This document shows positions 1-64,000 of a DNA stretch of 64,000 bases, one piece after another. The position numbers were made by a program, and so were the translations under genes. The notes beneath the pieces were generated by a model that worked only from the letters and a program-made list of their open reading frames with translations, was not told the origin of the DNA and searched no databases. Source of the stretch: an uncultured Bdellovibrionales bacterium (GTDB lineage: Bacteria; Bdellovibrionota_C; UBA2361; OMII01); NCBI GenBank assembly GCA_964413875.1, contig CAYPUA010000007.1, positions 45,139-109,138 of the forward strand. Direction: 5' to 3'. The first letter of the stretch is position 1. The number at the start of each line of letters is the position of its first letter.

Positions 1-90
1 GTACAGGGGGGGATTCTTCATGGCGGCAGTATAGCCGCATGAAGGGCGGAAATGGAATCTGGCAATAGGGCTGCCGGGAGCGCACCCATC

Positions 91-1143
91 TCAGCTTTTA
101 AGCCACGCCACTACGGTCAGCTCATTTTTGTTGTTCGTGAGCTGCTTGCCAGCAAAGCGGTGACACGATGTCGAGAGTAGCGCTTTGACTCTTTGAAGCA
201 CGACGAACTCTGGCTCGCCCTTAAACTTGATGGTGACGCAGAGGGTGCGGCAGAGCCGTTCTTTAATCCAGCGCTCGATCAGGGAGAGTGTTTTCTCTGG
301 GGCAGAGATCACGTCGCACACCATCAGGTCGAGTGTCTTCTCCGGCGTCCAGGCGAAGGCGTCGCCCTTAACGAAAGTGACGAACCTGTTTTTCATGAGA
401 GGGGGATCGAGTGGGCTGCGGTCGATAGCCCAGACGCGGCAGCCTGCTTTCGCTAGGACGTGCGTCCAGCCCCCTGGAGACGCTCCGAGATCGGCGCACT
501 GCATTCCTCCCCGGAGAGAGATCCCGAAGACATCTTGGGCCTCGATGAGCTTCTTGAACGCTCTTGATGGGGGAGCCCGGTCGTCGGGTACTGCGACGTA
601 GCCTGCGAGGTGCGAAGAGATCGCTGGTCCGGCCAGCTTTCGGTCGCGCGGTGTGGCAAGGCTTATGAAGCCGCGCTCTGGGGTAATAAGGAGTATCTGA
701 ACGAGCGTGGTCTCTGCGGTGGGTGTTGTCAGGAGGCTTTTAAGAAGTGACCGCCGCTTCTCTTTGAGCAGCGCTAGGGTTTCCTTCTCAATCAGCTTCG
801 CTCGCGAATACTGCTTTCCGCTATCCGCGGAAGCTGGCTCGAAGATGTGCAGGCTCCAGGGCTCATTTCCCTCCCCGAGGAGGTGTGTGAGCTGCTCTAG
901 CAGCAGCCTGGCCCATTGTTTGACGGATGGTGCACTGAGCTCTTCGGGGCGAGGGAGGAGCTGTGTAGCAAAGAAAAGGGGAGAAGTGTCGAGGTGACGC
1001 GGATCGAAACCAGAAAGCTCTACCACCCCGGTGTCAAGCTCGGTACACTGCGGGCGAGGCTCCAGGGCTTCGCACTCGCGGTCGATACAGCTCTCCTGTC
1101 CGGCTCGAGTGATACAGATGTAGTTTGTAAGGTTCCCGTTCAT
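91..1143 (-). CDS. rlmM: 23S rRNA (cytidine-2'-O)-methyltransferase RlmM (FtsJ-like fold). The likely start is the Met of MNGNLTNYICITRAGQ, which aligns to the E. coli RlmM N-terminus.
   Basis: SAM-binding motif DLGASPGGWTHVLAKAG. Collinear with E. coli RlmM: N-terminal MN..L..CR.G.E.EC motif and a C-terminal KFKGEPE-like tail. Confidence 0.75.
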   Translation of the reverse strand: MNGNLTNYICITRAGQESCIDRECEALEPRPQCTELDTGVVELSGFDPRHLDTSPLFFATQLLPRPEELSAPSVKQWARLLLEQLTHLLGEGNEPWSLHIFEPASADSGKQYSRAKLIEKETLALLKEKRRSLLKSLLTTPTAETTLVQILLITPERGFISLATPRDRKLAGPAISSHLAGYVAVPDDRAPPSRAFKKLIEAQDVFGISLRGGMQCADLGASPGGWTHVLAKAGCRVWAIDRSPLDPPLMKNRFVTFVKGDAFAWTPEKTLDLMVCDVISAPEKTLSLIERWIKERLCRTLCVTIKFKGEPEFVVLQRVKALLSTSCHRFAGKQLTNNKNELTVVAWLKS

Positions 1144-1171
1144 GCCTAAGCGCCCGTTCCAGTCGAGTACC

Positions 1172-2023
1172 ATGAAGCGCCCCCGCGGGCGAGGGGGGTC
1201 GCGGCCGCCTCCGAAACCGGTGCATCGTGAGGATCTCACGAAGTTCGTCGGCGTGCAGTGCTGTCGGGCGATCTTTGATGGTCGCCGCAGCGATATTCGC
1301 CGCGTGTTCGTGCAGGAGGGCTTCGAGGAGGCTTTCTTCGGGGTCTTGAGGTGGGCCGAGCGGCGTGGCTTGCCGGCCAGAGTGGTTAACAGTGAGGAGC
1401 TGTCCCGTGTTGCGGGGACGGATCACCACGAGGGGGTTTGCTTCGAGGCGAAGCCTCTCGCTGGGCTGCAGCCCGGGGAGCTGAAGCGTCGTATCGCGGA
1501 TCTGCAGCGAGGCGTTATTGTTGTCCTTGAGTCGGTTGAGAATCCGCACAACGTGGGCGCGATTCTTAGAACCGCGTGTTTTTTCGGGGTGTCGGCGGTG
1601 ATTGTGTGCTCGCCGAACATCTCCTCGCTCTCGGGTGCTGCGTGCCGAATCGCGGAGGGTGCTGCCGAGCACGTGCCCCTCTGTATTGTGCCTGAGTACA
1701 GCAACCTGTTCGGGGTGCTAAAGGCAAAGGGTTTTTCGATCGTTGCCACGACGCCGCACTCGGCGCGCCCGCTCTACAGCGTGAAGTGGCCAGAGAAGGC
1801 GGCGATATTCTTTGGCGCAGAGGGCAGTGGTCTGTCGGAGTCCGTTCTCAAGGCGGCTGACATGCGCGTTTCGATTCCGCGGCTCGGTCCTGTTGAGAGC
1901 CTCAACGTGGCTGCCTCTGTGGCGAGCGTGCTGACAGAGGCGCGGCGCGAGGTGGTTACGAAGGGGCTCGTGCGACGGGTGGACCCGTCAGGCGACGTTG
2001 GCGGAGAGGATTCGCAAAGCTAG
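1172..2023 (+). CDS. TrmH/SpoU-family RNA 2'-O-ribose methyltransferase (RlmB-like, with an N-terminal substrate-binding domain). The start is uncertain; the ORF opens at 1142 and overlaps the rlmM start.
   Basis: SpoU motifs: VLESVENPHNVGAILRTACFFGV, FFGAEGSGLS, IPRLGPVESLNVAASVASVL. Confidence 0.7.
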   Translation: MKRPRGRGGSRPPPKPVHREDLTKFVGVQCCRAIFDGRRSDIRRVFVQEGFEEAFFGVLRWAERRGLPARVVNSEELSRVAGTDHHEGVCFEAKPLAGLQPGELKRRIADLQRGVIVVLESVENPHNVGAILRTACFFGVSAVIVCSPNISSLSGAACRIAEGAAEHVPLCIVPEYSNLFGVLKAKGFSIVATTPHSARPLYSVKWPEKAAIFFGAEGSGLSESVLKAADMRVSIPRLGPVESLNVAASVASVLTEARREVVTKGLVRRVDPSGDVGGEDSQS

Positions 2024-3184
2024 CCGTTCGGGCGAGAGTATCTTTGCCACGTCGGAGAGCTCGCCGAGCGGCTCGTTGGAGATGAGTCGAGCTACGATTT
2101 CGCCGCTCATCGGGCAGGAATTTAATCCCCGGCTGCCGTGTCCTAGGCTCACGTACATTCCCGGTAGTGGTCTCGTCTGCACTCTTGCGAGCAGGTCAGT
2201 GCCTGACTGGTAGCTCTGTGCTTCGCTGCGCATCGACGAGAAGTCAGGGAGGGCTCCCACGTAGGGCAACCGATCAAAAGTTGATGTGCGGAAGCAGGCG
2301 CGAGCTGCCTGCGGCGCGGTGCTGGCGGGGAAAAGGCTTGGCGCCCAGCGCCGAAGCCGCTCGAGGATCTCTGTGCTGTCCTCGCTGAGCGCTTCTGTGC
2401 GGTGATCCTGGTGGCGATACAGGGCGCCTGCTAGGTGTAGGCCGCCTGACTCTGGGGTTATGTAGCCGTCGAAGCACAGTAGGGTCTTAAGTTTCTGAGA
2501 GTGCGTGGTCGGCGAGAGGAGGAGTGTCTGCCCTCGCACTGCTTCAACCGGGAGAAGTTGTGCGCAGGTCAGGCTCGTGCTCTCGTGTGCGGCGCACAGC
2601 ACAACGGATTTGCTCTCGACGACTTCGCCGGTTGAGATTTCGGTGCGCCAGAGGCCAGCGCTGCGTTGCAGTGCAACGGCGCTGCTCGATGTTTTAACTT
2701 TGACTGAGTGCTTCACCATTGCTTGCACGAGGTCTCTCGGGCTTACAAACCCCGCTTCGGAGGCGTAGAAGGCTTCAGAAGAAACTTCAATTTCGGAGAG
2801 CTGGCTTGCTTCTTGTGCCGAGACGCGGCGCACCGTGCACGGAGAGAGCAGGGGAGTTTGAGTGGCGACGAGTCGCTCTAAGCGTTGAGTCGACGGAAGC
2901 TGAATGCCTCCTGAGGGGCGGAATAACCTGCTCTCTCCTAGTTCGCCTGTCAGCAGCTGACGAGTGAAGGTGAATCCTGCGGAGTATGCTCGCTCGAAGT
3001 TGGATGGCCGGTCTGTGATGTAGGGCATGATGAGCCCATACGCGTTGCCGGAGGCTTTCTGCGCGAGTTCGGGATACGCCTCGCACAGCATAACGTCGGC
3101 GCCTCGTTTGGCTAGCGCCGATGCTGCTGCGGCTCCCGCAAGGCCTCCTCCGAGCACTAATGAGTCGCAGCAGATTGATGGCAT
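1988..3184 (-). CDS. FAD-dependent oxidoreductase of the DAO family (MnmC C-terminal domain / glycine-oxidase-like).
   Basis: N-terminal Rossmann FAD motif VLGGGLAGAAAASALAKRGADVMLCE. Length ~400 aa. Sits among RNA-modification genes. Confidence 0.55.
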   Translation of the reverse strand: MPSICCDSLVLGGGLAGAAAASALAKRGADVMLCEAYPELAQKASGNAYGLIMPYITDRPSNFERAYSAGFTFTRQLLTGELGESRLFRPSGGIQLPSTQRLERLVATQTPLLSPCTVRRVSAQEASQLSEIEVSSEAFYASEAGFVSPRDLVQAMVKHSVKVKTSSSAVALQRSAGLWRTEISTGEVVESKSVVLCAAHESTSLTCAQLLPVEAVRGQTLLLSPTTHSQKLKTLLCFDGYITPESGGLHLAGALYRHQDHRTEALSEDSTEILERLRRWAPSLFPASTAPQAARACFRTSTFDRLPYVGALPDFSSMRSEAQSYQSGTDLLARVQTRPLPGMYVSLGHGSRGLNSCPMSGEIVARLISNEPLGELSDVAKILSPERLALRILSANVA

Positions 3185-3366
3185 CTTCGTTTTAGCTCAC
3201 TCCAAGGGATAGCTCGTACCGAGCGGGATCATATACTCTCCCCTGGGTTCGGCGGAAGAAGCTAGGTCTCCTCTTCGATGCGAAGCTAGTGGTATTGTGC
3301 GCTGAGTCGAGTCTCTGTTGCGCGCTTGAGTGAGTGCCAGTAGCGTAAAGGATATTCTTTTGGAGT

Positions 3367-4203
3367 TTGCGCGTGTCTGATTGGTTAATCGCGATCATTC
3401 TTGGCTTGGTTGAGGGGGTGACGGAGTTTCTCCCGGTTTCAAGCACTGGTCACTTGATCTTGTTTGGCGATCTGCTGGGCTTCACGGGAGAGAAAGAAGA
3501 GAAGTTCAAGGTCATCATCCAGCTTGGGGCCATCCTGAGTGTCGTGCTGCTGTATCGTGCAAGGTTCTTCGCGCTGCTGTCGGGATTGGGTGCAGATATC
3601 TCTCGTCCATCGGCGTGGTTTGAGCCGGGTTTGCGGGGAGCACGGGGGTTGCTCAAGCTCGGCCTCGCTTCGGCGCCGGCATTGGTTGTTGGGTTCCTCT
3701 TCCGGCATCAGATCAAGCAGTACTTGTTTTCGCCGACACCGGTGCTTGTGGCTTTTGCGGTTGGTGCGGTTGCGATGTTGGTTGTCGACCGGGGATCACG
3801 CGGCTCTTCAGGTGTTGAAGTAGACTCTCTCTCTTGGAGACAGAGCTTTCTCATCGGTTGTGTGCAGTGCTTCGCACTCTGGCCAGGAATGTCGCGCTCG
3901 GCTTCTACTATTGTTGGTGGAATGTTGGCGGGGCTGTCCCGTCGTGCGGCTGCAGAGTTTTCGTTTCTGGTTGCGGTTCCGGTGCTGAGTGCGGCTGCAC
4001 TCTTCGAGCTTATTGACGCAGTGCAGATATTCCTTCTCGAAGAGCTGGCTGTTGTCGCGGTTGGATTCGTTGTTTCTTTTTTGTCGGCTGTTGTTGCGAT
4101 CAAAGCTTTTATCGGTGTCGTGAGCCGGTGGAGCTTGCGGCCGTTTGCGTGGTACCGGCTGGCGGTAGTGCTGGTTGTTGCAGTGACTTTTCTCTTTTCC
4201 TAA
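3367..4203 (+). CDS. uppP: Undecaprenyl-diphosphate phosphatase UppP (BacA).
   Basis: Signature GVTEFLPVSSTGHLIL near the N-terminus. Multi-pass membrane protein of ~278 aa. TTG/GTG start. Confidence 0.85.
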   Translation: MRVSDWLIAIILGLVEGVTEFLPVSSTGHLILFGDLLGFTGEKEEKFKVIIQLGAILSVVLLYRARFFALLSGLGADISRPSAWFEPGLRGARGLLKLGLASAPALVVGFLFRHQIKQYLFSPTPVLVAFAVGAVAMLVVDRGSRGSSGVEVDSLSWRQSFLIGCVQCFALWPGMSRSASTIVGGMLAGLSRRAAAEFSFLVAVPVLSAAALFELIDAVQIFLLEELAVVAVGFVVSFLSAVVAIKAFIGVVSRWSLRPFAWYRLAVVLVVAVTFLFS

Positions 4204-4799
4204 GGCCAACGTGTCGTTCTGTGCGAGTGGCGAGCAGCGAAGCGCTGTTGGTAGCTACACGTGTATCGTAGGAGCTTCTTCGTTTTGATTTAATTGTGGG
4301 GGAGTTGAGATAAAGGGATGAAGTGGAAGCTCAGCAAAGAAACCTTAGGAAAAAAACGTGTAAAAACACGTTGAACCTAAAGTTGCTTTGAGCGATCACC
4401 ACCGAACCCTTCCGGGAGAAACGCTCGGTGGTGAGCTCAAATCAACAAAACCGTGAATCCTTACGGACGCACAAACCTTTCAAGAAACCTTCCGCACCTT
4501 TACTTGCGGAGCTTCTCACTTCGTACGATGCCCCGTGGAGGCAGCCTGCGAAGCGCGTTTGTTAGTTCTCTATTAGCCAGTATATCGGCAAGGATAGGCC
4601 AACTCAAAGTTGTTTTTGGGGGGTCCTTTTCGGGCAAAAGAGCTGTAGGCGGTACGAAGTGGTGAGAAATCAGCCGGTTAGCCTTTTTGTCGATTATTTG
4701 CGGTGACTTGAGAAATCCGACGAGTTTTCCGACTGGTGGCAATAGGAGCAATCTATAAACTACCCGTTCGATGCGAGTGGTTTCGAATAGAGAGAGGTG

Positions 4800-5888
4800 A
4801 TGCGCAGGGTACTGCAGGTTCTCATGCCACTGGAGTGGCTGGTCTTACTCTTTGGTTTTTTCGCCGTTGCGGTGTACTCGCTGCTCGGGCGACCGCTTCC
4901 GGATCTCTATGCGGCTCTCAATCTGCCGCTGCCTCATCTCTCTGGTGTGAGCGATGCAGCTGCTGCGGTGGCGACTGGTGGTGCTGCAGTTAAATTCGGA
5001 CTGCCTTTCCTTCTGCTTTTTACTCTCAGCATTGAGAATTACGCATTTATCCTGCTCATTTTCATTCTGTTCAGTGCTTTGAAGGTCGTGCACGAGAATC
5101 GTTGGCGGCTGAGGAATGTTTCTTGGTCCGCCTTTGGGATTTCGGTGCTCCAACGCATCTCCTTGGTGCAACTGCTGCAAGACTTTCGCTTCTTGAGCGC
5201 GACAGTAATCATGTTCGCTGAGTTTGCGATTCTCAAGAATCTTATTCCGCACGTTAGTGGTGGCTCATGGGACCAGTGGCTGATTGCGTCGGATCGGTTG
5301 CTGTGCAGTGGAAAGATGTGTTCAGAGGTGCTGCTGTCCTGGTTTGGGGCTGGCGCTCTCGAATCGGTTTCTGGGCACTACCTCTTCTTCTTCCGGTACC
5401 TGTCACTTGTTGCCACTTTCTTCGTAGTTGCGGTTCCCCGGAAGATTACGCAGGAGTGTCTCTGCGCGCTGATTGCGGCATACCTCTTCGGGGTTCTGTG
5501 GGTCTACGGGATGCCGTCTACTGGCCCGGTATTCGTTCATGGTGAGCTCTACACATTCATGGCAGATGGCCAGATTGCGGGATTGCAGCGAGGTCTTCTT
5601 GAGTCTCAAGGGCAGGTGTACTTGATCTCTGGTTTGCCGAGCTTGCATGTAGCGGTGGTAGTCATTGGTAGTATCTTTCTGTGGAAGGTAAGCCGATTGC
5701 TGGCGGGTGCGAGTTGGGCATTTACGCTGCTTACGATCAACAGCACGGTGTATCTCGGCTGGCACTACGTTCTCGATGATGTTGCGGCGGTGATGCTCGC
5801 TTTTGGAGTGGTGTGGCTTGCACGGGCCTGCTCGTGGAAGTGGGCGGGGTATCGTGATGGTGGGCTGTTTCTTCGAACTCTCCCGTGA
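4800..5888 (+). CDS. PAP2-family (type 2 phosphatidic acid phosphatase-like) integral membrane phosphatase.
   Basis: Polytopic membrane protein with PAP2-like motifs (P)SLH in GLPSLHVAVV and HxxxD in GWHYVLDDVAA. ATG at 4800 is preceded by a GAGAGAGG ribosome-binding site. Confidence 0.5.
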   Translation: MRRVLQVLMPLEWLVLLFGFFAVAVYSLLGRPLPDLYAALNLPLPHLSGVSDAAAAVATGGAAVKFGLPFLLLFTLSIENYAFILLIFILFSALKVVHENRWRLRNVSWSAFGISVLQRISLVQLLQDFRFLSATVIMFAEFAILKNLIPHVSGGSWDQWLIASDRLLCSGKMCSEVLLSWFGAGALESVSGHYLFFFRYLSLVATFFVVAVPRKITQECLCALIAAYLFGVLWVYGMPSTGPVFVHGELYTFMADGQIAGLQRGLLESQGQVYLISGLPSLHVAVVVIGSIFLWKVSRLLAGASWAFTLLTINSTVYLGWHYVLDDVAAVMLAFGVVWLARACSWKWAGYRDGGLFLRTLP

Positions 5889-5927
5889 TTCGAGCGCACT
5901 AGTGCGCTGAGCTTCTCAAAAGCACTC

Positions 5928-8729
5928 TCACCGCACGGGGACAGCGTCCGAGGGCGGCGGGGTTTTAGCTGTCGGGCAGCCAGCAATTATCCTCTGAACT
6001 ACCGTAGCAATCTCACTAACGAGCGGTGCTGTCGGTTCGTTGGGGTTAGTCTTAGCCAGTTTTTCAAGATTTCCACAGAGCTCGCTCAATTCGGGATAAC
6101 CGTATAATCCAGCGCTTCCACGAAGTCGGTGGGCGAGAGACGCTAGCTTCGCGGAATCTCGGCTGTTAGCTGTAGCCTCGAGCTCCGAGAGTTTCTCTGG
6201 CAGTTTGCCGACAAACTCAATCACCAGAGGAAGAGTGTCGTCGTCCAGAAGATCTTTAGTTGTGAGGATAGGTGTGGCTGGAGAGCTGTCTTGAGGTGCT
6301 GGGAGCGTGGCAATGGGCAGAAACCGTTCGAGCATCCCTGAGAAGCCTTCCTTGCTAAATGGCTTGCTGAGGTGCATCGAGCAGCCGGCGTCGATCGCTT
6401 TTAGGATATCGCTCGTCATGGCGCCGGCAGAGAGGGCTACGATTGGGGTCTTGATTCCGGCTTGGCGAATTGCTCGGGCTGCAGACAGTCCATCGACGTG
6501 AGGCATCTGCACATCAAGGAGTATAAGATCGAACGTATCTTTCAATGCAGCGTCGACTGCTTGCTGGCCATCCTCGACAAGGGTGGGCGAAACCCCGGCT
6601 TTCTCGAGGAGATGGTTGACCAGTCGTCGATTGTCGAGGGCATCGTCAGCAAATAAAACTTTTCCTGAAAATGTTTTCGGGGGACTTGCGAGGGGGGAAG
6701 CTACCTGCTCAGAGGGGACCTCGTTGATAAGGCTGTCATCGGCTTCGATGCTTGGAGAGAGCCAGAACTTGAAGGATGAGCCCTTTCCTGGGGTGCTGAC
6801 CACCGAGATGTCTCCTCCTAGCGCATTCGCGAGGCGGCGGGAGATGCTCAGGCCTAGGCCGCTTCCCCCGTACTGGCGCGTAATCGACTCGTTTGCCTGG
6901 AAGAAGGGACGGAACAAGAGTCGTGACTGGTCTTCTGAGATCCCGATCCCAGAGTCGGTTACGGTGAAGAAGATCTGGCCGGCGGATTTGTCGTACTCGA
7001 CTTTCAGCTCTATCCATCCGCGAGAGGTGAACTTAATCGCATTGCTGAGGAGATTGATGAGGACCTGCTTGACGCGAAGGGGATCGGTGGTGATGTGCCC
7101 GGGGAGCGGCCACTTGTACTGTACCGAGAAAGATAGGGCCTTCTCGGCGATGCGCGGCGCAAACATGGTGCGAACTTCTTCCACGAGCTGTACCAGGCCG
7201 AAACTTCTCTTCTCGATTGTCAGGGCGCCTGCGTCAATCTTCGAGAGATCGAGTATTTCGTTGATAATGTCGAGAAGGTGTTGGCCATTGTTGAGGATAA
7301 TCTCAAGTGTGTGGAGTCGGTCGGGTTCGGCCGATAGGTCCTCGCGCAGCGATTCGGCGAAACCGATGATAGCTGTCAGGGGTGTTCGGATTTCATGGCT
7401 CATGTTCGCGAGGAACTGGCTCTTGGCGTGCATCGCGGTCTCTGCTGCCTGCTTCGCAGCTAGAATTTCCGCGTTTGCTATTTTGAGTTGAGTGATGTCC
7501 TCAACGGTTCCTACCCAGCCGCTCACAGTGTCTGTTGAATTTATGGTTGCAGCTTTCACGGAGCACCAGGAAATAGATCCATCCGGCCGCTTGTAGCGGT
7601 GTGTTTCCTCGAAGGGCACTGTCGATCGCATCGCCGACTGCCAATTTTGGCTGACTCGTTCGCGGTCCTCCTCGGCTACTGCTCGAAGCCATCCTGAACC
7701 GAGGCTCTCACCAACCATTTGCCCTGAGATGCGCTGAAACTGGTGGTTTGTGTAAATGAAATTGCCGCTTGAGTCTGTGACGAAAATCCCGAGGGGAGCC
7801 GCTTCGCTTATGGCACGGAAGCGTGCTTCGTTGCTGTGAGTTGAAAGCTCTTCTTCGATTCTGCTGCTTAGGTCGACGCACGAAGAGACGTATGCCTCTA
7901 GTCGCCCCGAAGACGAGAAGAGGGGCATAGACTGTTCGAGCACCCAACGGTAGGTGCCGCTCGCATGGCGAAGGCGGAACTCTCGCTGAAATCGCCCGGA
8001 TTTCGCAGAGGCGTTTTTCCATTCTTTGTCGTAGCTCTCTCGATCGTCAGGGTGCAGGGTGTCCTTCCAACTTTCACCGAGGCTGTCTTCCTGGCTTAGG
8101 CCGGTAAATTCACACCATGCGGAATTGAAGAAGGTGCGATTCCCTGCCTGGTCTGATATCCACATGAGAATTGGTGATGCATCAGCTATGAGCCGAAATC
8201 GCCGCTCGGTTTCGCCGAGAACATCTATCGTTGTCTTTACTTTGAGGAGCTGCTGTCGGAGCTCCATTTGCAAAACAGCCTGTCGTGCGAGGGATCGCAA
8301 TGCAGCTTGCTGCGCTCCCGAGAGGGTACGCGGCTTATAATCCATGATACACAGCGACCCGATTGCAAAGCCGTCATTCGTAATGAGAGGAGCGCCGGCG
8401 TAAAAAACAATTGATGGGTCAGCCGCTACGAACTCGTTGGCCGCAAATCGGGAATCTTTCCGAGCATCCTCTACGATCAGCATCTGCTCTGAGAGAATTG
8501 TCTCGGAGCAGAAAGCAGACGAGCGATCCGTAAATGGGCGCTCGAAACCGATTCGGGCCTTGAACCATTGTCGGTGCTCATCGAGCAGGGAAATCAAGGC
8601 TATCGGGACCTGACAGATATCCGCGGCAATAGACACGATCTCATCGAACGCGGCCTCCGGCTGCGAGTCGAGGATCTCTAGCCCCTTAAGCCGCGTAACT
8701 CTCTGACGCTCATTTCCCGGAAGCCTCAT
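5928..8729 (-). CDS. Hybrid sensor histidine kinase / response regulator with GAF, PAS, HisKA, HATPase, REC and C-terminal Hpt domains.
   Basis: N-terminal GAF; PAS repeats; H-box HEIRTPLTAIIGFAESL; ATPase G-boxes DSGIGI and GGSGLGLSI; receiver VLFADDALDNRRL...DLILLDVQMP; C-terminal Hpt HRLRGSAGLYGYPEL. Confidence 0.85.
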   Translation of the reverse strand: MRLPGNERQRVTRLKGLEILDSQPEAAFDEIVSIAADICQVPIALISLLDEHRQWFKARIGFERPFTDRSSAFCSETILSEQMLIVEDARKDSRFAANEFVAADPSIVFYAGAPLITNDGFAIGSLCIMDYKPRTLSGAQQAALRSLARQAVLQMELRQQLLKVKTTIDVLGETERRFRLIADASPILMWISDQAGNRTFFNSAWCEFTGLSQEDSLGESWKDTLHPDDRESYDKEWKNASAKSGRFQREFRLRHASGTYRWVLEQSMPLFSSSGRLEAYVSSCVDLSSRIEEELSTHSNEARFRAISEAAPLGIFVTDSSGNFIYTNHQFQRISGQMVGESLGSGWLRAVAEEDRERVSQNWQSAMRSTVPFEETHRYKRPDGSISWCSVKAATINSTDTVSGWVGTVEDITQLKIANAEILAAKQAAETAMHAKSQFLANMSHEIRTPLTAIIGFAESLREDLSAEPDRLHTLEIILNNGQHLLDIINEILDLSKIDAGALTIEKRSFGLVQLVEEVRTMFAPRIAEKALSFSVQYKWPLPGHITTDPLRVKQVLINLLSNAIKFTSRGWIELKVEYDKSAGQIFFTVTDSGIGISEDQSRLLFRPFFQANESITRQYGGSGLGLSISRRLANALGGDISVVSTPGKGSSFKFWLSPSIEADDSLINEVPSEQVASPLASPPKTFSGKVLFADDALDNRRLVNHLLEKAGVSPTLVEDGQQAVDAALKDTFDLILLDVQMPHVDGLSAARAIRQAGIKTPIVALSAGAMTSDILKAIDAGCSMHLSKPFSKEGFSGMLERFLPIATLPAPQDSSPATPILTTKDLLDDDTLPLVIEFVGKLPEKLSELEATANSRDSAKLASLAHRLRGSAGLYGYPELSELCGNLEKLAKTNPNEPTAPLVSEIATVVQRIIAGCPTAKTPPPSDAVPVR

Positions 8730-8782
8730 CCCCTCATCCCCCTACCATCCCTATCGGCGCCCGCACCCACCCCCTTAAGCAA

Positions 8783-8804
8783 GTTCTCAGAGAGTTCGCG
8801 ATCG
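8783..8804. repeat. REP-like palindromic repeat, copy 1 (GTTCTCAGAGAGTTCGCG).
   Basis: Shares the TTCTCAGAGA core, with flanking CGCG/CGAA arms, with copies at 8876, 9406 and 11347. Intergenic. Confidence 0.5.
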
Positions 8805-8875
8805 CACTAAGATGTAATGGATACACCATGTTAGTCTGCCTAGCGGATAGTGTGTGCTGGGGGTACCCAACAGCA

Positions 8876-8900
8876 GCGCGAGTTCTCAGAGAGTTCGTGG
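8876..8900. repeat. REP-like palindromic repeat, copy 2 (GCGCGAGTTCTCAGAGAGTTCGTGG).
   Basis: Near-identical to copy 1 and 93 bp downstream of it, in the same hybrid-kinase/trmL intergenic space. Confidence 0.55.
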
Positions 8901-8939
8901 TGGGGTTCGTGGTGGGGCTCGTAATCGAAACGAGAGGAG

Positions 8940-9398
8940 TTACCTATCGAGGGCTAGCTGACGCCTCGCCTCATACAGGGCTATGGCGACGGCGTTGCTG
9001 AGATTGAGACTGCGCACGTAGTCCGTAATGATGGGTATTCGCAGGATTTGGGACTCAGGGAATTGACCGAGGAAAGCCTGTCCTAGCCCCTTGGTTTCAC
9101 TTCCGAACACTAGGGCATCGGTGGGACCGAAAGCCGCATCGGTATAAAGCCGCTCTCCAAACTTCGAGAAAAGCCATATCTTCCCTGGTCTCGACTGAGA
9201 GATGTAATCCTCCCAAGACTTGTGCTGTGCCAGTTTCACGAAGGGCCAGTAGTCGAGGCCGGCACGGCGCACTGCTTTCTCCGTGATCTTAAAACCCATG
9301 GGTTCAATGAGGTGGAGAGGGGTGTCCGTAGCTGCGCACGTTCGGGCAATCGACCCGGTGTTTTGAGGTATTTGAGGCTCTACTAAAACTATCTCCAC
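8940..9398 (-). CDS. trmL: tRNA (cytidine34/uridine34-2'-O)-methyltransferase TrmL (SpoU family, short form).
   Basis: MEIVLVEPQIPQNTGSIARTCAATDTPLHLIEPMGF aligns with the E. coli TrmL N-terminus. 152 aa. GTG start. Confidence 0.8.
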   Translation of the reverse strand: MEIVLVEPQIPQNTGSIARTCAATDTPLHLIEPMGFKITEKAVRRAGLDYWPFVKLAQHKSWEDYISQSRPGKIWLFSKFGERLYTDAAFGPTDALVFGSETKGLGQAFLGQFPESQILRIPIITDYVRSLNLSNAVAIALYEARRQLALDR

Positions 9399-9405
9399 AC
9401 GACAC

Positions 9406-9429
9406 CACGAATTCTCTGAGAGAACGCGC
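9406..9429. repeat. REP-like palindromic repeat, copy 3, in inverted orientation (CACGAATTCTCTGAGAGAACGCGC).
   Basis: The reverse complement, GCGCGTTCTCTCAGAGAATTCGTG, matches copies 1 and 2. Lies in the trmL-fpr intergenic region. Confidence 0.55.
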
Positions 9430-9497
9430 TTTTACATAAAAGAAAGAATTGTGGCGATAGGGTTCATTTTTATGAATCAGGACGGTATATTGGGAGC

Positions 9498-10271
9498 ATG
9501 TTGAACTCAACTGTAGTAGGCAGAATAGATGTGACTCCGGAGCTTATGATCCTCCGAGTTCGTCCGGATGATGGTGTTCCCAATTTTGTTCCGGGTCAGT
9601 ATGTGGCGCTGGGCATGCTAGGGGGGACGCCCCGATATCCGGGTGCGGCTCCAGAAGCAGAGGCTCCAGCCCCAGATAAATTAATTAAGCGGGCGTATTC
9701 CATCGGCTCGTCCCCGGAGCAGAGAGATTATCTAGAGTTCTACATAGCGGTTGTTCCGACGGGCATTCTCACTTCACGACTTGCAACGGCTAAGGAGGGA
9801 GATCGCGTATTTTGTCAGCCTAAGGTGACCGGAACTTTTACCCTTGATGGTGTTCCACCTGATAAAAATCTCGTGCTTGTCTCAACTGGCACTGGACTTG
9901 CGCCCTTTATGTCGATGGTTCGGACGTCAAGCACATGGTGCTCAAGTCGTCGAATAACTGTGATTCATGGAGTAAGATATCCGGAGGACTTCGCTTACTC
10001 TGATGAGCTGCGCCTACTCGAGACTTCCACGCAGAGCCTAGAATATCTTCCGATTGCCAGCCGGGCAGCGGAAACCTGGATAGGGCGAAAAGGGCGGGTC
10101 CAGAAGCTCTTCGACGATGGAACAGTGAAATTAAATCCCCAAATGGACCACGTTTTCCTCTGTGGAAACCCGGCCATGATAGAGGAGCTTGAGGTTAACC
10201 TCACGGAACAGGGCTTCCAAGTTCACTCCAAGAAGTCTCCGGGAAATCTCCACATAGAAAAGTATTGGTAA
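9498..10271 (+). CDS. fpr: Ferredoxin--NADP(+) reductase (FNR/Fpr family, FAD/NAD-binding).
   Basis: Motifs KRAYSIGSSP (RxYS FAD-binding) and VLVSTGTGLAPFMSMV (NAD(P)-binding). ~257 aa. Confidence 0.8.
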   Translation: MLNSTVVGRIDVTPELMILRVRPDDGVPNFVPGQYVALGMLGGTPRYPGAAPEAEAPAPDKLIKRAYSIGSSPEQRDYLEFYIAVVPTGILTSRLATAKEGDRVFCQPKVTGTFTLDGVPPDKNLVLVSTGTGLAPFMSMVRTSSTWCSSRRITVIHGVRYPEDFAYSDELRLLETSTQSLEYLPIASRAAETWIGRKGRVQKLFDDGTVKLNPQMDHVFLCGNPAMIEELEVNLTEQGFQVHSKKSPGNLHIEKYW

Positions 10272-10283
10272 GCGGTACTCGGT

Positions 10284-11267
10284 TTACGGGCCGTTTTGAA
10301 AGCTGTTGGCAGGGTGTCCCTTATTCGCCGAGGCGGGAGGATCGGAACCGCCGAACAGCAGGGGCAGGAAAGTCCCAGCAGGGAAACGAACCTTGCGATC
10401 TCCCTGCCGGTATCGGCGTGACGCGTCGATGTACTCCTGTAGGATCGAGAAGTACCAAGCTCGGTATTCGGCCCGTCTTTTGTGATCCACTGAGAGAATG
10501 CGGGGACGGTGCGAATATCGACTGCTGGTTTTCGTAGAGACCGGGAGCGAGCCGGGCTGGATAGTCAGAAGCCGGTCGCGCCCCATGAATGATAAACCCG
10601 CATTCAAACGGTCTGCGACGATTTTTTGTCGCCTCACTTCAAGCTTTTGCATCATCATCTTGGCGTAAGCAGCTTGCGACAGCTTCTCATAGCCCGGCAA
10701 TCGCTCATACTTCAGGGTGATGTAGTGCACGTAATCGTCGAAGCGAATAGACTTGTTGTATCGTTTTGCGGAATTGTACCCCGCCCAATCTACTACGGTA
10801 AATCTTCGTTTCATTCCCCAGATCGCATCTCGAAAGCAGTTGTACCCCGGGTAGTCGGAGAGCTGTTGGACTAGTCCATCCTTTACTGGCTGAAGAACTG
10901 TGTAGAAAAAGTACTCCTCAACATCCTCGGGCGCGGGCATCAGCTCAACAGAATAGCGACGTCCCCACAGAGGACCACCAGGGAAGTTCGGAACGAGGCG
11001 GCGGACGCTGCGGGCGATGCACGAATTTAGGTCACGCATGAAAGCCGCTCGGTTGAGGCCGGGGAAGTCCGCCACGCAATGCGTGTGATTGCCTTCGATG
11101 GCGAAGGCATAGAGCTTTATGTCGTAGCGGGCAGCAAACTTTCCCACGTAACCCAAAATCGCATTCTCGAGAGGTCGGTTATTTACGAACCAGAGCTCCG
11201 AATTGCGGCAGCGAGTCGTGATGAATGATGTCAGATCTGCAGTTTCTATTCTTGGATGATAACTCAT
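10284..11267 (-). mobile_element. IS200/IS605-type Y1 (HUH) transposase-domain protein, RAYT-like, with a ~200-aa C-terminal extension of unknown function. The likely start is MSYHPRIE.
   Basis: The N-terminal ~130 aa are collinear with IS200 TnpA: HPRIE, a HuH-like motif AIEGNHTHCV, and GPLWGRRYSVE. Local GC is visibly lower than the flanks. REP-like repeats lie on the flanks and nearby. Confidence 0.65.
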
Positions 11268-11346
11268 ACCCTCTAATTCGAGGGTCCCGCTCAGGAGTTG
11301 CGGGAGGCACCAGAAAGATAGCCCCAAAGTATCTTCGCAAAAATCT

Positions 11347-11371
11347 CCGCGAATTCTCAGAGAACTCGCGG
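11347..11371. repeat. REP-like palindromic repeat, copy 4 (CCGCGAATTCTCAGAGAACTCGCGG), followed by a second partial palindrome at 11377-11392.
   Basis: Almost perfectly self-complementary. Lies 80 bp upstream of the RAYT-like start, between it and the fadD-like gene. Confidence 0.55.
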
Positions 11372-11396
11372 CGCCCCAGAGCTCTCTGAGAGGGCG

Positions 11397-13289
11397 CTAG
11401 TAGAGGACGGAAATTAGACCGAGATGGCGGGCGGTGATTTGGCGGCGGCGCATTTTTAGGGTTGGGGTGAGAAGCCCATTCTCGACTGTGAAGTCCTCGT
11501 CCGCGATGCAAAAAGCTTTGATGCTCTCGTATGTTGCGAGGTTTTCGTTAACTTTGTTCACGGCATCCTGCAGCATCCCTCGGACTGCCGACATCTCAGA
11601 GAGTTTGTGGTCTGGGGGGACGGGGATGCCGGAGGAGGTTAGGAGGCTGCGCAGCTCGGGTTCGTTCAGTGTGAAGAGCATTACGCAGTACGGGCGACCC
11701 TCGCCGTACAGCAGTGCATGAGAGATGAACGAGAATCGCTTGAACTGCCCCTCTACGGCGGTTGGTGGAATCTTTTTTCCTCCGGCCGTGATTACCAGCT
11801 CTTTCTTCCGGTCGGTGATAAAGAGAAAGCCATCTTGATCGACCGCTCCTACGTCGCCCGTGTGGAACCAACCGTCGGCGTCCCATGAATCCGCCGTGGC
11901 TTTGGGGCGGTTGAGGTATCCGCGGGTTACGTTGGGGCCTCGAAGCAGTATCTCGCCGTCCTCCGAAGAGATCTTTGTCTCAACACCCTCGAATGCTGGC
12001 CCCACGCTCCCAATCCTTCGCCGAGTTGGGCGATTTACATGGGTTGCCACACAGGTTTCCGTTAAGCCGTATCCCTCGCAGATCGTAATTTCAAGCGAAT
12101 CGAAGAACTTATTGACTCCAGAATCAAGCTTCGCGCCGCCCGATATCGCATGGGTGAAGTTAACTCCGAACAGCTCTCTTCTTATCTTCCGGCGAATAGG
12201 CTGGAGCCCCTCGAATAGAAGGTGTTCTAACAGACTCAGGGGCTTACCGGTGCTCCGGCGCTCGTACGTGGACTGAGCGTTAGAAAGACAGAGACCTAGA
12301 ATTCGTTGCTGCAGGCTCTTGCCCGCAGCTCGGGCTTGGAGCGCCGCGGACATCTTCTCGAACAGGCGCGGCACTGAAGGGACTACCGTCGCCCCACATT
12401 CTCTGAGGTCTCGCGCTACGGAGGAGAGGTCGATGCGGGAGGTGCGGTGGTCGGCTACGGAGGGGAGGATGAGGTGGGCCGAGGTGAGGCAACCGACGTA
12501 GTGTATGAGTCTGGCGAAGGAGTGGGCGAGGGGGAGATATAGGAAGAGGGTGCCGTCGCCTGGGAACACCCCGCTCTTGGCGGCCTGGTCGACATTTGCG
12601 AGATGATTGCCGTGCGTTTGCACCACACCTTTGGGTGGGCCCGTAGTGCCTGAGGTGTAAACGTACGACGCAACGGAATCGCGGCCTATCGACGTTGGGA
12701 TCGGTGGCGCATCCGCGGAAAGCGACGAATCGTTCCACACATCGGCTAGGCACTGCACAGAGGGCGAACCGTGTATTCGCTCGAAAGAGATCACAGCATC
12801 AATCGGCACCCGCACGGTGGACTCTGGATGGTTCTCGGTCGCTGGGAGGGGGCAATCATGGCCGCGAAGCCACTCTATCTTAGCGAGCTGCTCTTCGTTC
12901 TCGACGAAAACAATTCGCGCACCTGAGTCAGAGAGAACAAAGCCAGCATCAGCAGCGAGCTGGCTTTGGTACACACTCACCGTGATACCGCCCACCGTCT
13001 GGATCGCGAGATCCGCGAGGATCCACTCGCACCGAGTTTGGCTAATAATTGCGACCGGTGTCCCGACCTCAACACCGAGTGAGCGAAGAAGGTTGGCGAG
13101 TCGAGCTACCTTCGGAGCCGCCGATCTGTAGGACTCCTGCTTCCAAAGACGGGTGCCTTCAGCAGCGGGACTGTTGGCGTACCTAAAAAGTATCTCTTCC
13201 GGAAATGCCTGCGCGCGCCGCCAGAACGCCTCACCAAGCGAAGCGCAGGCAGCGACCGATTGCTGGATGTTGGAAGCAGGTGCAGTCAT
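11397..13289 (-). CDS. AMP-dependent long-chain acyl-CoA synthetase (FadD-like).
   Basis: AMP-binding motif YTSGTTGPPKGV plus TGD and a C-terminal ligase domain. 630 aa. Confidence 0.8.
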   Translation of the reverse strand: MTAPASNIQQSVAACASLGEAFWRRAQAFPEEILFRYANSPAAEGTRLWKQESYRSAAPKVARLANLLRSLGVEVGTPVAIISQTRCEWILADLAIQTVGGITVSVYQSQLAADAGFVLSDSGARIVFVENEEQLAKIEWLRGHDCPLPATENHPESTVRVPIDAVISFERIHGSPSVQCLADVWNDSSLSADAPPIPTSIGRDSVASYVYTSGTTGPPKGVVQTHGNHLANVDQAAKSGVFPGDGTLFLYLPLAHSFARLIHYVGCLTSAHLILPSVADHRTSRIDLSSVARDLRECGATVVPSVPRLFEKMSAALQARAAGKSLQQRILGLCLSNAQSTYERRSTGKPLSLLEHLLFEGLQPIRRKIRRELFGVNFTHAISGGAKLDSGVNKFFDSLEITICEGYGLTETCVATHVNRPTRRRIGSVGPAFEGVETKISSEDGEILLRGPNVTRGYLNRPKATADSWDADGWFHTGDVGAVDQDGFLFITDRKKELVITAGGKKIPPTAVEGQFKRFSFISHALLYGEGRPYCVMLFTLNEPELRSLLTSSGIPVPPDHKLSEMSAVRGMLQDAVNKVNENLATYESIKAFCIADEDFTVENGLLTPTLKMRRRQITARHLGLISVLY

Positions 13290-14461
13290 TAGTACACGAA
13301 CGTGCCGTATGGCGATTCAAGAACAACCTCGTTCGCCCCTGATGAGGAGGTTACCTGCCCTACGACCCGTGCATCAATCCCAAAATCCTCCGCCACAGCG
13401 ATGATTTCGCTCGTAGCCGCGGCTGGCACGCAGGCCTCAAGGCGGTGCCCCATATTGAATACCGCGAACATCTCGCTCCAGGGGATATTTCCACACCGCT
13501 GAATCTGTTCGAAGAGGGGAGGAGTTGGAAATAAGTTGTTCTTGACAAAACGCACGCCGCGGCCGAATCGCTTGATCTTGGCCTGTCCTCCACCCGTGCA
13601 GTGAACGAGCGAGTGCACGTGACTTCGGAAAAGGCGCAGGAGCTTCGAAATGAGAGGGGCGTATGAACGGGTGGGAGAAAGAAGAGCCTCTCCAACCGAC
13701 ATCGAGGTAGCAGGCAGCGCATCTGTCACCTGGAATGGTCCGCGGTACCCAACAGAAACCGGGATAGCCGGGTCCCGAACCTCCGGATATTTTTCGGCAT
13801 GCGACCTTGAGAGAAGAACGTTTCGCGCCAGAGTGAGACCGTTGCTTCCGATCCCCGAATTAGGATTTTTCTCGTAGCGGCAAGTGCCCGTTGAGCTAAA
13901 AGCTACAATGGCGTCTCCCGGCACTACACGAAATGCGTCTACGAGTTCCTCTCGCTTAATGCGGGCGCACAAAGTCGAGTCAACGACAAGAGTCCGGACG
14001 AGATCGCCCATGTCGGCAGTCTCTCCGCCGCTCAACGTAATCGACACTCCCTCTGCCGCCAAAGTCGCCGCACACTCTCGGTATCCTGAGATAATCGCGG
14101 CGATTGCTTCATCCGGGATTAAGCCGCGATTTCTGCCGATCGTGTTGCTGAGAGCCAGACCAGAGAGACCGCCGGAGCAAGCCACGTCGTCGAGGTTCAT
14201 TACAAGGCTGTCGAATGCCAAGGACTTGAACCACGCGACATCTCCCGATTCGCGGAACATCAAGTAGGCAACGATGCTCTTCGTGCCAGCCCCGTCTGCG
14301 TGCAGGAAGAAAGCCCTCCCTGGGTCGCCAAAAGGGTCGTCGATTGGGGATGCAAAGTACCTGCTCTCAGTCGCTTCGCCCGCTGCGGCTAGAATACCAG
14401 CCTTCGCTGATGAAGCTCCGAGCTGAGCATACGACTGGCTCTCGGCAGAATGCTTCCCCAC
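13289..14461 (-). CDS. PurM-superfamily (AIR synthase-related) protein. It is a divergent PurM-like paralog, not adjacent to purN.
   Basis: DGAGTK (PurM DGVGTK), GGETADMGD (GGETAEMPG), HCTGGG and FNMGH (FNxGxG), collinear with E. coli PurM but with insertions. Confidence 0.6.
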   Translation of the reverse strand: MGKHSAESQSYAQLGASSAKAGILAAAGEATESRYFASPIDDPFGDPGRAFFLHADGAGTKSIVAYLMFRESGDVAWFKSLAFDSLVMNLDDVACSGGLSGLALSNTIGRNRGLIPDEAIAAIISGYRECAATLAAEGVSITLSGGETADMGDLVRTLVVDSTLCARIKREELVDAFRVVPGDAIVAFSSTGTCRYEKNPNSGIGSNGLTLARNVLLSRSHAEKYPEVRDPAIPVSVGYRGPFQVTDALPATSMSVGEALLSPTRSYAPLISKLLRLFRSHVHSLVHCTGGGQAKIKRFGRGVRFVKNNLFPTPPLFEQIQRCGNIPWSEMFAVFNMGHRLEACVPAAATSEIIAVAEDFGIDARVVGQVTSSSGANEVVLESPYGTFVY

Positions 14462-14467
14462 CCGACT

Positions 14468-14818
14468 CTACTTCTTGAGAGAATTGACGAAAGCAATCAG
14501 GTCTGCGACCTGGTTCGGCTTGAGATCCGGCTGCGGAGGCATGAGCACGCTGAGACCGACACCCGCACCACCTTTCTGCAGCAGCTCCGCCAGCTTGGCG
14601 TCGTCCGTAGCAAACTTGTTCCCTCCGGCCGCCAGGTTTCGTGGCTTCTGGTCCGGCGGCATCGTCGCTGCTAGTGGACCATCTCCCGCTCCCAGCTCGC
14701 CGTGACACATCGCGCAGCGTTGGGCGAAGAGGGTTTTCCCGTTCTGGAGGTCTGCGGCCGATGCCGAAAGTACAGGAGTAATCAGAGAAACTACAACAAG
14801 CGGCAGGACAGATTTCAT
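14468..14818 (-). CDS. Periplasmic class I c-type cytochrome.
   Basis: Signal peptide MKSVLPLVVVSLITPVLSASA, one heme-binding CAMCH motif and a distal Met. 116 aa. Confidence 0.8.
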   Translation of the reverse strand: MKSVLPLVVVSLITPVLSASAADLQNGKTLFAQRCAMCHGELGAGDGPLAATMPPDQKPRNLAAGGNKFATDDAKLAELLQKGGAGVGLSVLMPPQPDLKPNQVADLIAFVNSLKK

Positions 14819-14871
14819 GTTGACCTCTACATAAGTGACTGACAGCAGACTGAGAGCCTGTTAAGCAACTC

Positions 14872-15225
14872 TTGTCATATCGGCGAACCTGGGAAACTAT
14901 ACCCCCGCGACATCCAAAAAGAAAAGGAACATCTTTGAAGCTCGCTGACGTTACTCGCTTTGGAAAAGGGCTGATGCAACGAGCTCGTGCGTTCGTTTAC
15001 TCCCGGAGCAGTGACGAGTGGAAGGGGTATTTCTCGGGCAAGCTTGCACGAGTACGAGAATTCGCTCAAGCAAACGGCGAGAAGGCTGCGGCAGTCGGGT
15101 TCCTGCTCGGCGTAGCGATGGTGTTCTTCTTCAAACTCTTCGTGGTTAGCGCAGTCGTTGCCGGGCTCGTCGTCCTTACTATCATCATCGCTAGCGACTC
15201 CCGCCCGAATGACTGGCAGGCCTAG
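14872..15225 (+). CDS. Hypothetical small membrane protein with two C-terminal transmembrane helices. The start may be an internal Met.
   Basis: ORF with a hydrophobic C-terminus VGFLLGVAMVFFFKLFVVSAVVAGLVVLTIIIA. No recognisable family. Confidence 0.35.
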   Translation: MSYRRTWETIPPRHPKRKGTSLKLADVTRFGKGLMQRARAFVYSRSSDEWKGYFSGKLARVREFAQANGEKAAAVGFLLGVAMVFFFKLFVVSAVVAGLVVLTIIIASDSRPNDWQA

Positions 15226-15398
15226 AGCGACCCTACGCAAACCCCCTACCTTTCGGGACGCCGTTTCAGGGGTTTGTAAACCAAGAGCCCAAAAGCCACC
15301 CCCAAGCATCAGAACCTAAAGAGGCAAAAAGCCTTGAAGCCTAAAGCTCTTGGGGGCGGCTGACGACCCCCAGATGAGAGAAGGAAGAGAAGTCGCTT

Positions 15399-15800
15399 AT
15401 GACTAAGCAACCCTCCCGTCCAAACACATTTATTCACGTGGCTCAGGACCTAGAGGTCGCAGGACTGCTGTGGCACCCGGAGGTAGGAGACGAAGTTGCA
15501 GACCGAGAGGGTCGCAGCCCAATCGCAATCTTAGTGGACCCGCAGGGCATGACCCCTGATGAGCTGCGTTCCACATACCTGTGGCTGCCAACAGTGGAGC
15601 AGATCATCCTGCAGTTTGAGGCCCGACAGGCAGTGCTCTTTCATGCTGGCCTTGAGCTAAGTGACAGGCGCGTCTGCTACAAGACTGTGCTTCATGTCCA
15701 GAACGGCCACATCGAGTCGATGGCAGACTCCTTTAGAGTCTCGCTCGGTCTCGCCTTAAGAGACCTGCTAATCTCAGATGCTCCCACGATTGTGAATTAG
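15399..15800 (+). CDS. Hypothetical protein.
   Basis: 133-aa ORF preceded by a purine-rich ribosome-binding site GAGAAGGAAGAGAAG. No recognisable motifs. Confidence 0.4.
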   Translation: MTKQPSRPNTFIHVAQDLEVAGLLWHPEVGDEVADREGRSPIAILVDPQGMTPDELRSTYLWLPTVEQIILQFEARQAVLFHAGLELSDRRVCYKTVLHVQNGHIESMADSFRVSLGLALRDLLISDAPTIVN

Positions 15801-16141
15801 CGAGCCGCAGACGCGGGCTTGAGCTGCAATCATCTCCATTCATCGCTTTTGCTGTTGAGGAGCGCTGCACTCAATTATCAAAAAAATTCCGTTGTGGGCC
15901 AGCTTTCCGCGCAGCGCGTCTCACTCCAGTTCCGCACTACGCAACGAGTAGTGGCCGCAGCGGCCAATATCCGTACATGCAACGGCTCTCGCAACAGAGT
16001 CGATGCTCCCGCTGTCTCGGGGGAGGGTGTCAAAAATTTTTGTCCCAAATCCTCTAAGAGGCTGAAATGACGGCTAATGAAAGCCCAAAAAGAGATGAGC
16101 CCCTTTTTAAAAGTCAAGAATCTAACATGGAAAGCCGGAGA

Positions 16142-16157
16142 TGGTACGGACATTGCC
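16142..16157 (+). promoter_or_regulatory. Candidate sigma-54 (RpoN) -24/-12 promoter, TGGTACGGACATTGCC.
   Basis: Matches the TGGCACG-N4-TTGCW consensus, with the GG and GC dinucleotides at the correct 10-nt spacing. Lies ~140 bp upstream of the sigma-54 activator gene start. Confidence 0.5.
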
Positions 16158-16294
16158 AATTCCGTGACAGCGCTTCGTTGAGCTCAACCTCACGAGCGTG
16201 TGACTAAGGAAGGTTTCCGTCGGCCAGCGATCGGTCCCGCAGGGAAGTTTGACGTACGGGCGTCGCGTGTGGCTCAGGACTAAGGAAGGTTCAT

Positions 16295-17383
16295 ATGGTT
16301 TATTCAGCAGCATTCTCGGCCGTCGGTGACTCGTTGTCTTCGCTCTCGGCTCCCTCTCTCTCTCGTAGCTCCTCTCCAGCTCAGTTCCTCAACATTCTTA
16401 GTGCTTGTCCCGAGATGCAGAAAATCTTCGGGGTAGTCGAGAAAGTCGCAAAGACTCGCTCAACAGTGCTGATTCTCGGCGAGAGCGGCACGGGGAAAGA
16501 GTTGGTAGCGCGCGCGCTGCATTCCCTCAGCGCACGCTCCGGTCGGCTCGTTCCGGTCAACTGCGGAGCAATCCCAGAGGATATCCTTGAGAGCGAACTG
16601 TTTGGCCACGAGAAGGGCGCCTTCACTGGCGCAGTTGCAAGCCGAGTTGGCCGTTTTCAGCTCGCCGATGGAGGAACAATCTTCCTCGATGAGATCGGAG
16701 AGATGAGCCCGAAGCTCCAAGTCAAGCTACTTCGAGTGCTGCAAGAGCGCAAAGTTGACCCAGTCGGGTCAACAAAATCGATTGACGTAGACGTGCGAGT
16801 AATAGCAGCAACTAACAAAGACCTAGCTGAGGAAGTAAAAGCCGGCAGGTTCCGTGAAGATCTCTTCTACAGGCTTCAGGTCGTGCCGGTCAGCTTGCCG
16901 CCCCTCAGAGAGCGTTTCGGAGACATTCAGCTCCTTGCGGAGCACTTCCTCCGCCGGCAAGCCGATGAGCTTGCGAAGCCGACTCTTTTCTTCTCTGACT
17001 CAACTCTCAGCGTGCTTAACCAGTACTCCTGGCCTGGCAACATTCGAGAGCTTGAGAATCTGGTTGAGCGAGTCGCAATCTTGAGCGAGGACGGCCCAAT
17101 TGAGCCCTCTCAGCTTCCGCCGCACCTGAACGAAACCAGGACGGTTGCCCCAACACACATGGATGACATGACCCTTCCGCCAATGGGTGTGGATTTCAAC
17201 GCGCTAATCGAGGAGTACGAGAATCGATTGATCTCAACGGCGCTCAATCAGACGGGCGGCAACAAGAAAGCAGCCGCGAAGCTGCTCGGACTAAACCGAA
17301 CCACACTTGTTGAGAAGATCAAGAAGAAGGGGCTCGAGGCGAAAATTGAAGTGTGCATCATCTCGGATGAGTCAAACGCGTAA
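16295..17383 (+). CDS. Sigma-54-dependent transcriptional activator (AAA+ plus Fis-type HTH) lacking any N-terminal receiver or sensory domain.
   Basis: Walker [16 protein letters not shown]; GAFTGA motif ([15 protein letters not shown]); arginine finger region; C-terminal [19 protein letters not shown]. Only a ~40-aa Ser-rich N-terminus precedes the AAA+ domain. Strong AAGGAAGG ribosome-binding site before the ATG. Confidence 0.85.
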
Positions 17384-17392
17384 GGGACAACG

Positions 17393-18319
17393 ATGTGCAC
17401 TAAAGGCAAAATTCTGTTCACCGCGCTCGCACGATTTGTGGCTGTGGCAGCCAGCGTTTCGCTCGGCAGCATAGCTGCTCCGCGATCCGCTGTGGCTCAG
17501 CATCCAGTGGACGTACAGCGGCTCAACGCAGATGGGGAGCACCTCAAGGCCCTTGCGATGTACGAGCTGCTGCCAACTCGGGCTGTGACCGTTGAAGCGC
17601 GTATCGCCGCCGCCAAGAGCTCCTGGGCGCTCGGCCTCAACAGAAGAGCCGCAGATGCATTTGACGCTCTTTTGCGCGACCGCTCGCTGTCAGGGGATAC
17701 GCGGGCCCGGCTCACGCTGTCACGGGGTGTGATAGAGTTTCAGGAGGAGCGATACCCAGAGGCGTCGTTGTTTGCGGAGAAGGCAGTGTCGCTTCTCCCT
17801 GAGCCCTCACCACTCCGGAGCCGAGCGTACCTGCTGTGGGGCCAGAGTCTCTCCCGCTCAAACGCGTACAGCTCGGGAGTTGAGAAGCTAGAGGCAGCAC
17901 TCCAGGAGGCTTCAGCGGGCGACAAGCCAGAGATACACTTCGCGATCGGCGCAGCAGAGATTCGGCTCGGCAGGTTTTCTGACGCAGAGCGGCACCTCAA
18001 AGCTATCCCCACCGATCACGAACGGGCCCCCGCAACAGTTCGGCTGCTTGCGACTATCGCCCTGGAAACACACCAGGAGGACCGAGCACGTTTCTGGATA
18101 GAGAAGGGGCGGAAAGACTACCCAGAGGCATTCATCGACAGCTGGGGCAATTACGGGCTACTTCAAGCTGCGCTCTCCAAGGGCGAGATGCCAGCAGCTC
18201 GGGACGTCCTCTCGGAAGCACAGAAGCAGTATCCACCCTCTGATCCGTGGCTCATCCTGATGCAGGCGGCACTGGAGCAAGCTGAGTGGAAACGCGAGCT
18301 GGAGGCGCAGCGACCATGA
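17393..18319 (+). CDS. Secreted/periplasmic tetratricopeptide (TPR) repeat protein.
   Basis: Sec-type signal peptide (hydrophobic core then AVAQ) followed by Ala/Leu-rich TPR-like helical repeats. Confidence 0.65.
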   Translation: MCTKGKILFTALARFVAVAASVSLGSIAAPRSAVAQHPVDVQRLNADGEHLKALAMYELLPTRAVTVEARIAAAKSSWALGLNRRAADAFDALLRDRSLSGDTRARLTLSRGVIEFQEERYPEASLFAEKAVSLLPEPSPLRSRAYLLWGQSLSRSNAYSSGVEKLEAALQEASAGDKPEIHFAIGAAEIRLGRFSDAERHLKAIPTDHERAPATVRLLATIALETHQEDRARFWIEKGRKDYPEAFIDSWGNYGLLQAALSKGEMPAARDVLSEAQKQYPPSDPWLILMQAALEQAEWKRELEAQRP

Positions 18320-19164
18320 GATCTACCCAGCTCTCTCAGCTCAAGGCCCCAACTCCTCCCCAGTCTGCGACCGCTCTGGCTCAGATGATTGAGCGTTTCA
18401 ATGAGAGCAGCTCGCGACTCGAAGTTCAGCACGCAGCAATCTTGCAAGAGGTTGAAGACTTAAAAGCTAAACTCCAGCGCAAGGAAGAGGAAGTGAAGCG
18501 AGCCGAGCGCCTGTCAATGTTAGGAGAGACCGCCGCAGCGCTGGCGCACGAGGTGCGTAACCCGCTCGGAGCTATCACGCTCTTCCTCTCGATGCTGAAG
18601 AGCGATATCTCCGACCGGCCTGGCGCCCTCGCGTTAGCAGAGGAGATTGAGAAGAGCGTTTCAAGCCTTAATCACGTTGTCTCCAACGTCTTGCACTTTG
18701 CAAAGCACAACAAGCTCTCCCTGGGCCCGGTCAACCTGCACTCCGTACTGCAGGAGGTTCGGCACCATTTCACAAGTCTCTACGGCACCAAAGCAACAGT
18801 AGAGCTAAGCCTGAGCGGAGCGCCATTTATCATCGCTGATGATAACGCCCTCCGTCAGTGCCTCTACAACCTTATCACGAACTCACTGCAGATCACCTCG
18901 TTCGCTGGCACCATCAAGATCGACGCGTCTGACGATAGCGCATCGGATGGAGTCCGAATGGTGGTGTCAGACAACGGGCCAGGCATTGCCGAAGATGTCC
19001 TGCCCCGGATCTTTGAGCCATTCGCATCGGGGCGCCGTGAGGGCACTGGGCTGGGGCTGTCGATTGTAAGGAGAATTATCGAAGGACACGGCGGAGAGAT
19101 CACGGCCCGAAATGCGGCTGGAGCTGAATTCGTCATCGTCTTGCCGAGAAGAGGAAAAAAGTAA
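18316..19164 (+). CDS. Cytoplasmic sensor histidine kinase with a coiled-coil N-terminus and no transmembrane segment.
   Basis: H-box LAHEVRNPLGAI; N-box; G-boxes DNGPGI and GTGLGLSIV. Overlaps the end of the TPR gene. Confidence 0.8.
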   Translation: MRSTQLSQLKAPTPPQSATALAQMIERFNESSSRLEVQHAAILQEVEDLKAKLQRKEEEVKRAERLSMLGETAAALAHEVRNPLGAITLFLSMLKSDISDRPGALALAEEIEKSVSSLNHVVSNVLHFAKHNKLSLGPVNLHSVLQEVRHHFTSLYGTKATVELSLSGAPFIIADDNALRQCLYNLITNSLQITSFAGTIKIDASDDSASDGVRMVVSDNGPGIAEDVLPRIFEPFASGRREGTGLGLSIVRRIIEGHGGEITARNAAGAEFVIVLPRRGKK

Positions 19165-19174
19165 GGACAGGAGA

Positions 19175-20650
19175 ATGAGTATGGACCTTAACAACACGTC
19201 AAATGAGCGTCTGGCACAGCCATCCCCGGCGCGAATCCTCATCGCTGACGATGACCCACACATGCAGCTCGCGATCAGCACCTGCTTGTCTCGCAAAGAG
19301 TACGAGCTCGTGATCGCCCCTAATGGCGTTGTAGCCCTTGAGCACCTCGAAAAAGGGGGGTTCGACCTCGTGCTCACCGACCAGCAGATGCCGGAGATGT
19401 CAGGTCTTGAGCTTTTGGCAGCGATGCAGAAGCGAAACATGGAAACGCCAGTCATTATGATCACCGCCTACGGCACCATCAACCAGGCCGTAGAGGCGAT
19501 GCAGAAGGGCGCATCCGACTTCATCACGAAGCCGTTCTCGGCCCAGGACTTGGAGCGCACGGTAGAGAGATGCTTAACGCCAGAGGCGCGCGAGTCTCGA
19601 AAGAGCATGGCTCACCAGCGCGGCGGCCGTCCGATCGTCACCAACGATCCGCTGATGATCCGAGTCCTGGAAGTCGCAGAGGCAGTTGCCCGAAGCGAAG
19701 CAACGGTTCTGATCCAGGGAGAGTCAGGCACTGGCAAGGAGCTGATTGCGCGATTTGTCCATGCCAGCAGCCCGCGGGCCCAGCAGGCGTTTGTTGCAGT
19801 TAACTGTGCGGCCCTGCCGGCAAGCCTGCTCGAAAGCGAGCTCTTCGGACATGAGAAGGGCGCCTTCACAGGGGCGCAAGCCCGCAAGATCGGAAAATTC
19901 GAGCTCGCCCACGGCGGCACGATTCTCCTCGACGAAATTTCTGAGATGGATCTAGCGCTTCAGGCAAAGCTGCTGCGAGTTCTTCAAGAGCGAGAAGTTG
20001 ACCGAGTAGGAGGCAAGGATCCGGTCTCGATCGACGTCCGAGTTCTTGCGACCACGAACCGAGACCTTGAGGATAGCGTCCGGGAAGGGAAGTTTCGTTC
20101 AGACCTGTACTATCGCCTCAACGTGATCCCGCTAACGCTCCCACCGCTGCGTGAGCGCGCAGCAGACATTAAGCTTCTGACCGAGCACTTCATGCGCCAG
20201 TATCTCGGCGACAATGCCGGCTCGCTCCCCTCGGAGGTTCTCGACTCCCTGCTGCAGCACTCGTGGCCGGGCAACGTTCGAGAGCTGCAGAATGCCGTGC
20301 AGCGAGCTGCGATTCTGTGTCGTGGCGGAACCCCTCGCCAATCGGACTTCCTGCTCTCCATGAGCCCATCAGAGCAGCTAAGCACGATGCGCTCGGAGGC
20401 TCCGAAGGCACGAAGCATCCATGACATGGTCGAAAAAGTGGTTGAGCAGCCGGGAGCGATCAATGCTTCGGGCCTCATGATCCGCTCTGGCGTGACTGTT
20501 CACGACATGGAGAAGGCGCTGATCCTTGAGACGTTGCGCACCACAAACAACAACCGCACAGAGGCAGCTAAGTTGCTCGGGATTAGTATCCGAACCCTCC
20601 GCAACAAGCTGCACGAGTACCGGGGAACAAGCCCAGGAGCAGAGGAGTAA
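19175..20650 (+). CDS. NtrC-family sigma-54-dependent response regulator (REC plus AAA+ plus HTH).
   Basis: Receiver domain ILIADDDPHM...DLVLTDQQMP; AAA+ [15 protein letters not shown]; GAFTGA; HTH NRTEAAKLLGISIRTLRNKL. Ribosome-binding site AAGGACAGGAG before the ATG. Confidence 0.85.
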   Translation: MSMDLNNTSNERLAQPSPARILIADDDPHMQLAISTCLSRKEYELVIAPNGVVALEHLEKGGFDLVLTDQQMPEMSGLELLAAMQKRNMETPVIMITAYGTINQAVEAMQKGASDFITKPFSAQDLERTVERCLTPEARESRKSMAHQRGGRPIVTNDPLMIRVLEVAEAVARSEATVLIQGESGTGKELIARFVHASSPRAQQAFVAVNCAALPASLLESELFGHEKGAFTGAQARKIGKFELAHGGTILLDEISEMDLALQAKLLRVLQEREVDRVGGKDPVSIDVRVLATTNRDLEDSVREGKFRSDLYYRLNVIPLTLPPLRERAADIKLLTEHFMRQYLGDNAGSLPSEVLDSLLQHSWPGNVRELQNAVQRAAILCRGGTPRQSDFLLSMSPSEQLSTMRSEAPKARSIHDMVEKVVEQPGAINASGLMIRSGVTVHDMEKALILETLRTTNNNRTEAAKLLGISIRTLRNKLHEYRGTSPGAEE

Positions 20651-20664
20651 GAGCCTCTGGCTTC

Positions 20665-21933
20665 ATGCGATATGCGGGCTGGCACAGCTCGCATAGCAGT
20701 GCGAACATCGGGGAGGGCAAGCGTGGTAGCCAGCCTCTTTGGGAAATCGTTGTGAAGCGACAAGCGCGCGGCAAGCTGTTACAGTTTAGCATAGGCCTAG
20801 TCCTATCCTTAGGGCTTGCAGAAGTCTTGCTCCGGGCTCTCAGTGTCGTTACGGCAGATGGCGCGGTGTTTCTGTTTCGGGCGCCGTGTCTCCCGCTACA
20901 AATCCCAGTGGCGCAAGTGGAAGAGGCGTTGCGCCGGTACGAGAGCGACCCTGGGCTTGTCATTCAGTACGATGCGCAACTTGGATGGTCGCCGCGACCA
21001 GGTAGCGTGTCAGCGGATGGCATGTACCGGTACGCGAAGGACGGCTCCCGCGTTGGGCCTGACAGCGAGCCCTCGGGCAAGACGGGAAAAGCAGTCGCCC
21101 TGTTTGGTGACTCCACTATGCACGGCACTGGAGTGCCGTGGCAGGACTCGATTGGCGCGCGCCTGTCTGCGACAAGCCCTTACAACGTGAAAAACTTCGC
21201 CCTCGGAGCCTACGGGATGGACCAGGCGCTACTTCGGTGGCGCGCGGTCAAAGATGAAGCGAAGCCAGACGTAGTCGTATTCGGATTTCAGGCCGAGAAC
21301 GTCAAGCGCAATGGGTCCATCTTTCGAGCCTTTTACACCTACGAGACTGTAGACATCCCGTTCTCTAAACCTCGCTTCGAGCTCAACGGAGAAAAGCTAA
21401 TACCTGTTAATCTCCCGACACTGCCGGCCACAGAGATCGTTCCCGTGCTGCGTAACTTTCAGAGAAGTCCGCTACGTAACTATGACTATTTCTACCAGCC
21501 GGGGCTCTACAGAGATTCCCTCCTATTCCGCTCAAGGCTGCTCGCGTTTGCCTTTGGAGCAGTGTTGATGAACAACCAGTATGTTGTAGCGGCCAAAGAG
21601 GAGGCTGTGTACTCCCCTCAGGGTGAGCTCGGCATCCTTGCTTTAGCGATTATGCGAAGCTTCAAGCGCGAGGTGGAAGAGACAGGCGCGCGTTTTGTGG
21701 TGCTGCATCTACCCCGTCGGATAGCAGTTGAGGCTGCTATGAAAGGAGCGCCCCTGACCTACGAACAGCTTCTGTCGACCGTTCGAAATGAATTTGGCCT
21801 AATCGATCCGCTCCCAAGAATGACGCAGCTCGCAAAAGATGAAGGTGTAACCAAGCTCTACGTCGATCCGTGGCACTACTCGGAGGCCGGAGCTTCGGTG
21901 GTGGCCCGGGCACTTTCCCAGGAGTTGCAGTAG
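20665..21933 (+). CDS. Membrane-anchored SGNH/GDSL-like hydrolase or acyltransferase (AlgX/PatB-like fold). Function inferred weakly.
   Basis: N-terminal signal anchor; GDS block VALFGDSTMHGTG; C-terminal DxxH (VDPWHYS). Confidence 0.45.
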   Translation: MRYAGWHSSHSSANIGEGKRGSQPLWEIVVKRQARGKLLQFSIGLVLSLGLAEVLLRALSVVTADGAVFLFRAPCLPLQIPVAQVEEALRRYESDPGLVIQYDAQLGWSPRPGSVSADGMYRYAKDGSRVGPDSEPSGKTGKAVALFGDSTMHGTGVPWQDSIGARLSATSPYNVKNFALGAYGMDQALLRWRAVKDEAKPDVVVFGFQAENVKRNGSIFRAFYTYETVDIPFSKPRFELNGEKLIPVNLPTLPATEIVPVLRNFQRSPLRNYDYFYQPGLYRDSLLFRSRLLAFAFGAVLMNNQYVVAAKEEAVYSPQGELGILALAIMRSFKREVEETGARFVVLHLPRRIAVEAAMKGAPLTYEQLLSTVRNEFGLIDPLPRMTQLAKDEGVTKLYVDPWHYSEAGASVVARALSQELQ

Positions 21934-22054
21934 GATGCAACGCGACGCTGGAGCATACGCACGGGATTCGACCGACCAACAGAGTGCACATCGCGGGGCT
22001 CTTCAGTTGAAAGGAGGTCGGAACTGCGCTACTGAAGAGCAGAAGCGAAGCCGT

Positions 22055-22801
22055 ATGATGTTCAAAGATCACGAAAATTCCCCGTGGCGAGCGCGCATTC
22101 ATAAGGTAATCAGAGTGCTATCGTGGGCTGCAGGAGTGTGGGCCGCCTGCGTGCTGCTGCTCAGGTTTATAAATCCGCCAATCACTCCTCTGATTGCAAT
22201 TCGGGCGATGGAGTATCAGTGGCGTGGACAGAACGTAATAACACAGTGGGAGTGGGTGCCTCTCGACCAGATTCCGTTGACGGTGCAGCAGGCTGTCGTT
22301 GCCGCTGAGGATGCTCGGTACATGGAGCATTGGGGTATCGACTTGGCAGCCATGGGGGATGCAATCGAAGATTCGAGCGGTCGTAAGCGCCCGCGCGGTG
22401 CCAGCACCATAACTATGCAGACGGTAAAGAATGTATTTCTTTGGCCTGGACGGAGTTACCTAAGAAAGGGACTCGAGGCGCTAATGGCACCTGTCGTCGG
22501 CGTGTTATGGGGGAAACGGCGTACCTTAGAAATCTACCTTAATGTGATTGAATGGGGAGAGGGGGTATACGGTATTCAGGCGGCATCAAGACGATACTTC
22601 GGCCGACCTGTGAGCCAACTCACCCTCGCTCAAGGCGCCGCACTCGCGGCGGTCCTTCCATCTCCCAGGCGACTCTCTCCAAATAATTTATCCCCGGTCT
22701 CTAGACAGCGCTACGACCGCATCGTCAAAGAGGCCTACGCCGTGCCCCTCCCGACACACTTCTACGCGCGGCAGGCTGGAAGGCGTAGGGCCCGCTCATA
22801 A
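22055..22801 (+). CDS. mtgA: Monofunctional biosynthetic peptidoglycan transglycosylase MtgA (GT51). The ORF could alternatively start at 21935.
   Basis: GT51 motifs AAEDARYMEHWGID, RGASTITMQTVKNVFLW, RKGLEA, LEIYLNVIEWGEGVYGIQAASRRYF, collinear with E. coli MtgA (~249 aa from 22055). Confidence 0.8.
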   Translation: MMFKDHENSPWRARIHKVIRVLSWAAGVWAACVLLLRFINPPITPLIAIRAMEYQWRGQNVITQWEWVPLDQIPLTVQQAVVAAEDARYMEHWGIDLAAMGDAIEDSSGRKRPRGASTITMQTVKNVFLWPGRSYLRKGLEALMAPVVGVLWGKRRTLEIYLNVIEWGEGVYGIQAASRRYFGRPVSQLTLAQGAALAAVLPSPRRLSPNNLSPVSRQRYDRIVKEAYAVPLPTHFYARQAGRRRARS

Positions 22802-22856
22802 GGCCGGACCCGGGGCTGTCAAAGCTGCTGCTCTGGTCTGGTAGAGGGCCAAAAAA

Positions 22857-22886
22857 TTGACACCCATAAAAGGTGCAACCTATTGA
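22857..22886 (+). promoter_or_regulatory. Candidate sigma-70-type promoter upstream of flgB: TTGACA, an 18-bp spacer, then TATTGA.
   Basis: Consensus -35 hexamer with a plausible -10 in an AT-rich stretch, ~60 bp before the flgB ATG. Sequence match only. Confidence 0.3.
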
Positions 22887-22945
22887 AATAAATACCCTTC
22901 GGGCTAGTACGCTCCTTGCAAAACCGTCCCCCAGAGGTGGAACCT

Positions 22946-23356
22946 ATGAAGCTCTTAGACTCAATGTTTGACCGGACGGTGGGTGGCTTAACCCGCGCCA
23001 TGGACCTTACCTGGAAGCGTAACCAGGCGCTCACGTCGAACATCGCGAACGCCGAGACCCCGCAGTACCGCGCAGTCGATGTGAACTTCGGCAAGGAGCT
23101 CGACCGGGCTTTTGGAACCACCGCAGACACTGACTCTCTAACGAAGACTAACGCGGACCATCTCGATGTGTCGTCTAACGAGGGTGGCAAGTACTTCGCA
23201 GACGAGAGTGGCACCGAGAAGTCAGACGGAAACAACGTGGACCTTGATCTGCAGATGGGCCGACTGACTGAGAATAGCGCGGACTACATAAGTGCAGCAC
23301 GGCTAATCCGACGACAGATTGGGCTAGTGCGCACAGCGATACGTGAAGGGAGATAG
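22946..23356 (+). CDS. flgB: Flagellar basal-body rod protein FlgB.
   Basis: N-terminal rod motif LTSNIANAETPQYRA. ~136 aa. GAGGTGG ribosome-binding site. Confidence 0.85.
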   Translation: MKLLDSMFDRTVGGLTRAMDLTWKRNQALTSNIANAETPQYRAVDVNFGKELDRAFGTTADTDSLTKTNADHLDVSSNEGGKYFADESGTEKSDGNNVDLDLQMGRLTENSADYISAARLIRRQIGLVRTAIREGR

Positions 23357-23359
23357 CAT

Positions 23360-23788
23360 ATGTCAGACTTGGTAGAGGTAGTTGCATCAGCACTCAACGC
23401 AGCTCGCACGCGGGTTAATACTCTTTCAGCGAATCTTGCGAATGCCGAAACAACTCGCACTCCGGAAGGGGGACCGTACCGAGCACGTCATGTGGTGCAA
23501 GAGGCGGCAGATATGCCGGGCTCATTTTCAGAGGCTCTTGATGGCATGACTCTCAAGCGCCCGATGGTCTCGCAGATCATCGAAGATACTTCGGAGCCAC
23601 GTAAGGTGTACCAGCCTGGGCACCCCGACGCGGACCAGCAGGGGTTCGTAGCGTATCCAAATATCAACGTCGTGAGCACCATGACCGACCTGATGTCAGC
23701 CACTCGCCAGTACCAGTCGGCAGTTGCCGCGCTCGATTCGCACCGCGACCTGCGTGACGCTGCTTCGAAAATTCTCACGCAAGCCTAG
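23360..23788 (+). CDS. flgC: Flagellar basal-body rod protein FlgC.
   Basis: LSANLANAETTRT and C-terminal TDLMSATRQYQSAVAAL. Confidence 0.85.
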   Translation: MSDLVEVVASALNAARTRVNTLSANLANAETTRTPEGGPYRARHVVQEAADMPGSFSEALDGMTLKRPMVSQIIEDTSEPRKVYQPGHPDADQQGFVAYPNINVVSTMTDLMSATRQYQSAVAALDSHRDLRDAASKILTQA

Positions 23789-23796
23789 GAGCAGGT

Positions 23797-24114
23797 ATGT
23801 CGATTCAGGGCATTCAATCGCTTATTCAGCAGGTCCAGCAGGCACAGACGACCGGCGTTCAGAAGACGGACGGCGTGCAGGGCTCCTCTGCCGACAGCTT
23901 CGGCCAGATGCTGCAGAATGCGCTCCAGGAGGTGAATGACCTCCAGGGGCAAGCTGAGGACCAAATTGAGGGACTCACAACGAATCGGCCGGGGGTGACG
24001 CCACACAGTACGATGGTTGCCCTTGAGAAAGCTGATGTGGCGTTTCAGCTCATGTCTGCAATTCGCGGAAAGATCATTCGTGCATACGAAGAAGTAATCA
24101 GGACTCAGGTTTAA
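23797..24114 (+). CDS. fliE: Flagellar hook-basal body complex protein FliE.
   Basis: ~105 aa with the C-terminal FliE motif ALEKADVAFQLMSAIRGKIIRAYEEV. Confidence 0.8.
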   Translation: MSIQGIQSLIQQVQQAQTTGVQKTDGVQGSSADSFGQMLQNALQEVNDLQGQAEDQIEGLTTNRPGVTPHSTMVALEKADVAFQLMSAIRGKIIRAYEEVIRTQV

Positions 24115-24133
24115 TTCACTTTAGAGAGGTTTT

Positions 24134-25849
24134 GTGGCCCCATCCGTTGATCCGAAAGCGGTACTGTCGAGCCTTGTGGCCGGGTACCTAAAGCTCCCCC
24201 TCGCGCAGAAGGTTCTGTTTCCCTTCCTCGTCATCTTCTCAGTTGGCTCGATTGTGTACGTGTCGAAGCTGGCGACTCAGCCAGACTACACAGTCCTCTA
24301 CAGCGATCTGAGCTCAGGAGACGCCGCCGCAGTTGTTGAGCGGCTGAAAGAGGCACGGGCATCGTACCGCGTCGAAGGTGGAACGATCTCGGTGTCGCCC
24401 CCAGAGGCGGTGCACGAGCTTCGCCTGAGTCTCGCCTCAGAGGGCATTCCCAAAACGGGTAGCGTTGGTTTTGAGCTGTTTGACGGGACAAACTTTGCAA
24501 CGACGACCCTCGGCGAAATGGTCAAGAAACAGCGCGCTATCCAAGGCGAGCTGGAGCGCACTATCATGTCGCTCGATACGGTAGTTTCTGCGCGGGTCCA
24601 TATTTCGCAGCCGGAGAAGACAGTTTTTGCGAAGAGCGCCCAGGAGCCGTCGGCCTCAGTTCTTCTCAAGCTGCGCCCTGGCGCAGAGCTCGACAAGAAG
24701 CAGATTAGCGGCATATCCAACTTCGTTGCGAGCAGCGTTGAGGGCCTCAAGCCCCAGCACGTGACGATTATCGATATGTACGGCAACCTTCTCACGTCGG
24801 CAGAGCCAGAAGGGGGAGAGGGGCATCTCGGAGCGGACGCCGGCCGGCTCCTCTACATTCGCGAAGTTGAAAAGGGGTACGCGCAGCGTATCGAAGTTCT
24901 TCTCGCAAAAGTGCTCGGACCCGGCAGAGTTGTAGCGCGGGTAAACGCAGATATCGATTTCTCCTCAAGCGAGCGCGAGGAAGAGAGCTACGATCCTTCG
25001 GGGCAGGTAATTCGATCCGAAAGAACGGTGGAAGAGGGAGCAGCAGCCCAAGCTCGCGGAGGAATACCGGGCACGGTGTCCAACATCTCGAACGGTCCGC
25101 CCATCGTAAACCCTCCAGCCGGTGCACAGCAGCAGAATAATCGCTCAGAAAAGGTGAAGAACTTCGAAGTTTCGCGGGCAATCACGCGAAGCGCCCAAGC
25201 GCGCGGAAAGGTGGTTCGCCTCTCGGCAGGAGTTCTCGTTGACGGAAAGTACACCGAGATTTCACAGGTAGGCAGCGACGGCAAGCCAACAGGAAAGATG
25301 CTTAAGGAGTACACCCCGCTCACGCCAGAGATGATGTCGCAAGTCGAGGGCATCGTGAAGTCGGCCATCGGCTATGACACGAGCCGCGGAGACCTGGTAA
25401 CTGTGGAAAATGTTCCATTCTTCACGCCGGACGAGAGCCTTGCTGCTGAACTCGCCAAGGCCGATGACTCAGCCAAGTGGTATCGAATCGGCTCCATGGC
25501 AGTGCCAGTGTTGGCGCTGCTGCTCTTCGTGTTCGTGGTCTTACGGCCGATGGTTAAGTTCCTGACGAGCAGTTCGGACCCAGACGTTGACCTTGCACGA
25601 CTCCTCCCGTCGGAAGTCACCGATCTGGAGTCTCGTGCACAGGCGCCCGGGGGCCAACATGCGGCGGACAGCTCCGGGGCTGTTGGGGCCATCGAAGGGG
25701 GACGACGAGGCGGCGCTCTTGATCTGGAATCGTCGGTGGATCTTGAGCAGCTCGGAGAGATCATGGCCGAGAATTCCCGGCTTGTGAAGGAGAATCCGCA
25801 GCAGGCAGCGCTCTTGATTCGCTACTGGCTCAATGACGGGAGGCTCTAA
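24134..25849 (+). CDS. fliF: Flagellar M-ring protein FliF.
   Basis: 571 aa with two transmembrane segments flanking a large periplasmic YscJ/FliF domain, and a C-terminal cytoplasmic tail. Confidence 0.85.
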   Translation: MAPSVDPKAVLSSLVAGYLKLPLAQKVLFPFLVIFSVGSIVYVSKLATQPDYTVLYSDLSSGDAAAVVERLKEARASYRVEGGTISVSPPEAVHELRLSLASEGIPKTGSVGFELFDGTNFATTTLGEMVKKQRAIQGELERTIMSLDTVVSARVHISQPEKTVFAKSAQEPSASVLLKLRPGAELDKKQISGISNFVASSVEGLKPQHVTIIDMYGNLLTSAEPEGGEGHLGADAGRLLYIREVEKGYAQRIEVLLAKVLGPGRVVARVNADIDFSSSEREEESYDPSGQVIRSERTVEEGAAAQARGGIPGTVSNISNGPPIVNPPAGAQQQNNRSEKVKNFEVSRAITRSAQARGKVVRLSAGVLVDGKYTEISQVGSDGKPTGKMLKEYTPLTPEMMSQVEGIVKSAIGYDTSRGDLVTVENVPFFTPDESLAAELAKADDSAKWYRIGSMAVPVLALLLFVFVVLRPMVKFLTSSSDPDVDLARLLPSEVTDLESRAQAPGGQHAADSSGAVGAIEGGRRGGALDLESSVDLEQLGEIMAENSRLVKENPQQAALLIRYWLNDGRL

Positions 25850-25851
25850 CC

Positions 25852-26763
25852 GTGGAGCAGACAACTGACGCGCCGGAGGCTTTGGCTGCCGAAACAAAGT
25901 CGGAGACCCCGCGGCTTTCGGCCTATGCGCCAACTCCGTACGTCGATGAGCACTGGACTGTTCTTAATGCTGGAGAGGAGAGGCATGGATTCATGCCCCT
26001 TGAACTTTCAGCAGTGTCTGCATCTCTCCCGCAAGCTGATCCGATGTTTGAGGACTACACCAGTCAGGTAGCCGGGCGCTACGTAGTCGGCGAGCAGCTC
26101 GTGCGCGGCGGAAGAGGCGACAACGCGGGGCAGCGTGACGAGGGTGCAGCTTCCCGACATGGAGATTCGTTGCCAGAGCAAAGCTCAGCAGAGAGCCAAA
26201 ATGATGCTGATGTGATCGTTGTTGAAGCTTCTGGAATAGGAGCCGTTGAGCACGAGCGAGCGATAGCGGAGGCTCGAGCTGCGGCGCTGGCAGAAGGCAG
26301 GGAGGCTGCGCAGACAGATGCCAAGGCTCGTCTGGAGGCCCTTGAGGCCCGCTTCGCAGCTATGCTTGATGACCTCAAGACCCAGGTTGCAGAGAGCCTA
26401 GCAGCAGCAGAGGAGCGGGCCGCAGAGCTTGCTCTCTCTGTCGCGCGCAAGCTAATGGGAGCTGCCGCAGAATCGTCGCCTGAATACCTCAAGCCGCTGC
26501 TGAAGGAAGCGATCGCTGCGGCAGGAAACGCAGAGATCCGGCGAATCAAGGTTAGCCCAAAAGACTACGAGGCTCTCAAGGCTCTCCCAAGAGAGTCGCT
26601 CGGCGCCGGCAGCGCAGCGGGGTGGACCTTCGAGCCGGATGAGTCCATCCACATCGGGTGTGTCCTCGTCACAGCCGCTGGAGAGGTCGATTTCAATCTC
26701 GATAAGGCTTGGGAGCGAATTCGCAAGCAGGCCCTGCATCCGGTGGGAGCCACCGATGAGTAG
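25852..26763 (+). CDS. fliH: Flagellar assembly protein FliH (export ATPase regulator).
   Basis: Ala/Glu-rich coiled-coil centre; C-terminal FliH/YscL-like region RIKVSPKDYEAL...VTAAGEVDFNLDKAWERI. Lies immediately 5' of fliI. Confidence 0.7.
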   Translation: MEQTTDAPEALAAETKSETPRLSAYAPTPYVDEHWTVLNAGEERHGFMPLELSAVSASLPQADPMFEDYTSQVAGRYVVGEQLVRGGRGDNAGQRDEGAASRHGDSLPEQSSAESQNDADVIVVEASGIGAVEHERAIAEARAAALAEGREAAQTDAKARLEALEARFAAMLDDLKTQVAESLAAAEERAAELALSVARKLMGAAAESSPEYLKPLLKEAIAAAGNAEIRRIKVSPKDYEALKALPRESLGAGSAAGWTFEPDESIHIGCVLVTAAGEVDFNLDKAWERIRKQALHPVGATDE

Positions 26764-28066
26764 CGTATTTGAGCGGGCTCAAGAAGCCGTTAGCCGCGCC
26801 AGCCGGTGCGAGTTGCGGGGCTGCGTCACAGAGGTGCGCGGACTGCTAATCGAGGGAACTGGACCGCAAGTTCCACTCGGGTCGCACGTCACGATTCGTA
26901 ATGGCACCCAGGCTGTTCCCGCTCAGGTGATCGGCTTCCGCCAAGACAAGGTTCTCTTTATGCCCTTTGGGGAGATGCAAGGCATAGCCCCAGGCTTCGC
27001 CATCACTGCCAGCGAGTCAAGCTGCCATGTGCGCGTCTCGCACGAGCTAAAGGGGAGGGTAATCGACGCCCTCGGAAACCCGCTCGATGGTCGGGCTCTG
27101 CCAGTGATGGAGCACTCAGTGCCGCTGTACCGCGAGCCCCCGAATCCTGTGACACGCCAGCGCATTGCCGCGCCGCTCGATATCGGCGTTAAGGCAATCA
27201 ATGGGCTCCTGACGATCGGGCAGGGGCAGCGAGTCGGAATAATGGCAGGCTCTGGAGTAGGCAAGTCGACCCTGCTCGGCATGATCGCGCAAAAAGCTAC
27301 CAGTGACGTGAACGTCATCGCTCTGGTAGGGGAGCGTGGGCGAGAGGTCCGTGAATTTATCGAGCGCGACCTCGGTCCAGAGGGCCTGGCTCGCTCGGTT
27401 TTGGTAGTTGCAACTGGCGACCAGTCAGCTCTGCTTCGAATTCGCGCTGCATTCCTTGCGACTGCGATCGCTGAGTTCTTCCGAGATGAGGGACTGAGCG
27501 TCACGCTCATGCTCGATTCCGTGACCCGTCTCGCTATGGCGCAGCGTGAAGTAGGCCTCGCCGCAGGCGAGCCACCTAGCACCCGTGGCTATACACCGTC
27601 AGTATTTGCGATGCTCCCGAAGCTGCTGGAACGCGCTGGAACGTGTGCCGGCAAGGGGAGCATCACGGGCCTCTACACAGTGCTCGTTGAAGGTGACGAC
27701 ATGAACGAGCCCGTTGCGGATGCCGTTCGCGGAATCCTCGATGGCCACATCGTACTGAGCCGTAAATTAGCCGGTCGCGGCCATTACCCCGCAATCGACC
27801 CGCTCCAGAGCATCTCTCGAGTAATGTCAGATATTGTCCACCCGGAAGTAACCAGGATGGCGAACGAGGTGCGCGAAATCTTGGCTTCCTACCAGGACGC
27901 TGAAGACCTCATCACCATCGGCGCCTACAAGCCTGGCCAGAACTCTCGTGTCGATCGCGCTGTGCAGAAGATCGAGAAGGTACAGGAGTTTCTCCGTCAG
28001 CGTACCGACGAGCGAGAGCCAATCGAGAAGTGCTGGCTTTCGATGGGGCAAATCCTTCAGGGGTAA
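26756..28066 (+). CDS. fliI: Flagellum-specific ATP synthase FliI.
   Basis: Walker A GSGVGKSTLLGMIA, Walker B, F1/T3SS ATPase fold. ATG overlaps the fliH stop. Confidence 0.85.
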   Translation: MSSVFERAQEAVSRASRCELRGCVTEVRGLLIEGTGPQVPLGSHVTIRNGTQAVPAQVIGFRQDKVLFMPFGEMQGIAPGFAITASESSCHVRVSHELKGRVIDALGNPLDGRALPVMEHSVPLYREPPNPVTRQRIAAPLDIGVKAINGLLTIGQGQRVGIMAGSGVGKSTLLGMIAQKATSDVNVIALVGERGREVREFIERDLGPEGLARSVLVVATGDQSALLRIRAAFLATAIAEFFRDEGLSVTLMLDSVTRLAMAQREVGLAAGEPPSTRGYTPSVFAMLPKLLERAGTCAGKGSITGLYTVLVEGDDMNEPVADAVRGILDGHIVLSRKLAGRGHYPAIDPLQSISRVMSDIVHPEVTRMANEVREILASYQDAEDLITIGAYKPGQNSRVDRAVQKIEKVQEFLRQRTDEREPIEKCWLSMGQILQG

Positions 28067-28069
28067 TGC

Positions 28070-28501
28070 ATGAAGCGTTTCCGCTTTCGGCTTCAGCGAA
28101 TTCTCGATATCCGGGAACAGATTCGTGACGAGCTGCGTCAAGAACTTGTCCGAAAGAACCTCGCGAGGGACCACGAGCTGCGTGTTTTGGCAGAGTTAGA
28201 GGAGGAGTCGTTGCGTGTCATGATCCAGGAGGGTGGCACGTATTCTGCATCGGAGCTGGTGATGTTTGGCGACTACCGCCTACGGCTCAAGGTTCGTATC
28301 GAAGAGCAGCAAGTAAGGGTGTCTGTCGCCGTGCAGGAGGCTGACGAGGCGAAGGCTCGGTACGTAGAGGCGAGCAAAGAAGCCAAAGCTCTTGAGATGT
28401 TGCGGCAGAAGAGGAAAGCCGAGCACGATGAGCAGGCTCTCAAAGAAGAGGGAGCCCAGCTTGATGAGTTAGCGGTGCAGCGCGCACCGCGCCCGAGTTG
28501 A
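28070..28501 (+). CDS. fliJ: Flagellar export protein FliJ.
   Basis: ~143-aa all-helical coiled-coil protein (MKRFRFRLQRILDIRE...) directly after fliI. Confidence 0.7.
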   Translation: MKRFRFRLQRILDIREQIRDELRQELVRKNLARDHELRVLAELEEESLRVMIQEGGTYSASELVMFGDYRLRLKVRIEEQQVRVSVAVQEADEAKARYVEASKEAKALEMLRQKRKAEHDEQALKEEGAQLDELAVQRAPRPS

Positions 28502-28513
28502 GGATTACAAGGT

Positions 28514-29263
28514 ATGGCTGAGAAGCGATTGAGCAAGCAAGAGGCCCAGGATCTGTACGATAACTTGCAGCGTGCCGTCGGCACCATGATGGCTAAAGGC
28601 AAGGCTGCAGAGGCGAAAGCTGCGGCAGCGAAGACAGCAGCCCCGAAGGCGGCTCCGCGCCCAAAAGCCACTTCTTCGCCAGCCGCGTCGCCAGCGTTGC
28701 CAAGAGTTCGGCGCAGTCGTGGGCTCTCGGGAGAGGCTCTTGCGATTATGACAATCGCCGTCTTCTGTTGTGCCAAGGTAACGCTCTCTGCACTTGAGGC
28801 GAGTGGTATCGCGTCAGCTCCGCCAGCAGAAGCTGCTGTTGTTGCACAGCCGCGTGGGCCGCAGTGGAGCAAGGAGGAGGTAAAAGTCTTAACCGCGCTC
28901 GACTCACGCCGCGTGCAGCTCGAGGAGCGAGCCTCTCGGCTCGAGCAGCGTGAAACCGAGGCTGCCAGCCGAGACCGAGACCTTGCGGTCAAACTCACTG
29001 AGCTCAAGGACTTAACTGAGCGTCTTAAAGCTGAGCGTGAGAAGGGTGAGAAACAGCGCGACACGCAGCTCGATCAGCTTGCAAACGTATACGGCTCCAT
29101 GAATCCGCCCGAGGCTGCTCACCTGCTTGAGCAGCTCGACATCCAGGTCGCCCTCTCGCTCGTAGAGAGGATGCCTGAGAAGCGTATGGGGCAGATCCTC
29201 TCCCTCATGAATGCCCAGCGGGCCCTGGAGCTGACTAACCTGCTCTCGAAGCGTCGCTCATAG
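28514..29263 (+). CDS. MgtE_N-domain flagellar protein (B. subtilis YlxF/MotE-like), with a membrane anchor and coiled coil.
   Basis: C-terminal MgtE_N/FliG-like motif MNPPEAAHLLEQLD...ERMPEKRMGQILSLMNAQRA. Syntenic with ylxF, which follows fliJ in Bacillus fla/che operons. Confidence 0.5.
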   Translation: MAEKRLSKQEAQDLYDNLQRAVGTMMAKGKAAEAKAAAAKTAAPKAAPRPKATSSPAASPALPRVRRSRGLSGEALAIMTIAVFCCAKVTLSALEASGIASAPPAEAAVVAQPRGPQWSKEEVKVLTALDSRRVQLEERASRLEQRETEAASRDRDLAVKLTELKDLTERLKAEREKGEKQRDTQLDQLANVYGSMNPPEAAHLLEQLDIQVALSLVERMPEKRMGQILSLMNAQRALELTNLLSKRRS

Positions 29264-29409
29264 TTCTCGGGAACAGGGCCCAGGCTCAGCCTACATACTC
29301 GAACGGAACGCCCGCTCACGCTCAAGATGTCCCCCGCGGTCTTTCATCGCGCGAGACTAGCTAGCGGAAAGTGGTGTAGAAGGATTCTGGCAGCAGCATC
29401 GTTAATGGG

Positions 29410-30417
29410 GTGGGGCTGCGCTATCCACGTATGACCGAATTTGACCCACAACGGATTCAAGAGAGCTTCTTCAGCCGCTACTGGCGTTGGGAGCTGTGTG
29501 CCGAAGACGGCTGTGCGGAGACGTGCAGCGAAGAGCTTGCGAAACGGCTGCCGCACATCGATCGCGCTTCCTGGCCCCAACGCTTTGCGCTGGGAGGGGT
29601 GTACGTGGGTGGTCGGCCGGTTTTGTCTGACTCTCCCGTAAATCCGCCGTGCAGGCTGGAGTACTACGAGCCAAAGTTTGACCCGCAGCGGGCAGCACAG
29701 TTTTATCCCCAATTCTCTCCCTCATGGATTCTGCTCGACCATTCGGACATCGGTGTTGCCTTCAAGCCAGCTGGGCTCCCGACAACCGCACCGCGCGACC
29801 AGCAGCAGTTCTACCTGCAGCGCTACCTTGAGCAGCACTACGCAGCGCCTGTCCACACGCCGTCGCGCCTCGACACCGCCGTTGCAGGATTGCTGCTCTT
29901 CTCGCGCTCAGCGCGCGGAAATCGGTGGTGCCAGAAGGCACAGGAGCGCCGCTTAGTTCGTAAGCTGTACCTGTGTGAGGTCTCGGGCGAGCCGCGAGCT
30001 GGGCAGACCAACGTCACGAGCCCCTTGGCCCGCGATGAGAGGCACCCTGTCCTGCGCCGAGTGGTTGAGACAGGGGGAGAAGATGCGTGGACACGAATCA
30101 CGCACCTCGGAGCGCTTAAGGTCTCAGGCCGGACGCTGCTTCAGGCTGAGCCTCTCACTGGCCGGACCCACCAGATACGGGTTCACTGCGCCTCTGAAGG
30201 GTGGCCTGTCGTGGGCGATCCGTTGTACGGCGGTCAGGAGGCTCCTGAGCTTCGTCTCGTTTCGTACGCCCTTGAGTTCTTTCATCCATTCCTGCAGCGG
30301 CAGATCTGGATACAACTACCGCTTGCCCTGCGGCCATCATGGATTCAAGATGCGGAGAAATACACCGCGCCGATTAGGCTTTCCGTAGACGGCTTGCATG
30401 AAAGCGATCCTCGTTGA
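29410..30417 (+). CDS. RluA-family pseudouridine synthase.
   Basis: Catalytic motifs HTPSRLDTAVAGLLLFS and GRTHQIRVH. Confidence 0.8.
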   Translation: MGLRYPRMTEFDPQRIQESFFSRYWRWELCAEDGCAETCSEELAKRLPHIDRASWPQRFALGGVYVGGRPVLSDSPVNPPCRLEYYEPKFDPQRAAQFYPQFSPSWILLDHSDIGVAFKPAGLPTTAPRDQQQFYLQRYLEQHYAAPVHTPSRLDTAVAGLLLFSRSARGNRWCQKAQERRLVRKLYLCEVSGEPRAGQTNVTSPLARDERHPVLRRVVETGGEDAWTRITHLGALKVSGRTLLQAEPLTGRTHQIRVHCASEGWPVVGDPLYGGQEAPELRLVSYALEFFHPFLQRQIWIQLPLALRPSWIQDAEKYTAPIRLSVDGLHESDPR

Positions 30418-31378
30418 CGAACACTCTCCCAACAAAGCGCTGGTAGTACGCGAGGTGCCCGATCCAGTCGTCGGTCCAGGCGAGATTGTAGTCGATGTAC
30501 TTGCTGCCGGAGTAAATCGTGCAGACCTTCTGCAACGAGCGGGGAAGTATCCGCCTCCGCCGGGGGCATCAACGGTGCTCGGGCTAGAGGTTTCAGGCAC
30601 AGTCGCGGCTCTGGGGCCCGGCGCAGAGGGGTTCGCCTTAGGCGACCGTGTTTGTGCGCTCCTCAGTGGAGGCGGATACGCCGAGCGGGTCGCCGTGCCT
30701 GCGGCTCACGCCATGAAGATCCCAGAGAAGATCTCGTTTGAGGCAGCGGCCGGAATTCCAGAGGCCTTTATCACCGCATTTCTTAATCTGTGCATCGAAG
30801 GTGAGATGAAGAGCGGAGAGCGGGTTCTCGTCCACGGCGGCTCGAGCGGGGTTGGAACTGCGGCGATACAGATTGCGAGAGCTTGGGGGGCGCGAGTGGC
30901 CTGCACTGTGGGCAACGACGAGAAGGCACGCCGCTGCCGTGAACTTGGAGCAGAGCTGACAGTTAATTACCGTTCGGAAGATTTCGTTGCGGCGTGTCGA
31001 ACATGGAGCAACGCAGGAGTCGAACTCATTCTTGATTGTGTCGGCGGCGGGTATGTATCTCGTGATCTTGAGCTCCTTGCGCCACTCGGACGGCTCGTAT
31101 TGATAGCCTCCGTAGGGGGAGCCGAGGGAAGCATTCACATCCCAACGCTCATGAGGAAGCGGGCGAAAATTATCGGCTCAGTGCTGCGAAGCCGCAGCAG
31201 CGGAGAGAAACGCGAAATTGTGGAGCGATTCTCGCGCGAGGTTATGCCGATGCTCGCGAGCGGAGCGATGCAGGTTGTGATCGACTCTCGCTATGCGCTA
31301 GCAGAAGCGGAGAAAGCGCACGAGCGCCTCGAGAGCAGCAATCACGTCGGGAAAGTAATCTTGCAGGTTCGAGGATAG
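30398..31378 (+). CDS. NADPH:quinone oxidoreductase (zeta-crystallin/Qor-type MDR family).
   Basis: MKAILV...GEIVVDVLAAGVNRADLLQRAGKYPPPPG signature; GGSSGVGTAAIQIA cofactor motif. Confidence 0.8.
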   Translation: MKAILVDEHSPNKALVVREVPDPVVGPGEIVVDVLAAGVNRADLLQRAGKYPPPPGASTVLGLEVSGTVAALGPGAEGFALGDRVCALLSGGGYAERVAVPAAHAMKIPEKISFEAAAGIPEAFITAFLNLCIEGEMKSGERVLVHGGSSGVGTAAIQIARAWGARVACTVGNDEKARRCRELGAELTVNYRSEDFVAACRTWSNAGVELILDCVGGGYVSRDLELLAPLGRLVLIASVGGAEGSIHIPTLMRKRAKIIGSVLRSRSSGEKREIVERFSREVMPMLASGAMQVVIDSRYALAEAEKAHERLESSNHVGKVILQVRG

Positions 31379-31393
31379 CCGGTGGAGAAGCGG

Positions 31394-31900
31394 CTACTTC
31401 TTGCCGAGCACCATCGAGAAGAACTCAGCGATCGAGCTTGAGAGTGACTGGTGTGAAGACTTCACCAGGCGCTCAAGCTCACGTGCGTCGAGCCAGATGC
31501 CGTGAGAGGTCGGACAGCGGTCTACCGTGATTCCAAGAACCTTCTCCTGGTGCATCGGCTCACCCGAAACGGGGCTCTTGAGCCCCTCCGTGACCGCACT
31601 TGAGCCTGGCTTAAGGGTAGGGAGGGTGCCCACGAAGTCTCCAAGTGAAGCCTTGCTGTCTTTCGCTGCCGCGATGATCTGCTCCAGCTCGCCGTTGTCG
31701 AGCCAGATGCCGCCAGAGTCAACGCAGCGGTCAACTACCGTGCCCATGATCGTTATCTGCTCCATGGGCTTGCCGGTGTTCGGGCTGAGCCGCGCAGGCT
31801 GCGTGCGCTTAAGGGCGAGGCGGGCCATAGCCTGCTTATTTAGGCTCTCAAAGTACCCCTCTTCCTGGGCTCGACGCCGCTCATCCCATGAATCGCTCAT
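31394..31900 (-). CDS. Hypothetical protein with two tandem degenerate zinc-ribbon (zf-TFIIB-like) repeats.
   Basis: Two copies of S/KP..G.PM....G..VDRC..S.GIWLD..ELE. Each retains only one of the four expected Cys ligands. Confidence 0.4.
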   Translation of the reverse strand: MSDSWDERRRAQEEGYFESLNKQAMARLALKRTQPARLSPNTGKPMEQITIMGTVVDRCVDSGGIWLDNGELEQIIAAAKDSKASLGDFVGTLPTLKPGSSAVTEGLKSPVSGEPMHQEKVLGITVDRCPTSHGIWLDARELERLVKSSHQSLSSSIAEFFSMVLGKK

Positions 31901-32054
31901 ATTAACCTCTCTTCGGTTGCCGTGGATAAATGTCCGGGGATTCTAACTAAAACGATACGGTCTCTACAACACTGATGAAGCTCCTGCCACAAATACCCCT
32001 CGCCCAGATATTTGACTTTTTATCCGGTCTGAAGTACTTCCCCTGGTCCTGCTT

Positions 32055-32131
32055 GCGGGTGTAGCTCAGTTGGCTAGAGCGCTTCCTTGCCAAGGAAGAG
32101 GTCGAGAGTTCGAATCTCTTCACCCGCTCCA
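32055..32131 (+). tRNA. tRNA-Gly (anticodon GCC).
   Basis: Cloverleaf: acceptor GCGGGTG/CACCCGC; anticodon loop TTGCCAA; T-arm GGTCGAGAGTTCGAATCTCTTC; encoded CCA. Followed by a T-run. Confidence 0.85.
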
Positions 32132-32144
32132 TATTTTTTCCTAT

Positions 32145-32175
32145 CCGAACTTGGCTTCGCCAAGATTCGGATGCT
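32145..32175 (+). repeat. Hairpin-forming repeat, copy 1 (CCGAACTTGGCTTCGCCAAGATTCGGATGCT), in the inter-tRNA spacer.
   Basis: 11-bp stem with one bulged A and a TTC loop. Duplicated ~130 bp downstream. Confidence 0.5.
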
Positions 32176-32274
32176 CGCCTCGCCGGAGCTGGTGTCAAGG
32201 CAGTTGCTGTCAGGAGCCGGAAGCGGAGGCGGGACGGGCAGGGGCTTTGCCCCTGCACCCCGGAGCAGTTCCTA

Positions 32275-32306
32275 CCGGAACTTGGCTTCGCCAAGATTCG
32301 GATGCT
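32275..32306 (+). repeat. Hairpin-forming repeat, copy 2 (29/29 core identity to copy 1).
   Basis: The core GAACTTGGCTTCGCCAAGATTCGGATGCT is identical. The flanks (CGCCTCGCCG vs TGGCTCGGCCG) are similar. Confidence 0.5.
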
Positions 32307-32379
32307 TGGCTCGGCCGCGGATGCGTAGGCTGAGCAGCAGCATGGGCGCCATGGGTCAGAGATCGTAGTAGTTGCATCA

Positions 32380-32455
32380 GCGGGTGTAACTCAGTTGGTA
32401 GAGTACTTGCTTCCCAAGCAAGATGCCGCGGGTTCGAGCCCCGTCGCCCGCTCCA
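32380..32455 (+). tRNA. tRNA-Gly (anticodon CCC).
   Basis: Acceptor GCGGGTG/CGCCCGC (one G-U pair); anticodon loop TTCCCAA; T-arm GGGTTCGAGCCCCG; encoded CCA and a T-run. Confidence 0.85.
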
Positions 32456-32677
32456 TTTTTCTCCCAATAGCCATACCAGTTCGCTGTTTTCTTTCTAAGG
32501 AGCGCTGCTTGCGTCAGCGACCTGCTTTCCGGTGGCCGACGATGAAACGGTGCCGCTGGGGCGGAGGATATTTATTCGGCTCGTGTGTAGAGACGCTCTT
32601 CTTCGAGGCAGGACCCCGCGAAAGAAACATTGTAAGTTTGCTTCCGGAGAGTCAGGTCGCCACGCTTTCTCGGCCTT

Positions 32678-33031
32678 TTAGTCAGCTTTCCTGTCTACTC
32701 CCGTGCTGATGCCAAGCACTATGATACAGGATATCCACCCGAGGCTGACCATCTGACGCTGGAAAAGAGTTTGTTGGTTTTCAATATCTCCGGTTATCGG
32801 AAGGATAATCCAGAGAAACGCGAGCGCAGCCGCATGTAGGATTAGCAATCCTACGATTGGCCAGAACACACGCCGAATCAGGCTCTTTAGCCTGTTCTCG
32901 AACCGTTTCAAGCTCTGTTTCAACATACTCATGGCTGCCGATCCTCCAAAAAAAAGACACTTTAGAACCTTCAACGCAAAGGTCCTTCCTCGGAGAAGAG
33001 CAACGGGTACCCACACGTGATTACCCATCAT
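32678..33031 (-). CDS. Hypothetical small membrane protein. The start is possibly at the internal MSMLKQ.
   Basis: ORF with two predicted transmembrane helices (FWPIVGLLILHAAALAFLWIIL; LGWISCIIVLGI). No family assignment. Confidence 0.3.
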   Translation of the reverse strand: MMGNHVWVPVALLRGRTFALKVLKCLFFGGSAAMSMLKQSLKRFENRLKSLIRRVFWPIVGLLILHAAALAFLWIILPITGDIENQQTLFQRQMVSLGWISCIIVLGISTGVDRKAD

Positions 33032-33135
33032 TAAACAGTGTACGCTCCTGGCCAGCGCTACTCAAAGTAACGGCCAGGTAGCTAAAAACCGTGGTTATTT
33101 GGCTGTTTTAGCGGGCTGCGAGTCGACTGAAGAGG

Positions 33136-34242
33136 CTATTGATTAGGCTGCCGAGAGGGCTCGCTTGGCTCACACAGGGCCGTGATCTTGTGCGCAACAT
33201 CCCGCCACTGAAAGCGTTGCTTGGACCACGAAGCGGCTGCCTCTGACATAAGGGCTAGGCGCTGTGGGTCAGAGAGCAGCCCATCGAGCGTTGCTCTTAG
33301 CGCCTCCTGAGACACTTCATCGACGACACAGCCGGTGCTGTTGTGCGCAATACCCTCAGGGAGCCCGCCGACGCGGAATGCGACGACAGGGGTGCCGCAC
33401 GCCTGCGCTTCGAGAGACGTCAGCGGATACGGATCAAACCAGATAGAGGGCACAACACAGATCCCAGCTTCGCCGAGGGTGCCGGCGATCTGCTGTTGGC
33501 TGGCTTTGCCATGGAACGTGATTCCCGGAACTGCGCGCTTAATCTGATCTACATTCAGGTACTCCTCACGCGACCAGAGGGAGGAGCTGCCAAAGATGTC
33601 TAGCTGCAATTCAGGGAATTTCTGCTTCAGCTCAATAAAGGCTCCGAGCAGCAAGTGGAGCCCCTTGTCTGGCACCAGAGCCCCTGAAAAGACCAATTTC
33701 CGCGGGTTGTGGCGATCGGGTGGACGAGGCTCGAAGATCCCGAAGTCGACCCCGTTGTGAATAACGTGCATGCGGTGGAGTGGCGCGCCCTCTGCAGCGA
33801 GCTTCTCGCGCTGAGCATGTGATACGCACAGGATGTGGTCACACACATGCTCCAGAAGCTCAGGGCGCAGGCCACAGTCTCCTGCACTTCGGTCGTGGGT
33901 AATCAGCACCCGCTTTACGCACTGCGGGCTGCGGCGTGAGAGAAGCAGTGCAAAAGCCTTTCCGGCTGCTAGCAGAACGTAGGGACCCTGCGCCTCGGCC
34001 CACTCAATAGCGCGCTCAATCTCGTAGGCGGGCCCAAGGTCAATGAAGTGCACCCCGCCATCGTCCTGGATGGGCTGTTTCAGTCGTGCAGCCACACAGA
34101 CTCGCCTGCCAGACTGCGCAATCGCGCGCGCCTGGTTAAGGGTCGCCATCTCCGCGCCGCTGTTCGGTCCGAGCGGGTCGAGTGGGTGGTCGCTGTGGAC
34201 CAGTAGGTACAGGGGGCTGTGCTTTGCGCGGCTTGCACTCAT
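33136..34242 (-). CDS. Family 4 glycosyltransferase (GT4, GT-B fold).
   Basis: C-terminal Glycos_transf_1 motif VVPSIWFDPYPLTSLEAQACGTPVVAFRVGGLPE. Confidence 0.75.
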   Translation of the reverse strand: MSASRAKHSPLYLLVHSDHPLDPLGPNSGAEMATLNQARAIAQSGRRVCVAARLKQPIQDDGGVHFIDLGPAYEIERAIEWAEAQGPYVLLAAGKAFALLLSRRSPQCVKRVLITHDRSAGDCGLRPELLEHVCDHILCVSHAQREKLAAEGAPLHRMHVIHNGVDFGIFEPRPPDRHNPRKLVFSGALVPDKGLHLLLGAFIELKQKFPELQLDIFGSSSLWSREEYLNVDQIKRAVPGITFHGKASQQQIAGTLGEAGICVVPSIWFDPYPLTSLEAQACGTPVVAFRVGGLPEGIAHNSTGCVVDEVSQEALRATLDGLLSDPQRLALMSEAAASWSKQRFQWRDVAHKITALCEPSEPSRQPNQ

Positions 34243-34386
34243 GGTTAACGTGTTAGGATGACTCGACTTGCCCCAAAGTTTCCGGGTCTAGCAACCTATG
34301 CGGAACGCTAAGGTGATGAGATCCTGAGAGATTTCCCGAAGCCCTCAACGAGAGGCCACCATCTAAAGGGCAACAAGAGAACCGCT

Positions 34387-35481
34387 ATGACCAATACCCT
34401 CGCACAGGAGCTCGGATCGGCAACGCCCAAAGTGAGCGTGATTATGCCGCTCTACAACAAGGCATCTTTCGTGCGCGAGGGGATTGAGAGCGTTTTGAAG
34501 CAGGGGTATGCGAACCTGGAGATCCTCATTCGCGATGACGGCAGCACAGACGCGTCGAGAGAAGTGGTGCAAGCCATCATCGACGAGAATCCGGAGGCAG
34601 AGATTCATTTCTTCAGCGGCGAAAACCGCGGAGTCTCCTTCGGAAGAAACTTCTTGATAGAGAAGGCGACGAGCCCTGTGCTCGTCTTGCAAGATCCAGA
34701 TGACATCATGCTGCCGGGTTTTGTTGCTGAGGCGATCAAGGCGATGCGAGCGACTGGCGCCCGAATCGTTTACAGCGATGTGGATGTCTTCGGGGTTCAG
34801 GAGACGCACTGGCAGCCTCCACCCTTCGATCCGTTCGGCATCCGCTACGGCAACTGCCTAGCCTCGTTCTCCATGCTCGACCGAGAGCTGTGGCGCGCGG
34901 CAGGCGGGTTCAACGAGGCTCTGCCCTTTAACGAAGACTGGAGCTTCTTCATGCGCGCGAGCCTTGAAGGGCCGGTCGTTCATCGTCTTGATAAGCCTTA
35001 CTTCCGCTACAGGCAAACTGAGAGTGGGCTGTACCACTCCTTCGTATACGGCAACTGGTCGCACAACCTCCACCTGGTGATGGTTGCCAACCCGGACCTC
35101 TACGCTGTCGAAGAGGTGCTTGAGGCTGCCCGTCGTTTGCGTGAGATGCCAGCCCAGTGGCCGGCGAAATTTGCGGCGCTCTCCGAGCGAAATCCCGCCA
35201 ACCCGCTGCCGCGTTTGGTACGCGCCATCGCCGCGCTGCACGACAATGACCCTGCGACTGCGCGCGCGCTTCTTGAGCAGGCGATCCCGATGGGAGGCAA
35301 GCGCGAGTGGTTGTCGATAGTGCTACTGGCAGAGATCGTTGAGAGCGCAGAACCGCAGCTAGCTTTGAGCCTCTACCACCACGCGCGCATCCGTCGGCCT
35401 GATCTTACCAGGGTGGTAAACTCCAGGATCGACCATTTGCTTGGCCAGATTCGTTCCTCCGACTCGGATTCAAGGCGGTGA
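34387..35481 (+). CDS. Family 2 glycosyltransferase with a C-terminal helical (TPR-like) extension.
   Basis: GT-A N-terminus VSVIMPLYNKASFVREGIESVLKQ, DDGSTD and a DxD-like DPDD. Confidence 0.7.
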   Translation: MTNTLAQELGSATPKVSVIMPLYNKASFVREGIESVLKQGYANLEILIRDDGSTDASREVVQAIIDENPEAEIHFFSGENRGVSFGRNFLIEKATSPVLVLQDPDDIMLPGFVAEAIKAMRATGARIVYSDVDVFGVQETHWQPPPFDPFGIRYGNCLASFSMLDRELWRAAGGFNEALPFNEDWSFFMRASLEGPVVHRLDKPYFRYRQTESGLYHSFVYGNWSHNLHLVMVANPDLYAVEEVLEAARRLREMPAQWPAKFAALSERNPANPLPRLVRAIAALHDNDPATARALLEQAIPMGGKREWLSIVLLAEIVESAEPQLALSLYHHARIRRPDLTRVVNSRIDHLLGQIRSSDSDSRR

Positions 35482-35561
35482 TCTAGGTCGGTCTGGCGCC
35501 TAGCGCCGCACGTGCTACACTCCCTCCTCATTCGTTTCAGCTCTCACGTTAGGAGCCCTAC

Positions 35562-36296
35562 ATGCTACCGCGCCTCGCTGCCCCGCTTCTTGCCATCGCT
35601 ACCCTAGCCACCGTGCTGCCTCTCTCAACTCAGCAAGCTGAGGCGCAGATGAGCGTGTTCACCTGTCCGGGCGGTCGCATGCTCTCGGTGGCTGAGGGCA
35701 AGGAGCTGCTGCAGAAGGTTCAGGTTCGGTACGCGGGGCTTGATTCGATGTCGGGCACCTTCCGCCAAGAGTCGTACGTGGCAGCGCTCGATGAGGGTGA
35801 GGCCAGCTCGGGCGAGATGGTGTTCGCGAAGCCGGGCCGGATGCGCTGGACGTATAGGGTGCCGCGGGAGCAGGAGGTTGTCATTCGCGAGCGCGAGCTG
35901 TGGCTCTACCAGGTCGACAAACGCCAAGTGATGATCGACGACATCGGGAACGTCTTGCTCTCTAATTTGCCGGTGTCCTTCATGATGGGTATCGGTGACC
36001 TAGCCCGGGATTTCGAGCTGAGGGGCGCCTGCCGCACCCCGGAGGGGGTCGTTTTGAATCTGGTGCCCCAAAAGGCTCGGGCCTCTACCGACAAAACTCA
36101 GGAGCTAGAGGGCTTCCAGCTGCTGGTGGACGAGGGACAAAAGCTCCCAAAAGGGGCTAAAATCACCTCCTTAGGTGGTAATGTGACGGCGATTGTCTTT
36201 GAAAATCTGAAGGTTGGCTCCACGCAGGTTGAGGAGCGCCGATTTGTTTTAGACCTCCCAAAAGGTGTAGATGTAATGGATCGGCGCCTGCAGTAG
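35562..36296 (+). CDS. LolA-like outer-membrane lipoprotein carrier / LolA-fold periplasmic protein.
   Basis: Signal peptide. LolA-like motifs GTFRQESY, KPGRMRWTY, LWLYQVDKRQVMID. Confidence 0.6.
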   Translation: MLPRLAAPLLAIATLATVLPLSTQQAEAQMSVFTCPGGRMLSVAEGKELLQKVQVRYAGLDSMSGTFRQESYVAALDEGEASSGEMVFAKPGRMRWTYRVPREQEVVIRERELWLYQVDKRQVMIDDIGNVLLSNLPVSFMMGIGDLARDFELRGACRTPEGVVLNLVPQKARASTDKTQELEGFQLLVDEGQKLPKGAKITSLGGNVTAIVFENLKVGSTQVEERRFVLDLPKGVDVMDRRLQ

Positions 36297-36319
36297 GCCC
36301 GTCTCGTCTCACCTGAAGT

Positions 36320-37774
36320 ATGAAGTCAGCCCTTTCCATCCTGCCTATTGAGGGCAGCCAGAGCCCGAGCTGTTCCTCGGTGGCCGTAAACATCAACGAG
36401 CCTCGCCCTCTTGACGGCAAGGTCTCGTTCGCCGGTCGTGCTGCAGTAGTGACGCTCGGCTGCGCCAAGAACCAAGTCGACTCCGAGGTGATGATTGGAG
36501 TCCTGAGGAACTCAGGATTCGAGATCGTCAACGAGCTTAACCGCGCCGATGTTGCGGTGGTTAACACGTGCGGATTTCTTGAGAGCGCCGTGAAGGAGAG
36601 TGTCGACTGTGTGCTCGAGCTCTCAGAGCTTAAAAAATCTGGCAGCCTTCGCAGGCTGCTCGTCGCTGGCTGCATGGTCGAGCGCTACAAAGGCGACATT
36701 CGCAAGGCACTGCCCGAGGTAGATTCTTTCATTGCCCTAGATGGGCTCTTGAGTGTGGGGCAGGCAGCTCTCGGAGCCGATGAGTCTCTCCGCGACATTC
36801 TTCACGAAGGTTCGCGGCCGTACTTTTTGTACGACGACACGATGCCGCGCCACCTCGCATCTCGGCGTCACATGGCCTACGTCAAGGTGTCAGAGGGATG
36901 CAACCGGCCGTGCGCTTTCTGCATCATCCCCCAGATTCGCGGCGCAATGCGCAGCCGCTCAATTGAGTCGATTGTGCGTGAAGTGCAGGCTCTCGGAGCA
37001 CAGGGAGTGCGCGAGATAAACCTGGTCGCCCAGGACCTCACTGCATTCGGAACGGACCGCTCGGAGAAGCTCGTCGATCTCCTGAAGAGCCTCGACCAGG
37101 CGAAAGCTGCTGCCTGGATCCGGCTGCTGTACGCATACCCGGTTGGAGTGGACGACGATCTGCTCTCAGCGATTGTCGACCTGCCCAGTGTCTGTGACTA
37201 TCTCGACGTGCCGCTCCAGCACTCAAGTGAAGAGGTGCTGCGTGCCATGAAGCGCCCTATCGGTCGTTTCGGCTCGCGTCGTTTCGTGGAGTACGTGCGC
37301 AGCAAGGCGCCCCAGATAAAGCTTCGCACAACTTTCATCGTCGGGTTTCCGGGCGAGACCGAGCAGGATATCAAGGACCTCGAGAGCTTCGTTGCTGATG
37401 GACACTTCGAGAGTGTAGGCGTGTTCACCTACTCGCCTGAGCCCGGGACAGCGGCTTGTGACCTAGAAGGGCAGGTGCCCGACAAGGAGAAGCGCGCTCG
37501 TCGCGATCGCGTGATGCTCGCGCAACAGAAAGTGCGCGTCGCTCGCAACCAGGAGTACGTCGGCAAGCGGCTTGAGGTGCTCGTCGAGGGGCCACACGAG
37601 GAGACAGACATGCTCCTGTCAGGCCGGGCTCGGTTCCAGGCTCCAGAGGTTGATGGGGTTGTGCTCATCAACGACGTTGCTGAGCAACTTGGCACAGTTG
37701 AGGCGGGGCACATCGGCCAGGTGGAGATCACCGAGATTTCAGGGTACGATCTAGTAGGAACGTTAGTCTCATGA
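36320..37774 (+). CDS. rimO: MiaB-family radical-SAM methylthiotransferase, most like ribosomal protein S12 methylthiotransferase RimO (MTTase N-terminal domain plus radical SAM plus TRAM).
   Basis: MTTase N-domain VTLGCAKNQVDSE...VVNTCGF; radical-SAM cluster motif CNRPCAFC; C-terminal TRAM-like beta domain. Confidence 0.75.
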   Translation: MKSALSILPIEGSQSPSCSSVAVNINEPRPLDGKVSFAGRAAVVTLGCAKNQVDSEVMIGVLRNSGFEIVNELNRADVAVVNTCGFLESAVKESVDCVLELSELKKSGSLRRLLVAGCMVERYKGDIRKALPEVDSFIALDGLLSVGQAALGADESLRDILHEGSRPYFLYDDTMPRHLASRRHMAYVKVSEGCNRPCAFCIIPQIRGAMRSRSIESIVREVQALGAQGVREINLVAQDLTAFGTDRSEKLVDLLKSLDQAKAAAWIRLLYAYPVGVDDDLLSAIVDLPSVCDYLDVPLQHSSEEVLRAMKRPIGRFGSRRFVEYVRSKAPQIKLRTTFIVGFPGETEQDIKDLESFVADGHFESVGVFTYSPEPGTAACDLEGQVPDKEKRARRDRVMLAQQKVRVARNQEYVGKRLEVLVEGPHEETDMLLSGRARFQAPEVDGVVLINDVAEQLGTVEAGHIGQVEITEISGYDLVGTLVS

Positions 37775-38556
37775 GCGAGCCTAGAATCGGCATATTCATC
37801 ATCGCCTACAACGCGGTGAACCACCTCAACAAGACCATCAGCCGCATTCCGCCTGAAGTCTACGAGAGGGTAGAAGAGATCTTCGTAATCGACGACTGCA
37901 GCCAGGACAACTCGTACTACGCTGCGCTGGGCTACAAGTCTGAGTTCAACATCCAGAAGCTCACCGTTCACCGCAACCACAAGAACCAGGGCTACGGCGG
38001 AAACCAGAAGGTCGGTTACCAGTACGCAATCGACCGAGGGTTAGACATCGTGGCGCTCATTCACGGTGACGGCCAGTATGCTCCGGAGGCTCTGCCTTCC
38101 CTGCTCGAACCTCTGGTGAACGGCGAAGCTGAGATGGTCTTCGGGTCTCGCATGGCAACCCCAGGTGCGGCTCGCAGGGGTGGAATGCCGATGTACAAGT
38201 ACCTCGGTAACCGAATTCTAACGACCGTGCAGAACCGCCTCTCAGGGCTAAAGCTGTCGGAGTATCACTCTGGCTATCGGCTCTACTCGGTTGAGGCTTT
38301 GAAGCGCATCCCGTTTGAGTCGTTCACGAACACCTGGCACTTCGACACGCAGATTATCTTGGCGATGGCAGAACGGAATTTTAGGATCGTGGAGCGTCCC
38401 ATCCCGACTTACTACGGTGATGAAATCTGCCACGTTAACGGCATTCCCTACGCGTTTCACTGCCTCACAACGAGCTACCAGTTCTACCGCAATCGAAAGA
38501 GGAATGTGCTGAGCTACCCGGGCGCGATGGACATTCCCCGTATCGTTCGCTCCTAG
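37771..38556 (+). CDS. Family 2 glycosyltransferase (dolichyl-/polyprenyl-phosphate sugar transferase-like).
   Basis: IGIFIIAYNAVNHL, a DxD motif VIDDCSQDNS, IHGDGQY. Start overlaps the rimO stop. Confidence 0.75.
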   Translation: MSEPRIGIFIIAYNAVNHLNKTISRIPPEVYERVEEIFVIDDCSQDNSYYAALGYKSEFNIQKLTVHRNHKNQGYGGNQKVGYQYAIDRGLDIVALIHGDGQYAPEALPSLLEPLVNGEAEMVFGSRMATPGAARRGGMPMYKYLGNRILTTVQNRLSGLKLSEYHSGYRLYSVEALKRIPFESFTNTWHFDTQIILAMAERNFRIVERPIPTYYGDEICHVNGIPYAFHCLTTSYQFYRNRKRNVLSYPGAMDIPRIVRS

Positions 38557-38733
38557 CGGTCGGCATCCGGTATCCCACGACCATTTCTGGGCTCGTTTCT
38601 TAGAGGCGCAGGTCATAGATCTTCTGCTGTAAATGCGGCGAGTTGGGCGAGCGCGGAAGCCTTTCTTTTCATTTCGCAAAGTTGGAAAATCAAGTATATC
38701 CTCAGCGCTACAAAGGTAATCGGAGATCCCAGC

Positions 38734-39861
38734 ATGGCAGCCAGCAAGAACCCACAAATTTTGGCCCTCAACGAACTCGGGCAGTCGGTTTGGTACGACA
38801 ACCTCTCCCGAGATGTCTTGAGGTCAGGTGAGCTTGAGTCGCTGATAGCTCAGGGAGTCTCGGGGCTCACAAGCAACCCGACCATCTTTAAGCAGGCGAT
38901 CGCCGACACCAACAACTACGACGAGGACATGAAGCAGCCAGAGCTCAAGAGCCTTTCTACTGAGGCTCTCTCGGAGGAGCTGATGGTTCGGGATGTGGCC
39001 GCTGCTGCCGATCTGCTTCGGCCGATCTACGACGCGACTGGGGCAGGTGACGGCTATGCCAGCATTGAGGTCTCGCCGTACCTGGCGGCTGACGGAAAAG
39101 GCACGGTCGATGCAGCCGTGCGGCTCTGGAAGAAGCTCAGTCGGCCCAACATCATGATCAAGATCCCAGCAACGCCGGAGTGCATTCCAGCTATTCAGGC
39201 TGTGCTCGAACAGGGCATCAACGTGAACGTGACCCTGATCTTTTCGACCCAGGTCTACGAGCAGGTTGCACACGCCTATATCGCAGCGCTTGAGACTCGG
39301 GCAGCGCGAGGCGAGAGCCTCAAAAACATCTCCTCGGTGGCGAGCTTCTTCGTATCGCGAGTTGATTCGAGTGTTGAAAAGGCTCTCGATGGGCTGCTGA
39401 AAGAGGGGAAGGCGACCGCAGCTGACAAGGAATCGCTGTTTGGGAGAGTTGGAGTAGCGAATTCAAAGCTGGCCTATGCAAGCTTCGAGAAGCTCTTCGG
39501 TTCCGAGCGCTTCAAGACGCTGCGAGAGAAGGGCGCTCGCGTCCAGCGCCCACTTTGGGCAAGCACTGGCACCAAGAACCCGGCGTTCAAGGCTGTGATG
39601 TACGTGGAGGAGCTCGCTGGCCGTGACACGGTCAACACGATGCCGCCAGCCACTGTGAAGGCGCTGCTTGCGGGTGGAACGATCGAGCCGCGGCTGCACG
39701 CCGGACTCGAGCAGGCCGAGGCGCTCGTCGCGCGCTTGGGCGCTCTCGGGCTCAGCTTCGACTCGATGCTCCGCGACCTTCAAGTCGCTGGAGTGAAGAG
39801 CTTCGCTGATTCATACAAGGAGCTTTTGGCTTCAATCGACGCAAAGAGGAAAGCGATCTAG
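38734..39861 (+). CDS. tal: Transaldolase (long form).
   Basis: LGQSVWYDNLSRDVL, SGLTSNPTIF, and catalytic-Lys context IMIKIPAT. Confidence 0.85.
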   Translation: MAASKNPQILALNELGQSVWYDNLSRDVLRSGELESLIAQGVSGLTSNPTIFKQAIADTNNYDEDMKQPELKSLSTEALSEELMVRDVAAAADLLRPIYDATGAGDGYASIEVSPYLAADGKGTVDAAVRLWKKLSRPNIMIKIPATPECIPAIQAVLEQGINVNVTLIFSTQVYEQVAHAYIAALETRAARGESLKNISSVASFFVSRVDSSVEKALDGLLKEGKATAADKESLFGRVGVANSKLAYASFEKLFGSERFKTLREKGARVQRPLWASTGTKNPAFKAVMYVEELAGRDTVNTMPPATVKALLAGGTIEPRLHAGLEQAEALVARLGALGLSFDSMLRDLQVAGVKSFADSYKELLASIDAKRKAI

Positions 39862-39885
39862 TCGCACTTTATTTAAGGAAGCACT

Positions 39886-41421
39886 GTGGCACATCCTGCA
39901 GATCTCGACCAAGAGTCCCGAATAGTCCGGCCTCCGGCAACGCTGCTTGTGATCTTCGGCGCGAGCGGCGACCTCACATCGCGCAAGCTCATCCCTGCCC
40001 TCTGCAATCTCGCAGAGGATCAGTATCTGCCGGAGAATTTCATCGTGATCGGCTCCTCGCGCTCGAAGCTGAGCGACGATGAGTTCCGGGCGAAGGTGCA
40101 CGAAGGAGTGATGAAGTATTCACGGCGCCCGATCAGCCCTGCTGTTTGGGAGAAGTTTGCGAAGAACCTTCACTACCAGCCGTGCAATGGCGAAGTCCTC
40201 GGAGACTTTGAGGCGCTCAAGGGGCGCATGGAGAGCCTGTGCGCAGCGAGCAACCAGCAGTTCAACTACGTGTACTACCTGGCGATGGCGCCACAGTTCT
40301 TCGGGCCGATTGCCTCTAACCTGAAAGAGGTTGGGCTGATCGAAGATTACGGCAAGTCGAGCCGCCGCACGTCTGTGGTGGTTGAGAAGCCGTTCGGGCA
40401 CGACCTTGCGTCAGCGCGTGAGCTCAATACAGTTCTGCGCAAGAGCCTGGCAGAGGAGCAGATCTACCGTATCGACCACTACCTCGGCAAAGAGACTGTG
40501 CAGAACATCCTCGTGTTCCGATTCGCCAACGGTATCTTCGAGCCGCTGTGGAACCGCAAGTACGTCGATCACATCCAGATCTCGGTGTGTGAGGATATCG
40601 GTATCGGGAGCCGCGCTGCGTACTTTGACCAGAACGGCATCCTGCGCGATATCGTGCAGAACCACGTGCTCCAGATGTTGGCGCTGCTTTGTATCGAGCC
40701 GCCGATCTCGCTCAGTGACGCTGACAGTATCCGCGACGAGAAAGCGAAGGTGTTGCGATCTATTAAGCGCATGACGCTTGAAGAGGTGAAGCGCAACACG
40801 GTGCGTGCCCAGTACAGCAGGGGCAGGGTTGGTTCCGACGATGTGCCAGGGTATCGTGAGGAGAAAGGGGTCGCTGCAGACTCAAGCACCGATACCTTCG
40901 TCGCGCTCAAGCTTGAGATCGACAACTGGCGATGGAGCGGAGTTCCGATCTACATCCGGGCAGGCAAGCGGCTTCCGAAGCGCATCACTGAGATCACCAT
41001 ATTTTTCAACAAGGCGCCGGACTCCCTGTTCAAGGGCCGAAATGTCGGGGAGCTTGAGCACAACGTGCTTTCAATCCAAGTTCAGCCGCGAGAGGGCATG
41101 TCGCTGCGCGTGAGCTCAAAGCCGCCGGGGCCGCGACTGCGAGTGCGGCCAGTCGAGATGGACTTCACCTACGACAGCTCCTTCGGAGTTGCTTCGCCCG
41201 AGGCGTACGAGCGGTTGCTCCTTGACGTGATGAAGGGCGATCCGACGCTCTTCACTCGTAATGACGAGATCGAGGAGTCGTGGGATCTCTTGGCGCCGAT
41301 ATTTGATGCATGGCGTTCGCCTGAGGCGCCAGCGCTGAGGCATTACGATGCTGGCACATGGGGGCCGCCAGAAGCTGATGAGCTGCTGACGAGGCTTGGC
41401 CACTCCTGGCGCAAGCTGTAA
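39886..41421 (+). CDS. zwf: Glucose-6-phosphate 1-dehydrogenase.
   Basis: NADP motif IFGASGDLTSRKL; active-site motif DHYLGKE; EKPFGHDL. Confidence 0.9.
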   Translation: MAHPADLDQESRIVRPPATLLVIFGASGDLTSRKLIPALCNLAEDQYLPENFIVIGSSRSKLSDDEFRAKVHEGVMKYSRRPISPAVWEKFAKNLHYQPCNGEVLGDFEALKGRMESLCAASNQQFNYVYYLAMAPQFFGPIASNLKEVGLIEDYGKSSRRTSVVVEKPFGHDLASARELNTVLRKSLAEEQIYRIDHYLGKETVQNILVFRFANGIFEPLWNRKYVDHIQISVCEDIGIGSRAAYFDQNGILRDIVQNHVLQMLALLCIEPPISLSDADSIRDEKAKVLRSIKRMTLEEVKRNTVRAQYSRGRVGSDDVPGYREEKGVAADSSTDTFVALKLEIDNWRWSGVPIYIRAGKRLPKRITEITIFFNKAPDSLFKGRNVGELEHNVLSIQVQPREGMSLRVSSKPPGPRLRVRPVEMDFTYDSSFGVASPEAYERLLLDVMKGDPTLFTRNDEIEESWDLLAPIFDAWRSPEAPALRHYDAGTWGPPEADELLTRLGHSWRKL

Positions 41422-41450
41422 ATGCGCGTGTCTTCTGGAACGCCCCCACA

Positions 41451-42614
41451 GTGCTGAAGCTAGACCTATCAGAGACAAGTGAATCGTTCAGGGCCTCGCT
41501 GCGCGATTGGCTGGCCAAGAATCCGCCGCCGCCGGAACCCGTTGAGACTTCGCTTGAAGAGTTTCAGAGGGTAGGGCGAGCGTGGCAGGCGCAGCTTGCC
41601 TCGGGGCGCTGGATCGGGACGCACTGGCCTGAAGCCTTTGGCGGACGGGGCCTGACCCTGGTCGAAGAGGCTATTGTGCAAGAGGAGCTTGTTCGTGTCG
41701 CTGCGCCGCAGGTTCTGGGACTCTTTGGCCTCACGATGGTAGGACCGGTCCTGATCTCGCATGGCTCGGATGAGCAGCGGAAACGGTTTTTGCCGCGGAT
41801 ACTGACGGGTGAAGAAATCTGGTGCCAAGGGTTCTCCGAGCCCGGGGCTGGAAGCGATTTGGCGGCGGTGCGCGCGCGAGCTGTTCCCGTTGAAGGCGGA
41901 TACCGCCTCTCTGGCCAGAAGATCTGGACGAGCTTCGCGCACATCGCCGACTGGTGTTTTGTGTTGTGCCGCACGGCAGACTCGCCAAAGAAGCACGAGG
42001 GGCTCTCGTACCTCCTGGTGGACATGAAGTCGCAGGGCATCACCACTCGGCCTTTGCGCCAGGCAAGCGGCGACCGCGAGTTCAATGAAGTTTTCTTCGA
42101 TGACGTGTTTGTCGCTTCAGAGAATCTCGTTGGGCAGCCCGGAGATGGCTGGAAGATAGCGATCTCGACCCTCATGTTCGAGCGAGTGGTTCTTACGTTC
42201 TCCCGGCAGCTACAGTCGGAAGTGGCGCTGAATGGGCTGCTGCGCGAGCACGGTGGCACTGCCTCAGGTAGCGATGCAGTGGAATTGGCTCAAGCGATCA
42301 CATCAGCCTGTGCGACGAGGGCACTGGCGTACTCACATTTGCTGTCCTACGCCAAAGGTAAGGCTCCGGGCCCGGAGGGGTCGATGGACAAGCTGCTCTG
42401 GAGTGAGTCGTTCCAGCGGCTTTGCAAGCTTGCGGTCTCGTTGCGTGGGGTTTCGGCGGCGCTCGGCGAGGAGCACGGTGAAGGAGCTCACGACGTGCAC
42501 CGTTACCTCTACTCGCGCGGCAGAACGATTGCGGCGGGCACCTCCGAGATTCAGCGTTCGATCATAGCAGAGCGGGTGCTCGGATTGCCGCGGCTGCGGC
42601 ATGAGAAGGGCTGA
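41451..42614 (+). CDS. Acyl-CoA dehydrogenase family protein.
   Basis: ACAD N-terminal, middle and C-terminal domains, with the C-terminal AAGTSEIQRSIIAERVLGLPR signature. GTG start. Confidence 0.8.
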   Translation: MLKLDLSETSESFRASLRDWLAKNPPPPEPVETSLEEFQRVGRAWQAQLASGRWIGTHWPEAFGGRGLTLVEEAIVQEELVRVAAPQVLGLFGLTMVGPVLISHGSDEQRKRFLPRILTGEEIWCQGFSEPGAGSDLAAVRARAVPVEGGYRLSGQKIWTSFAHIADWCFVLCRTADSPKKHEGLSYLLVDMKSQGITTRPLRQASGDREFNEVFFDDVFVASENLVGQPGDGWKIAISTLMFERVVLTFSRQLQSEVALNGLLREHGGTASGSDAVELAQAITSACATRALAYSHLLSYAKGKAPGPEGSMDKLLWSESFQRLCKLAVSLRGVSAALGEEHGEGAHDVHRYLYSRGRTIAAGTSEIQRSIIAERVLGLPRLRHEKG

Positions 42615-42822
42615 TTGCTGCGCGGACTCCATGAGCGTTCACGACACCGTGCCCCGTAGATCCGACAAACCGGCGAGAGTTCGCCGACTCATCTTTCTTG
42701 CGGTGTGGATCGTTGTCCTGAGCGGCGTAATCGGCGCTTGCTCCAGCTCCATGCGAGGCTGTTCGCGCCCAACGACGCTGGAGCCAGAGGAGCTGCGGCT
42801 CGACCTGCACCTGGCCTAGCCG

Positions 42823-43269
42823 CTACGGCCCTCTCACGGGGGGCACCGTGAGGCGAGCTTCGATCTCACGAGCTTGCTCGTGCCAGAGGTCTTTTGAAAT
42901 CTCCTGTGACAGCGCGCGTTGAAGCTGCACCGGCAAGAGCTCCCGAATGATGCCGAGCAGCCGAGGTTCGGCAGCGATCACGAGCCGGTCGGCTCGTTCC
43001 TTCACAAAGTCTCGCTCCACGGATGCAAGCGTGTCTCTATAAAAGTTTTTAAGAAGTCGATCTCGGGCTTCTTCCTCAGTGCTGTAGCTCTGCTGGGCGC
43101 GCATCCGGTTGTCGGTGCTGGCGCCGTGACGGTCGCTCTCAATACCCTGGTTTTTCAGGCGGCCGGCGGAATTGCCGACGTCCCAGCGCAGCGAGAGCTT
43201 TCCCAATCCCTCACGCACGAAGATGCGTGCTTGGTCGCGGCTGGCGACTAGAATCCATGTTCTTGGCAT
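42823..43269 (-). CDS. Host_attach-family protein (host attachment protein-like, ~148 aa).
   Basis: N-terminal MPRTWILVASRDQARIF is characteristic of the Host_attach (PF10116-like) family. Assignment from motif memory only. Confidence 0.45.
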   Translation of the reverse strand: MPRTWILVASRDQARIFVREGLGKLSLRWDVGNSAGRLKNQGIESDRHGASTDNRMRAQQSYSTEEEARDRLLKNFYRDTLASVERDFVKERADRLVIAAEPRLLGIIRELLPVQLQRALSQEISKDLWHEQAREIEARLTVPPVRGP

Positions 43270-43441
43270 ACGACTCCCGATAAAGCAGACAGCATGCCGT
43301 GGAACGCTTGCGGTGGTCGCTGATCTTGGTCAGTGGGTGTGTGAAGCCGCTGGACTGGGAGCTGGCGCCGAGCGGCAAGGACTAAGTGAGGGTGACGTAA
43401 TGACCATTCCGCGAGGAATGGATTGCGCCACGCCCTCACGG

Positions 43442-43897
43442 TTAACATGATTGCCGCAGGATTGTCTCAAGCTCCGCGAGTTCCCTCTCAGAGTCGACAA
43501 CCTTCGGTTTTAGAACCTTCCAACGTTTCTCCAGCGGACGGAGAAGCTTTCCAAGGCGCTTTAGCCGCTTTTCGGCACGCAGCGCCAAGTTTCCAATCAG
43601 GTTAGCTTTGGCGAATGCCCCCTCGTAGACGGCTCGCCACCATCCGCTATCAAGCCGAGCGAAAAGACGCTCGTGCTTCTCTAAATTCAGCTGAACTCGC
43701 CCGAGGTTCTCCTCGAGCTCGTATAAATCAGCGCGCAGGTCCGTGGTCTTTACACGAATCCAGCCGATGCTGCTCCTTGCGTCGTCGAGTCGCTCTGAGC
43801 AGTCAGGCGAGCAACACTCATCCTGCAAACTCACCGCATCCCGGCAAACCGGACAACAACGGACGCTCGCTAAGCGAAAGCGTGAAGCGCTTCGCAT
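43442..43897 (-). CDS. Hypothetical protein with an N-terminal Cys-rich zinc ribbon and a coiled-coil C-terminus.
   Basis: CCPVCRDAVSLQDECCSPDC cysteine cluster, then heptad-like ELEENLGRVQLNLEKHERL... Confidence 0.4.
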   Translation of the reverse strand: MRSASRFRLASVRCCPVCRDAVSLQDECCSPDCSERLDDARSSIGWIRVKTTDLRADLYELEENLGRVQLNLEKHERLFARLDSGWWRAVYEGAFAKANLIGNLALRAEKRLKRLGKLLRPLEKRWKVLKPKVVDSERELAELETILRQSC

Positions 43898-44225
43898 GGC
43901 AGACCTCCTTTCGACCTAAAAAGAAAACCTTCTGGTCAAAACGTCTTTCCCCGCGTCACTCGCCCAGGGGCGGAGTGAAGCCAGGACAGAATCAGGGCAA
44001 AAACACCGTTCGGAAACTACCAGAGGGATCCGGGTTTTAACAGGGTGCAAATACTGGAAGATGCCTTTACCAAGTCCGCTGCGGACACCATCGAGCGTCA
44101 ATCCGCAGAAAAAAACTCACGAGGAATGGCAGTTATCCCTGCCTCGAATGATTCCCCCTTTGTTGGGAGCTAACCAATAGCTAACCTGAGGGTCCTGTTG
44201 GACTTGGTTGGAGGTTGGTTTTTGC

Positions 44226-45944
44226 ATGACCCAGCTAGAGATCGCTCGAAGGTTATCCGCAGCCGTTTCCGATTCGCAGTGGCACTGCGACCTGGCCAAG
44301 GGGTTGCTCAAGCCCCAAAACGCAGACGTTGTCCAGCCGCTGCGCATCTTCTCTCCGCAAGCATTCAAGCCATTCCAGGAGTGCGGGCTGCCGGCCCTCA
44401 AGTCTGTGCCGATCAGTGAGCAGCTCGCCGCTGGTCATCCCTTCGAGCGATTTATCCGCAAGAGCAAGCCGCTCAACATCAGCGACCTCCACCAGATTCT
44501 GGGCCACCCGATGCTCGATCTCTCGCTGATTGGATTCAAGACAGGAGCGATCAGTGCGGCGGTGCAAAATCATCTTCTGGATTACGAAGGCTCAGGCCAC
44601 GCTGAGGACTACTCACGAAACATGTGGGCGCGCGACAGCATCATCACCGCAGCAGCGCTAAACCGAGCGGGGTTCTCGGACAAAGCCGAGCAGATAGTAA
44701 AGAACCTCTGGAACTTTGCGGGCAGTGAGCACCATCGCGGAAAAATTCTGCAGTTTCACTGGGGGCCGATGGAGGAGCGCCGCAGGCGCTTCATCGAGGG
44801 GAATGACGGGCCGCACATCAAGTTTTCAATCGGTGCTGGCGGTGAGATCGGGTTCTGTAACCATGACTGGGGGCATCAGCAGCTCGATGCGCTCGGCGCG
44901 ATGGTCTGGGCGCCGTACCGCTTCGCCAACAACGCGGCGAAAAACGGCGAGCAGTCCGAGGGCGGACACTTCGATCTCCGGCTCCTCGATCCAGACCGCT
45001 CCGCCACAGACTCCATCCTTCCGGCCGCGCTCAAAATGTTCTACGGAGCCGGCGTGCACGACACGCTCGACTACGGCCCGTGGGAGGATATCCGCGAATG
45101 GAGAAGGGCGACCTCGGTTGGAATCGTCGTCGCGGCGCTGCGAGAGGCGTCTGAATTTCACGAGAGGGAAGGATGGGGTGTTTTGCCGGTGGAGTATAAC
45201 GGCCGCCAGGACCCACGCACATTCCGCTCACAAGTCCAGGAGACGCTGGGGCGCTGCCTCGAGACGGTGCACAACCGAATCCCCACTGAGGGGCTCGCCG
45301 CTGAGTGCGACCGGCGGCCAGTCGACTCGGCGATGATGCTCTTGCTCTATCCGTTTGATTGCGGACTCTCGGTAGAGCGGCAGAACACCATCCTGCGCAC
45401 GGTGTATCGCAACATGGGCGAGGTCGGCTTCCGCCGCTGGGAGCGTGATGCGTTTGAGGGACCTGACCGGTACGTTGGGCAGGATTACCATCACAACCGC
45501 AATCCCGAAGATAAGGGGGAATTTGCGGCGCGCTCGAATGCTATGCGCCCCGCGGAGTGGAGCCTCTTTGATCCGCTCTTGGCGGCGTATTTCTACCGTC
45601 GCTTCGTCGAGTCAGGCGCCCGTGAGATAGAGTCTTACGTGTACGCTGATCGGCACCTGAAGCGTTCGCTCTCGTTTATCACGCCTGGAGTGTCGGTGCT
45701 GAACGTTGCTGGGAAGGGGCGTAGCTTCACGATTCCGCGCGGAATTCTCCCGGAGGCTTTCGCCTGGGATTCGCGCAGAGAGTCCTGGTTAGCGAACCAC
45801 AACTCTCCGTTGCTCATGGCTCAGGCCGCTCTCGGCTTGGCTTTTGAGCGTGCTCAAGACGCAATTCTCCTAGTTGATGCTTACCTGCGCGAAGCGCGCA
45901 TCCTTGAAGAGGTCGTGCGGCCGAGCTCGCGGGGTTCGGCGTGA
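44226..45944 (+). CDS. Glycoside hydrolase family 15 (glucoamylase/glucodextranase-like, (alpha/alpha)6 barrel).
   Basis: GH15 motifs NMWARDSIITAAAL (WxRD) and QQLDALGAMVWA. ~570 aa. Confidence 0.65.
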   Translation: MTQLEIARRLSAAVSDSQWHCDLAKGLLKPQNADVVQPLRIFSPQAFKPFQECGLPALKSVPISEQLAAGHPFERFIRKSKPLNISDLHQILGHPMLDLSLIGFKTGAISAAVQNHLLDYEGSGHAEDYSRNMWARDSIITAAALNRAGFSDKAEQIVKNLWNFAGSEHHRGKILQFHWGPMEERRRRFIEGNDGPHIKFSIGAGGEIGFCNHDWGHQQLDALGAMVWAPYRFANNAAKNGEQSEGGHFDLRLLDPDRSATDSILPAALKMFYGAGVHDTLDYGPWEDIREWRRATSVGIVVAALREASEFHEREGWGVLPVEYNGRQDPRTFRSQVQETLGRCLETVHNRIPTEGLAAECDRRPVDSAMMLLLYPFDCGLSVERQNTILRTVYRNMGEVGFRRWERDAFEGPDRYVGQDYHHNRNPEDKGEFAARSNAMRPAEWSLFDPLLAAYFYRRFVESGAREIESYVYADRHLKRSLSFITPGVSVLNVAGKGRSFTIPRGILPEAFAWDSRRESWLANHNSPLLMAQAALGLAFERAQDAILLVDAYLREARILEEVVRPSSRGSA

Positions 45945-46531
45945 CGGCGACGATCTTTGAGTCCACTGCCGGCATCTCTCTGGAACAGCTCCAGCGTCTG
46001 CCACTTCAGACGTTCGCCACTAGCTGGAGTGGGCAGGTGCTTTCGGTCCCGCTGCAGTGGGCGATTGCACGAGACCAAAAGCGGCTCTGGTTTGTGGCCT
46101 CCTTGCCGGGTGGCACGGACTACAACAGGCAGCATTCGAGTGGCGAATTCGTGGAGGGGCTGTGGGAACAGGACGTCGCGGAGCTGTTCATCAAGGAGAG
46201 TTCCGGGCGCTACCAGGAGTTTAACGTCAGTCCAGGTGGAGCGTGGTGGTCTGTTGCTCTCAGTTCGTACAGGACCCGCGAGCCCGCTCTCCCGGAACTG
46301 CGAGAGCCCATCATACGAGTCGAGTTGCAGGAGGGGAGATGGAGAGTGGTCTTTGGTGTGGACCGCTCCTGCCTAGCAGTTGAGCTCACGGATAATTCGA
46401 GACTGCATGTCTCGGGCATCTCGCATAAGCCACAACGAGCTTTTCTCTCGTCTTGCCCGGTTCCTGGTGTTGACCCCGACTTCCACCACCCCGACGCTTT
46501 CATGCCGGTGCGCTTTCAGGCGATAGGCTAA
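45941..46531 (+). CDS. Hypothetical protein.
   Basis: 196-aa ORF overlapping the GH15 stop (GTG start), so possibly co-transcribed. No recognisable motifs. Confidence 0.35.
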   Translation: MTATIFESTAGISLEQLQRLPLQTFATSWSGQVLSVPLQWAIARDQKRLWFVASLPGGTDYNRQHSSGEFVEGLWEQDVAELFIKESSGRYQEFNVSPGGAWWSVALSSYRTREPALPELREPIIRVELQEGRWRVVFGVDRSCLAVELTDNSRLHVSGISHKPQRAFLSSCPVPGVDPDFHHPDAFMPVRFQAIG

Positions 46532-46846
46532 AGGGCGCTTCAATCCAGTCGTTTAGGCTGCTTAGGCTGCCCCCAGTAGGCAGGGGGCGGAGTTGAAGCT
46601 GCGCTTTCATTATGGTACCCTCCGACGACTCCAGTGGGATCCCCCGCTGGGCAGCCGCAGTTCCTGTGGCTGCAACGTTATCCTGATAACGAGTGGTTTC
46701 TCAGGGTCACGCTATCGGTGGCAACGCATGGGTTTCGTCCAGAGTCCGGCGTTGAGACAGGTAAGTTGCTGGGGGGTAGTCCTAAAAGCTTGAGGCGCGA
46801 GTGTCTCGGCGTGTTCTGGAGGTGCAGGAGCAGTGAAAGATTCCGT

Positions 46847-47398
46847 ATGGCAGTTGGCGCCCTAAATCCGGTTTCCGGTTCCCTTTGGGAGGCTATCAGC
46901 GAGATAGCCGCTGAGGAGGGCGTCACGCTTTTCGACATGGACCTTCCAGGTGGTGGCGAGAGCGGGCACGGCGGAATCTTGCGGGTGTACATCTACCGCC
47001 CGAAGGGAGCTGAGCCGGCGCCAGTTGAAGAGCCGCAAGCAGAAGGCGATGAAGAGCATCCTCGCAGGACGGGGGTGTCGTTTGAGGATTGCACTCGCGT
47101 AGCGAAGCGCATTCTCGACGTCGACGAGCAGGAAGGGCTAATCCCTGAAGGTTGTCTGCTTGAGGTGTCGAGTCCTGGCATCAACCGCAGGCTCCGCAGG
47201 GCGGAGCACTTCTGCGAAGCGGTCGGAGAGCGTGTTCGGCTCAAGTTCCGCGAGCAGAGCGGCTCGTATCGAGTGGCGACAGGGATGCTCGCCGCTGCAG
47301 ACAGCGAGTCCTTGCGCCTCGAGATCGAGGAGCGGGACGAAGTGGTACATGTAAGCCTGAGGGACGTCAAAGACGCCCGAGTGGACTTTAAGTTTTAG
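46847..47398 (+). CDS. rimP: Ribosome maturation factor RimP.
   Basis: LWEAISEIAAEEGVTLFDMDL, GILRVYIY, and the C-terminal LEVSSPGINRRL signature. First gene before nusA. Confidence 0.8.
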   Translation: MAVGALNPVSGSLWEAISEIAAEEGVTLFDMDLPGGGESGHGGILRVYIYRPKGAEPAPVEEPQAEGDEEHPRRTGVSFEDCTRVAKRILDVDEQEGLIPEGCLLEVSSPGINRRLRRAEHFCEAVGERVRLKFREQSGSYRVATGMLAAADSESLRLEIEERDEVVHVSLRDVKDARVDFKF

Positions 47399-47460
47399 AG
47401 AAGCTTCGGGGCGCGAGGAGAAAGAAGCCCCGTGGCGAGAGAAAAAGATGAGGTAATGCT

Positions 47461-48957
47461 ATGTCAGCAAACTTTGACCTGAACGCGATTCTTAGCCAGA
47501 TGGGCCGCGACAAAGGCATCGATAAGCAGGTGCTTATTGAAGCCGTTGAGTCTGCGATGCTCTCTGCAGCGCGCAAGCACTTCGGCCACAGCCTCAACCT
47601 CGAGACCAAGCTCAACGAGGAGACAGGCGAGATCGAAGTGGTGCAGTTCAAGGTTGTCGTCGACAACGTCGAAGATCCTGACACCCAGATCTCGGTGGCC
47701 GAGGCTCGCGAGACAGTTGACCCCGACGCCATGGTCGGCGACGAGCTCGGAAAGAAGCTGGACACAGAGGTGCTCGGCCGTATCGCCGCCCAGACCGCCA
47801 AGCAGGTTATCATGCAGAAGGTGCGTGATGCGGAGCGTGGGGTTATCTACGAGGAGTACAAAGACTCTAAGGGCGACCTAATCAACGGCATCGTGCTCCG
47901 ACTTGAGCGCGGAAACATTATCGTCAACCTTGGCCGCACAGAGGCTATCCTGCCGAAGCGTGAGCAGATCTCTCGTGAGCGTTACCGCCCTGGAGACCGC
48001 CTGCGTGGAATGATCCTCGATGTTGATCGCTCAGCTCGTGGCCCCCAGATCGTTCTCACGCGCAGCCATCCGGACCTGCTCAAGAAGCTTTTCGAGCTTG
48101 AGGTGCCAGAGATCGCTGATCGCGTCATCGAGCTCAAGGCTGTCGCCCGTGAGCCGGGTGAGCGCGCTAAGATCGCGGTCAGTTCGAGCGACCCGAGCGT
48201 TGATCCAGTTGGAGCCTGCGTCGGCATCAAGGGTTCCCGCGTGCAAGCAGTTGTTCAGGAGCTGCGTGGCGAGCGCATCGACATCATCACCTGGACCCCA
48301 GATGAGCCATCATTCGTTGCGCGTGCTCTGTCGCCGGCAGAGGTTAGCCGAGTCGTTGTCGACGAGGACCAGCACTCGATGGAGGTTATCGTTCCAGACG
48401 ACCAGCTCTCGCTTGCGATCGGCCGCCGTGGCCAGAATGTTAAGCTCGCTAGCAAGCTTACAGGCTGGCGCCTTGACGTGCGAAGCGTTTCTGTTGCTGA
48501 GGAAGAGGCTCGCCGCGCGCGTGCTGCCCTCAGCTCCATCCCGAACATCGACTTCATGCATGCAGAGCTTCTCTTCCAGCACGGCTACCGCAGTGTTCGT
48601 GAAGTCGCTGATGCGGCACTTGAGGAGCTGTTCGAGGTAGAGGGGCTGAGCCAGGACCAGGCTTCGGAGATCCACCGTTCAGCGAAGGACTACGCTGAGA
48701 AGATGGGCGACCTGCTCGACCAGGTGGCAGAAGTGGGCGGCGATGCGGTTTCGGACCTTGAGCGCCTGCCAATACCAGCGGATATCCGAGAGATGTTAGT
48801 TGGAGCAGGATTCAAGACGATTCAGGCAGTCGTTGAGGCTGAAGATGAGGCTTTGAAGCAGGTGAGCGGCATCGAGGAGGGCGATATCGCGCAGATCCGT
48901 GCGGCGGTGGAGAACTTCTTGCGAACGGGAAGCGTTCGCCCAGCTCCGAGTCTCTAG
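47461..48957 (+). CDS. nusA: Transcription termination/antitermination factor NusA, with C-terminal acidic repeat (AR) domains.
   Basis: N-terminal domain, S1, KH1/KH2 (GACVGIKGSRVQAVVQEL, IGRRGQNVKLASKLTGW), and two HhH AR repeats. 498 aa. Confidence 0.9.
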   Translation: MSANFDLNAILSQMGRDKGIDKQVLIEAVESAMLSAARKHFGHSLNLETKLNEETGEIEVVQFKVVVDNVEDPDTQISVAEARETVDPDAMVGDELGKKLDTEVLGRIAAQTAKQVIMQKVRDAERGVIYEEYKDSKGDLINGIVLRLERGNIIVNLGRTEAILPKREQISRERYRPGDRLRGMILDVDRSARGPQIVLTRSHPDLLKKLFELEVPEIADRVIELKAVAREPGERAKIAVSSSDPSVDPVGACVGIKGSRVQAVVQELRGERIDIITWTPDEPSFVARALSPAEVSRVVVDEDQHSMEVIVPDDQLSLAIGRRGQNVKLASKLTGWRLDVRSVSVAEEEARRARAALSSIPNIDFMHAELLFQHGYRSVREVADAALEELFEVEGLSQDQASEIHRSAKDYAEKMGDLLDQVAEVGGDAVSDLERLPIPADIREMLVGAGFKTIQAVVEAEDEALKQVSGIEEGDIAQIRAAVENFLRTGSVRPAPSL

Positions 48958-48987
48958 GTTTTAGCAGCCTTGAAACGGGGGTAGAGC

Positions 48988-49329
48988 TTGGCCGGCCAGG
49001 AGCGCACGTGTGTTGTATGCCGCGCGAAAGGCACCAAGGGAGCCCTTGTGCGGGTGGTTTTGCGTGATGGCGCAATTGTTTTGGATCCTAACCAGGATCT
49101 CCCAGGCAGAGGCGGCTACGTGCATCGTTCAATCGGTTGCGCGAGCAAGATGGCGCAGCCGGGGAGGTGGGAGAGGGCCCTGCGGGCGGAGCCGGGGGCA
49201 GTGCGCGCTGAAGATTTGCGGCGCGCTGCACACGGCTTGATGGGCGAGCTACAAAGTGAGCTGCGAGTCGAGCCGACCGCCGCCGAGACGAAGCCGTTAG
49301 GGCGGTTTGGTCTAGGCAAAAAGCGCTGA
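48988..49329 (+). CDS. ylxR: YlxR-family (DUF448) RNA-binding protein in the nusA-infB interval.
   Basis: RTCVVCR...GRGGYVH motif. Canonical position between nusA and infB. Confidence 0.7.
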   Translation: MAGQERTCVVCRAKGTKGALVRVVLRDGAIVLDPNQDLPGRGGYVHRSIGCASKMAQPGRWERALRAEPGAVRAEDLRRAAHGLMGELQSELRVEPTAAETKPLGRFGLGKKR

Positions 49330-49431
49330 GTGGCGCTTGAGAGGTTGCGAGGAAGTAGTTTTAGGCGAACCGCCTAGTGGTACAGAGAGCCGGCAACGGC
49401 GAAAGGTAAGCTCAGATAGAGCAAGAAACAC

Positions 49432-52011
49432 ATGTCAAAGATACGAATTCACGAATTAGCAAAAGAGCTGGCCGTCGATAACAAAGTTATCCTCTCGAAG
49501 GCTCAGGAGCTTGGCTTCAAGGGAAAGAGCTCCCACTCACACTCGCTGGATGCTGACGAGGCCGATGCGATTCGTCGCGCGCTCATTAGGCAGGCGATGG
49601 GCACGCCAAAGAGCCACAACTCTGAAACGGTCACTCGCCGAGTTGACCGGGTGACGGGCGCCACGGAGGCCGTGGTTGAGCGCCGTTCTGGAGACGTTAT
49701 CCGGCGTCGACGCTCGGTGGATGCAGAGCAGCCGCGAGGAGCGGCCCAGGAAGCTGCATCTTCGGCGGCCCATGGTGGTGCAGCCAGGGACTTAAGCCAG
49801 GGTCCAGAGGAGGAGGCGGCAGAGGTCGAGGCGATCGAGCCCCAAGCTGCTAATGATGTCGACGGTGGTGAGGCGGTCGAGGAGACCGTGGTAATCGAGG
49901 AGACGGCGCCTGAGGCTGTCGAAGGTGCTGTCGCCGAGGTGAGTGATAAAGCCGCCGTGGGCCCGAAGATTCTCGGCAAGATCGAGCTGCCGCAGCGTCG
50001 CACAATCGTTAAGCCAGTCGATGCAAAACGCCCGGTCAAGGGGCCGACACCCGCTCCGGGGCGTCCAGTCATTATCGACGAGGAAGAGGGGCAGCCGAAG
50101 AAAGGATTCAAGAAAGGGCGGAAGCGGGAAATCAGCAGCAGCGACCTTCTCGACTACGGTGGGCGAGAAGTTCGCCGTTCGAAGCCGAAGAATCGCAGAG
50201 GGCAGGAGGATGAGTCGCGCGGCGGCGAGGCTGATAAGCCCAAGGTAGCCAAGCGCGTAATTGAGCTCGGCGACTCGATAACGGTTGGCGAGCTCGCAAA
50301 GCAGATGAGCCTCAAGTCAGGCGAGGTCATCGCCAAGCTCTTGAGCCTCGGTGTTTTGGCGACGATCAACCACGCCATCGACAAGGATACGGCCCAGATC
50401 GTCGCTGACGAGCTCGGGTACGAAGTAAAGCACGTCGAATTCAACGAGCAGGATATCATCCAGGATGTGGCGGAAGAGGCGGAGGGAGACCTGAAGCCGA
50501 GAGCGCCAGTTGTCACCGTTATGGGCCACGTCGACCACGGCAAAACGTCGCTGCTCGACAAGATCCGCAGCTCGTCGGTTGCGGCTAAGGAAGCTGGAGG
50601 AATCACCCAGCACATAGGCGCCTACAGCGTCACAACTGAGGGCGGCAAAGAGATTACTTTTATCGACACTCCAGGCCACGCAGCGTTCACCGCGATGCGT
50701 GCCCGCGGAGCCCAGGTTACTGACATCGTCGTGCTCGTTGTGGCAGCCGACGACGGCGTGATGCCGCAAACGCGCGAGGCGATTAACCACGCGCAGGCTG
50801 CGAAGGTTCCGATCGTTGTTGCGGTCAACAAGATGGACAAGCAAGACGCCAACCCAGACAAGGTGCGCACGCAGCTCGCTGAGCACGGCTTGCAGCCGGA
50901 GGATTGGGGTGGTGACACGATGTTCTTCCCTGTCTCGGCGCTCAAGGGAGATGGAATTAAGGAGCTGCTCGAGGGCTTGCTGCTCTTGGCAGAAGTTAAG
51001 GAGCTCAAGGCGAACCCAGACCGCCGCGCTAAGGGAACGGTTATTGAAAGCCGCCAGGATCGCGGACGAGGTGTCGTTGCGACAGTGCTGGTTCAGGCCG
51101 GAACGCTCCGCGTCGGCGACGTATTCGTGAGCGGCTCGGAATTCGGGCGTGTCCGAACGATGTCTGACTACAAGGGCCAGAAGCTTGAGTCTGCCGGGCC
51201 GTCGGTCCCGGTGGAGATCACCGGCCTGAACGGAATGCCGGAGTCGGGCGATGACTTCATCGTGATGGAGAGCGAGGCTGATGCCCGCGAGGTTTCCTCC
51301 AATCGTGCCCAGCGCAAGGAGCAGCAGCAGCGGTCGCTTGCGGCTGGCCCGATAAGCCTCGAAGAGTTTGCGAAGCGGGCGAGCAGCCAGGCGGCGCAGG
51401 AGCTCAACGTCATCCTCAAGGCTGACGTGCAGGGCTCAGTTGAGGCCGTTCGTGAGTCAATCGAGAAGCTGTCCGGCGAGAAGGTGAAGGTGCGGGTGCT
51501 CCACTCCGCTGTGGGAGGCATCAACGAGAGCGATATCCAGCTAGCGATCGCCTCTCGCGCCATTATCGTCGGCTTCGGAGTGCGGGCAGAGCCGCGCGCC
51601 ATGGCAGACGCAGAGCAGTCTGGCGTCGAGATTCGCTTCTACCGCGTTATCTACGAGCTCCTTGAGGATATCAAGAAGGCGATGGTCGGCTTGCTTGAGC
51701 CGATTCGGCAGGAGTCGAGCCTTGGGCGCGTTGAGGTCCGAGAGACCTTCAGCATTCCCAAGATTGGCGTTATTGCCGGCTGCTACGTCACCGGTGGTCT
51801 TGTGCGCAGAAACGCAAACGCGCGCCTGCTCCGCGACAATCGAGTCATTCACGAAGGGAAGATGTCGAGCCTCAAGCGCTTCAAGGACGACGTCCGTGAA
51901 GTGCAGGCTGGCTTTGAGTGCGGTATCGGGCTTGAGGGCTTCAACGACGTCAAGATTGGCGACGTTGTCGAGATCTTTGAGTACAAGGAGATAGCTCCAA
52001 CGCTCGAGTAG
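49432..52011 (+). CDS. infB: Translation initiation factor IF-2.
   Basis: N-terminal [13 protein letters not shown]; G domain [25 protein letters not shown]; C-terminal beta-barrels. 859 aa. Confidence 0.9.
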
Positions 52012-52031
52012 CGGCTGGGGAGATTTGCTTC

Positions 52032-52400
52032 ATGGCACGCAACAGGCGAGTGTACCAGATTGGGGAGCGGATCAAGGAGCTGGTGGCGGAACACCTGATC
52101 CACTCGGCCGACCCTCGTTTTACGCTCGTCACGATTACCTCGGTCATGGTCTCGCCAGATCTTGGCCTTGCAAAGGTGTACTGGGTGGTCTCCTTCACCT
52201 CGGACATGGACCGTGAGCAGCGTATCAGCGAGGTCGAGGAGGCATTCGAAGCGGGGCAGGGCCATCTTCGCCACATCATCTCCAAGCAGCTTGGCATCCG
52301 TTTCGTGCCGCATCTCCGTTTCTACTACGACGATACTCTCGACACTGTTGAGCAGGTCGAACGGCTGATGAACAGGATAAAAGGGCCGGAGACGCCATGA
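52032..52400 (+). CDS. rbfA: Ribosome-binding factor A.
   Basis: RRVYQIGERIKELVAEHLI...LVTITSVMVSPDLGLAKVY. Confidence 0.85.
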   Translation: MARNRRVYQIGERIKELVAEHLIHSADPRFTLVTITSVMVSPDLGLAKVYWVVSFTSDMDREQRISEVEEAFEAGQGHLRHIISKQLGIRFVPHLRFYYDDTLDTVEQVERLMNRIKGPETP

Positions 52401-53407
52401 CGACGGCTGAGAATGTTGTTGGCGGCGTGCTCGATGCCATCCTCGCCTCAAAGAGGGCGGTCGTGCTGGCTCACACAAATCCCGACGCAGATGCGTACGG
52501 CTCTTCGTGCGGACTCGCTGCAGGCCTCCGGCAGCTCGGGCTCTCGGTTTCGGTGCACAACGAGAGCGGTTTCATCCCTCGGTATTCAGTCATACCGGGC
52601 GCAAGCGAAGTAACGAAGGGAGCGCCTCCTGAACTCGGAGGGGACGACCTTCTGATAGTGTGCGACTGTGGCGCTCTTGAGCGAGTCGGAGACACGCTCG
52701 TTCCGTACGTCCAGTCGGCCAAGCGGGTCATCAACATCGACCACCACAACTCAAACACAAACTTCGGGCACCTCAATTTCGTTGTCGACGGTGCGAGCTC
52801 GACTTCAGAGCTCGTGTTCGATGTTCTCAAAGCTGCCGAGAAGCAGCTTGGCCAGTCGGGAGTCATTAGCGCACAAGCCGCTGCCTGCCTGCTCGCAGGA
52901 ATCATCGGCGACACTGGCTCCTTCCGCTATCCGAGCACAACCCCGAAGACATTCCGCACTGCTGCTGAGCTTATGGAGCGCGGCGCTCGCCCAGACTTGC
53001 TCACGCAGGAGCTCTTCGCAAATCACTCGCTGGCAGCGGTGAGGCTCCAAGCTGAGGCTCTCACAAACATCTCGATTCTAAACGGCGGCGCATTCGCCGA
53101 AGTGGTTGTGACTCAGGAGATGCTCAAGCGCCTCGGGGCAGACCTGCTCGACGCCGATTCTCTTGCCGAGCGCGCCCGCGATATCGAGGGTGTGCGTGTG
53201 GCGGCACTCTTCAAGCAGGATGTTGATATGTGGCGCGTTAGCCTGCGTTCCCGTCTCGGGGCAGTTGATGTTGCTGCAGTTGCTCAAGCCTTCGGTGGTG
53301 GCGGGCACAAGCCTGCGGCTGCCTTCCGTTGGCGGAAAGATTTTGAGTCTCTCAAGCAGCAGCTCCGGGAGAAGGTAGCCGAGGCACTCGCCGCCCGGCA
53401 TGCGTAA
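52397..53407 (+). CDS. nrnA: DHH/DHHA1 phosphoesterase (NrnA-like bifunctional oligoribonuclease / pAp phosphatase).
   Basis: DHH motifs HTNPDADAYGS, NIDHHNSN; DHHA1 GGGH. Confidence 0.8.
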   Translation: MTTAENVVGGVLDAILASKRAVVLAHTNPDADAYGSSCGLAAGLRQLGLSVSVHNESGFIPRYSVIPGASEVTKGAPPELGGDDLLIVCDCGALERVGDTLVPYVQSAKRVINIDHHNSNTNFGHLNFVVDGASSTSELVFDVLKAAEKQLGQSGVISAQAAACLLAGIIGDTGSFRYPSTTPKTFRTAAELMERGARPDLLTQELFANHSLAAVRLQAEALTNISILNGGAFAEVVVTQEMLKRLGADLLDADSLAERARDIEGVRVAALFKQDVDMWRVSLRSRLGAVDVAAVAQAFGGGGHKPAAAFRWRKDFESLKQQLREKVAEALAARHA

Positions 53408-54299
53408 CGGAATTATTCTCATAGACAAGCCGGCAGGAGTCACTTCGGCCGGAGTGGTGGCTCGCGTTAAGCGGATACTTGGGGCGTCACGTGTTGGACA
53501 TGCGGGCACGCTCGACCCTGACGCCACCGGCCTCCTTGTAATCCTCGTCAACGGCGCGACCCGTGTGGCTTCATACGCCGCCGACGGGAGCAAGGTGTAC
53601 AGCGGGACGTTTACGTTCGGTATTCGTACCTCGACGGATGATGTGTTCGGCGAGGTTCTTGCCACGAGCGCTGAGATTCCGGCGTTCGCAGAGATAGAGC
53701 GGCAATCGAGGGGCTTTGTGGGCGAATTCGACCAGGTGCCGCCAAAAGTCAGTGCGGTCAAAGTTGGCGGAAAGCGGGCGCACAAGCTACAGCGTGGCGG
53801 ACTGGAGTTTGAGCTTGAGCCGAGAAGAGTCACGGCACATTCCTTTGAAGTTAAGCCAGGCCCGTCTGCCAATACAGTGCAGTACCGAGTCTCCTGCTCG
53901 CCGGGTTTCTATGTCCGAGCACTAGCCCGTGACCTCGGAGAGGCTCTGGGCTGTGGTGGGGCGGCGTCGGCTATCCGGCGCGAAAGGTCCGGGCACCTCA
54001 GTGTTGAAGGTGCGGCCACACTCGAAGCTGTTGGGTGGGAGTCACTGCAAGATTGGTCGGTGCTCCTTCCTGAAGTCCCCCGTATCGAGCTGCCGGTGGC
54101 GCTGGCGGCGTCGATTCACAACGGGCAGCGTTCCTCGCTCAGGGAAGCGGCACGCCATCCGGCTATTGTTCCGCTGCTTGGGACTCCGGGGATTTTTCTC
54201 TACGGCGCTCAAGGCAATCCAGAGACGATGGGCATTCTGGCAATTTCCCCCGACGGTCAGCTCCAGTTCGAGCTGAATCTTGGGCTAAAGGAAGCCTGA
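53400..54299 (+). CDS. truB: tRNA pseudouridine(55) synthase TruB.
   Basis: GIILIDKPAGVTSAGVV...GHAGTLDPDATGLL catalytic-Asp motif. Confidence 0.85.
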   Translation: MRNGIILIDKPAGVTSAGVVARVKRILGASRVGHAGTLDPDATGLLVILVNGATRVASYAADGSKVYSGTFTFGIRTSTDDVFGEVLATSAEIPAFAEIERQSRGFVGEFDQVPPKVSAVKVGGKRAHKLQRGGLEFELEPRRVTAHSFEVKPGPSANTVQYRVSCSPGFYVRALARDLGEALGCGGAASAIRRERSGHLSVEGAATLEAVGWESLQDWSVLLPEVPRIELPVALAASIHNGQRSSLREAARHPAIVPLLGTPGIFLYGAQGNPETMGILAISPDGQLQFELNLGLKEA

Positions 54300-54323
54300 C
54301 GCATCGCCCCTTTTTCGGTATAG

Positions 54324-55679
<1,356 letters not shown>

Positions 55680-55776
55680 GCAAGAACGCTTTCTGAGCTA
55701 TTTCCGGCCAAAAGTGTAGTGCCTTTTGGCGCCCTTCGTGTTAAGTCACTCCTCGTGTATTAACAGGTAGTTACCT

Positions 55777-56172
55777 ATGAAACTTAAGTTCCTGTCCTCA
55801 CTCTGCGCAGCTTTTCTTGTGAACACAGCCGAGGCTTTTGCCGACAACATCGTTCCGCAGGGGGCTGACGCGCCAGCACAGAAGTCGTTCATGCAGGTGC
55901 TCTCTGAGACCGCGCCATTAATCGTTATCTGCTACGCCGTTTTTTACTTCATGGTCATCAGACCGCAGGACCGCAAGACGAAGGCCCAGAAAGCGTTGCT
56001 TGAGACGCTCAAGAAGGGGGAGTCCGTTGTTACCTCCTCAGGGATCGTTGGTCGGGTGGCCGGGACAGACGCAGGGTTCGTTACCCTTGAGATCGCGCCG
56101 AACGTGCGCATCAAGATCGAGACCGCTCACGTTGTGCGGCGCGAGAAGGAAGAGACGAAGGCAGCAGCGTAG
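55777..56172 (+). CDS. yajC: Preprotein translocase subunit YajC.
   Basis: Transmembrane segment then IRPQDRKTKAQKALLETLKKGESVVTSSGIVGRV. The true start may be an internal Met. Confidence 0.75.
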   Translation: MKLKFLSSLCAAFLVNTAEAFADNIVPQGADAPAQKSFMQVLSETAPLIVICYAVFYFMVIRPQDRKTKAQKALLETLKKGESVVTSSGIVGRVAGTDAGFVTLEIAPNVRIKIETAHVVRREKEETKAAA

Positions 56173-56189
56173 TAATTGGTCGAGGGGCT

Positions 56190-57725
56190 ATGGGCAGAGA
56201 TATCGTTCAGCGAGCACTGATCGTTGGCTTGATAACGGCGGCGGCGGTGCTGTCGCTCTTGCCGACAGTGGTACGGGACAGCTTCACCGAGAAGTGGTTC
56301 ACGAAGCCGATGGCGCTTGGCCTAGACATTAGCGGAGGTGTTCACCTGGTGTATCAGGTCAAGGCTGCGGAGGCTGTTAAGAGCCGGCTCCAGTCAACCC
56401 TGAGCGGCATCCGTGCTGAGCTTCGCGCACGCAAGATTGCGGTTACAAAGTCGTCAGTGCAGCCGGACAACACGCTGCAGGTCACCCTGCTCTCAGAGTC
56501 ATCAGTGGAGCCGAGCCGAGCCATCGTCAGCGAGAAGTTCAGCGAGCTTTCGTTCCTAAGGGCCGAGGTCGACGGAGGGCAACAACGGCTCGTTTTCGGC
56601 TACTCGCCGCAGATGGTCACACTGATCGAGAAAGACGCCGTGGAGCAGGCGATCGAGACACTCCGTAGCCGCGTAGACACGTTCGGCGTTGCGGAGCCCC
56701 TCATTCAGCGTTCCGGGGAAGACCGTATTATCTTGCAGATGCCCGGTGTTTCGGACGTAGAGGCGGTGAAGCGCATCGTTGGCAACGTCGCGAAGCTGGA
56801 GTTCCGCCTAGTTCCCACCGGAGCCTCCTCCTCGGTCGGAACGGTTTCTCTCCGTGGCAAGACAGGTGAAACCGTGCTCGTAGAGGACCAGGCTCTCATG
56901 ACGGGTGACGCTGTGTCGGATGCCCGCGTCAACATCGACCAGAAGGGTGAGGTACAGGTATCGCTTAAGCTAACGCCGTCGGGTGGCCAGACCTTTGCCC
57001 GCATCACCTCTGAAAATGTGGGGCGCCAGCTCGCGATTGTCCTCAATGGTGTTGTCACATCGTCTCCGGTGATTCGAGAGCCTATTACTGACGGAAACGC
57101 CTCGATCTCAGGCGGCTTCACGATGGATGAAGCGAAGGAGCTAAAGGTCGTTCTCAAGTCCGGCGCTCTTCCGGCTCCGCTCGAGATTCTAGAAGAGAGA
57201 ACCGTTGGCCCAACGCTCGGGCTTGAGTCGGTCAAGAAGGGGCTTCTCGCCATGGCGATCGGTTTCGGAACGATATCGCTCTTTATGGTGGTGTACTACC
57301 TAAAGTCAGGGCTGGTTGCGGTAGGGACTCTGGTGCTGAACGCAGTCTTGATGATGGGATGCCTCTCGCTCTTCGGTGCAACGCTCACGCTGCCTGGCCT
57401 GGCGGGCTTAGCCCTCACAATCGGTATGGCGGTCGACTCAAACGTTATCATTTTCGAGCGTATCCGAGACGAGATTCGAAACGGGGCGAGCCGAGATCTT
57501 GCGGTCCATACGGGCTTCGACAAGGCCTTCGGAGCCATCTTCGACTCGAATATCACTACCCTGTTGGCGGGTGGGATCCTGTACTACTTCGGCACAGGAG
57601 CGATTCGGGGCTTTGCGGTAACTCTCTCAGTGGGAATCGCCACAACGCTCTTCTGTGCAGTGTACGTTGCTCGCCTCTGCTTCGATTACTTCGAGCTGAA
57701 GGGCAAGCAAGGACTTTCGATTTAA
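56190..57725 (+). CDS. secD: Protein translocase subunit SecD.
   Basis: N-terminal transmembrane segment, large periplasmic domain, and a C-terminal 5-TM RND-like bundle. Confidence 0.85.
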   Translation: MGRDIVQRALIVGLITAAAVLSLLPTVVRDSFTEKWFTKPMALGLDISGGVHLVYQVKAAEAVKSRLQSTLSGIRAELRARKIAVTKSSVQPDNTLQVTLLSESSVEPSRAIVSEKFSELSFLRAEVDGGQQRLVFGYSPQMVTLIEKDAVEQAIETLRSRVDTFGVAEPLIQRSGEDRIILQMPGVSDVEAVKRIVGNVAKLEFRLVPTGASSSVGTVSLRGKTGETVLVEDQALMTGDAVSDARVNIDQKGEVQVSLKLTPSGGQTFARITSENVGRQLAIVLNGVVTSSPVIREPITDGNASISGGFTMDEAKELKVVLKSGALPAPLEILEERTVGPTLGLESVKKGLLAMAIGFGTISLFMVVYYLKSGLVAVGTLVLNAVLMMGCLSLFGATLTLPGLAGLALTIGMAVDSNVIIFERIRDEIRNGASRDLAVHTGFDKAFGAIFDSNITTLLAGGILYYFGTGAIRGFAVTLSVGIATTLFCAVYVARLCFDYFELKGKQGLSI

Positions 57726-57739
57726 GGGCGGGGGCATTC

Positions 57740-58678
57740 ATGAGAGAGCTCATCTCTAGTTCGGTAAAGATCAACTTCATGGGGAAGCGCTACATCTGCG
57801 CTCTCATCTCGCTTGCCGCAGTCGCATGGGCGGTGTGGGTCTTCGTCTCCTCGGGCAACCAGAAGTTCGGCACGGACTTCCTGGGGGGCAGTGAGTTCCT
57901 AGTCTCCTTCCAGGGCGATTTCGACAGCGAAAAGATCCGTGCAGGCCTAGCGGCTAAGGGCTTGCCAGATGCGCGGGTGCAGGCATTCCAGGGGACCTCT
58001 AACGAGTACTCAATACGGCTTGGAGAGGGGGCGAATCCGACTGAGGTGCGTGCGAAAGTTGAAAGCGCGCTCGGCACTGCGTTCGGGACAGCGGCCCAGA
58101 TTCAGAAGACTGACTTCGTTGGGCCGACGATTGGAGCGGAGCTTCAGCGCAGCGCGCTAATTGCAGTTGGGCTCGGTCTTCTCGGCATCCTGCTGTACAT
58201 CGCTTTCCGCTTCGAGTTCGCGGTCGGGCTTGGCTCGATTATTGCGCTTTTTCATGACGTAACGATCGCGACCGGAATATACATCGCTTCGGGGCACCTG
58301 ATCGGCATGGCAACCCTGGCTGGTGCACTTACGATTGTGGGCTACTCGGTGAACGATACCGTGGTGGTGTTCGATCGCGTGCGCGAAGAGCGCCAGAAGC
58401 GCAAGAACGCAGATATCGCTTCCGTCGTAAACGAAGCCATCAATTTTACCCTCTCTCGCACCGTGATCACGCACGTGCTGACGCTTTTCTCGGCGCTCGC
58501 ACTGTACATCGTCGGGACGGGGGACATTAAGGACCTCAGCCTGTACCTCTGTGCGGGCATCGCGCTCGGCTGCTACTCGACGATCTTTATCGTTGCGCCG
58601 GTCGTTATCGCCTGGGAGAAGTTCCGTGGGCGGGAGCGCGTAGTGACGGTCTCTCAGGCGCAGGCGAAGCGCGCGTAG
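57740..58678 (+). CDS. secF: Protein translocase subunit SecF. The start is placed at the ATG after the secD stop; the ORF-track upstream extension is discarded.
   Basis: SecF signature: N-terminal transmembrane segment, periplasmic domain, 5-TM bundle. Directly follows secD. Confidence 0.85.
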   Translation: MRELISSSVKINFMGKRYICALISLAAVAWAVWVFVSSGNQKFGTDFLGGSEFLVSFQGDFDSEKIRAGLAAKGLPDARVQAFQGTSNEYSIRLGEGANPTEVRAKVESALGTAFGTAAQIQKTDFVGPTIGAELQRSALIAVGLGLLGILLYIAFRFEFAVGLGSIIALFHDVTIATGIYIASGHLIGMATLAGALTIVGYSVNDTVVVFDRVREERQKRKNADIASVVNEAINFTLSRTVITHVLTLFSALALYIVGTGDIKDLSLYLCAGIALGCYSTIFIVAPVVIAWEKFRGRERVVTVSQAQAKRA

Positions 58679-58806
58679 CGCTGGGGTGTCAGCATCGGCA
58701 TTTTTCTGTCATTGACGGTTTCGTTTGCAGGACAGTTGCTGTGTTTCCCGTTTTTTCTGGGGCGAAACGATCCTCTATTTTGGCGTGGTTGAATACACTC
58801 CGGTGA

Positions 58807-59901
58807 ATGACCCCTGCCGCCCAGAGCACCCATCAAAAAAACTCTCCAAGGACCCAGTCTGAAACGCCTGAGGGGCAGCTTTCGCCGGTGCCGGTAGGGC
58901 AGCTCTTCGCGGAGCAGCTGTATCCGAGGCTCGCTGTGTGCAAGCACTTCTCCCTTGATGACCCCGAGGGAGCGCCAGCCCCGCTCGCTAAGGCGCTCGA
59001 GAGCGCGGAGGGTCGAGCCATCGCATGGGGGCACCTAGCAAACAACGGCCTGCAGGCAATTGGGACCCAGCCGCAGCGGCACGCCCTTCTCGCGGGGCTC
59101 TTGCCGTACCTCGCGCAGGACGCAGAGGCGTGCTGGCCGGCCTTCGTTGCCACTGCCGCTGGAGCGGCCCGAAGCCAAGACATGGAGCTTTACAGGCGAC
59201 TAGGCGTGAGCGTCCTACGGGAGGAGCTTCCGCGTTCAGTAGTCGCTGGCCTAGCTGGCCCATTTGCATCCCTATCGACGCACAACGCGGGAGGAGACCG
59301 CTGGCTAAAGCCTTGGGTCGAGCTCTTCTCAACCCGTGGGGACAGCGAGCTGTTTAACGGACTTGTCGACGAGGTGCTAACCCGCCTTGAACGGGGGGAT
59401 CGCTCCTCGTACGACCACCTTCTTGCGGTGCTGTGCAGCGCTCCTTCGGTGGAGGCCGTCCATGCTCTAGCTCGCGGGCTCTCGTCGGTTCAGGTTAGGC
59501 CAAACAGTCCGTCGCCCGACCGCTCGGTTGGGCACATCGTGGCCGTATACCTCAAGCAAACGCTTCTGATGACTCCGATGTCTCTTGCCATGCAGCTTCT
59601 TCACCGTGATTCCGTGGCGGTGATGCTGCTTTCCGGGGCCTTCACCGCTGCGATGGCGGGGATTATCGGGACGGTCTTTGAGCTGAAGAGCTCCGCTGTG
59701 AAAGCCCTCAGGCGCTCCCAGCAGGAGGCATCTTCTGAGCAGGATGCCCCCTTCCTGTACTTTGCGGAGCGGGTCTACGAGAAGCTCTCAAAGATTCAGG
59801 GCTCCATCCCTGAATCGCAGCAGCTACGCAAAGAGATGGAGACCCACCCATCCTTTGCATGCCATATCGAGAAGTGGCGCGGAAGCTTTCAGTCTGCCTG
59901 A
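58807..59901 (+). CDS. Hypothetical protein (364 aa).
   Basis: Long ORF with coding-like codon usage. No recognisable motifs. Confidence 0.4.
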   Translation: MTPAAQSTHQKNSPRTQSETPEGQLSPVPVGQLFAEQLYPRLAVCKHFSLDDPEGAPAPLAKALESAEGRAIAWGHLANNGLQAIGTQPQRHALLAGLLPYLAQDAEACWPAFVATAAGAARSQDMELYRRLGVSVLREELPRSVVAGLAGPFASLSTHNAGGDRWLKPWVELFSTRGDSELFNGLVDEVLTRLERGDRSSYDHLLAVLCSAPSVEAVHALARGLSSVQVRPNSPSPDRSVGHIVAVYLKQTLLMTPMSLAMQLLHRDSVAVMLLSGAFTAAMAGIIGTVFELKSSAVKALRRSQQEASSEQDAPFLYFAERVYEKLSKIQGSIPESQQLRKEMETHPSFACHIEKWRGSFQSA

Positions 59902-60722
59902 GCCCGCCTTGGCGGATGAGAAGCAGCGCCCGTGTTCATGCGGTAGATAAAGAGCGATGAGTCTCGAGCGTCTCGCAGGGCGAGCGTTTCGCTTGCTTCA
60001 GCCGGAGCGGGAAATGAGTTGCTGATGAGTGTGCTTCCGGCTTTCATCTCAGCACGAGCTTTCTTCCACAGCCGCTCCATAGGGGCCGGCGAGAGGAATG
60101 TATACACGATATCGAAATGGCTTAGGTTGCAGCTCCACATGCTCTGAAAACGCACGGATATCGAGCGGTGTGCGAGCGACCGAACCTTGGCTACCAGAAA
60201 AGGAAGCGGCCCTATCTCTATTCCAACGAAGGTGCCGTTTGGACGACGAGCTTGCAGGAAGCGGAGCAGCTCTCCGAACCCGCACCCGAGGTCGATGAAC
60301 GTGAACGGGCGGTCGACAGGAAGCTCAGCGAGGATCAGGGCGTACGCCGCACGTTGGGTCGGGTAGTAGGGGACTCTGGTCCAGAAAGCAGGGACGTAGG
60401 TGGCTGCTAGCGCTACGAATACTGCGAGGAAGATTCCTGGCGGAATCTCCGTGGCCAGGGCAGATGCTGCTCCGAATGGCAGGAGAGCGTTGAGGATGAG
60501 CCACGGCGTCGGGAGCCGCAGGAAGCGAGCGGCAGCCCAGGCGGTTGCTGCGGCCATGAGTAGGGTGACGGTGACGGAGAATGAGATCTTCCAGGCAAGG
60601 ATCGCACAGCCGGCAGCGATAGCTTGGCAGGCGAGGGTCGAGAGGAAGAAGATTACCGGCCCCAACGGGCGCTTGTCGACTCTGGTCATGCTAGTGCTGC
60701 TTTCAAAAAGTTTCTTTACCAT
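59889..60722 (-). CDS. Membrane-anchored class I SAM-dependent methyltransferase.
   Basis: Two to four N-terminal transmembrane helices, then SAM motif I FIDLGCGFGELL and an acidic-loop motif VGIEIGPLP. Confidence 0.6.
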   Translation of the reverse strand: MVKKLFESSTSMTRVDKRPLGPVIFFLSTLACQAIAAGCAILAWKISFSVTVTLLMAAATAWAAARFLRLPTPWLILNALLPFGAASALATEIPPGIFLAVFVALAATYVPAFWTRVPYYPTQRAAYALILAELPVDRPFTFIDLGCGFGELLRFLQARRPNGTFVGIEIGPLPFLVAKVRSLAHRSISVRFQSMWSCNLSHFDIVYTFLSPAPMERLWKKARAEMKAGSTLISNSFPAPAEASETLALRDARDSSLFIYRMNTGAASHPPRRAQAD

Positions 60723-60852
60723 GATTCATTTTAAGGCAGCGCTCGGGGCTGTTCGTTTTCGGCGCCTTTGGAGTCGAAAACACTATAGATGTGGCCAGTG
60801 CCTCGTGGAAGGCTGCAACGTCGTTAGGCGAAGAAACTTTCAAACCGAGGCG

Positions 60853-61908
60853 CTAGTCATCGAGGATGCTCCGCGGCAAGCCTTGGCGCACGTTGCTCGT
60901 ATAGTAGCTTGCGAGCTCTGCGCATTTCTCCTTGAGCCCCGATGCGCCCGGATTCTCCGGGAGCTTCACCATAAAACGGATGAAGAGATCGCCGCGGGAG
61001 CCGTCCGCTAGCCGCACGCCCTGGCCCTTGAGCCGCACCTCGTTGCCGCTCTGGGCTCCAGCCTCAACCGTAACGAGCAGCGGGTCGCCAAGCGACGGGA
61101 CCTGAATCTTGCCGCCCTGGATAGCCTCACTGACCGAGAGCGGAATCTCCATGGTGAGCCCCTTCGAAGTCATCGAGAGCCACGGATGATGTGCCACACG
61201 GATAATGAGAATAACCTCCTCGGTCGGGTCCTCCTTGCGGCGAAACCGGACGATACTTCCCGTTCGCACCCCTGGAGGGATGTGTGCCGAGATCTTTTTC
61301 GTTTCCCCATTCGGGTCTGTAAGTTCCACGGTGCGGCGGACCCCTCGAATAGCGTCGAAGATCGACACAGACACCTCCATCAGGGAGATGTGGGATACCT
61401 GAGTCCCAGCCTGTTTGGCTTTGCCTCCCCGCCTCAGGAGCCGATTCTTTAGCGATGAAAGCTTGCTGCGCGAAGAAGCTGTTATCTCTGAGAAGCCGAA
61501 GCCCCGGCTCTCTTTTGGTTTTGTGCTGCTCTCGTTTTTAGCTGAACTGCTGCGAGCCTTCTCCTGCTCCTGAGCCGGATCCTTCTTTGGCGGCGCCTTC
61601 GGTCTTGGGCTCTCCGACTCTCGCGGTGTGCCTTGCGACTTCTGTTGCCTACGGTACTCACGGTGAGCGCGGTCGAAGGCTGAGGAGAAAGACTCTCGGC
61701 TCTTCTCAAGTTCAGCGTCGTACTGCTGCCGCTGGGCTGGGTCCGACAGCACTGCGTATGCCTGCGCTATCCGCTTGAAGGTCTCTGCGTTCGACTCGCC
61801 TGGGTTGAGGTCTGGGTGGTAGCGGCGCGCCAGGATTCGGTACGCCCGGCGTATCTCCTGAGCCGTGGCCGCACTGTTGACCCCCAACGTTTTGTAGTGG
61901 TTGCTCAT
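60853..61908 (-). CDS. DnaJ-class co-chaperone, CbpA-like (J domain plus DnaJ C-terminal beta-domains, no zinc-finger domain).
   Basis: J domain YKTLGV...RRYHPDLNP (HPD motif); Lys/Pro-rich linker; C-terminal DnaJ_C-like domains. Confidence 0.75.
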   Translation of the reverse strand: MSNHYKTLGVNSAATAQEIRRAYRILARRYHPDLNPGESNAETFKRIAQAYAVLSDPAQRQQYDAELEKSRESFSSAFDRAHREYRRQQKSQGTPRESESPRPKAPPKKDPAQEQEKARSSSAKNESSTKPKESRGFGFSEITASSRSKLSSLKNRLLRRGGKAKQAGTQVSHISLMEVSVSIFDAIRGVRRTVELTDPNGETKKISAHIPPGVRTGSIVRFRRKEDPTEEVILIIRVAHHPWLSMTSKGLTMEIPLSVSEAIQGGKIQVPSLGDPLLVTVEAGAQSGNEVRLKGQGVRLADGSRGDLFIRFMVKLPENPGASGLKEKCAELASYYTSNVRQGLPRSILDD

Positions 61909-62080
61909 CCTGCTCTCGGGCTTCCCGGACCCGTACAATCCGCCTAACGCCGCTTGGCAGCTTTACATTTCCGCTGCGCAATCGTTTAATGATGCTACTA
62001 CGAAGAATACCCGAGTCCCAAGCCAGTTTCCGGCGGGAGTTCGTGATTCTAAAGGGTCATTCTCAAGGATAGTAACCGCC

Positions 62081-63781
62081 ATGAGTGCTGCCGCAACCGC
62101 CTCCAAAAAGCGCAAGGTCTTGGTGACAGCGGCTCTGCCGTACTCAAACAACCGTCCTCATGTCGGGCATCTGGGAGGGGCTTACATCCCAGCCGACATA
62201 TACGTGCGTTACCTGCGGCTTGCCGGTGCCGATGTGCGATTCGTCTGTGGCTCTGATGACCACGGCGTCGCGATTATGATCACCGCAGAGAAGGAGGGGA
62301 AGACTCCTGCGGAGGTGGCGAACTACTACCGCGCCAAGCAGGCTGAAGACTTCGCCGGAATGGGAATCAGCTTCGATATCTACAGCGGCACAAGCGTGTG
62401 CCCGCTCCACGCCGCCCAAAGCCAGCAGTTCTTCAAGCACATTCATGACAAGGGCTACTTTGAGAAGCAGAGCTCGCGCCAGTTCTACGACGAGGCACGA
62501 GCAGCATTTCTGCCGGACCGCTACGTAAAGGGAGAGTGCGGCTTCTGTGGCACGCAGGACCAGAACGGCGACCAGTGCGAGAACTGCGGAAAGATGCTCG
62601 ATGTTGATTCGCTCAAGAATGCGCGTAGCGTGCTCTCCGGGGAGCCTGCGGTGGTTAAGGAAACCGTGCACTGGTTCTTCGATCTCTCAAAGTTTGGGGG
62701 AGAGGTCGAGCGCTGGCTTGAGACTGCCAAGGTGCGGGAGCAGACCAAAGCATACGTTTCTGGCTTGCTAAGCACTGGGCTCGTAAAGCGAGCAATGACC
62801 CGGGATCTCTCGTGGGGCATACCGGTGCCTCTCGATGATCCGGAAGCAAAAGGAAAAGTTCTCTACGTATGGTTTGACGCCCCGATCGGTTACCTCTCAT
62901 TCTCCCAGGAGCTTTGCCAGCGTGAAGGCCTGCCCGCGGCCGCGGCGGACGAATGGTGGCGCTCAAAGGACGCCGAGATCTACCACTTCATCGGCGAGGA
63001 CAACACAGTATTCCACTGCATCATCTGGATTGCGATGCTCGCGGTCGATGGGAATATTCGCTGGCCCAACGGCGTGGTAGTGAACCACTTCTTCAATATG
63101 CAGCTGCCTGGCGGTGCTGTGGAGAAGATCTCCAAGTCGCGCGGCACGGCCGTGTGGATCGGCGACTACCTTGAAGCTGGCGGCGATCCTGACTCTCTCC
63201 GCTATTACCTCACCTCGATAGCTTCCGAGAAGTCGCGCTCAGTGTTCAAGCCCGATGACCTCGAGCTCCGCCATAACGGCGAGCTGGCGGACACTCTCGG
63301 CAATCTCGTGAATCGAATCACCTCGTTTACTATTAAGCACTGTGGACCGAATGTCCCGGAGATCGATGCAGCGAAGATTACTGACCTTGATCGAGCGCTG
63401 GAGGCTGGACTGCGCAGCACCTTCGATGATGTGACGCGCGAACTAGAGGGGCACTCGTTCAAGGCAGCGCTTGAGCGCGTGATGCAGTTTGCGCGTGAGT
63501 GCAACAAGTACGTCGACGAGAAGGCGCCATGGTCTTCGCGCAAGACCGACATGGAGGCCACGAAGGTAACGCTCAACTACGTGTTGCATGCCATCCACGG
63601 TCTAGGGGTTATGCTTTTGCCCTTTATCCCCGGGGCTGCTGCCAAGATTGTTGGAGCCTTCGGGCGAGACTCGACCAGCGTTCAGTGGCTGGATGCTGTT
63701 GAGGCCAAGCTCGTCGGGGCACCGCTATCGCAGCCGCCTATTCTGTTCCAGAAGTTAGGCGCCCAGCCGGCCCAGAAGTAG
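62081..63781 (+). CDS. metG: Methionine--tRNA ligase (short form, no C-terminal EMAP/tRNA-binding domain).
   Basis: HIGH-region PYSNNRPHVGHL; zinc knuckle CGFCGTQDQNGDQCENCG; KMSKS-equivalent KISKSRG. Confidence 0.85.
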   Translation: MSAAATASKKRKVLVTAALPYSNNRPHVGHLGGAYIPADIYVRYLRLAGADVRFVCGSDDHGVAIMITAEKEGKTPAEVANYYRAKQAEDFAGMGISFDIYSGTSVCPLHAAQSQQFFKHIHDKGYFEKQSSRQFYDEARAAFLPDRYVKGECGFCGTQDQNGDQCENCGKMLDVDSLKNARSVLSGEPAVVKETVHWFFDLSKFGGEVERWLETAKVREQTKAYVSGLLSTGLVKRAMTRDLSWGIPVPLDDPEAKGKVLYVWFDAPIGYLSFSQELCQREGLPAAAADEWWRSKDAEIYHFIGEDNTVFHCIIWIAMLAVDGNIRWPNGVVVNHFFNMQLPGGAVEKISKSRGTAVWIGDYLEAGGDPDSLRYYLTSIASEKSRSVFKPDDLELRHNGELADTLGNLVNRITSFTIKHCGPNVPEIDAAKITDLDRALEAGLRSTFDDVTRELEGHSFKAALERVMQFARECNKYVDEKAPWSSRKTDMEATKVTLNYVLHAIHGLGVMLLPFIPGAAAKIVGAFGRDSTSVQWLDAVEAKLVGAPLSQPPILFQKLGAQPAQK

Positions 63782-63884
63782 GGCGGATTCTCTCTTTCCA
63801 AGACACTGTCTTCGTGGTGTCCTAGAGGCACCCTCAAGGTCATCAAAAGAGGGCCTTTCCCCGGTTCCGCCCTATGCAAGCAGC

Positions 63885-64000
63885 TAAATCTCTCACAGGC
63901 GACCCGCGCTGGGTCCGTCGTGTTCAGCGCCTCGTTGAGGAAGCAGCTATCCTAAACGAGGACGTCGAGCGAGCTGTGTTTACAGCCTTCGCAGCGATCC
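63885..64000 (+). CDS. 5' fragment of an unidentified ORF running off the window end.
   Basis: ATG-initiated ORF MQAAKSLTGDPRWVRRVQRLVEEAAILNEDVERAVFTAFAAI, truncated by the window. Confidence 0.2.

Follow-up and report, generated by a model that had tools for sequence, protein, structure and literature searches.

A probable REPtron- or TIRtron-type locus around a previously unclassified subfamily of Y1 HUH proteins in a Bdellovibrionales bacterium

We analyzed a 64-kb stretch of DNA from an uncultured Bdellovibrionales bacterium (the window), in which copies of a short repeat lie in the spacers around a gene for a Y1 HUH protein. The repeats are found between a hybrid kinase gene and trmL, between the divergently transcribed trmL and fpr, and between the Y1 gene and an upstream AMP-binding gene. 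The repeat copies (A to E) and the Y1 gene are listed below.

8779..8804, unstranded: repeat copy A (nhmmer E 5.3e-6), 51 nt ahead of the kinase start, core 8785-8793
8871..8905, unstranded: repeat copy B (nhmmer E 1.6e-8, the best of the window copies), between trmL and the kinase gene, core TCTCAGAGA at 8884-8892
8893..8916, plus strand: tandem duplication of the arm adjoining copy B, GTTCGTGGTGGG twice, read from the sequence
9400..9434, unstranded: repeat copy C (nhmmer E 2.7e-6), between the divergent trmL and fpr, core TCTCTGAGA at 9413-9421
10284..11267, minus strand: Y1 HUH (RAYT/TIRYT-like) gene, 327 aa, core residues 1-150
11343..11376, unstranded: repeat copy D, near-perfect palindrome CCGCGAATTCTCAGAGAACTCGCGG, core 11355-11363; nhmmer E 1.8e-7
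11377..11397, unstranded: degenerate repeat copy E, CCCAGAGCTCTCTGAGAGGGCGC, core 11383-11391, abutting the stop codon of the AMP-binding gene

Repeat copies in the window

The pattern CGARYTCTCWGAGARYTCG, searched over the whole 64 kb with up to two mismatches, matches only at positions 8780, 8879, 9408 and 11350. The shared sequence is 19 nt long and expected 0.03 times by chance, and none of 100 shuffles gave four or more matches. An nhmmer profile made solely from the repeat copies of related genomes recovered the same four sites in the window (E-values from 1.6e-8 to 5e-6) and no significant copy in the 64 kb outside this 2.6-kb cluster; a marginal match (11594-11613, E 0.006) falls within the AMP-binding coding sequence. 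All four significant copies are intergenic and located between long ORFs, as is characteristic of the extragenic REPs. Copies A and B are direct, and copy C is inverted relative to both. In the spacer between the Y1 and AMP-binding genes, copy D is found 20 nt past the stop of the latter and 80 nt ahead of the Y1 start. A previous reading of this DNA, made from the sequence only, had described four intergenic copies confined to the 8783-11392 region, two of them direct and the one at 9406 inverted, and both searches bear it out. Its statement that the core has no further copies in the 64 kb holds for significant repeats, although one exact TTCTCAGAGA is present at 61485 on the minus strand within a 361-aa ORF, probably by chance. 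Core matches at 36614, 55901 and 61485 were all put down to chance, as each lies inside a long ORF. The second half-palindrome described next to copy D coincides with copy E, a weak copy with three mismatches to the pattern and a marginal nhmmer match (11379-11392, E 0.07).

The description of all copies as imperfect palindromes is correct for copy D, where 11347-11371 forms the sole strong hairpin among the four (DNA folding energies of -8.9 and -10 kcal/mol, z-scores of -2.9 and -3.3), and is only partly so for the others. The copies at 8877 (B) and 9405 (C) fold weakly and on one strand each, B on the plus strand via G.T pairs (-4.9 kcal/mol, z -1.8) and C on the minus strand (-4.3 kcal/mol, z -2.0), while copy A is a half-site with a non-complementary left arm and folds no better than its shuffles. 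A strand-specific hairpin, with G.T pairs on one strand and A.C on the other, was considered and rejected: both polarities occur among 35 tabulated copies, in which the variable positions stay purine or pyrimidine with no consistent hairpin strand. An Rfam search of positions 8500-11700 gave no match, and no sigma-70-like promoter overlaps any of the repeat copies in the window.

On the minus strand the copy D hairpin is followed by a T-run and is scored as terminator-like. It is on the strand of the upstream AMP-binding gene, and several copies of the repeat are situated just past stop codons, as would be expected if the palindromes were intrinsic terminators or mRNA-stabilizing hairpins independent of the neighboring gene. 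We consider this explanation highly improbable, as a T-run accompanies only one of the four copies, one copy lies in a divergent promoter spacer, one does not fold, and hairpins of this kind would hardly share a 19-nt sequence so rare by chance. Moreover, it leaves the association with the Y1 gene family, an approximately 80-fold enrichment described below, unexplained.

The Y1 protein family and its flanking motif

The protein encoded at 10284-11267 matches the Pfam Y1_Tnp profile (27.3 bits, cutoff 23), and its best sequence and fold match among solved structures is TnpA_REP (4ER8). It is a Y1 HUH enzyme with the RAYT fold. The HUH motif is H61-T-H63 and the tyrosine motif is Y122-T-V-L-Q126-P, in which Y122 is aligned with Tyr115, the catalytic tyrosine of the 4ER8 chain. 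Residues H61, Y122 and Q126 are invariant in all 42 family sequences compared, whereas position 63, the second HUH histidine, is H in 17 and Q in 25 of them; HUQ is active in circovirus Rep proteins. With these residues (H61-u-H/Q, Y122 and Q126), the active site is intact. Residues 150-305 constitute a family-specific C-terminal extension of ∼155 aa, in which no HTH or DnaA_C-like domain was detected. The C-terminal half is found in this architecture only (224 clusters at 50% identity), and it marks a distinct subgroup. Thus, the sequence-only reading correctly recognized the transposase-like protein with its HuH motif and an extension that sets a novel subgroup apart. The visibly low GC content that it noted relative to the neighbors is not distinctive: the gene has 0.539 against a window mean of 0.582, but the kinase (0.550), trmL (0.542) and fpr (0.514) match this value or fall below it. 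With a GC3 of 0.613, equal to that of the neighbors, low GC was rejected as a sign of foreign origin.

Full-length homologs of about 310 aa number at least 706. In 83 homologous loci the core TCTCWGAGA is approximately 80 times denser beside the Y1 gene than more than 1.5 kb away. Its density per kb is 4.2 over the first 150 nt upstream of the gene and 3.4 in the 150-300 nt interval downstream, against 0.05 at distances above 1.5 kb and 0.01 within the gene. The center base of the core is A in 50 upstream copies and T in one, and T in all 33 downstream copies, so the two flanks carry opposite orientations. Upstream copies are located 49-150 nt from the Y1 start; downstream copies are inverted and located 105-293 nt past the stop (median of about 210). 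The core stays with the gene in unrelated genomic contexts. This enrichment, together with the opposite orientations, ties the repeats to the gene family as a whole; from these sequence associations, the gene and the repeats appear to belong together, and the earlier proposal that the repeats are cognate to the gene gains support across the family rather than at the window locus alone.

The element conserved throughout the family is an oriented motif of TCTCAGAGA with a CCGCGCG-like arm, in inverted orientation on the two flanks, and not a hairpin. Its ∼35 nt comprise the palindromic core TCTCWGAGA between two arms, an outer one of ∼12 nt and an inner one that is CCGCGCG-like in most lineages and ACTCGYGG in the lineage of the window. 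The motif is often tandemly iterated and becomes rarer with distance from the gene. Hairpin potential is central to RAYT and IS200 recognition; in this family it is weak in upstream copies and absent from most downstream ones (mean z of -0.85 and about 0, respectively, in the loci of distant homologs). Palindromy is thus an elaboration in the window's lineage and a few others. In the loci of distant homologs, an outer-arm duplication of the copy B type accompanies 19 of 50 outermost copies, whereas the inner side shows it in 3 of 50 and shuffles in 5 of 2500; in the 19 cases the duplication begins at the last GA of the core. A conserved small ORF or RNA in the ∼200 nt that separate the downstream motif from the stop codon was considered and rejected, as these spacers cannot be aligned between lineages and their open frames are common only to very close relatives.

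Conservation and mobility of the gene and its repeats

In the lineage of the window the Y1 gene is syntenic, with the AMP-binding gene on one side and fpr on the other in relatives of as little as ∼68% protein identity. Its identities to four relatives (94, 81, 69 and 68%) are close to those of the neighboring genes (91-98, 78-85, 68-77 and 67-84%), and its dN/dS of 0.089 compares with 0.077-0.149 for the neighbors. The gene therefore appears to be vertically inherited in this lineage and is under purifying selection.

The same three spacers contain repeats in five related loci (L004, L009, L010, L016 and L018), with varying copy number and spacing. The copy D spacer is occupied in all five, copy C is kept in its spacer despite diverged flanks, and the position of copy E holds a full copy straight after the stop codon in L004, L009 and L010. 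Mobile REPs are not usually retained in orthologous positions for so long, and selection on a regulatory site would fit this pattern as well. In this lineage the arms of the repeat are complementary, so that copies resemble REP palindromes; the consensus is CCCCACCACGARYTCTCWGAGARYTCGTGGTGGGG, with GTGG inside the stem and not as a 5' single-stranded foot. Palindromic copies are also present on other contigs in four related Bdellovibrionota MAGs. A strict 21-nt pattern, which catches only ∼40% of known copies, matched on 6, 5, 2 and 2 contigs of these incomplete MAGs, which corresponds to about four extra loci per MAG; one pair of matches is a single site at overlapping contig ends. The dispersed copies are intergenic, 33-35 nt long and GC-rich, often occur as doublets, and in L019 and L033 lie between convergent genes. 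Y1 paralogs beside them were sought and rejected, as the ∼310-aa ORFs found there are unrelated to the Y1 protein by tblastn.

Could the repeats be operator or promoter sites of a dimeric regulator, either the Y1 protein acting via its C-terminal extension or an unlinked factor, that controls the kinase, trmL/fpr and Y1 genes, and thus be conserved for regulation and not for mobilization? Each copy in the window precedes a start codon (A and B that of the kinase, by 51 and 150 nt; C lies in the divergent trmL/fpr spacer; D precedes Y1 by 80 nt), the orthologous spacers retain copies to 68% protein identity while flanks diverge, upstream copies across the family keep a narrow 50-150 nt distance from the start, copies in L015 lie just upstream of four successive genes, and the conserved element is a sequence and not a hairpin. 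However, some copies lie between convergent genes, where no promoter is expected, the motif follows the Y1 gene whatever its neighbors, with inverted copies ∼200 nt past the stop, and tandem iteration and arm duplications are atypical of operators. The dispersed copies are 33-35-nt GC-rich palindromes. None of the window copies overlaps a sigma-70-like promoter, and a pure DNA binder would not need invariant catalytic residues. On balance, we regard such a regulatory function as unlikely.

Two other sub-lineages differ from that of the window. The loci L086/L099 and L093/L096 carry near-identical Y1 units (97% and 96% protein identity, 87% and 92.5% nucleotide identity) in unrelated flanks, and the homology of the units stops at the downstream motif. 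Thus, the family is not uniformly immobile; the homology stops and the arm duplications suggest that the motif acts like a recombination end. The earlier suggestion of a domesticated gene fits the window lineage, where the gene is syntenic, seen as one copy and under purifying selection, better than these two apparently mobile sub-lineages.

Such units occur across the family, with one ORF between inverted ∼20-nt motifs at fairly fixed distances and a length of ∼1.2-1.4 kb. They resemble an ordinary insertion sequence with terminal inverted repeats, of which the window would then hold an old copy that has partly decayed, the remaining repeats being solo ends or MITE-like derivatives. The differing contexts of distant homologs are also in line with it. 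We nevertheless consider it unlikely, slightly more so than the regulatory explanation. Neither the window nor any fetched homologous locus contains a second copy of the gene, so the gene is not seen as part of a multi-copy element, and within the window lineage synteny and neighbor-like divergence persist from 94% to 68% identity, with a dN/dS of 0.09. In the window no repeat adjoins the 3' end of the gene, the 3'-flank copy being displaced beyond fpr, with the host genes fpr and trmL intervening before the next copies, yet the active site of the enzyme is intact. Searches of 72,556 plasmid and 50,697 phage records gave no match to the family. Finally, the Y1 enzymes of IS200/IS605 elements, as known from ISfinder, use subterminal hairpins in direct orientation and not terminal inverted repeats, whereas the repeats of the window family are inverted. 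The family also differs from IS200/IS605 TnpA (IS608, PDB 2VHG) in protein size (∼310 aa, and 327 aa in the window, against ∼150 aa), in the lack of a tnpB partner of the window gene, in its stable gene context in the window lineage, and in being single in the loci examined where those elements are multi-copy.

Relation to known systems and proposed mechanism

REPtrons combine a RAYT with its cognate REPs (Nunvar 2010; Ton-Hoang 2012; Bertels 2017, PMC5581495; E. coli YafM, PDB 4ER8). Like RAYT/TnpA_REP, the window gene encodes the Y1 HUH fold, is seen as one copy, and appears to be vertically inherited under purifying selection. It has inverted cognate repeats on its flanks, and further copies, frequently in doublets, are present at other sites of the genome. 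Unlike REPs, which are defined by a 5' GT[AG]G foot (PMC6006769, PMC3733652), the repeats have neither this foot nor CGTC, and across the family they form an oriented motif with a 9-bp palindromic core in place of a stable hairpin. The tyrosine signature is Y---QP and not the class-2 Y---NP (Quentin 2018, PMC6006769), the W motif is W[GA]RRY and not WQ, 60% of the members have Q in place of the second HUH histidine, and the conserved ∼155-aa C-terminal region is an addition to the RAYT. In these incomplete MAGs the copy number appears far lower than the more than 100 typical of REPs. The original proposal of a RAYT with cognate REPs is thus supported in part: the enzyme, its fold and its family-wide repeats fit, whereas the GT[AG]G foot is missing, the tyrosine signature differs, the copy number looks low, and the protein scores only 43 bits with the NCBIfam equivalog model REP_Tyr_transpos (NF047646), below the cutoff of 80.

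The arrangement is better matched by TIRYT/TIRtrons (Di Nocera et al. 2013, PMC3733652), which largely correspond to subclass 2.1 of Quentin et al. 2018 (PMC6006769). In both, a RAYT-like gene has terminal inverted repeats on its two sides at distances that vary little, self-complementarity is partial or complete in some of the repeats, the repeat families are of moderate abundance with dimers or clusters, and the proteins are longer than RAYTs owing to C-terminal additions. The locus differs as a variant of this closest match: the repeat consensus is TCTCAGAGA with CCGCGCG instead of GGGGWSAS, the HTH-type or DnaA_C-like C-terminal domain of subclass 2.1 was not detected in the window protein, and the tyrosine motif is YTVLQP instead of YIELNP or Y[IV]HLNP (PMC6006769). 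Class 3 TnpA_Y1, known from Planctomycetes, Acidobacteria and Proteobacteria and described as standing between IS and REPtron (Quentin 2018), likewise has atypical flanks that lack GTAG, and its W and tyrosine motifs are W[TA]-like and of the Q type; by its description it is set apart by Y----Q (Q at +5), NHVH, a length of ∼178 aa, a CnGA foot and the absence of a large C-terminal region. A literature search on this Y1 family in Bdellovibrio-like bacteria found nothing relevant.

In our view the locus is probably a system of the REPtron/TIRtron type, built on a Y1 HUH (TnpA_Y1) subfamily that had not been classified before. Tamed transposases are known, and the window gene seems to stand on a branch of them not described so far; it does not look like an ordinary jumping gene. 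By analogy with the action of TnpA_REP on REPs, the enzyme would bind the motif and would nick and rejoin one DNA strand at or next to the core via Y122, and this activity could create, duplicate and occasionally disperse copies, mostly near the gene. Copy D may in addition terminate transcription of the gene upstream of it, and the Y1 promoter region may extend into this copy.

A more far-reaching and distinctly more tentative reading is that the family represents a separate, unclassified TnpA_Y1 class (Y---QP, HuH/HuQ, and a ∼155-aa module wrapping the core), which recognizes TCTCWGAGA and is immobile in the window lineage yet kept by the host, with an implied host-level role. The recognition element would then be the conserved core and not a GTAG-footed hairpin, and the nick would fall inside or adjoining the core, as suggested by arm duplications starting TCTCWGA|GA and by the constant 11-13 nt outer arm. 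Having lost its own 3' end, the enzyme of the window lineage could no longer move, and the gene with its small conserved set of intergenic copies may be kept under housekeeping-level selection. If this is true, the host-level role could lie, for example, in controlling transcription or its termination locally, or in the processing of single-stranded DNA where the copies are situated.

Among bacterial transposases, the RAYTs are the classic example of taming by the host, and to our knowledge only the E. coli enzyme has been studied structurally. The family described here would provide a clearly delimited second system with at least 700 members, mostly annotated as hypothetical and mostly from Bdellovibrionota, Oligoflexia-like and SAR324-like MAGs. 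It brings a new protein module, and since the recognition core is conserved family-wide, one substrate design would serve many orthologs. It would also extend the classification of Quentin 2018, no subclass of which combines such motifs with flanking repeats. Finally, as apparently mobile and clearly immobilized lineages coexist in one family, selection on such a gene after its movement stops becomes testable.

Repeat copies around the Y1 gene

A degenerate 19-mer, CGARYTCTCWGAGARYTCG, searched with at most two mismatches, matches four sites in the 64-kb window (8780, 8879, 9408 and 11350), where 0.03 matches were expected by chance and none of 100 shuffles gave four. An nhmmer profile made solely of copies in related genomes, without the window copies, finds these four again, with E-values from 1.6e-8 to 5e-6. 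The sequence-only reading had proposed four intergenic copies of a REP-like palindrome, and its observation is essentially right. All four lie within three spacers among the following genes:

5928-8729, minus strand, hybrid kinase
8940-9398, minus strand, trmL
9498-10271, plus strand, fpr
10284-11267, minus strand, Y1 gene
11397-13289, minus strand, AMP-binding gene

The profile added two marginal sites, 11594-11613 and 11379-11392, and no other credible site in the window. The latter corresponds to the proposed second half-palindrome, which is matched, but marginally. The claim that the core is absent from the rest of the window needs correcting: a further exact TTCTCAGAGA occurs at 61485, within an ORF. 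The copies had been called palindromic throughout; a strong hairpin is found at 11347-11371 only, whereas the 8780 copy is a half-site without folding. On the minus strand, the segment 11337-11371 contains the strongest palindrome followed by AGATTTTTGC, and was scored as intrinsic-terminator-like for the upstream AMP-binding gene. As the only window copy with a T-run behind it on that gene's strand, the 11347-11371 copy may double as the gene's terminator. GC content, described as visibly lower, does not set the Y1 gene apart: its value of 0.539 compares with 0.514-0.550 for the three genes beside it on one side, and GC3 (0.613) is no different from that of these genes.

The marginal site at 11594-11613 is a motif look-alike, CGACATCTCAGAGAGTTTGTGG (nhmmer E 0.006), within the AMP-binding coding sequence (11397-13289, minus strand), ∼200 nt ahead of its stop codon. 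A similar sequence occupies the orthologous coding position in the fetched loci L001-L007, and the look-alike could be due to chance or could be an old copy absorbed into coding sequence. The divergent trmL/fpr spacer (9399-9497) is markedly AT-rich except for its embedded repeat copy (GC 0.414 versus the window mean of 0.582).

Orientation and arm structure of the motif across the Y1 family

Relatives with 94, 81, 69 and 68% protein identity share the arrangement AIRS, AMP-binding, Y1, fpr, trmL, kinase. In these relatives the palindrome occupies the same three spacers, with varying number and spacing of copies, and there is none outside them in the 15-21 kb looked at. More distant homologues (52-60% identity) reside in unrelated gene contexts, yet have elements with the TCTCWGAGA core on both gene flanks. 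A further 80 loci were fetched, and the core was counted over 83 loci. Its density is 4.2 per kb within 150 nt upstream of the gene and 3.4 per kb at 150-300 nt beyond the match end; farther out it falls to 0.3 per kb (0.6-1.5 kb away) and 0.05 per kb (past 1.5 kb), and within the gene it is 0.01 per kb.

The upstream copies, located 49-150 nt from the start codon, read TCTCAGAGA with a CCGCGCG-like arm after it in 50 of 51 cases; the downstream copies, at a median of ∼210 nt past the stop, read CGCGCGG-TCTCTGAGA in all 33. Given this near-absolute orientation, the conserved element family-wide is a directional motif, present on the two sides of the gene as inverted repeats. Outside the core, upstream copies have a modest hairpin potential (mean z -0.85) and downstream copies none, so that full palindromy is an elaboration of particular lineages, found in the window's and a few others (the fetched loci L049 and L057).

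In tandem arrays, the outer match has a constant length of 11-13 nt. The outer arm of the outermost copy is itself tandemly duplicated in 19 of 50 cases, whereas the inner side shows this in 3 of 50 and shuffles in 5 of 2500. The duplication has a period of 10-16 nt and usually begins with the core's last GA; it may be a trace left at the point of nicking and joining. It occurs at the following places:

8893-8916, outer-arm duplication in the window; also in L049, L050, L057, L059, L060, L099 and other fetched loci

The fetched locus L015 has six occurrences of a variant motif, ATATCGCGGTCWCTGAGA, within 6.6 kb (9921-16526): one inverted copy upstream of the Y1 gene and five downstream copies in a single orientation. 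Of these five, four lie in spacers directly ahead of consecutive same-strand genes, and the remaining one (11569) is within a called gene. A Zorya-like defence set (ZorA-like, OmpA-like, EH_Signature, SNF2/Mrr_cat) at L015 1-6570, 3.5 kb upstream of the Y1 homologue, is probably in incidental proximity.

Dispersed copies and mobility of the Y1 gene

A single scan of the genome collection with a strict 21-nt pattern gave matches on 6, 5, 2 and 2 contigs in four Bdellovibrionota or 'Deltaproteobacteria' MAGs, as well as four singletons in unrelated taxa that were taken as chance. Two of the four MAGs carry the Y1 locus with 94% protein identity, and their other matches are 33-35-nt palindromes (CCCCACCACGARYTCTCWGAGARYTCGTGGTGGGG). 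These are intergenic, often form doublets 30-180 nt apart, and include one site between convergent genes; none adjoins a Y1 paralogue, and most are orthologous between the two close MAGs. One pair of matches is the same site at overlapping contig ends. In MAG CANLJX01, the ends of contigs L023 and L030 (1-435 in each) share an overlap of 435 bp (99.3% identity, opposite orientations) with a palindrome copy inside. Either the assembly broke at the repeat or the segment is duplicated, and counts of dispersed sites from MAGs are thus uncertain. The repeat family is thus dispersed, though at a copy number that appears low on present evidence.

The Y1 gene has diverged together with its neighbours (identities of 94, 81, 69 and 68% to the relatives versus 91-98, 78-85, 68-77 and 67-84% for neighbours; dN/dS of 0.089 versus 0.077-0.149), and it has been retained vertically over the long term under purifying selection. 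It has no match in plasmid or phage collections, and its 3' end lacks a repeat, as the fpr stop codon is 12 nt away. In the window's lineage the gene is not mobile on the timescale visible here, and an ordinary IS is an unlikely description of the window copy; as the origin of the Y1 family, it remains a fair one. Two pairs of fetched loci without common flanking genes share near-identical units, L086 and L099 (97% protein, 87% nucleotide identity) and L093 and L096 (96% and 92.5%), with homology stopping at the downstream motif in both. The Y1 unit therefore appears to have moved, or to have been transferred, in some sub-lineages. Together with the arm features, these homology ends mark the motif as a recombination end.

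The L086 (5939-7127) and L099 (5933-7131) units come from different large contigs of the same metagenome (Ga0214921), and their sub-lineage has no canonical upstream motif. In the L096/L093 sub-lineage, the core variant GTCTGAGA replaces TCTCTGAGA. In L096 (1585-2290, compared with L093 816-1175), a ∼360-bp segment that covers the Y1 gene 3' end and the downstream spacer as far as the motif is repeated in tandem, giving three motif copies.

Proposed mechanism and relation to known systems

The protein combines a RAYT fold with an intact Y1 HUH active site, and its cognate oriented motif is clustered locally and partly dispersed. We propose that the enzyme recognises the motif and would nick and rejoin one strand at or near the core via Y122; the predicted position of the nick is TCTCWGA^GA or its immediate vicinity, or else ∼12 nt outside the core. 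Such activity would give rise to duplications and, occasionally, to new copies, mainly close by; in the window's lineage, the gene would survive as a domesticated, immobile enzyme. The main rival reading assigns the copies a regulatory role, possibly as binding sites of the Y1 protein itself, in line with their positions upstream of genes and their conservation at orthologous spacers. It is at odds, however, with the occurrence of one site between convergent genes, the inverted flanking copies ∼200 nt past the stop, the arm duplications and the invariant catalytic residues.

The TnpA_Y1 proteins were divided into 12 subclasses (Quentin et al. 2018, PMC6006769), among which class 2 RAYTs have Y---NP and REPs with a GT[AG]G foot (PMC6006769). 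Judged by the published descriptions, none of the 12 combines NH[IT][HQ], W[GA]RRY, Y-T-V-L-Q-P, a length of ∼310 aa and flanking repeats as the Y1 family does (PMC6006769), and this family lacks the HTH-type C-termini of subclass 2.1. The closest description of the arrangement is TIRYT/TIRtrons (PMC3733652), RAYT-like genes between inverted repeats, some self-complementary (Di Nocera et al. 2013, PMC3733652), whose repeat families are moderately abundant and occur in dimers or clusters (PMC3733652); the TIRtron GGGGWSAS motif is absent from the repeats of the Y1 family. Some JGI records label family members 'RayT' by COG transfer, and our literature search found no paper on the family or its motif. 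The earlier interpretation as a RAYT with cognate repeats is right in kind, this being a RAYT/TIRYT-type system, though a new variant. The system is not categorically new; new are its own active-site signature, its C-terminal module and a putative recognition core conserved family-wide. It offers a clean second model of a domesticated Y1 transposase, one that lends itself to experiment.

Follow-up and report, generated by a model that had tools for sequence, protein, structure and literature searches.

Our analysis of a 64 kb stretch of DNA (the window) pointed to four tightly packed genes on its + strand whose most likely role is to turn on flagellar genes. With slightly better than even confidence, we read them as an operon regulating a flagellar gene hierarchy; the lineage that carries them is uncultured and has its kin among Bdellovibrionota and Oligoflexia. 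The genes encode a sigma-54 activator (enhancer-binding protein, EBP) without a sensory domain (16295-17383), a TPR protein with a signal peptide (17393-18319), a cytoplasmic histidine kinase (18316-19164), and an NtrC-type response regulator (19175-20650, with its true start at 19175 or 19181). We observed the layout of the sequence, the domains of the proteins, their conservation, and the order of the genes; from these we infer where transcription would start, which protein would bind which site, and which flagellar targets the two-component system would have. The host is an uncultured freshwater bacterium.

The operon promoter and its upstream region

The putative sigma-54 promoter of the operon is the -24/-12 element TGGTACGGACATTGCC (16142-16157, +), recognized by its spacing, consensus match, and conservation across orthologues. 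As the earlier note had claimed, its GG (16143-16144) and GC (16155-16156) lie exactly 10 nt apart (GG-N10-GC), and 14 of its 16 positions agree with the consensus TGGCACG-N4-TTGCW while two depart. The pattern TGGYAYRNNNNTTGC matched once in the window against 0.16 expected, and since at least one match also arose in 16 of 100 shuffles, TGGTACGGACATTGCC taken as a lone sequence is weakly significant; its significance as a candidate promoter comes from conservation across orthologues. A metagenome search queried only with the upstream 16-mer GTCAAGAATCTAACAT plus NGA recovered 13 distinct orthologous promoters, the window's own included, and this phylogenetic footprint displayed TGGTA and TTGCCA as invariant at the same offset in 13/13, with variable spacer and flanks. 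A relative at 60% identity (L112) carries TGGCATACCCCTTGCC about 100 nt 5' of its start codon. Counting the customary 12 nt from the GC would place the transcription start at about 16167-16169, a position covered by TGACAG (16165-16170, +), also invariant in the alignment of the 13 promoters. Sigma-54 RNA polymerase would bind the element, start near 16168, and produce one transcript covering all four genes; no convincing terminator was found within the cassette. No match to rpoN was detected within the 64 kb window, so its presence is deduced from the two activators only.

That the -24/-12 match is unused, with transcription coming from an unrecognized sigma-70-type promoter or from read-through and the conserved bases serving another DNA-binding protein, appears highly improbable. 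The shuffling result for the lone match and the C at position -11 of the 13 aligned promoters, neither A nor T, would agree with such a case, but the fixed TGG, A, and TTGC around a free spacer form the pattern predicted from sigma-54 contacts, the 60% relative has a more canonical TGGCAT-N5-TTGCC at the same place, and a search of 15800-16295 for sigma-70-like sites returned none.

Three conserved blocks were found further upstream on the + strand. The distal one (15937-15977, about -231 to -191), delineated by aligning 12 upstream regions, contains a GTACA-N4-TGTAC-like dyad in relatives and may be an enhancer (UAS). The second, aaAaA..a..TGAg (16086-16099, about -82 to -69), emerged from the upstream alignments as well. 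The third is the invariant 16-mer GTCAAGAATCTAACAT (GTCA-N6-TAAC; 16113-16128, about -55 to -40), a candidate operator for a FleQ-like activator. It is identical in 13/13 distinct promoters, for most of which it was the search key itself, and it is also invariant in five loci found via the protein, independently of the 16-mer search; in the 60% relative, 10 of 16 bases agree at the same offset. Ending in TAAC instead of TGAC, this box departs by one base from GTCA-N6-TGAC. The FleQ box has been given as GTCaNTAAAtTGAC (PMC6120874), and one published study, genome-wide in scope, was unable to confirm a robust consensus for FleQ. Such a near-match at the operon's own promoter would fit autoregulation, as had been proposed earlier, although the positive sign assumed in that proposal found no support. 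A conserved 133-aa ORF linked to the cassette (15399-15800, +) lies just upstream; its product is clade-specific and dsRBD-like.

The same genes could be wired differently, a possibility to which we assign a minor but appreciable share. In that arrangement, the phosphorylated response regulator or a third activator would drive the operon promoter from the distal block, leaving the sensor-less activator not at the top tier but as an output of the two-component system, and the 16-mer as a repressor or architectural site (compare glnAp2 driving ntrBC). Several observations are consistent with this: the distal block and its dyad stand at an enhancer-typical distance, the recognition helices of the two activators differ, the -55 to -40 box is unusually near the polymerase for an enhancer, and the master regulator of Pseudomonas and Vibrio is not sigma-54-dependent, sigma-54 promoters there driving the downstream tiers. 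However, the dyad is poorly kept in the window itself (GGCCAATATCCGTACA) and not enriched elsewhere in it, whereas the proximal box has a FleQ-type half-site, and FleQ acts from promoter-proximal or downstream sites.

The sensor-less activator and its leader

The first activator (362 aa, +) matched Sigma54_activat (aa 36-199, E = 1.4e-70), AAA_lid_14, and HTH_8 and nothing else, and no domain was matched before aa 36. The description of this protein as an AAA+ domain plus a Fis-type HTH without a receiver was thus borne out by domain search, and the lack of any sensory domain holds family-wide. An in-frame TGA at 16250-16252, 45 nt 5' of the start, excludes a longer N-terminus and with it an upstream start encoding a receiver; the proposed start at 16295 is further upheld by the AAGGAAGGTT-ATG arrangement conserved among relatives. 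The ATPase motifs Walker A and Walker B are present, a 15-residue stretch and the GAFTGA loop are invariant in the family, and the N-terminal tail differs among relatives. The same short domain-less form occurs in at least 120 homologue clusters. Among the 60 nearest representatives, 25 match an ordinary Response_reg, one matches the FleQ N-terminal domain PF06490, and many are short and domain-less, a mixture from which the claimed loss of a regulatory domain cannot be shown.

The best solved-structure matches of the activator include FleQ (299 bits), with the FleQ similarity of the AAA+ domain marginally above that of ZraR, NtrC-type proteins, and FlrC. A 12-residue stretch of the recognition helix aligns with FleQ RTTLVEKMRKYG, with RTTLVEK identical and an LPxxGxD motif common to both; in a search with the HTH only, FleQ (E = 2.6e-5) scored no better than a Fis-like protein. 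Of the c-di-GMP residues of FleQ (R144, R185/N186, E330/R334), only the two arginines are retained: R144 is replaced by L or variable, N186 by A, and E330 is variable. The PspF equivalog model gave 286 bits, short of its 444-bit cut-off, and no psp genes and no pspA-like or hrpV-like neighbor were found near the activator gene.

The 5' leader is 113-147 nt long and carries two AAGGAAGGTT motifs, the only exact copies in 64 kb. No start codon follows the first (16206-16215, +), whose AAGGTT core is kept in relatives; the second (16282-16291, +) is the ribosome-binding site and, in some folds for several relatives, lies in the loop of a GAAC/GUUC hairpin. A consensus RNA fold of the leader was not found, and leader stability is not unusual. 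Both motifs resemble CsrA sites by sequence: leaders controlled by CsrA/RsmA (e.g., flagellin mRNAs under CsrA-FliW) likewise have two GGA-containing motifs, one over the ribosome-binding site, ACAAGGAAGG agrees with the CsrA-type site A/UCANGGANGU/A at 9/10 positions, and placement in a short hairpin loop is shared in several relatives. No csrA match was found in the 64 kb window or the orthologous loci searched. By analogy with DVU1063, for which a response-regulator DNA site downstream of the promoter has been described (PMC4641369), the first motif could instead be such a site.

The conserved cassette and its flagellar neighbors

In every lineage, the TPR protein has an N-terminus that is hydrophobic though variable, together with an AxA|QH signal-peptidase site that is conserved. 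This predicts a periplasmic location and makes direct control of the cytoplasmic activator unlikely, contrary to the earlier suggestion that the protein might act on it in trans. The kinase (coiled-coil N-terminus, HisKA, HATPase_c) has its true start at 18316, where its start codon and the stop codon of the TPR gene share an ATGA, and no transmembrane or hydrophobic segment was detected in it. The response regulator (REC, AAA+, HTH) is 47% identical to the first activator, and GAFTGA is present in both. With the FlgS/FlgR equivalog models, the kinase scored 89 against 600 bits and the regulator 353 against 750; the AtoS/AtoC models scored highest.

The order EBP, signal-peptide TPR protein, cytoplasmic kinase, and NtrC-type regulator, reported in the earlier note, is kept down to 60% identity, and the cassette usually adjoins flgB (in the window and in L081/L082, L083, L085, L106, and the P0055 locus). 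In L112, flgB's position is taken by a 131-aa ORF that carries no annotation, and in two lineages (L086 and the P0120 locus) no flagellar genes stand beside the cassette. The marks of a flagellar two-component system, namely a kinase without a hydrophobic segment, a REC-AAA+-HTH regulator, and an adjacent flgB, were found together.

Of the genes said to follow the cassette, mtgA and flgB-flgC-fliE-fliF were recovered, and the SGNH-like call was reduced to a lineage-specific ORF (20665-21933, +) with weak GDSL/SGNH similarity (GDSL_2, E = 1e-4, below the Pfam cut-off) that is missing from several relatives. The mtgA-like gene for a monofunctional peptidoglycan transglycosylase (21935-22801, +) stands between regulator and flgB in relatives too. 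The gene flgB (22947-23356, +; true ATG at 22947) is the first of flgB-flgC-fliE-fliF-fliH-fliI-fliJ. Upstream of it, at about -76 (some 76 bp ahead of its sigma-54-like promoter), lies GGGCCAAAAAATTGACAC (22846-22863, +), the window's one-mismatch form of a GTGTCA-N6-TGACAC palindrome, with GCCA where GTCA is expected. A GTCA-N6-TGAC palindrome precedes flgB in five lineages, is exact in L081, L085, and L106, and is the sole exact match in each orthologous locus. The conserved sigma-54-like flgB element TAGTACGCTCCTTGCA (22905-22920, +) has AG in place of the GG that sigma-54 promoters almost always carry; the 60% relative has AGGCAT..TTGCG there, with GG present.

This neighborhood bears on whether the cassette is flagellar at all. 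It may serve another envelope function, e.g., a PrsT/PrsK/PrsR-like exopolysaccharide/PEP-CTERM system, with flgB nearby only incidentally, but we judge this quite unlikely. PrsT is the best NCBIfam match of the TPR protein (E = 8e-7), both activators match a PEP-CTERM response-regulator model, an SGNH-like gene and mtgA come directly after the window's cassette, and the two lineages named above lack the flagellar linkage. Yet the scores are far under the curated cut-offs (27 vs 312 bits for PrsT; 346 and 365 vs 503 bits for the activators), membrane segments are missing from the kinase, the window ORFs that were scanned yielded neither exosortase nor PEP-CTERM genes, and flgB is adjacent in most loci with a FleQ-type box 5' of it. 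The likeness to the two-tier FleQ/FlrA hierarchy drawn in the earlier note gains from the RTTLVEK helix, the flgB box, and the one-mismatch box at the operon's own promoter, and is weakened by the FlgS/FlgR scores and those two lineages.

Relation to known systems and the proposed hierarchy

Receiver-less activators as such are not new, being known from PspF, HrpR/S, FleT, and DVU2894. The closest precedent is DVU2894 of Desulfovibrio vulgaris Hildenborough, an FlrA/FleQ-like EBP that has no N-terminal domain and for which a flagellar role and autoregulation via yGTCA-N6-TGACr have been predicted (Kazakov et al. 2015, PMC4641369); our comparison of the two covers domain content, motif, and gene context. 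Both lack an N-terminal domain, and the DVU2894 motif has the architecture of our flgB boxes, with the window's own-promoter box one mismatch off. In contrast to our activator, whose sigma-54 promoter is conserved in 13 promoters, DVU2894 had no conserved sigma-54 promoter found nearby, its loop reads GAFTHA rather than GAFTGA, and the target given for it is its own gene, separately from DVU1063, the flagellar response regulator, whereas the window's activator shares an operon with the TPR protein, kinase, and regulator.

FleQ (Pseudomonas) and FlrA (Vibrio) with FleSR/FlrBC offer a broader likeness: two sigma-54-dependent tiers composed of a master activator, a cytoplasmic kinase, and an NtrC-type regulator, the same gene order, and a shared RTTLVEK helix and GTCA-N6-TGAC box form (the FlrA site is GTCA-N6-TGGC; PMC4641369). 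Unlike our activator, FleQ and FlrA have a REC-like domain at the N-terminus, which FleQ cannot do without for activity and stable FleN binding, and the FleQ c-di-GMP contacts R144, N186, and E330 are not conserved in the window's protein. Their master regulator is needed for transcribing a separate two-component operon, whereas in the window all genes lie behind one putative sigma-54 promoter, a periplasmic TPR gene is inserted, and flgB and fliF share one operon. PspF/PspA, HrpR-HrpS/HrpV, and FleT are alike in having only AAA+ (with or without HTH) and no sensory domain, and activity in these precedents is set in trans or by partner oligomerization; FleT lacks the HTH that our activator has.

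In the flagellar hierarchy that we favor, the first activator, with an intact ATPase and GAFTGA loop, would bind GTCA-N6-TGAC-type boxes through its FleQ-like helix, turning on flgB to fliI from the flgB box and regulating its own operon, with either sign, from the own-promoter box. Cytoplasmic flagellar kinases sense assembly of the MS-ring and export apparatus (PMC7064773), and by analogy with FlgSR, FlrBC, and FleSR, the kinase and regulator would report this assembly and activate later sigma-54 flagellar genes.

Since a similar sensor-less activator was already predicted in Desulfovibrio, the window's operon varies a known design; what is new is the activator's own conserved sigma-54 promoter, its placement in one predicted operon beside the TPR gene and the two-component pair, and the two-motif leader. 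As it has no input domain, the activator's output is probably set by the amount made, not by ligand or phosphorylation, which would account for the elaborate and strongly conserved control region formed by the distal block, the GTCA-N6-TAAC box, and the leader. A more far-reaching and rather unlikely combination of these elements is that a flagellar master activator gave up its sensory domain and came to be controlled entirely via its own expression. A sigma-54 autoregulatory loop would act at the promoter-proximal operator, the twin-GGA leader would be gated translationally by CsrA or the 133-aa protein, and the co-translated TPR protein and kinase would feed envelope and assembly status back to the operon.

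Architecture and relatives of the sensor-less activator

The earlier note placed a sigma-54 regulatory cassette beside the flagellar genes, and our analysis indicated that this finding is real and its description accurate. The first gene (16295-17383, + strand) encodes a 362-aa enhancer-binding protein (EBP) consisting of Sigma54_activat (aa 36-199), AAA_lid_14 and HTH_8. A receiver-less activator had been claimed, and the Pfam search indeed returned the AAA+, lid and HTH domains alone, with no sensory domain anywhere in the 362 residues; a longer N-terminus is ruled out by an in-frame TGA at 16250-16252. Its family is large, and for the best 120 homologue clusters (64-96% identical; 303-474 aa, nearly all 322-407 aa) the precomputed Pfam list records no N-terminal domain; variation within the family is confined to the first 30-40 residues. 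That the receiver had been "lost" is not demonstrable: of the nearest 60 cluster representatives (50% level), 25 match Response_reg and one the FleQ domain, while many of the remainder are shorter than 400 aa and thus have no room for a receiver. Most of the 60 share a similar HTH.

Scanning the genome collection with the activator yielded mainly generic EBPs and no named orthologues; nearly all of the 39 best loci examined have N-terminal domains, and these loci are not orthologous. Several unrelated EBP genes (L026, L027, L031, L037, L047, L054) contain GTCA-N6-TGAC around 9806-9888, approximately 110-190 nt before the start of the AAA+ domain and probably within coding sequence. Among solved structures, ZraR (305 bits) and, at 299 bits, full-length FleQ matched best. 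Alignment with FleQ extends through the HTH, with an LPxxGxD motif common to both proteins before the recognition helix, which aligned against FleQ RTTLVEKMRKYG; a search with the HTH only did not single out FleQ statistically. FleQ-like control by c-di-GMP was rejected, as the key c-di-GMP-binding residues of FleQ are not conserved.

Activators without an N-terminal domain are already known, including PspF, checked by PspA, HrpR/HrpS, checked by HrpV, and FleT, which works with FleQ. The closest precedent for the locus is DVU2894 of Desulfovibrio vulgaris (Kazakov et al. 2015, PMC4641369), an activator that has no N-terminal domain, clusters with FlrA/FleQ and shows co-expression with flagellar genes. 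That study predicted autoregulation of DVU2894 through yGTCA-N6-TGACr and pointed to a resembling GTCA-N6-TGGC at the flrBC promoter bound by FlrA; it detected no conserved sigma-54 promoter in the vicinity of DVU2894. In a distant lineage, the locus thus reproduces a design already predicted, and it is a variation on a known system, not a new one. Beyond that design, it has a conserved sigma-54 promoter of the activator's own, a transcript predicted to be shared with the genes for the periplasmic TPR protein, the kinase and the regulator, and a twin-motif leader.

The predicted operon promoter and its leader

The -24/-12 element TGGTACGGACATTGCC (16142-16157, + strand) has its GG at 16143-16144 and GC at 16155-16156, with 10 nt between, and departs from TGGCACG-N4-TTGCW at two positions. 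The degenerate pattern TGGYAYRNNNNTTGC had a single match in the window, where 0.16 would be expected, and at least one in 16 of 100 shuffles, so the single-sequence match is suggestive at most. The element is conserved in the five-lineage alignment of the intergenic region. A metagenome contig scan using only the 16-nt block GTCAAGAATCTAACAT plus NGA recovered 25 loci, 14 orthologous leaders and 11 chance matches (about nine distinct lineages). GTCAAGAATCTAACATGGAAG is common to five related contigs from other samples (L097, L098, L101, L107, L108), probably a single lineage matched by chance, and is followed there by no sigma-54 element.

Together with loci found via the protein, the scan provided 13 distinct promoters, including that of the window. 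TGGTA-N6-TTGCCA occurs at the same offset in all 13, with variation in the spacer bases and the 10 nt before TGG, the pattern expected were sigma-54 contacts constraining the site. The 60% relative on contig L112 has a more canonical TGGCATACCCCTTGCC approximately 100 nt before the start codon, and no sigma-70-like promoter was detectable in 15800-16295. The sigma-54 promoter proposed at 16142 is supported by the conservation with a free spacer and the canonical L112 element, and is very probably real; that it goes unused, as the shuffles might allow, is highly improbable.

Several candidate control elements had escaped the earlier note. The block GTCAAGAATCTAACAT (16113-16128, approximately -55 to -40), invariant across five aligned lineages, lies 13 nt upstream of the -24/-12 element and reads GTCA-AGAATC-TAAC, the GTCA-N6-TGAC architecture with one half-site change; at an unchanged offset, L112 shares 10 of its 16 bases. 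By inspection, it does not fit an IHF, sigma-70 or sigma-28 site. The upstream alignment also revealed conserved blocks at 16086-16099 and 15937-15977 (both + strand), the latter (approximately -231 to -191) with a GTACA-N4-TGTAC-like dyad in most relatives and no enrichment of that dyad within the window. In the main rival explanation, which keeps the parts, the operon promoter would be driven from this distal block by the regulator in its phosphorylated form or by some third activator. The dyad is consistent with such wiring and the invariant GTCA-type block with a FleQ-like activator, and we consider the distal wiring possible but the less probable of the two.

Downstream, an invariant TGACAG (16165-16170, + strand) spans the predicted transcription start. 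The 5' leader, 113-147 nt long in all relatives, carries AAGGAAGGTT twice, at 16206 and at 16282, where it forms the ribosome-binding site, with no other exact copies in the 64 kb. A small upstream ORF after the first copy was dismissed because no start codon is conserved there. In several relatives, the loop of a GAAC/GUUC hairpin holds the second motif; RNAalifold found no shared pairs or consensus structure in the leader, and its minimum free energy was no lower than for shuffled sequences (z = +1.15), indicating no unusual stability. Nine of the 10 positions of ACAAGGAAGG agree with the CsrA/Rsm consensus A/UCANGGANGU/A; csrA had no match within the window or the other loci examined, and Rfam had none in the 495-nt intergenic region.

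The cassette and the adjoining flagellar genes

The anatomy and conservation of the locus were observed directly. Behind the activator, all on the + strand and with no convincing terminator inside the cassette, come the TPR protein (17393-18319), a histidine kinase without a hydrophobic segment (18316-19164; its start codon and the TPR stop codon overlap in ATGA) and, from 19175 or 19181 to 20650, a regulator of REC-AAA+-HTH type. This order recurs in contigs with relatives at 96, 79, 74, 73, 72, 65 and 60% identity. In the 59% relative L113 (8001-16857; GCA_036689865.1), a sensor-less activator is succeeded by a signal-peptide TPR protein of 909 aa and then by a second activator in which Pfam detects no receiver, with a hybrid dCache kinase further on; the activator/TPR pairing therefore predates the four-gene cassette.

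The TPR proteins of all lineages begin with a variable, hydrophobic segment, after which a conserved cleavage site lies between AxA and (Q/E/D)H; distant relatives have a comparable signal peptide instead. Because the protein is predicted to be exported, direct restraint of a cytoplasmic ATPase is implausible, which speaks against the suggestion that it controls the activator; a cytoplasmic anti-activator role was ruled out on the same ground. Searches found neither solved relatives of the TPR protein nor informative kinase matches. The AtoS and AtoC models outscore FlgS and FlgR, all below cut-offs, and by these scores the kinase and regulator appear generic. A non-flagellar, PrsT/K/R-like role for the cassette is improbable, given its repeated position next to flgB.

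After the regulator, an ORF with only a sub-threshold GDSL_2 match precedes an mtgA-like monofunctional peptidoglycan transglycosylase gene (21935-22801) and then flgB (true ATG at 22947), flgC, fliE, fliF, fliH, fliI, fliJ and an FlbB/YlxF-like gene, in agreement, as far as fliF, with the gene list first proposed once starts are corrected. flgB follows mtgA downstream of the cassette in the window, L081/L082, L083, L085, L106 and the P0055 locus; L112 has an unannotated 131-aa ORF at that position, and in L086 and the P0120 locus flgB does not follow the cassette. Wherever the cassette lies next to flgB, an mtgA-like gene is retained between flgB and the regulator. No fliG intervenes between fliF (24134-25849) and the directly adjoining fliH (25852-26763), an order shared with L081, L083, L085 and the P0055 locus; fliG must therefore be located at another site. 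The sequence TGGCACGTATTCTGCA (28234-28249), which departs from the sigma-54 consensus at one position, falls within fliJ (28070-28501) and precedes the FlbB/YlxF-like MgtE_N gene (28514-29263); it may be a promoter internal to fliJ or have arisen by chance. Elsewhere, a 347-aa ORF (10284-11327, - strand) weakly matches an IS200-like Y1 transposase (E = 5e-6); the ORF at its position gives the same weak match in L083 and has none on record in L081. By its adenylosuccinate synthetase the organism falls in an uncultured lineage, with Deltaproteobacteria, Bdellovibrionales and Oligoflexia MAGs as nearest labelled relatives (56-59% identity).

Upstream of flgB, five lineages carry a palindrome, GTGTCA-N6-TGACAC, approximately 65-85 bp before a conserved TAGYAYR-N4-TTGCW. 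Exact GTCA-N6-TGAC occurs once per orthologous locus (L081, L082, L085, L106), always at the flgB position; the palindrome of the window (22846-22863) has one mismatch, GCCA. The proposed FleQ box GTCaNTAAAtTGAC has the GTCA-N6-TGAC architecture (PMC6120874). In the closer clade, five lineages have AG for the canonical GG of the promoter-like element (22905-22920), and L112 (9324-9338) has GG at that position (AGGCAT...TTGCG), supporting a sigma-54 origin of the flgB promoter.

A proposed compact flagellar hierarchy

Our preferred reading, a sigma-54 operon, a FleQ-like activator acting on the boxes and a flagellar two-component tier, is somewhat favoured as a whole chain; within it, we infer where transcription starts, which protein acts at which site, whether autoregulation is positive or negative, and which genes the two-component pair targets. 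If correct, FleQ-like and FlrBC-like tiers and a periplasmic partner would be expressed from one sigma-54 promoter in a compact flagellar hierarchy, and dosage, not a sensory domain, would govern the top activator. This raises a start-up question, because the promoter would require activator before any has been made. The locus extends the computational DVU2894 prediction to a second, distant lineage, with the flgB box as independent support. Although the organism is uncultured, the conserved cis-elements (enhancer-like block, operator and leader motifs) can be tested in a heterologous host, making the hypotheses of autoregulation and leader control directly testable.

Follow-up and report, generated by a model that had tools for sequence, protein, structure and literature searches.

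The flagellar gene cluster described here passes directly from fliF, which encodes the MS ring, to fliH, and so lacks the fliG gene that canonical relatives carry at this position. This raises the question of whether the organism dispenses with FliG, obtains its function from another protein of the locus or encodes it elsewhere in its genome. We address this by examining the locus itself, the corresponding loci of relatives and the fliG genes that those relatives carry at other sites.

The operon and its relatives across Bdellovibrionota

ORF calls, together with Pfam and NCBIfam searches, give the order flgB-flgC-fliE-fliF-fliH-fliI-fliJ, then the gene of a putatively membrane-anchored MgtE_N protein and then rluA (Table 1), all within a window of 64 kb, by which we mean the whole stretch of DNA that was analysed. 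The initial annotation had proposed the same order, had noted that the cluster ends after a ylxF-like gene, with rluA next and fliK, flgD and flgE absent, and had seen no room for fliG; the Pfam searches and the mere 2 nt from the stop codon of fliF to the start codon of fliH confirm each of these points. No other flagellar structural gene was found by Pfam among the approximately 40 larger ORFs of the window that were scanned. Upstream of the operon lies a sigma-54 regulatory block, which starts with an enhancer-binding protein gene in a position shared by fliG-less and canonical relatives, and the position of the TPR-repeat gene is conserved in loci L003, L004 and L058.

Table 1. Genes and junction of the flagellar locus and its regulatory block (positions are those of the window)
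Feature	Position	Strand	Evidence
Sigma-54 enhancer-binding protein without receiver domain (FleQ/FlrA-like)	16295..17383	+	Pfam Sigma54_activat, 236.8 bits; HTH_8
TPR-repeat protein, between both sigma-54 regulators	17393..18319	+	Pfam TPR_16, TPR_14
Histidine kinase (FlrB/FleS-like)	18286..19164	+	Pfam HisKA, HATPase_c
Response regulator with sigma-54 activator domain (FlrC/FleR-like)	19112..20650	+	Pfam Response_reg, Sigma54_activat, HTH_8
flgB, proximal rod	22916..23356	+	NCBIfam TIGR01396, 93.7 bits (cut-off 59)
flgC, proximal rod	23360..23788	+	NCBIfam TIGR01395, 127.5 bits (cut-off 102)
fliE, MS-ring/rod adaptor	23797..24114	+	Pfam PF02049, 78.7 bits; TIGR00205 above curated cut-off
fliF, MS ring, 571 aa, full length	24134..25849	+	TIGR00206, 343 bits, profile positions 18-553 of 555
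fliF-fliH junction, 2 nt	25850..25851	+	ORF coordinates; canonical relatives have fliG (~1 kb) at the same position
fliH, export ATPase regulator/stator	25852..26763	+	Pfam PF02108, 51.5 bits
fliI, flagellar export ATPase	26756..28066	+	FliI/YscN subfamily TIGR01026, 586 bits (cut-off 379.5)
fliJ, export chaperone/stalk	28070..28501	+	TIGR02473, 66.7 bits (cut-off 50)
E-ring family gene (MotE/FlbB/FlgY/YlxF-like; predicted)	28514..29263	+	Pfam MgtE_N PF03448, 29.6 bits (cut-off 25.9)
RluA-type pseudouridine synthase, non-flagellar, marks the operon 3' end	29410..30417	+	Pfam PseudoU_synth_2

Identical proteins in the same gene order are encoded on an independent Logan contig. The fliG-less order is not an effect of chance or of assembly, because it recurs both on this contig and in some 43 other species-representative genomes. 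A small difference concerns the response regulator, for which the gene call on Logan contig L001 places the start at the equivalent of window position 19181 rather than at 19112, the start of the window ORF.

A fliG gene next to fliF is absent from all 43 species-representative loci whose FliF is at least about 49% identical to that of the window, and none was found in the flanks of these loci, which cover up to 10 kb on each side and less at contig ends. The order fliF-fliG-fliH is kept in nine more distant Bdellovibrionota and in one Nitrospirae MAG, a count that includes loci showing fliF-fliG only, where the contig stops before fliH. The distance between fliF and fliH separates the two groups, running from -1 to 102 nt in those loci of the fliG-less clade in which both genes were mapped and from 937 to 1061 nt in the canonical loci. 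In a neighbour-joining tree of FliI the fliG-less loci form one clade that is sister to the canonical loci, with the exception of L038, which stands on a separate basal branch. The clade is a large and well sampled group of mostly freshwater, uncultured Bdellovibrionota: at least 120 FliF matches were listed, all at least 63% identical to the query, and two MAGs, CANLJX01 (ZE-3nov15-121) and CAZZJR01, encode a FliF that is 97-98% identical to that of the window. In a further member of the clade, JBMNLI01, the fliF locus is found on a contig of 350 kb.

The canonical arrangement is exemplified by L058 (CAYOOT010000003.1), which reads EBP-TPR-HK-RR54-flgB-flgC-fliE-fliF-fliG-fliH-fliI-fliJ-MgtE_N-fliK-flgD-flgE. 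The Bacillus subtilis fla/che operon begins with this order, and the Borrelia flgB operon has it as well; ylxF follows fliJ in B. subtilis. The window shares with L058 the sigma-54 regulatory block upstream, the gene order and the E-ring/ylxF gene after fliJ, and its FliI and FliF are respectively 61-65% and 45-50% identical to those of the canonical Bdellovibrionota cluster. It differs in two respects, the lack of fliG between fliF and fliH and the lack of the fliK-flgD-flgE tail behind the E-ring gene, whose place is taken by rluA in many loci of the clade and by other housekeeping genes elsewhere.

Stand-alone fliG genes in relatives

A canonical FliG profile, used as query, retrieved a second FliG family, at 65-70% identity, one member of which (P0246) is encoded by a stand-alone fliG on a contig of 153 kb. 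At the 90% level, more than 120 clusters share at least 78% identity with P0246, so that this family is sampled to a depth that matches that of the FliF clade. All of the listed matches to the stand-alone family have the FliG_N/FliG_M/FliG_C architecture (precomputed Pfam assignments PF14842, PF14841 and PF01706). In an alignment with an approximate E. coli FliG reference, the stand-alone proteins retain both the EHPQ and MFxF motifs as well as the charged positions of the torque helix, and the Gly-Gly linker is kept in all of those aligned except P0307, which has VG.

The surroundings of these genes are conserved. In six of seven sequence-distinct contexts an APH and/or NTP_transferase gene group lies divergently upstream of fliG (the P0246 contig, L061, L063, L064, L066/L067 and L070/L071), and in the seventh, L060, an enoyl-CoA hydratase gene occupies the upstream position. 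The group opposite fliG comprises NTP_transferase, PapZ_C and APH genes, which we take to be amgK/murU-like and to serve peptidoglycan recycling. Neither fliF nor fliH was found near fliG in any of the seven contexts, and no contig bearing both the fliF operon and a stand-alone fliG was seen among the FliF and FliG matches listed. Other flagellar genes do occur in the vicinity, with flgE about 9 kb from one stand-alone fliG and two flagellin genes 3.4 kb from another.

The two loci occur together in one MAG, GCA_003696425.1, which holds the P0307 fliG on RFHI01000165.1 and a fliG-less fliF-fliH locus (L045) on RFHI01000216.1, the GC contents of the two contigs being 45.6% and 45.4%; the link rests on this one MAG and its correct binning, and its FliF is only 55% identical to that of the window. 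The initial annotation had offered as one reading a split regulon, in which the rotor/switch gene is encoded elsewhere, and both this MAG and the full-length stand-alone genes of other relatives bear it out for the clade. With fliG at a second locus in relatives, and once in the same MAG, the order is, in the words of that annotation, merely an organisational variant. Closer to the window, amino-acid composition (GARP/FYMINK ratio) pointed to P0260 and P0355 as candidates for the FliG of its high-GC subclade. Both are encoded by stand-alone genes in the customary surroundings, and P0260 lies on contigs of 60% GC, which is compatible with that subclade, but the connection of either to the window is no more than suggestive.

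Promoters were sought upstream of flgB and of the stand-alone fliG genes. No convincing sigma-54 site (GG-N10-GC) was found upstream of flgB in the window's subclade, one other subclade has a good conserved site (CGGCnCTTGCATTGCA) in this position, and sigma-54-like sites occur in canonical loci. Upstream of the stand-alone fliG genes that were looked at there was no sigma-54 site, and no clear sigma-28 motif was recognised by eye; a promoter could not be assigned to these genes.

We consider it very probable that the window holds an ordinary functional flagellar operon whose fliG has moved elsewhere in the genome, that is, a variant of gene order and not a machine that lacks FliG. The locus would then be a normal class-II-type flagellar operon, placed downstream of the conserved sigma-54 regulatory block, whose products would supply the proximal rod, the MS ring, the FliH/I/J export ATPase complex and a periplasmic E-ring protein. 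The common ancestor of the clade may have possessed the cluster flgB-flgC-fliE-fliF-fliG-fliH-fliI-fliJ-ylxF-fliK-flgD-flgE, from which a first break would have cleanly excised fliG from between fliF and fliH and a second would have detached the fliK-flgD-flgE tail. fliG would have persisted on its own at another site, which is conserved and where it faces away from the APH/PapZ_C/NTP_transferase group, and the FliG made from there would still assemble onto an unchanged FliF C-terminus and build the top of the C-ring in the normal way. We infer that such a gene is present in the genome from which the window comes, that the relocation was a single ancestral event and that the flagellum is functional.

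The location of the stand-alone gene among non-flagellar genes would also agree with loss of the native fliG and its replacement by a horizontally acquired gene. Nevertheless, the stand-alone FliG proteins make up one clade, whose sister is canonical Bdellovibrionota FliG, mirroring the FliI tree; the GC3 of fliG, from 0.28 to 0.72, tracks the overall GC of its own contig, from 36% to 60%; and the conservation of the flanking gene group in six of the seven contexts points to one old event. We regard such a transfer as very unlikely.

Unlikely alternatives: loss or replacement of FliG

If FliG were truly lost, the locus would encode either a type III export apparatus derived by reduction from a flagellum or a structure that does not rotate, in both cases with no C-ring rotor, and a remodelled partial flagellar or export apparatus was the other reading of the initial annotation. 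Two features of the locus agree with it. The first is the absence of fliK, flgD and flgE from the cluster, in addition to fliG, and the second is the absence of any FliG signal from the window: with all filters disabled, a FliG HMM returned nothing at E <= 10 from the stop-to-stop segments of 30 aa or more in the six frames of the whole 64 kb, and no fliG was found elsewhere in the window.

The properties of the operon and of its relatives, on the other hand, speak for a flagellum. The rod genes flgB, flgC and fliE are intact, and clade contigs carry flgE and flagellin genes close to stand-alone fliG. Between the fliG-less and canonical clades the final 21 residues of FliF (VKENPQQAALLIRYWLNDGRL) hardly vary, and the C-terminal motif of the window protein is identical to that of fliG-adjacent relatives. 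In model organisms this segment of FliF binds FliG_N, and such invariance would be unexpected had its partner vanished. Since the order is, moreover, common to some 43 species, among whose relatives full-length stand-alone fliG genes are found, one of them in the same MAG, we consider the loss of FliG highly improbable and the export-apparatus reading unsupported.

A non-flagellar type III secretion system was rejected on the presence of flgB, flgC and fliE and on the scores of the NCBIfam models, the flagellar ones exceeding the injectisome ones in all comparisons for the locus. The injectisome models remain below their cut-offs (SctJ 70.7 bits against 161.95, SctL 31.8 against 78.7 and SctN 561.8 against 604.75), and FliI_clade2 scores 616.8 on the window FliI, just below its cut-off of 629.8 and above SctN. 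Within the export module, FliH (PF02108) and FliJ (TIGR02473) exceed their cut-offs and FliI exceeds that of the FliI/YscN subfamily.

A substitute for FliG could in principle reside in the protein encoded behind fliJ, in which a putative membrane helix near residues 75-100 precedes a helical, charged linker, and an MgtE_N (ARM-like) head forms the C-terminal part; the hydrophobic stretch ALAIMTIAVFCCAKVTLSAL and the charged helical region are read from the translation, and the PF03448 match spans residues 187-245. The E-ring proteins MotE, FlbB, FlgY and YlxF form a strongly divergent family (COG3334) whose head domain is periplasmic and lies around the MS-ring (PMC13023049). To the plan of this family, an N-terminal membrane anchor or signal peptide, a long coiled-coil linker and a periplasmic head, the window protein conforms in its C-terminal MgtE_N head and in the position of its gene behind fliJ, and would probably conform in its putative anchor and helical linker, but it differs in that some 75 residues precede the putative membrane helix. 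The match to the spirochaete FlbB equivalog is weak and below the cut-off (NF047368 collar_FlbB, 29 bits against 110, E = 8e-7), as would be expected of a family described as highly divergent (PMC13023049). Judged by these sequence features, the protein appears to be a periplasmic E-ring family member; it is not a substitute for FliG, because the gene is equally present behind fliJ in canonical loci that keep fliG, such as L058; that it could not replace FliG had already been supposed.

The remaining source of FliG within the locus would be a cryptic domain fused to FliF or FliH. FliH models match only residues ~135-295 of the window FliH, and its N-terminal third is variable, the first ~130 residues having no family match in Pfam. 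The FliG Pfam families do not match the window FliF or FliH, however; profile-profile comparison (hhalign) of a FliG alignment with alignments of clade FliH and FliF gives probabilities of 0.3% and 0.9%, respectively; and FliF matches the FliF model over its whole length and has no additional domain. Together with the unfiltered six-frame search, these negatives lead us to reject a cryptic FliG in either protein and uphold the earlier judgement that a fusion was unlikely. Although MgtE_N and FliG domains have an ARM-like fold in common (PMC13023049) and the MgtE_N protein shows a weak local match to the FliG middle domain (hhalign, pairwise E = 0.025), supply of FliG function from within the locus is extremely improbable, since an E-ring head in the periplasm would be separated by the membrane from the side on which it is needed, and the protein has no torque helix.

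Precedent and significance

A fliG distant from fliF has a parallel in Sinorhizobium meliloti, where the motA-fliM-fliN-fliG operon lies away from fliF. Such an operon has been proposed for this species and for related Rhizobiales (PMC2651895), which provide an earlier example of a working flagellum in which fliG does not adjoin fliF. The two arrangements differ in that the Rhizobiales gene stays with motor and switch genes, whereas that of the present clade is alone among non-flagellar genes, beside the APH/PapZ_C/NTP_transferase group.

Relocation may conceivably uncouple the supply of the rotor/switch from the synthesis of the MS-ring and export gate, and so make the amount of available FliG a checkpoint of flagellar assembly with its own regulation, or a clutch-like control, although we think this unlikely. 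The setting for such control would be an uncultured and presumably predatory freshwater clade, in which the new neighbourhood of fliG is conserved and no sigma-54 site was found for it.

The import for flagellar biology is small, as the separation of fliG from fliF has precedents and every part belongs to a known family. Taken as a pair, the fliF-fliH junction and the site of the stand-alone fliG constitute a clean synapomorphy of a large, uncultured freshwater clade of Bdellovibrionota. For annotation, a fliG-less operon is no ground on which to infer non-motility or a reduced flagellum, and for the lineage as a whole the adjacency of fliF and fliG, together with any translational coupling that it provides, is dispensable.

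The flagellar operon and its flanks

The flagellar genes of the window, delineated by an ORF map together with Pfam and NCBIfam scans, form a single co-directional run, an identical copy of which is found on an independent Logan contig. The gene order without fliG described in the initial annotation is reproduced exactly by the ORF map, the domain scans and the spacing of 2 nt from the stop codon of fliF to the start codon of fliH. The FliG families gave no match in the window FliF or FliH in the Pfam and NCBIfam scans, the six-frame search proposed earlier, run across the window with a FliG HMM and filters off, gave nothing at E <= 10, and FliH and FliF, when their alignments were compared profile to profile with one of FliG, matched it with probabilities of 0.3% and 0.9%, respectively. 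Since all of these searches were negative, the original observation is upheld, as is its judgement that a FliG fusion is unlikely. No further flagellar structural genes were found among the larger window ORFs scanned with Pfam.

Features of the window, with the evidence for each
Feature	Position	Strand	Evidence or remark
ORF, 347 aa	10284-11327	-	IS200-like Y1 transposase domain (PF01797, 27 bits)
sigma-54 activator without receiver domain	16295-17383	+	first gene of regulatory block
ORF, 422 aa	20665-21933	+	weak GDSL-lipase match (23 bits, below cut-off)
flgB	22916-23356	+	ORF map, Pfam/NCBIfam
flgC	23360-23788	+	ORF map, Pfam/NCBIfam
fliE	23797-24114	+	ORF map, Pfam/NCBIfam
fliF	24134-25849	+	TIGR00206, whole profile aligned, 343 bits
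fliH	25852-26763	+	FliH models, residues ~135-295 only
FliH residues 1-135	25852-26250		no match to any family
fliI	26756-28066	+	ORF map, Pfam/NCBIfam
fliJ	28070-28501	+	ORF map, Pfam/NCBIfam
MgtE_N protein, 249 aa	28514-29263	+	Pfam MgtE_N
RluA-type pseudouridine synthase	29410-30417	+	ORF map, Pfam/NCBIfam
two tRNA-Gly (GCC, CCC anticodons)	32055-32131 and 32380-32455	+	~2 kb downstream of operon

FliH, whose N-terminal third is the part without a family match, is much less conserved than any other product of the operon (24-51% identity beyond the nearest relatives); its C-terminal domain is conserved, but its overall length varies within the clade between about 259 and 362 aa. In the MgtE_N protein a hydrophobic helix at residues ~75-100 and a helical, charged region precede the C-terminal MgtE_N head, and NCBIfam gives a weak match to FlbB. 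A 2026 review (PMC13023049) places proteins of this kind, among them MotE, FlbB, FlgY and the YlxF of B. subtilis (COG3334), in a periplasmic E-ring around the MS-ring, and mentions such a ring in the motors of Bdellovibrio bacteriovorus. It had been thought noteworthy that this gene closes a locus lacking FliG; the same gene follows fliJ in canonical loci (fliF-fliG-fliH) and its presence here is thus unrelated to the missing fliG.

Upstream of the operon, Pfam reveals a conserved regulatory block in which the sigma-54 activator is followed by a TPR protein, then a histidine kinase, then a response regulator that itself carries a sigma-54 activator domain; the GDSL-like ORF and mtgA lie downstream. 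This ORF, lying between the response regulator and mtgA, occurs in L005-L008 (58-83% identity), the nearest relatives of the window, but in no other member of the clade, and so appears to have entered the regulatory-flagellar region recently. A sigma-54-type promoter, CGGCnCTTGCATTGCA, is conserved at -32 to -54 of flgB in one subclade (L039, L045, L027, L028 and L024), and sigma-54-like sites are also present in canonical loci. Within 250 nt upstream of flgB, no GG-N10-GC site as good as this one was found in the window's own subclade; where the site lies in the former subclade, the window reads GGGCCAAAAAATTGACA. Elsewhere in the window, the 347-aa ORF may encode a Y1 transposase, either REP-associated or domesticated.

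Distribution of the gene order in Bdellovibrionota

At least 120 protein clusters among the matches listed contain a FliF at least 63% identical to that of the window, and three long contigs of other assemblies carry the same order, likewise without fliG. A scan of species-representative genomes yielded 53 loci, mostly from MAGs titled Bdellovibrionota, Bdellovibrionales or Oligoflexia, many of them of lake origin (Mendota and Zurich among others), and onto all of these we mapped the window proteins and a FliG query. In every one of the 43 loci with a FliF at least ~49% identical to the window's, fliG is not adjacent to fliF, nor was it found in the fetched flanks (up to 10 kb each side); the fliF-fliH gap, where both genes mapped, lies between -1 and 102 nt. 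The order fliF-fliG-fliH, shortened to fliF-fliG if the contig stops there, occurs in nine more distant Bdellovibrionota and one Nitrospirae MAG; the gap in canonical loci is 937-1061 nt and is occupied by fliG.

A neighbour-joining tree of FliI places the fliG-less loci in one clade, sister to the canonical loci, with the exception of L038 (JBIIDM010000014.1, 10363-11407 and downstream), a basal member branching separately from both. Its genes between fliF and fliI, and after fliI, were undetected by tblastn with the window FliH and FliJ, and it may represent an intermediate or strongly diverged arrangement. GC content across the clade runs from ~30% to ~58% with the flagellar order kept (L022, L031, L034, L037 and L041 versus the window, L005-L008 and L023), which is unusually broad for a group that one rearrangement defines.

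The canonical locus L058 (CAYOOT010000003.1) displays the complete, presumably ancestral arrangement, in which an enhancer-binding protein, TPR protein, histidine kinase and sigma-54 response regulator precede flgB-flgC-fliE-fliF-fliG-fliH-fliI-fliJ-MgtE_N-fliK-flgD-flgE. Compared with this, two differences define the window's clade: the absence of fliG between fliF and fliH, and that of the fliK-flgD-flgE tail after the MgtE_N gene.

Stand-alone fliG genes of relatives

A profile built from eight aligned canonical Bdellovibrionota FliG proteins recovered, below the canonical matches, a second FliG group at 65-70% identity. One member, P0246, is encoded on a 153 kb contig between an NTP_transferase gene (upstream, opposite strand) and Yip1 (downstream), with flgE ~9 kb away and neither fliF nor fliH nearby. 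A search with P0246 gave at least 120 clusters at least 78% identical among the matches listed, a sampling depth that resembles that of the FliF clade. All six further members examined are likewise stand-alone, giving seven sequence-distinct contexts, six of which have a divergent upstream group of APH-type kinase, PapZ_C protein and/or NTP_transferase, which we take to be amgK/murU-like. Its composition varies, with NTP_transferase alone beside P0246 and APH alone in L063, where two genes for flagellin and one for a lytic transglycosylase lie 3-5 kb downstream of fliG; in the seventh context, L060, an enoyl-CoA hydratase gene takes its place. No sigma-54 site was found upstream of any stand-alone fliG examined, and no description of a stand-alone fliG beside such a group was found in the literature searched.

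The key link between the two kinds of locus is a single MAG, GCA_003696425.1, which encodes the FliG P0307 on RFHI01000165.1 and the fliG-less locus L045 on RFHI01000216.1, at similar GC (45.6% and 45.4%). This MAG, the source of L045 and L060, is titled 'Candidatus Dadabacteria bacterium J046', a label that is probably a misclassification, as its FliF, FliI and FliG sequences nest within the Bdellovibrionota clade. JGI metagenome 3300044622, from which the fliG-less MAGs L009 and L032 derive, also yielded two more contigs with a stand-alone fliG; neither of two FliG candidates chosen by composition could be tied to the window's MAG.

Stand-alone FliG proteins retain the EHPQ and MFxF motifs and the charged torque-helix residues, and all those aligned except P0307 retain the Gly-Gly linker. 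Four (P0259, P0260, P0270 and P0307; 357-361 aa) are called with N-terminal extensions of ~24-28 residues, which probably reflect wrongly assigned start codons rather than a new domain, since conservation in the alignment begins at an internal Met. About 10 kb from a stand-alone fliG, L061 (JAGFJO010000044.1, 1-890) encodes a YscJ_FliF-family protein of 258 aa, truncated by the end of the locus, and beside it a sigma-70-family factor of 251 aa that has regions r2 and r4; a BON-domain protein that matches YscD faintly is encoded in the vicinity. Either a second SctJ-like ring protein, of non-flagellar kind, or the setting of a FliA-type sigma factor may be represented here.

A probable relocation of fliG and its alternatives

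The final 21 residues of FliF (VKENPQQAALLIRYWLNDGRL), a segment that in model organisms folds together with FliG_N, hardly vary in either the fliG-less or the canonical clade, the ~40 preceding residues varying freely, and conservation of this kind would be expected only if a FliG partner had been retained. That the flagellar operon of the window is an ordinary one, belonging to a lineage whose regulon is split, is very probable; this is the first of the two readings offered initially, and the clade-wide stand-alone fliG and the P0307/L045 link support it. Vertical descent with a single fliG relocation is the simplest account. That fliG was instead regained by horizontal transfer is improbable, given the congruent trees, in which stand-alone FliG is monophyletic and sister to canonical Bdellovibrionota FliG, mirroring FliI, and given that third-position GC of fliG tracks the GC of its own contig. 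True loss of FliG is slightly less probable still; against it, and against the second initial reading of a FliG-less, remodelled export apparatus, which we reject, stand the clade-wide stand-alone genes, their co-occurrence with a fliG-less locus in one MAG and the invariant FliF tail. A FliG hidden within the window's locus, or a substitute for it there, is very improbable in view of the negative six-frame and profile-profile searches and of the description of E-ring proteins as periplasmic (PMC13023049).

The proposed motA-fliM-fliN-fliG operon of Sinorhizobium meliloti and related Rhizobiales likewise lies apart from fliF. The stand-alone fliG arrangement, fixed in a large uncultured freshwater clade of Bdellovibrionota, amounts to a variant gene order in a system that is itself fully recognisable.
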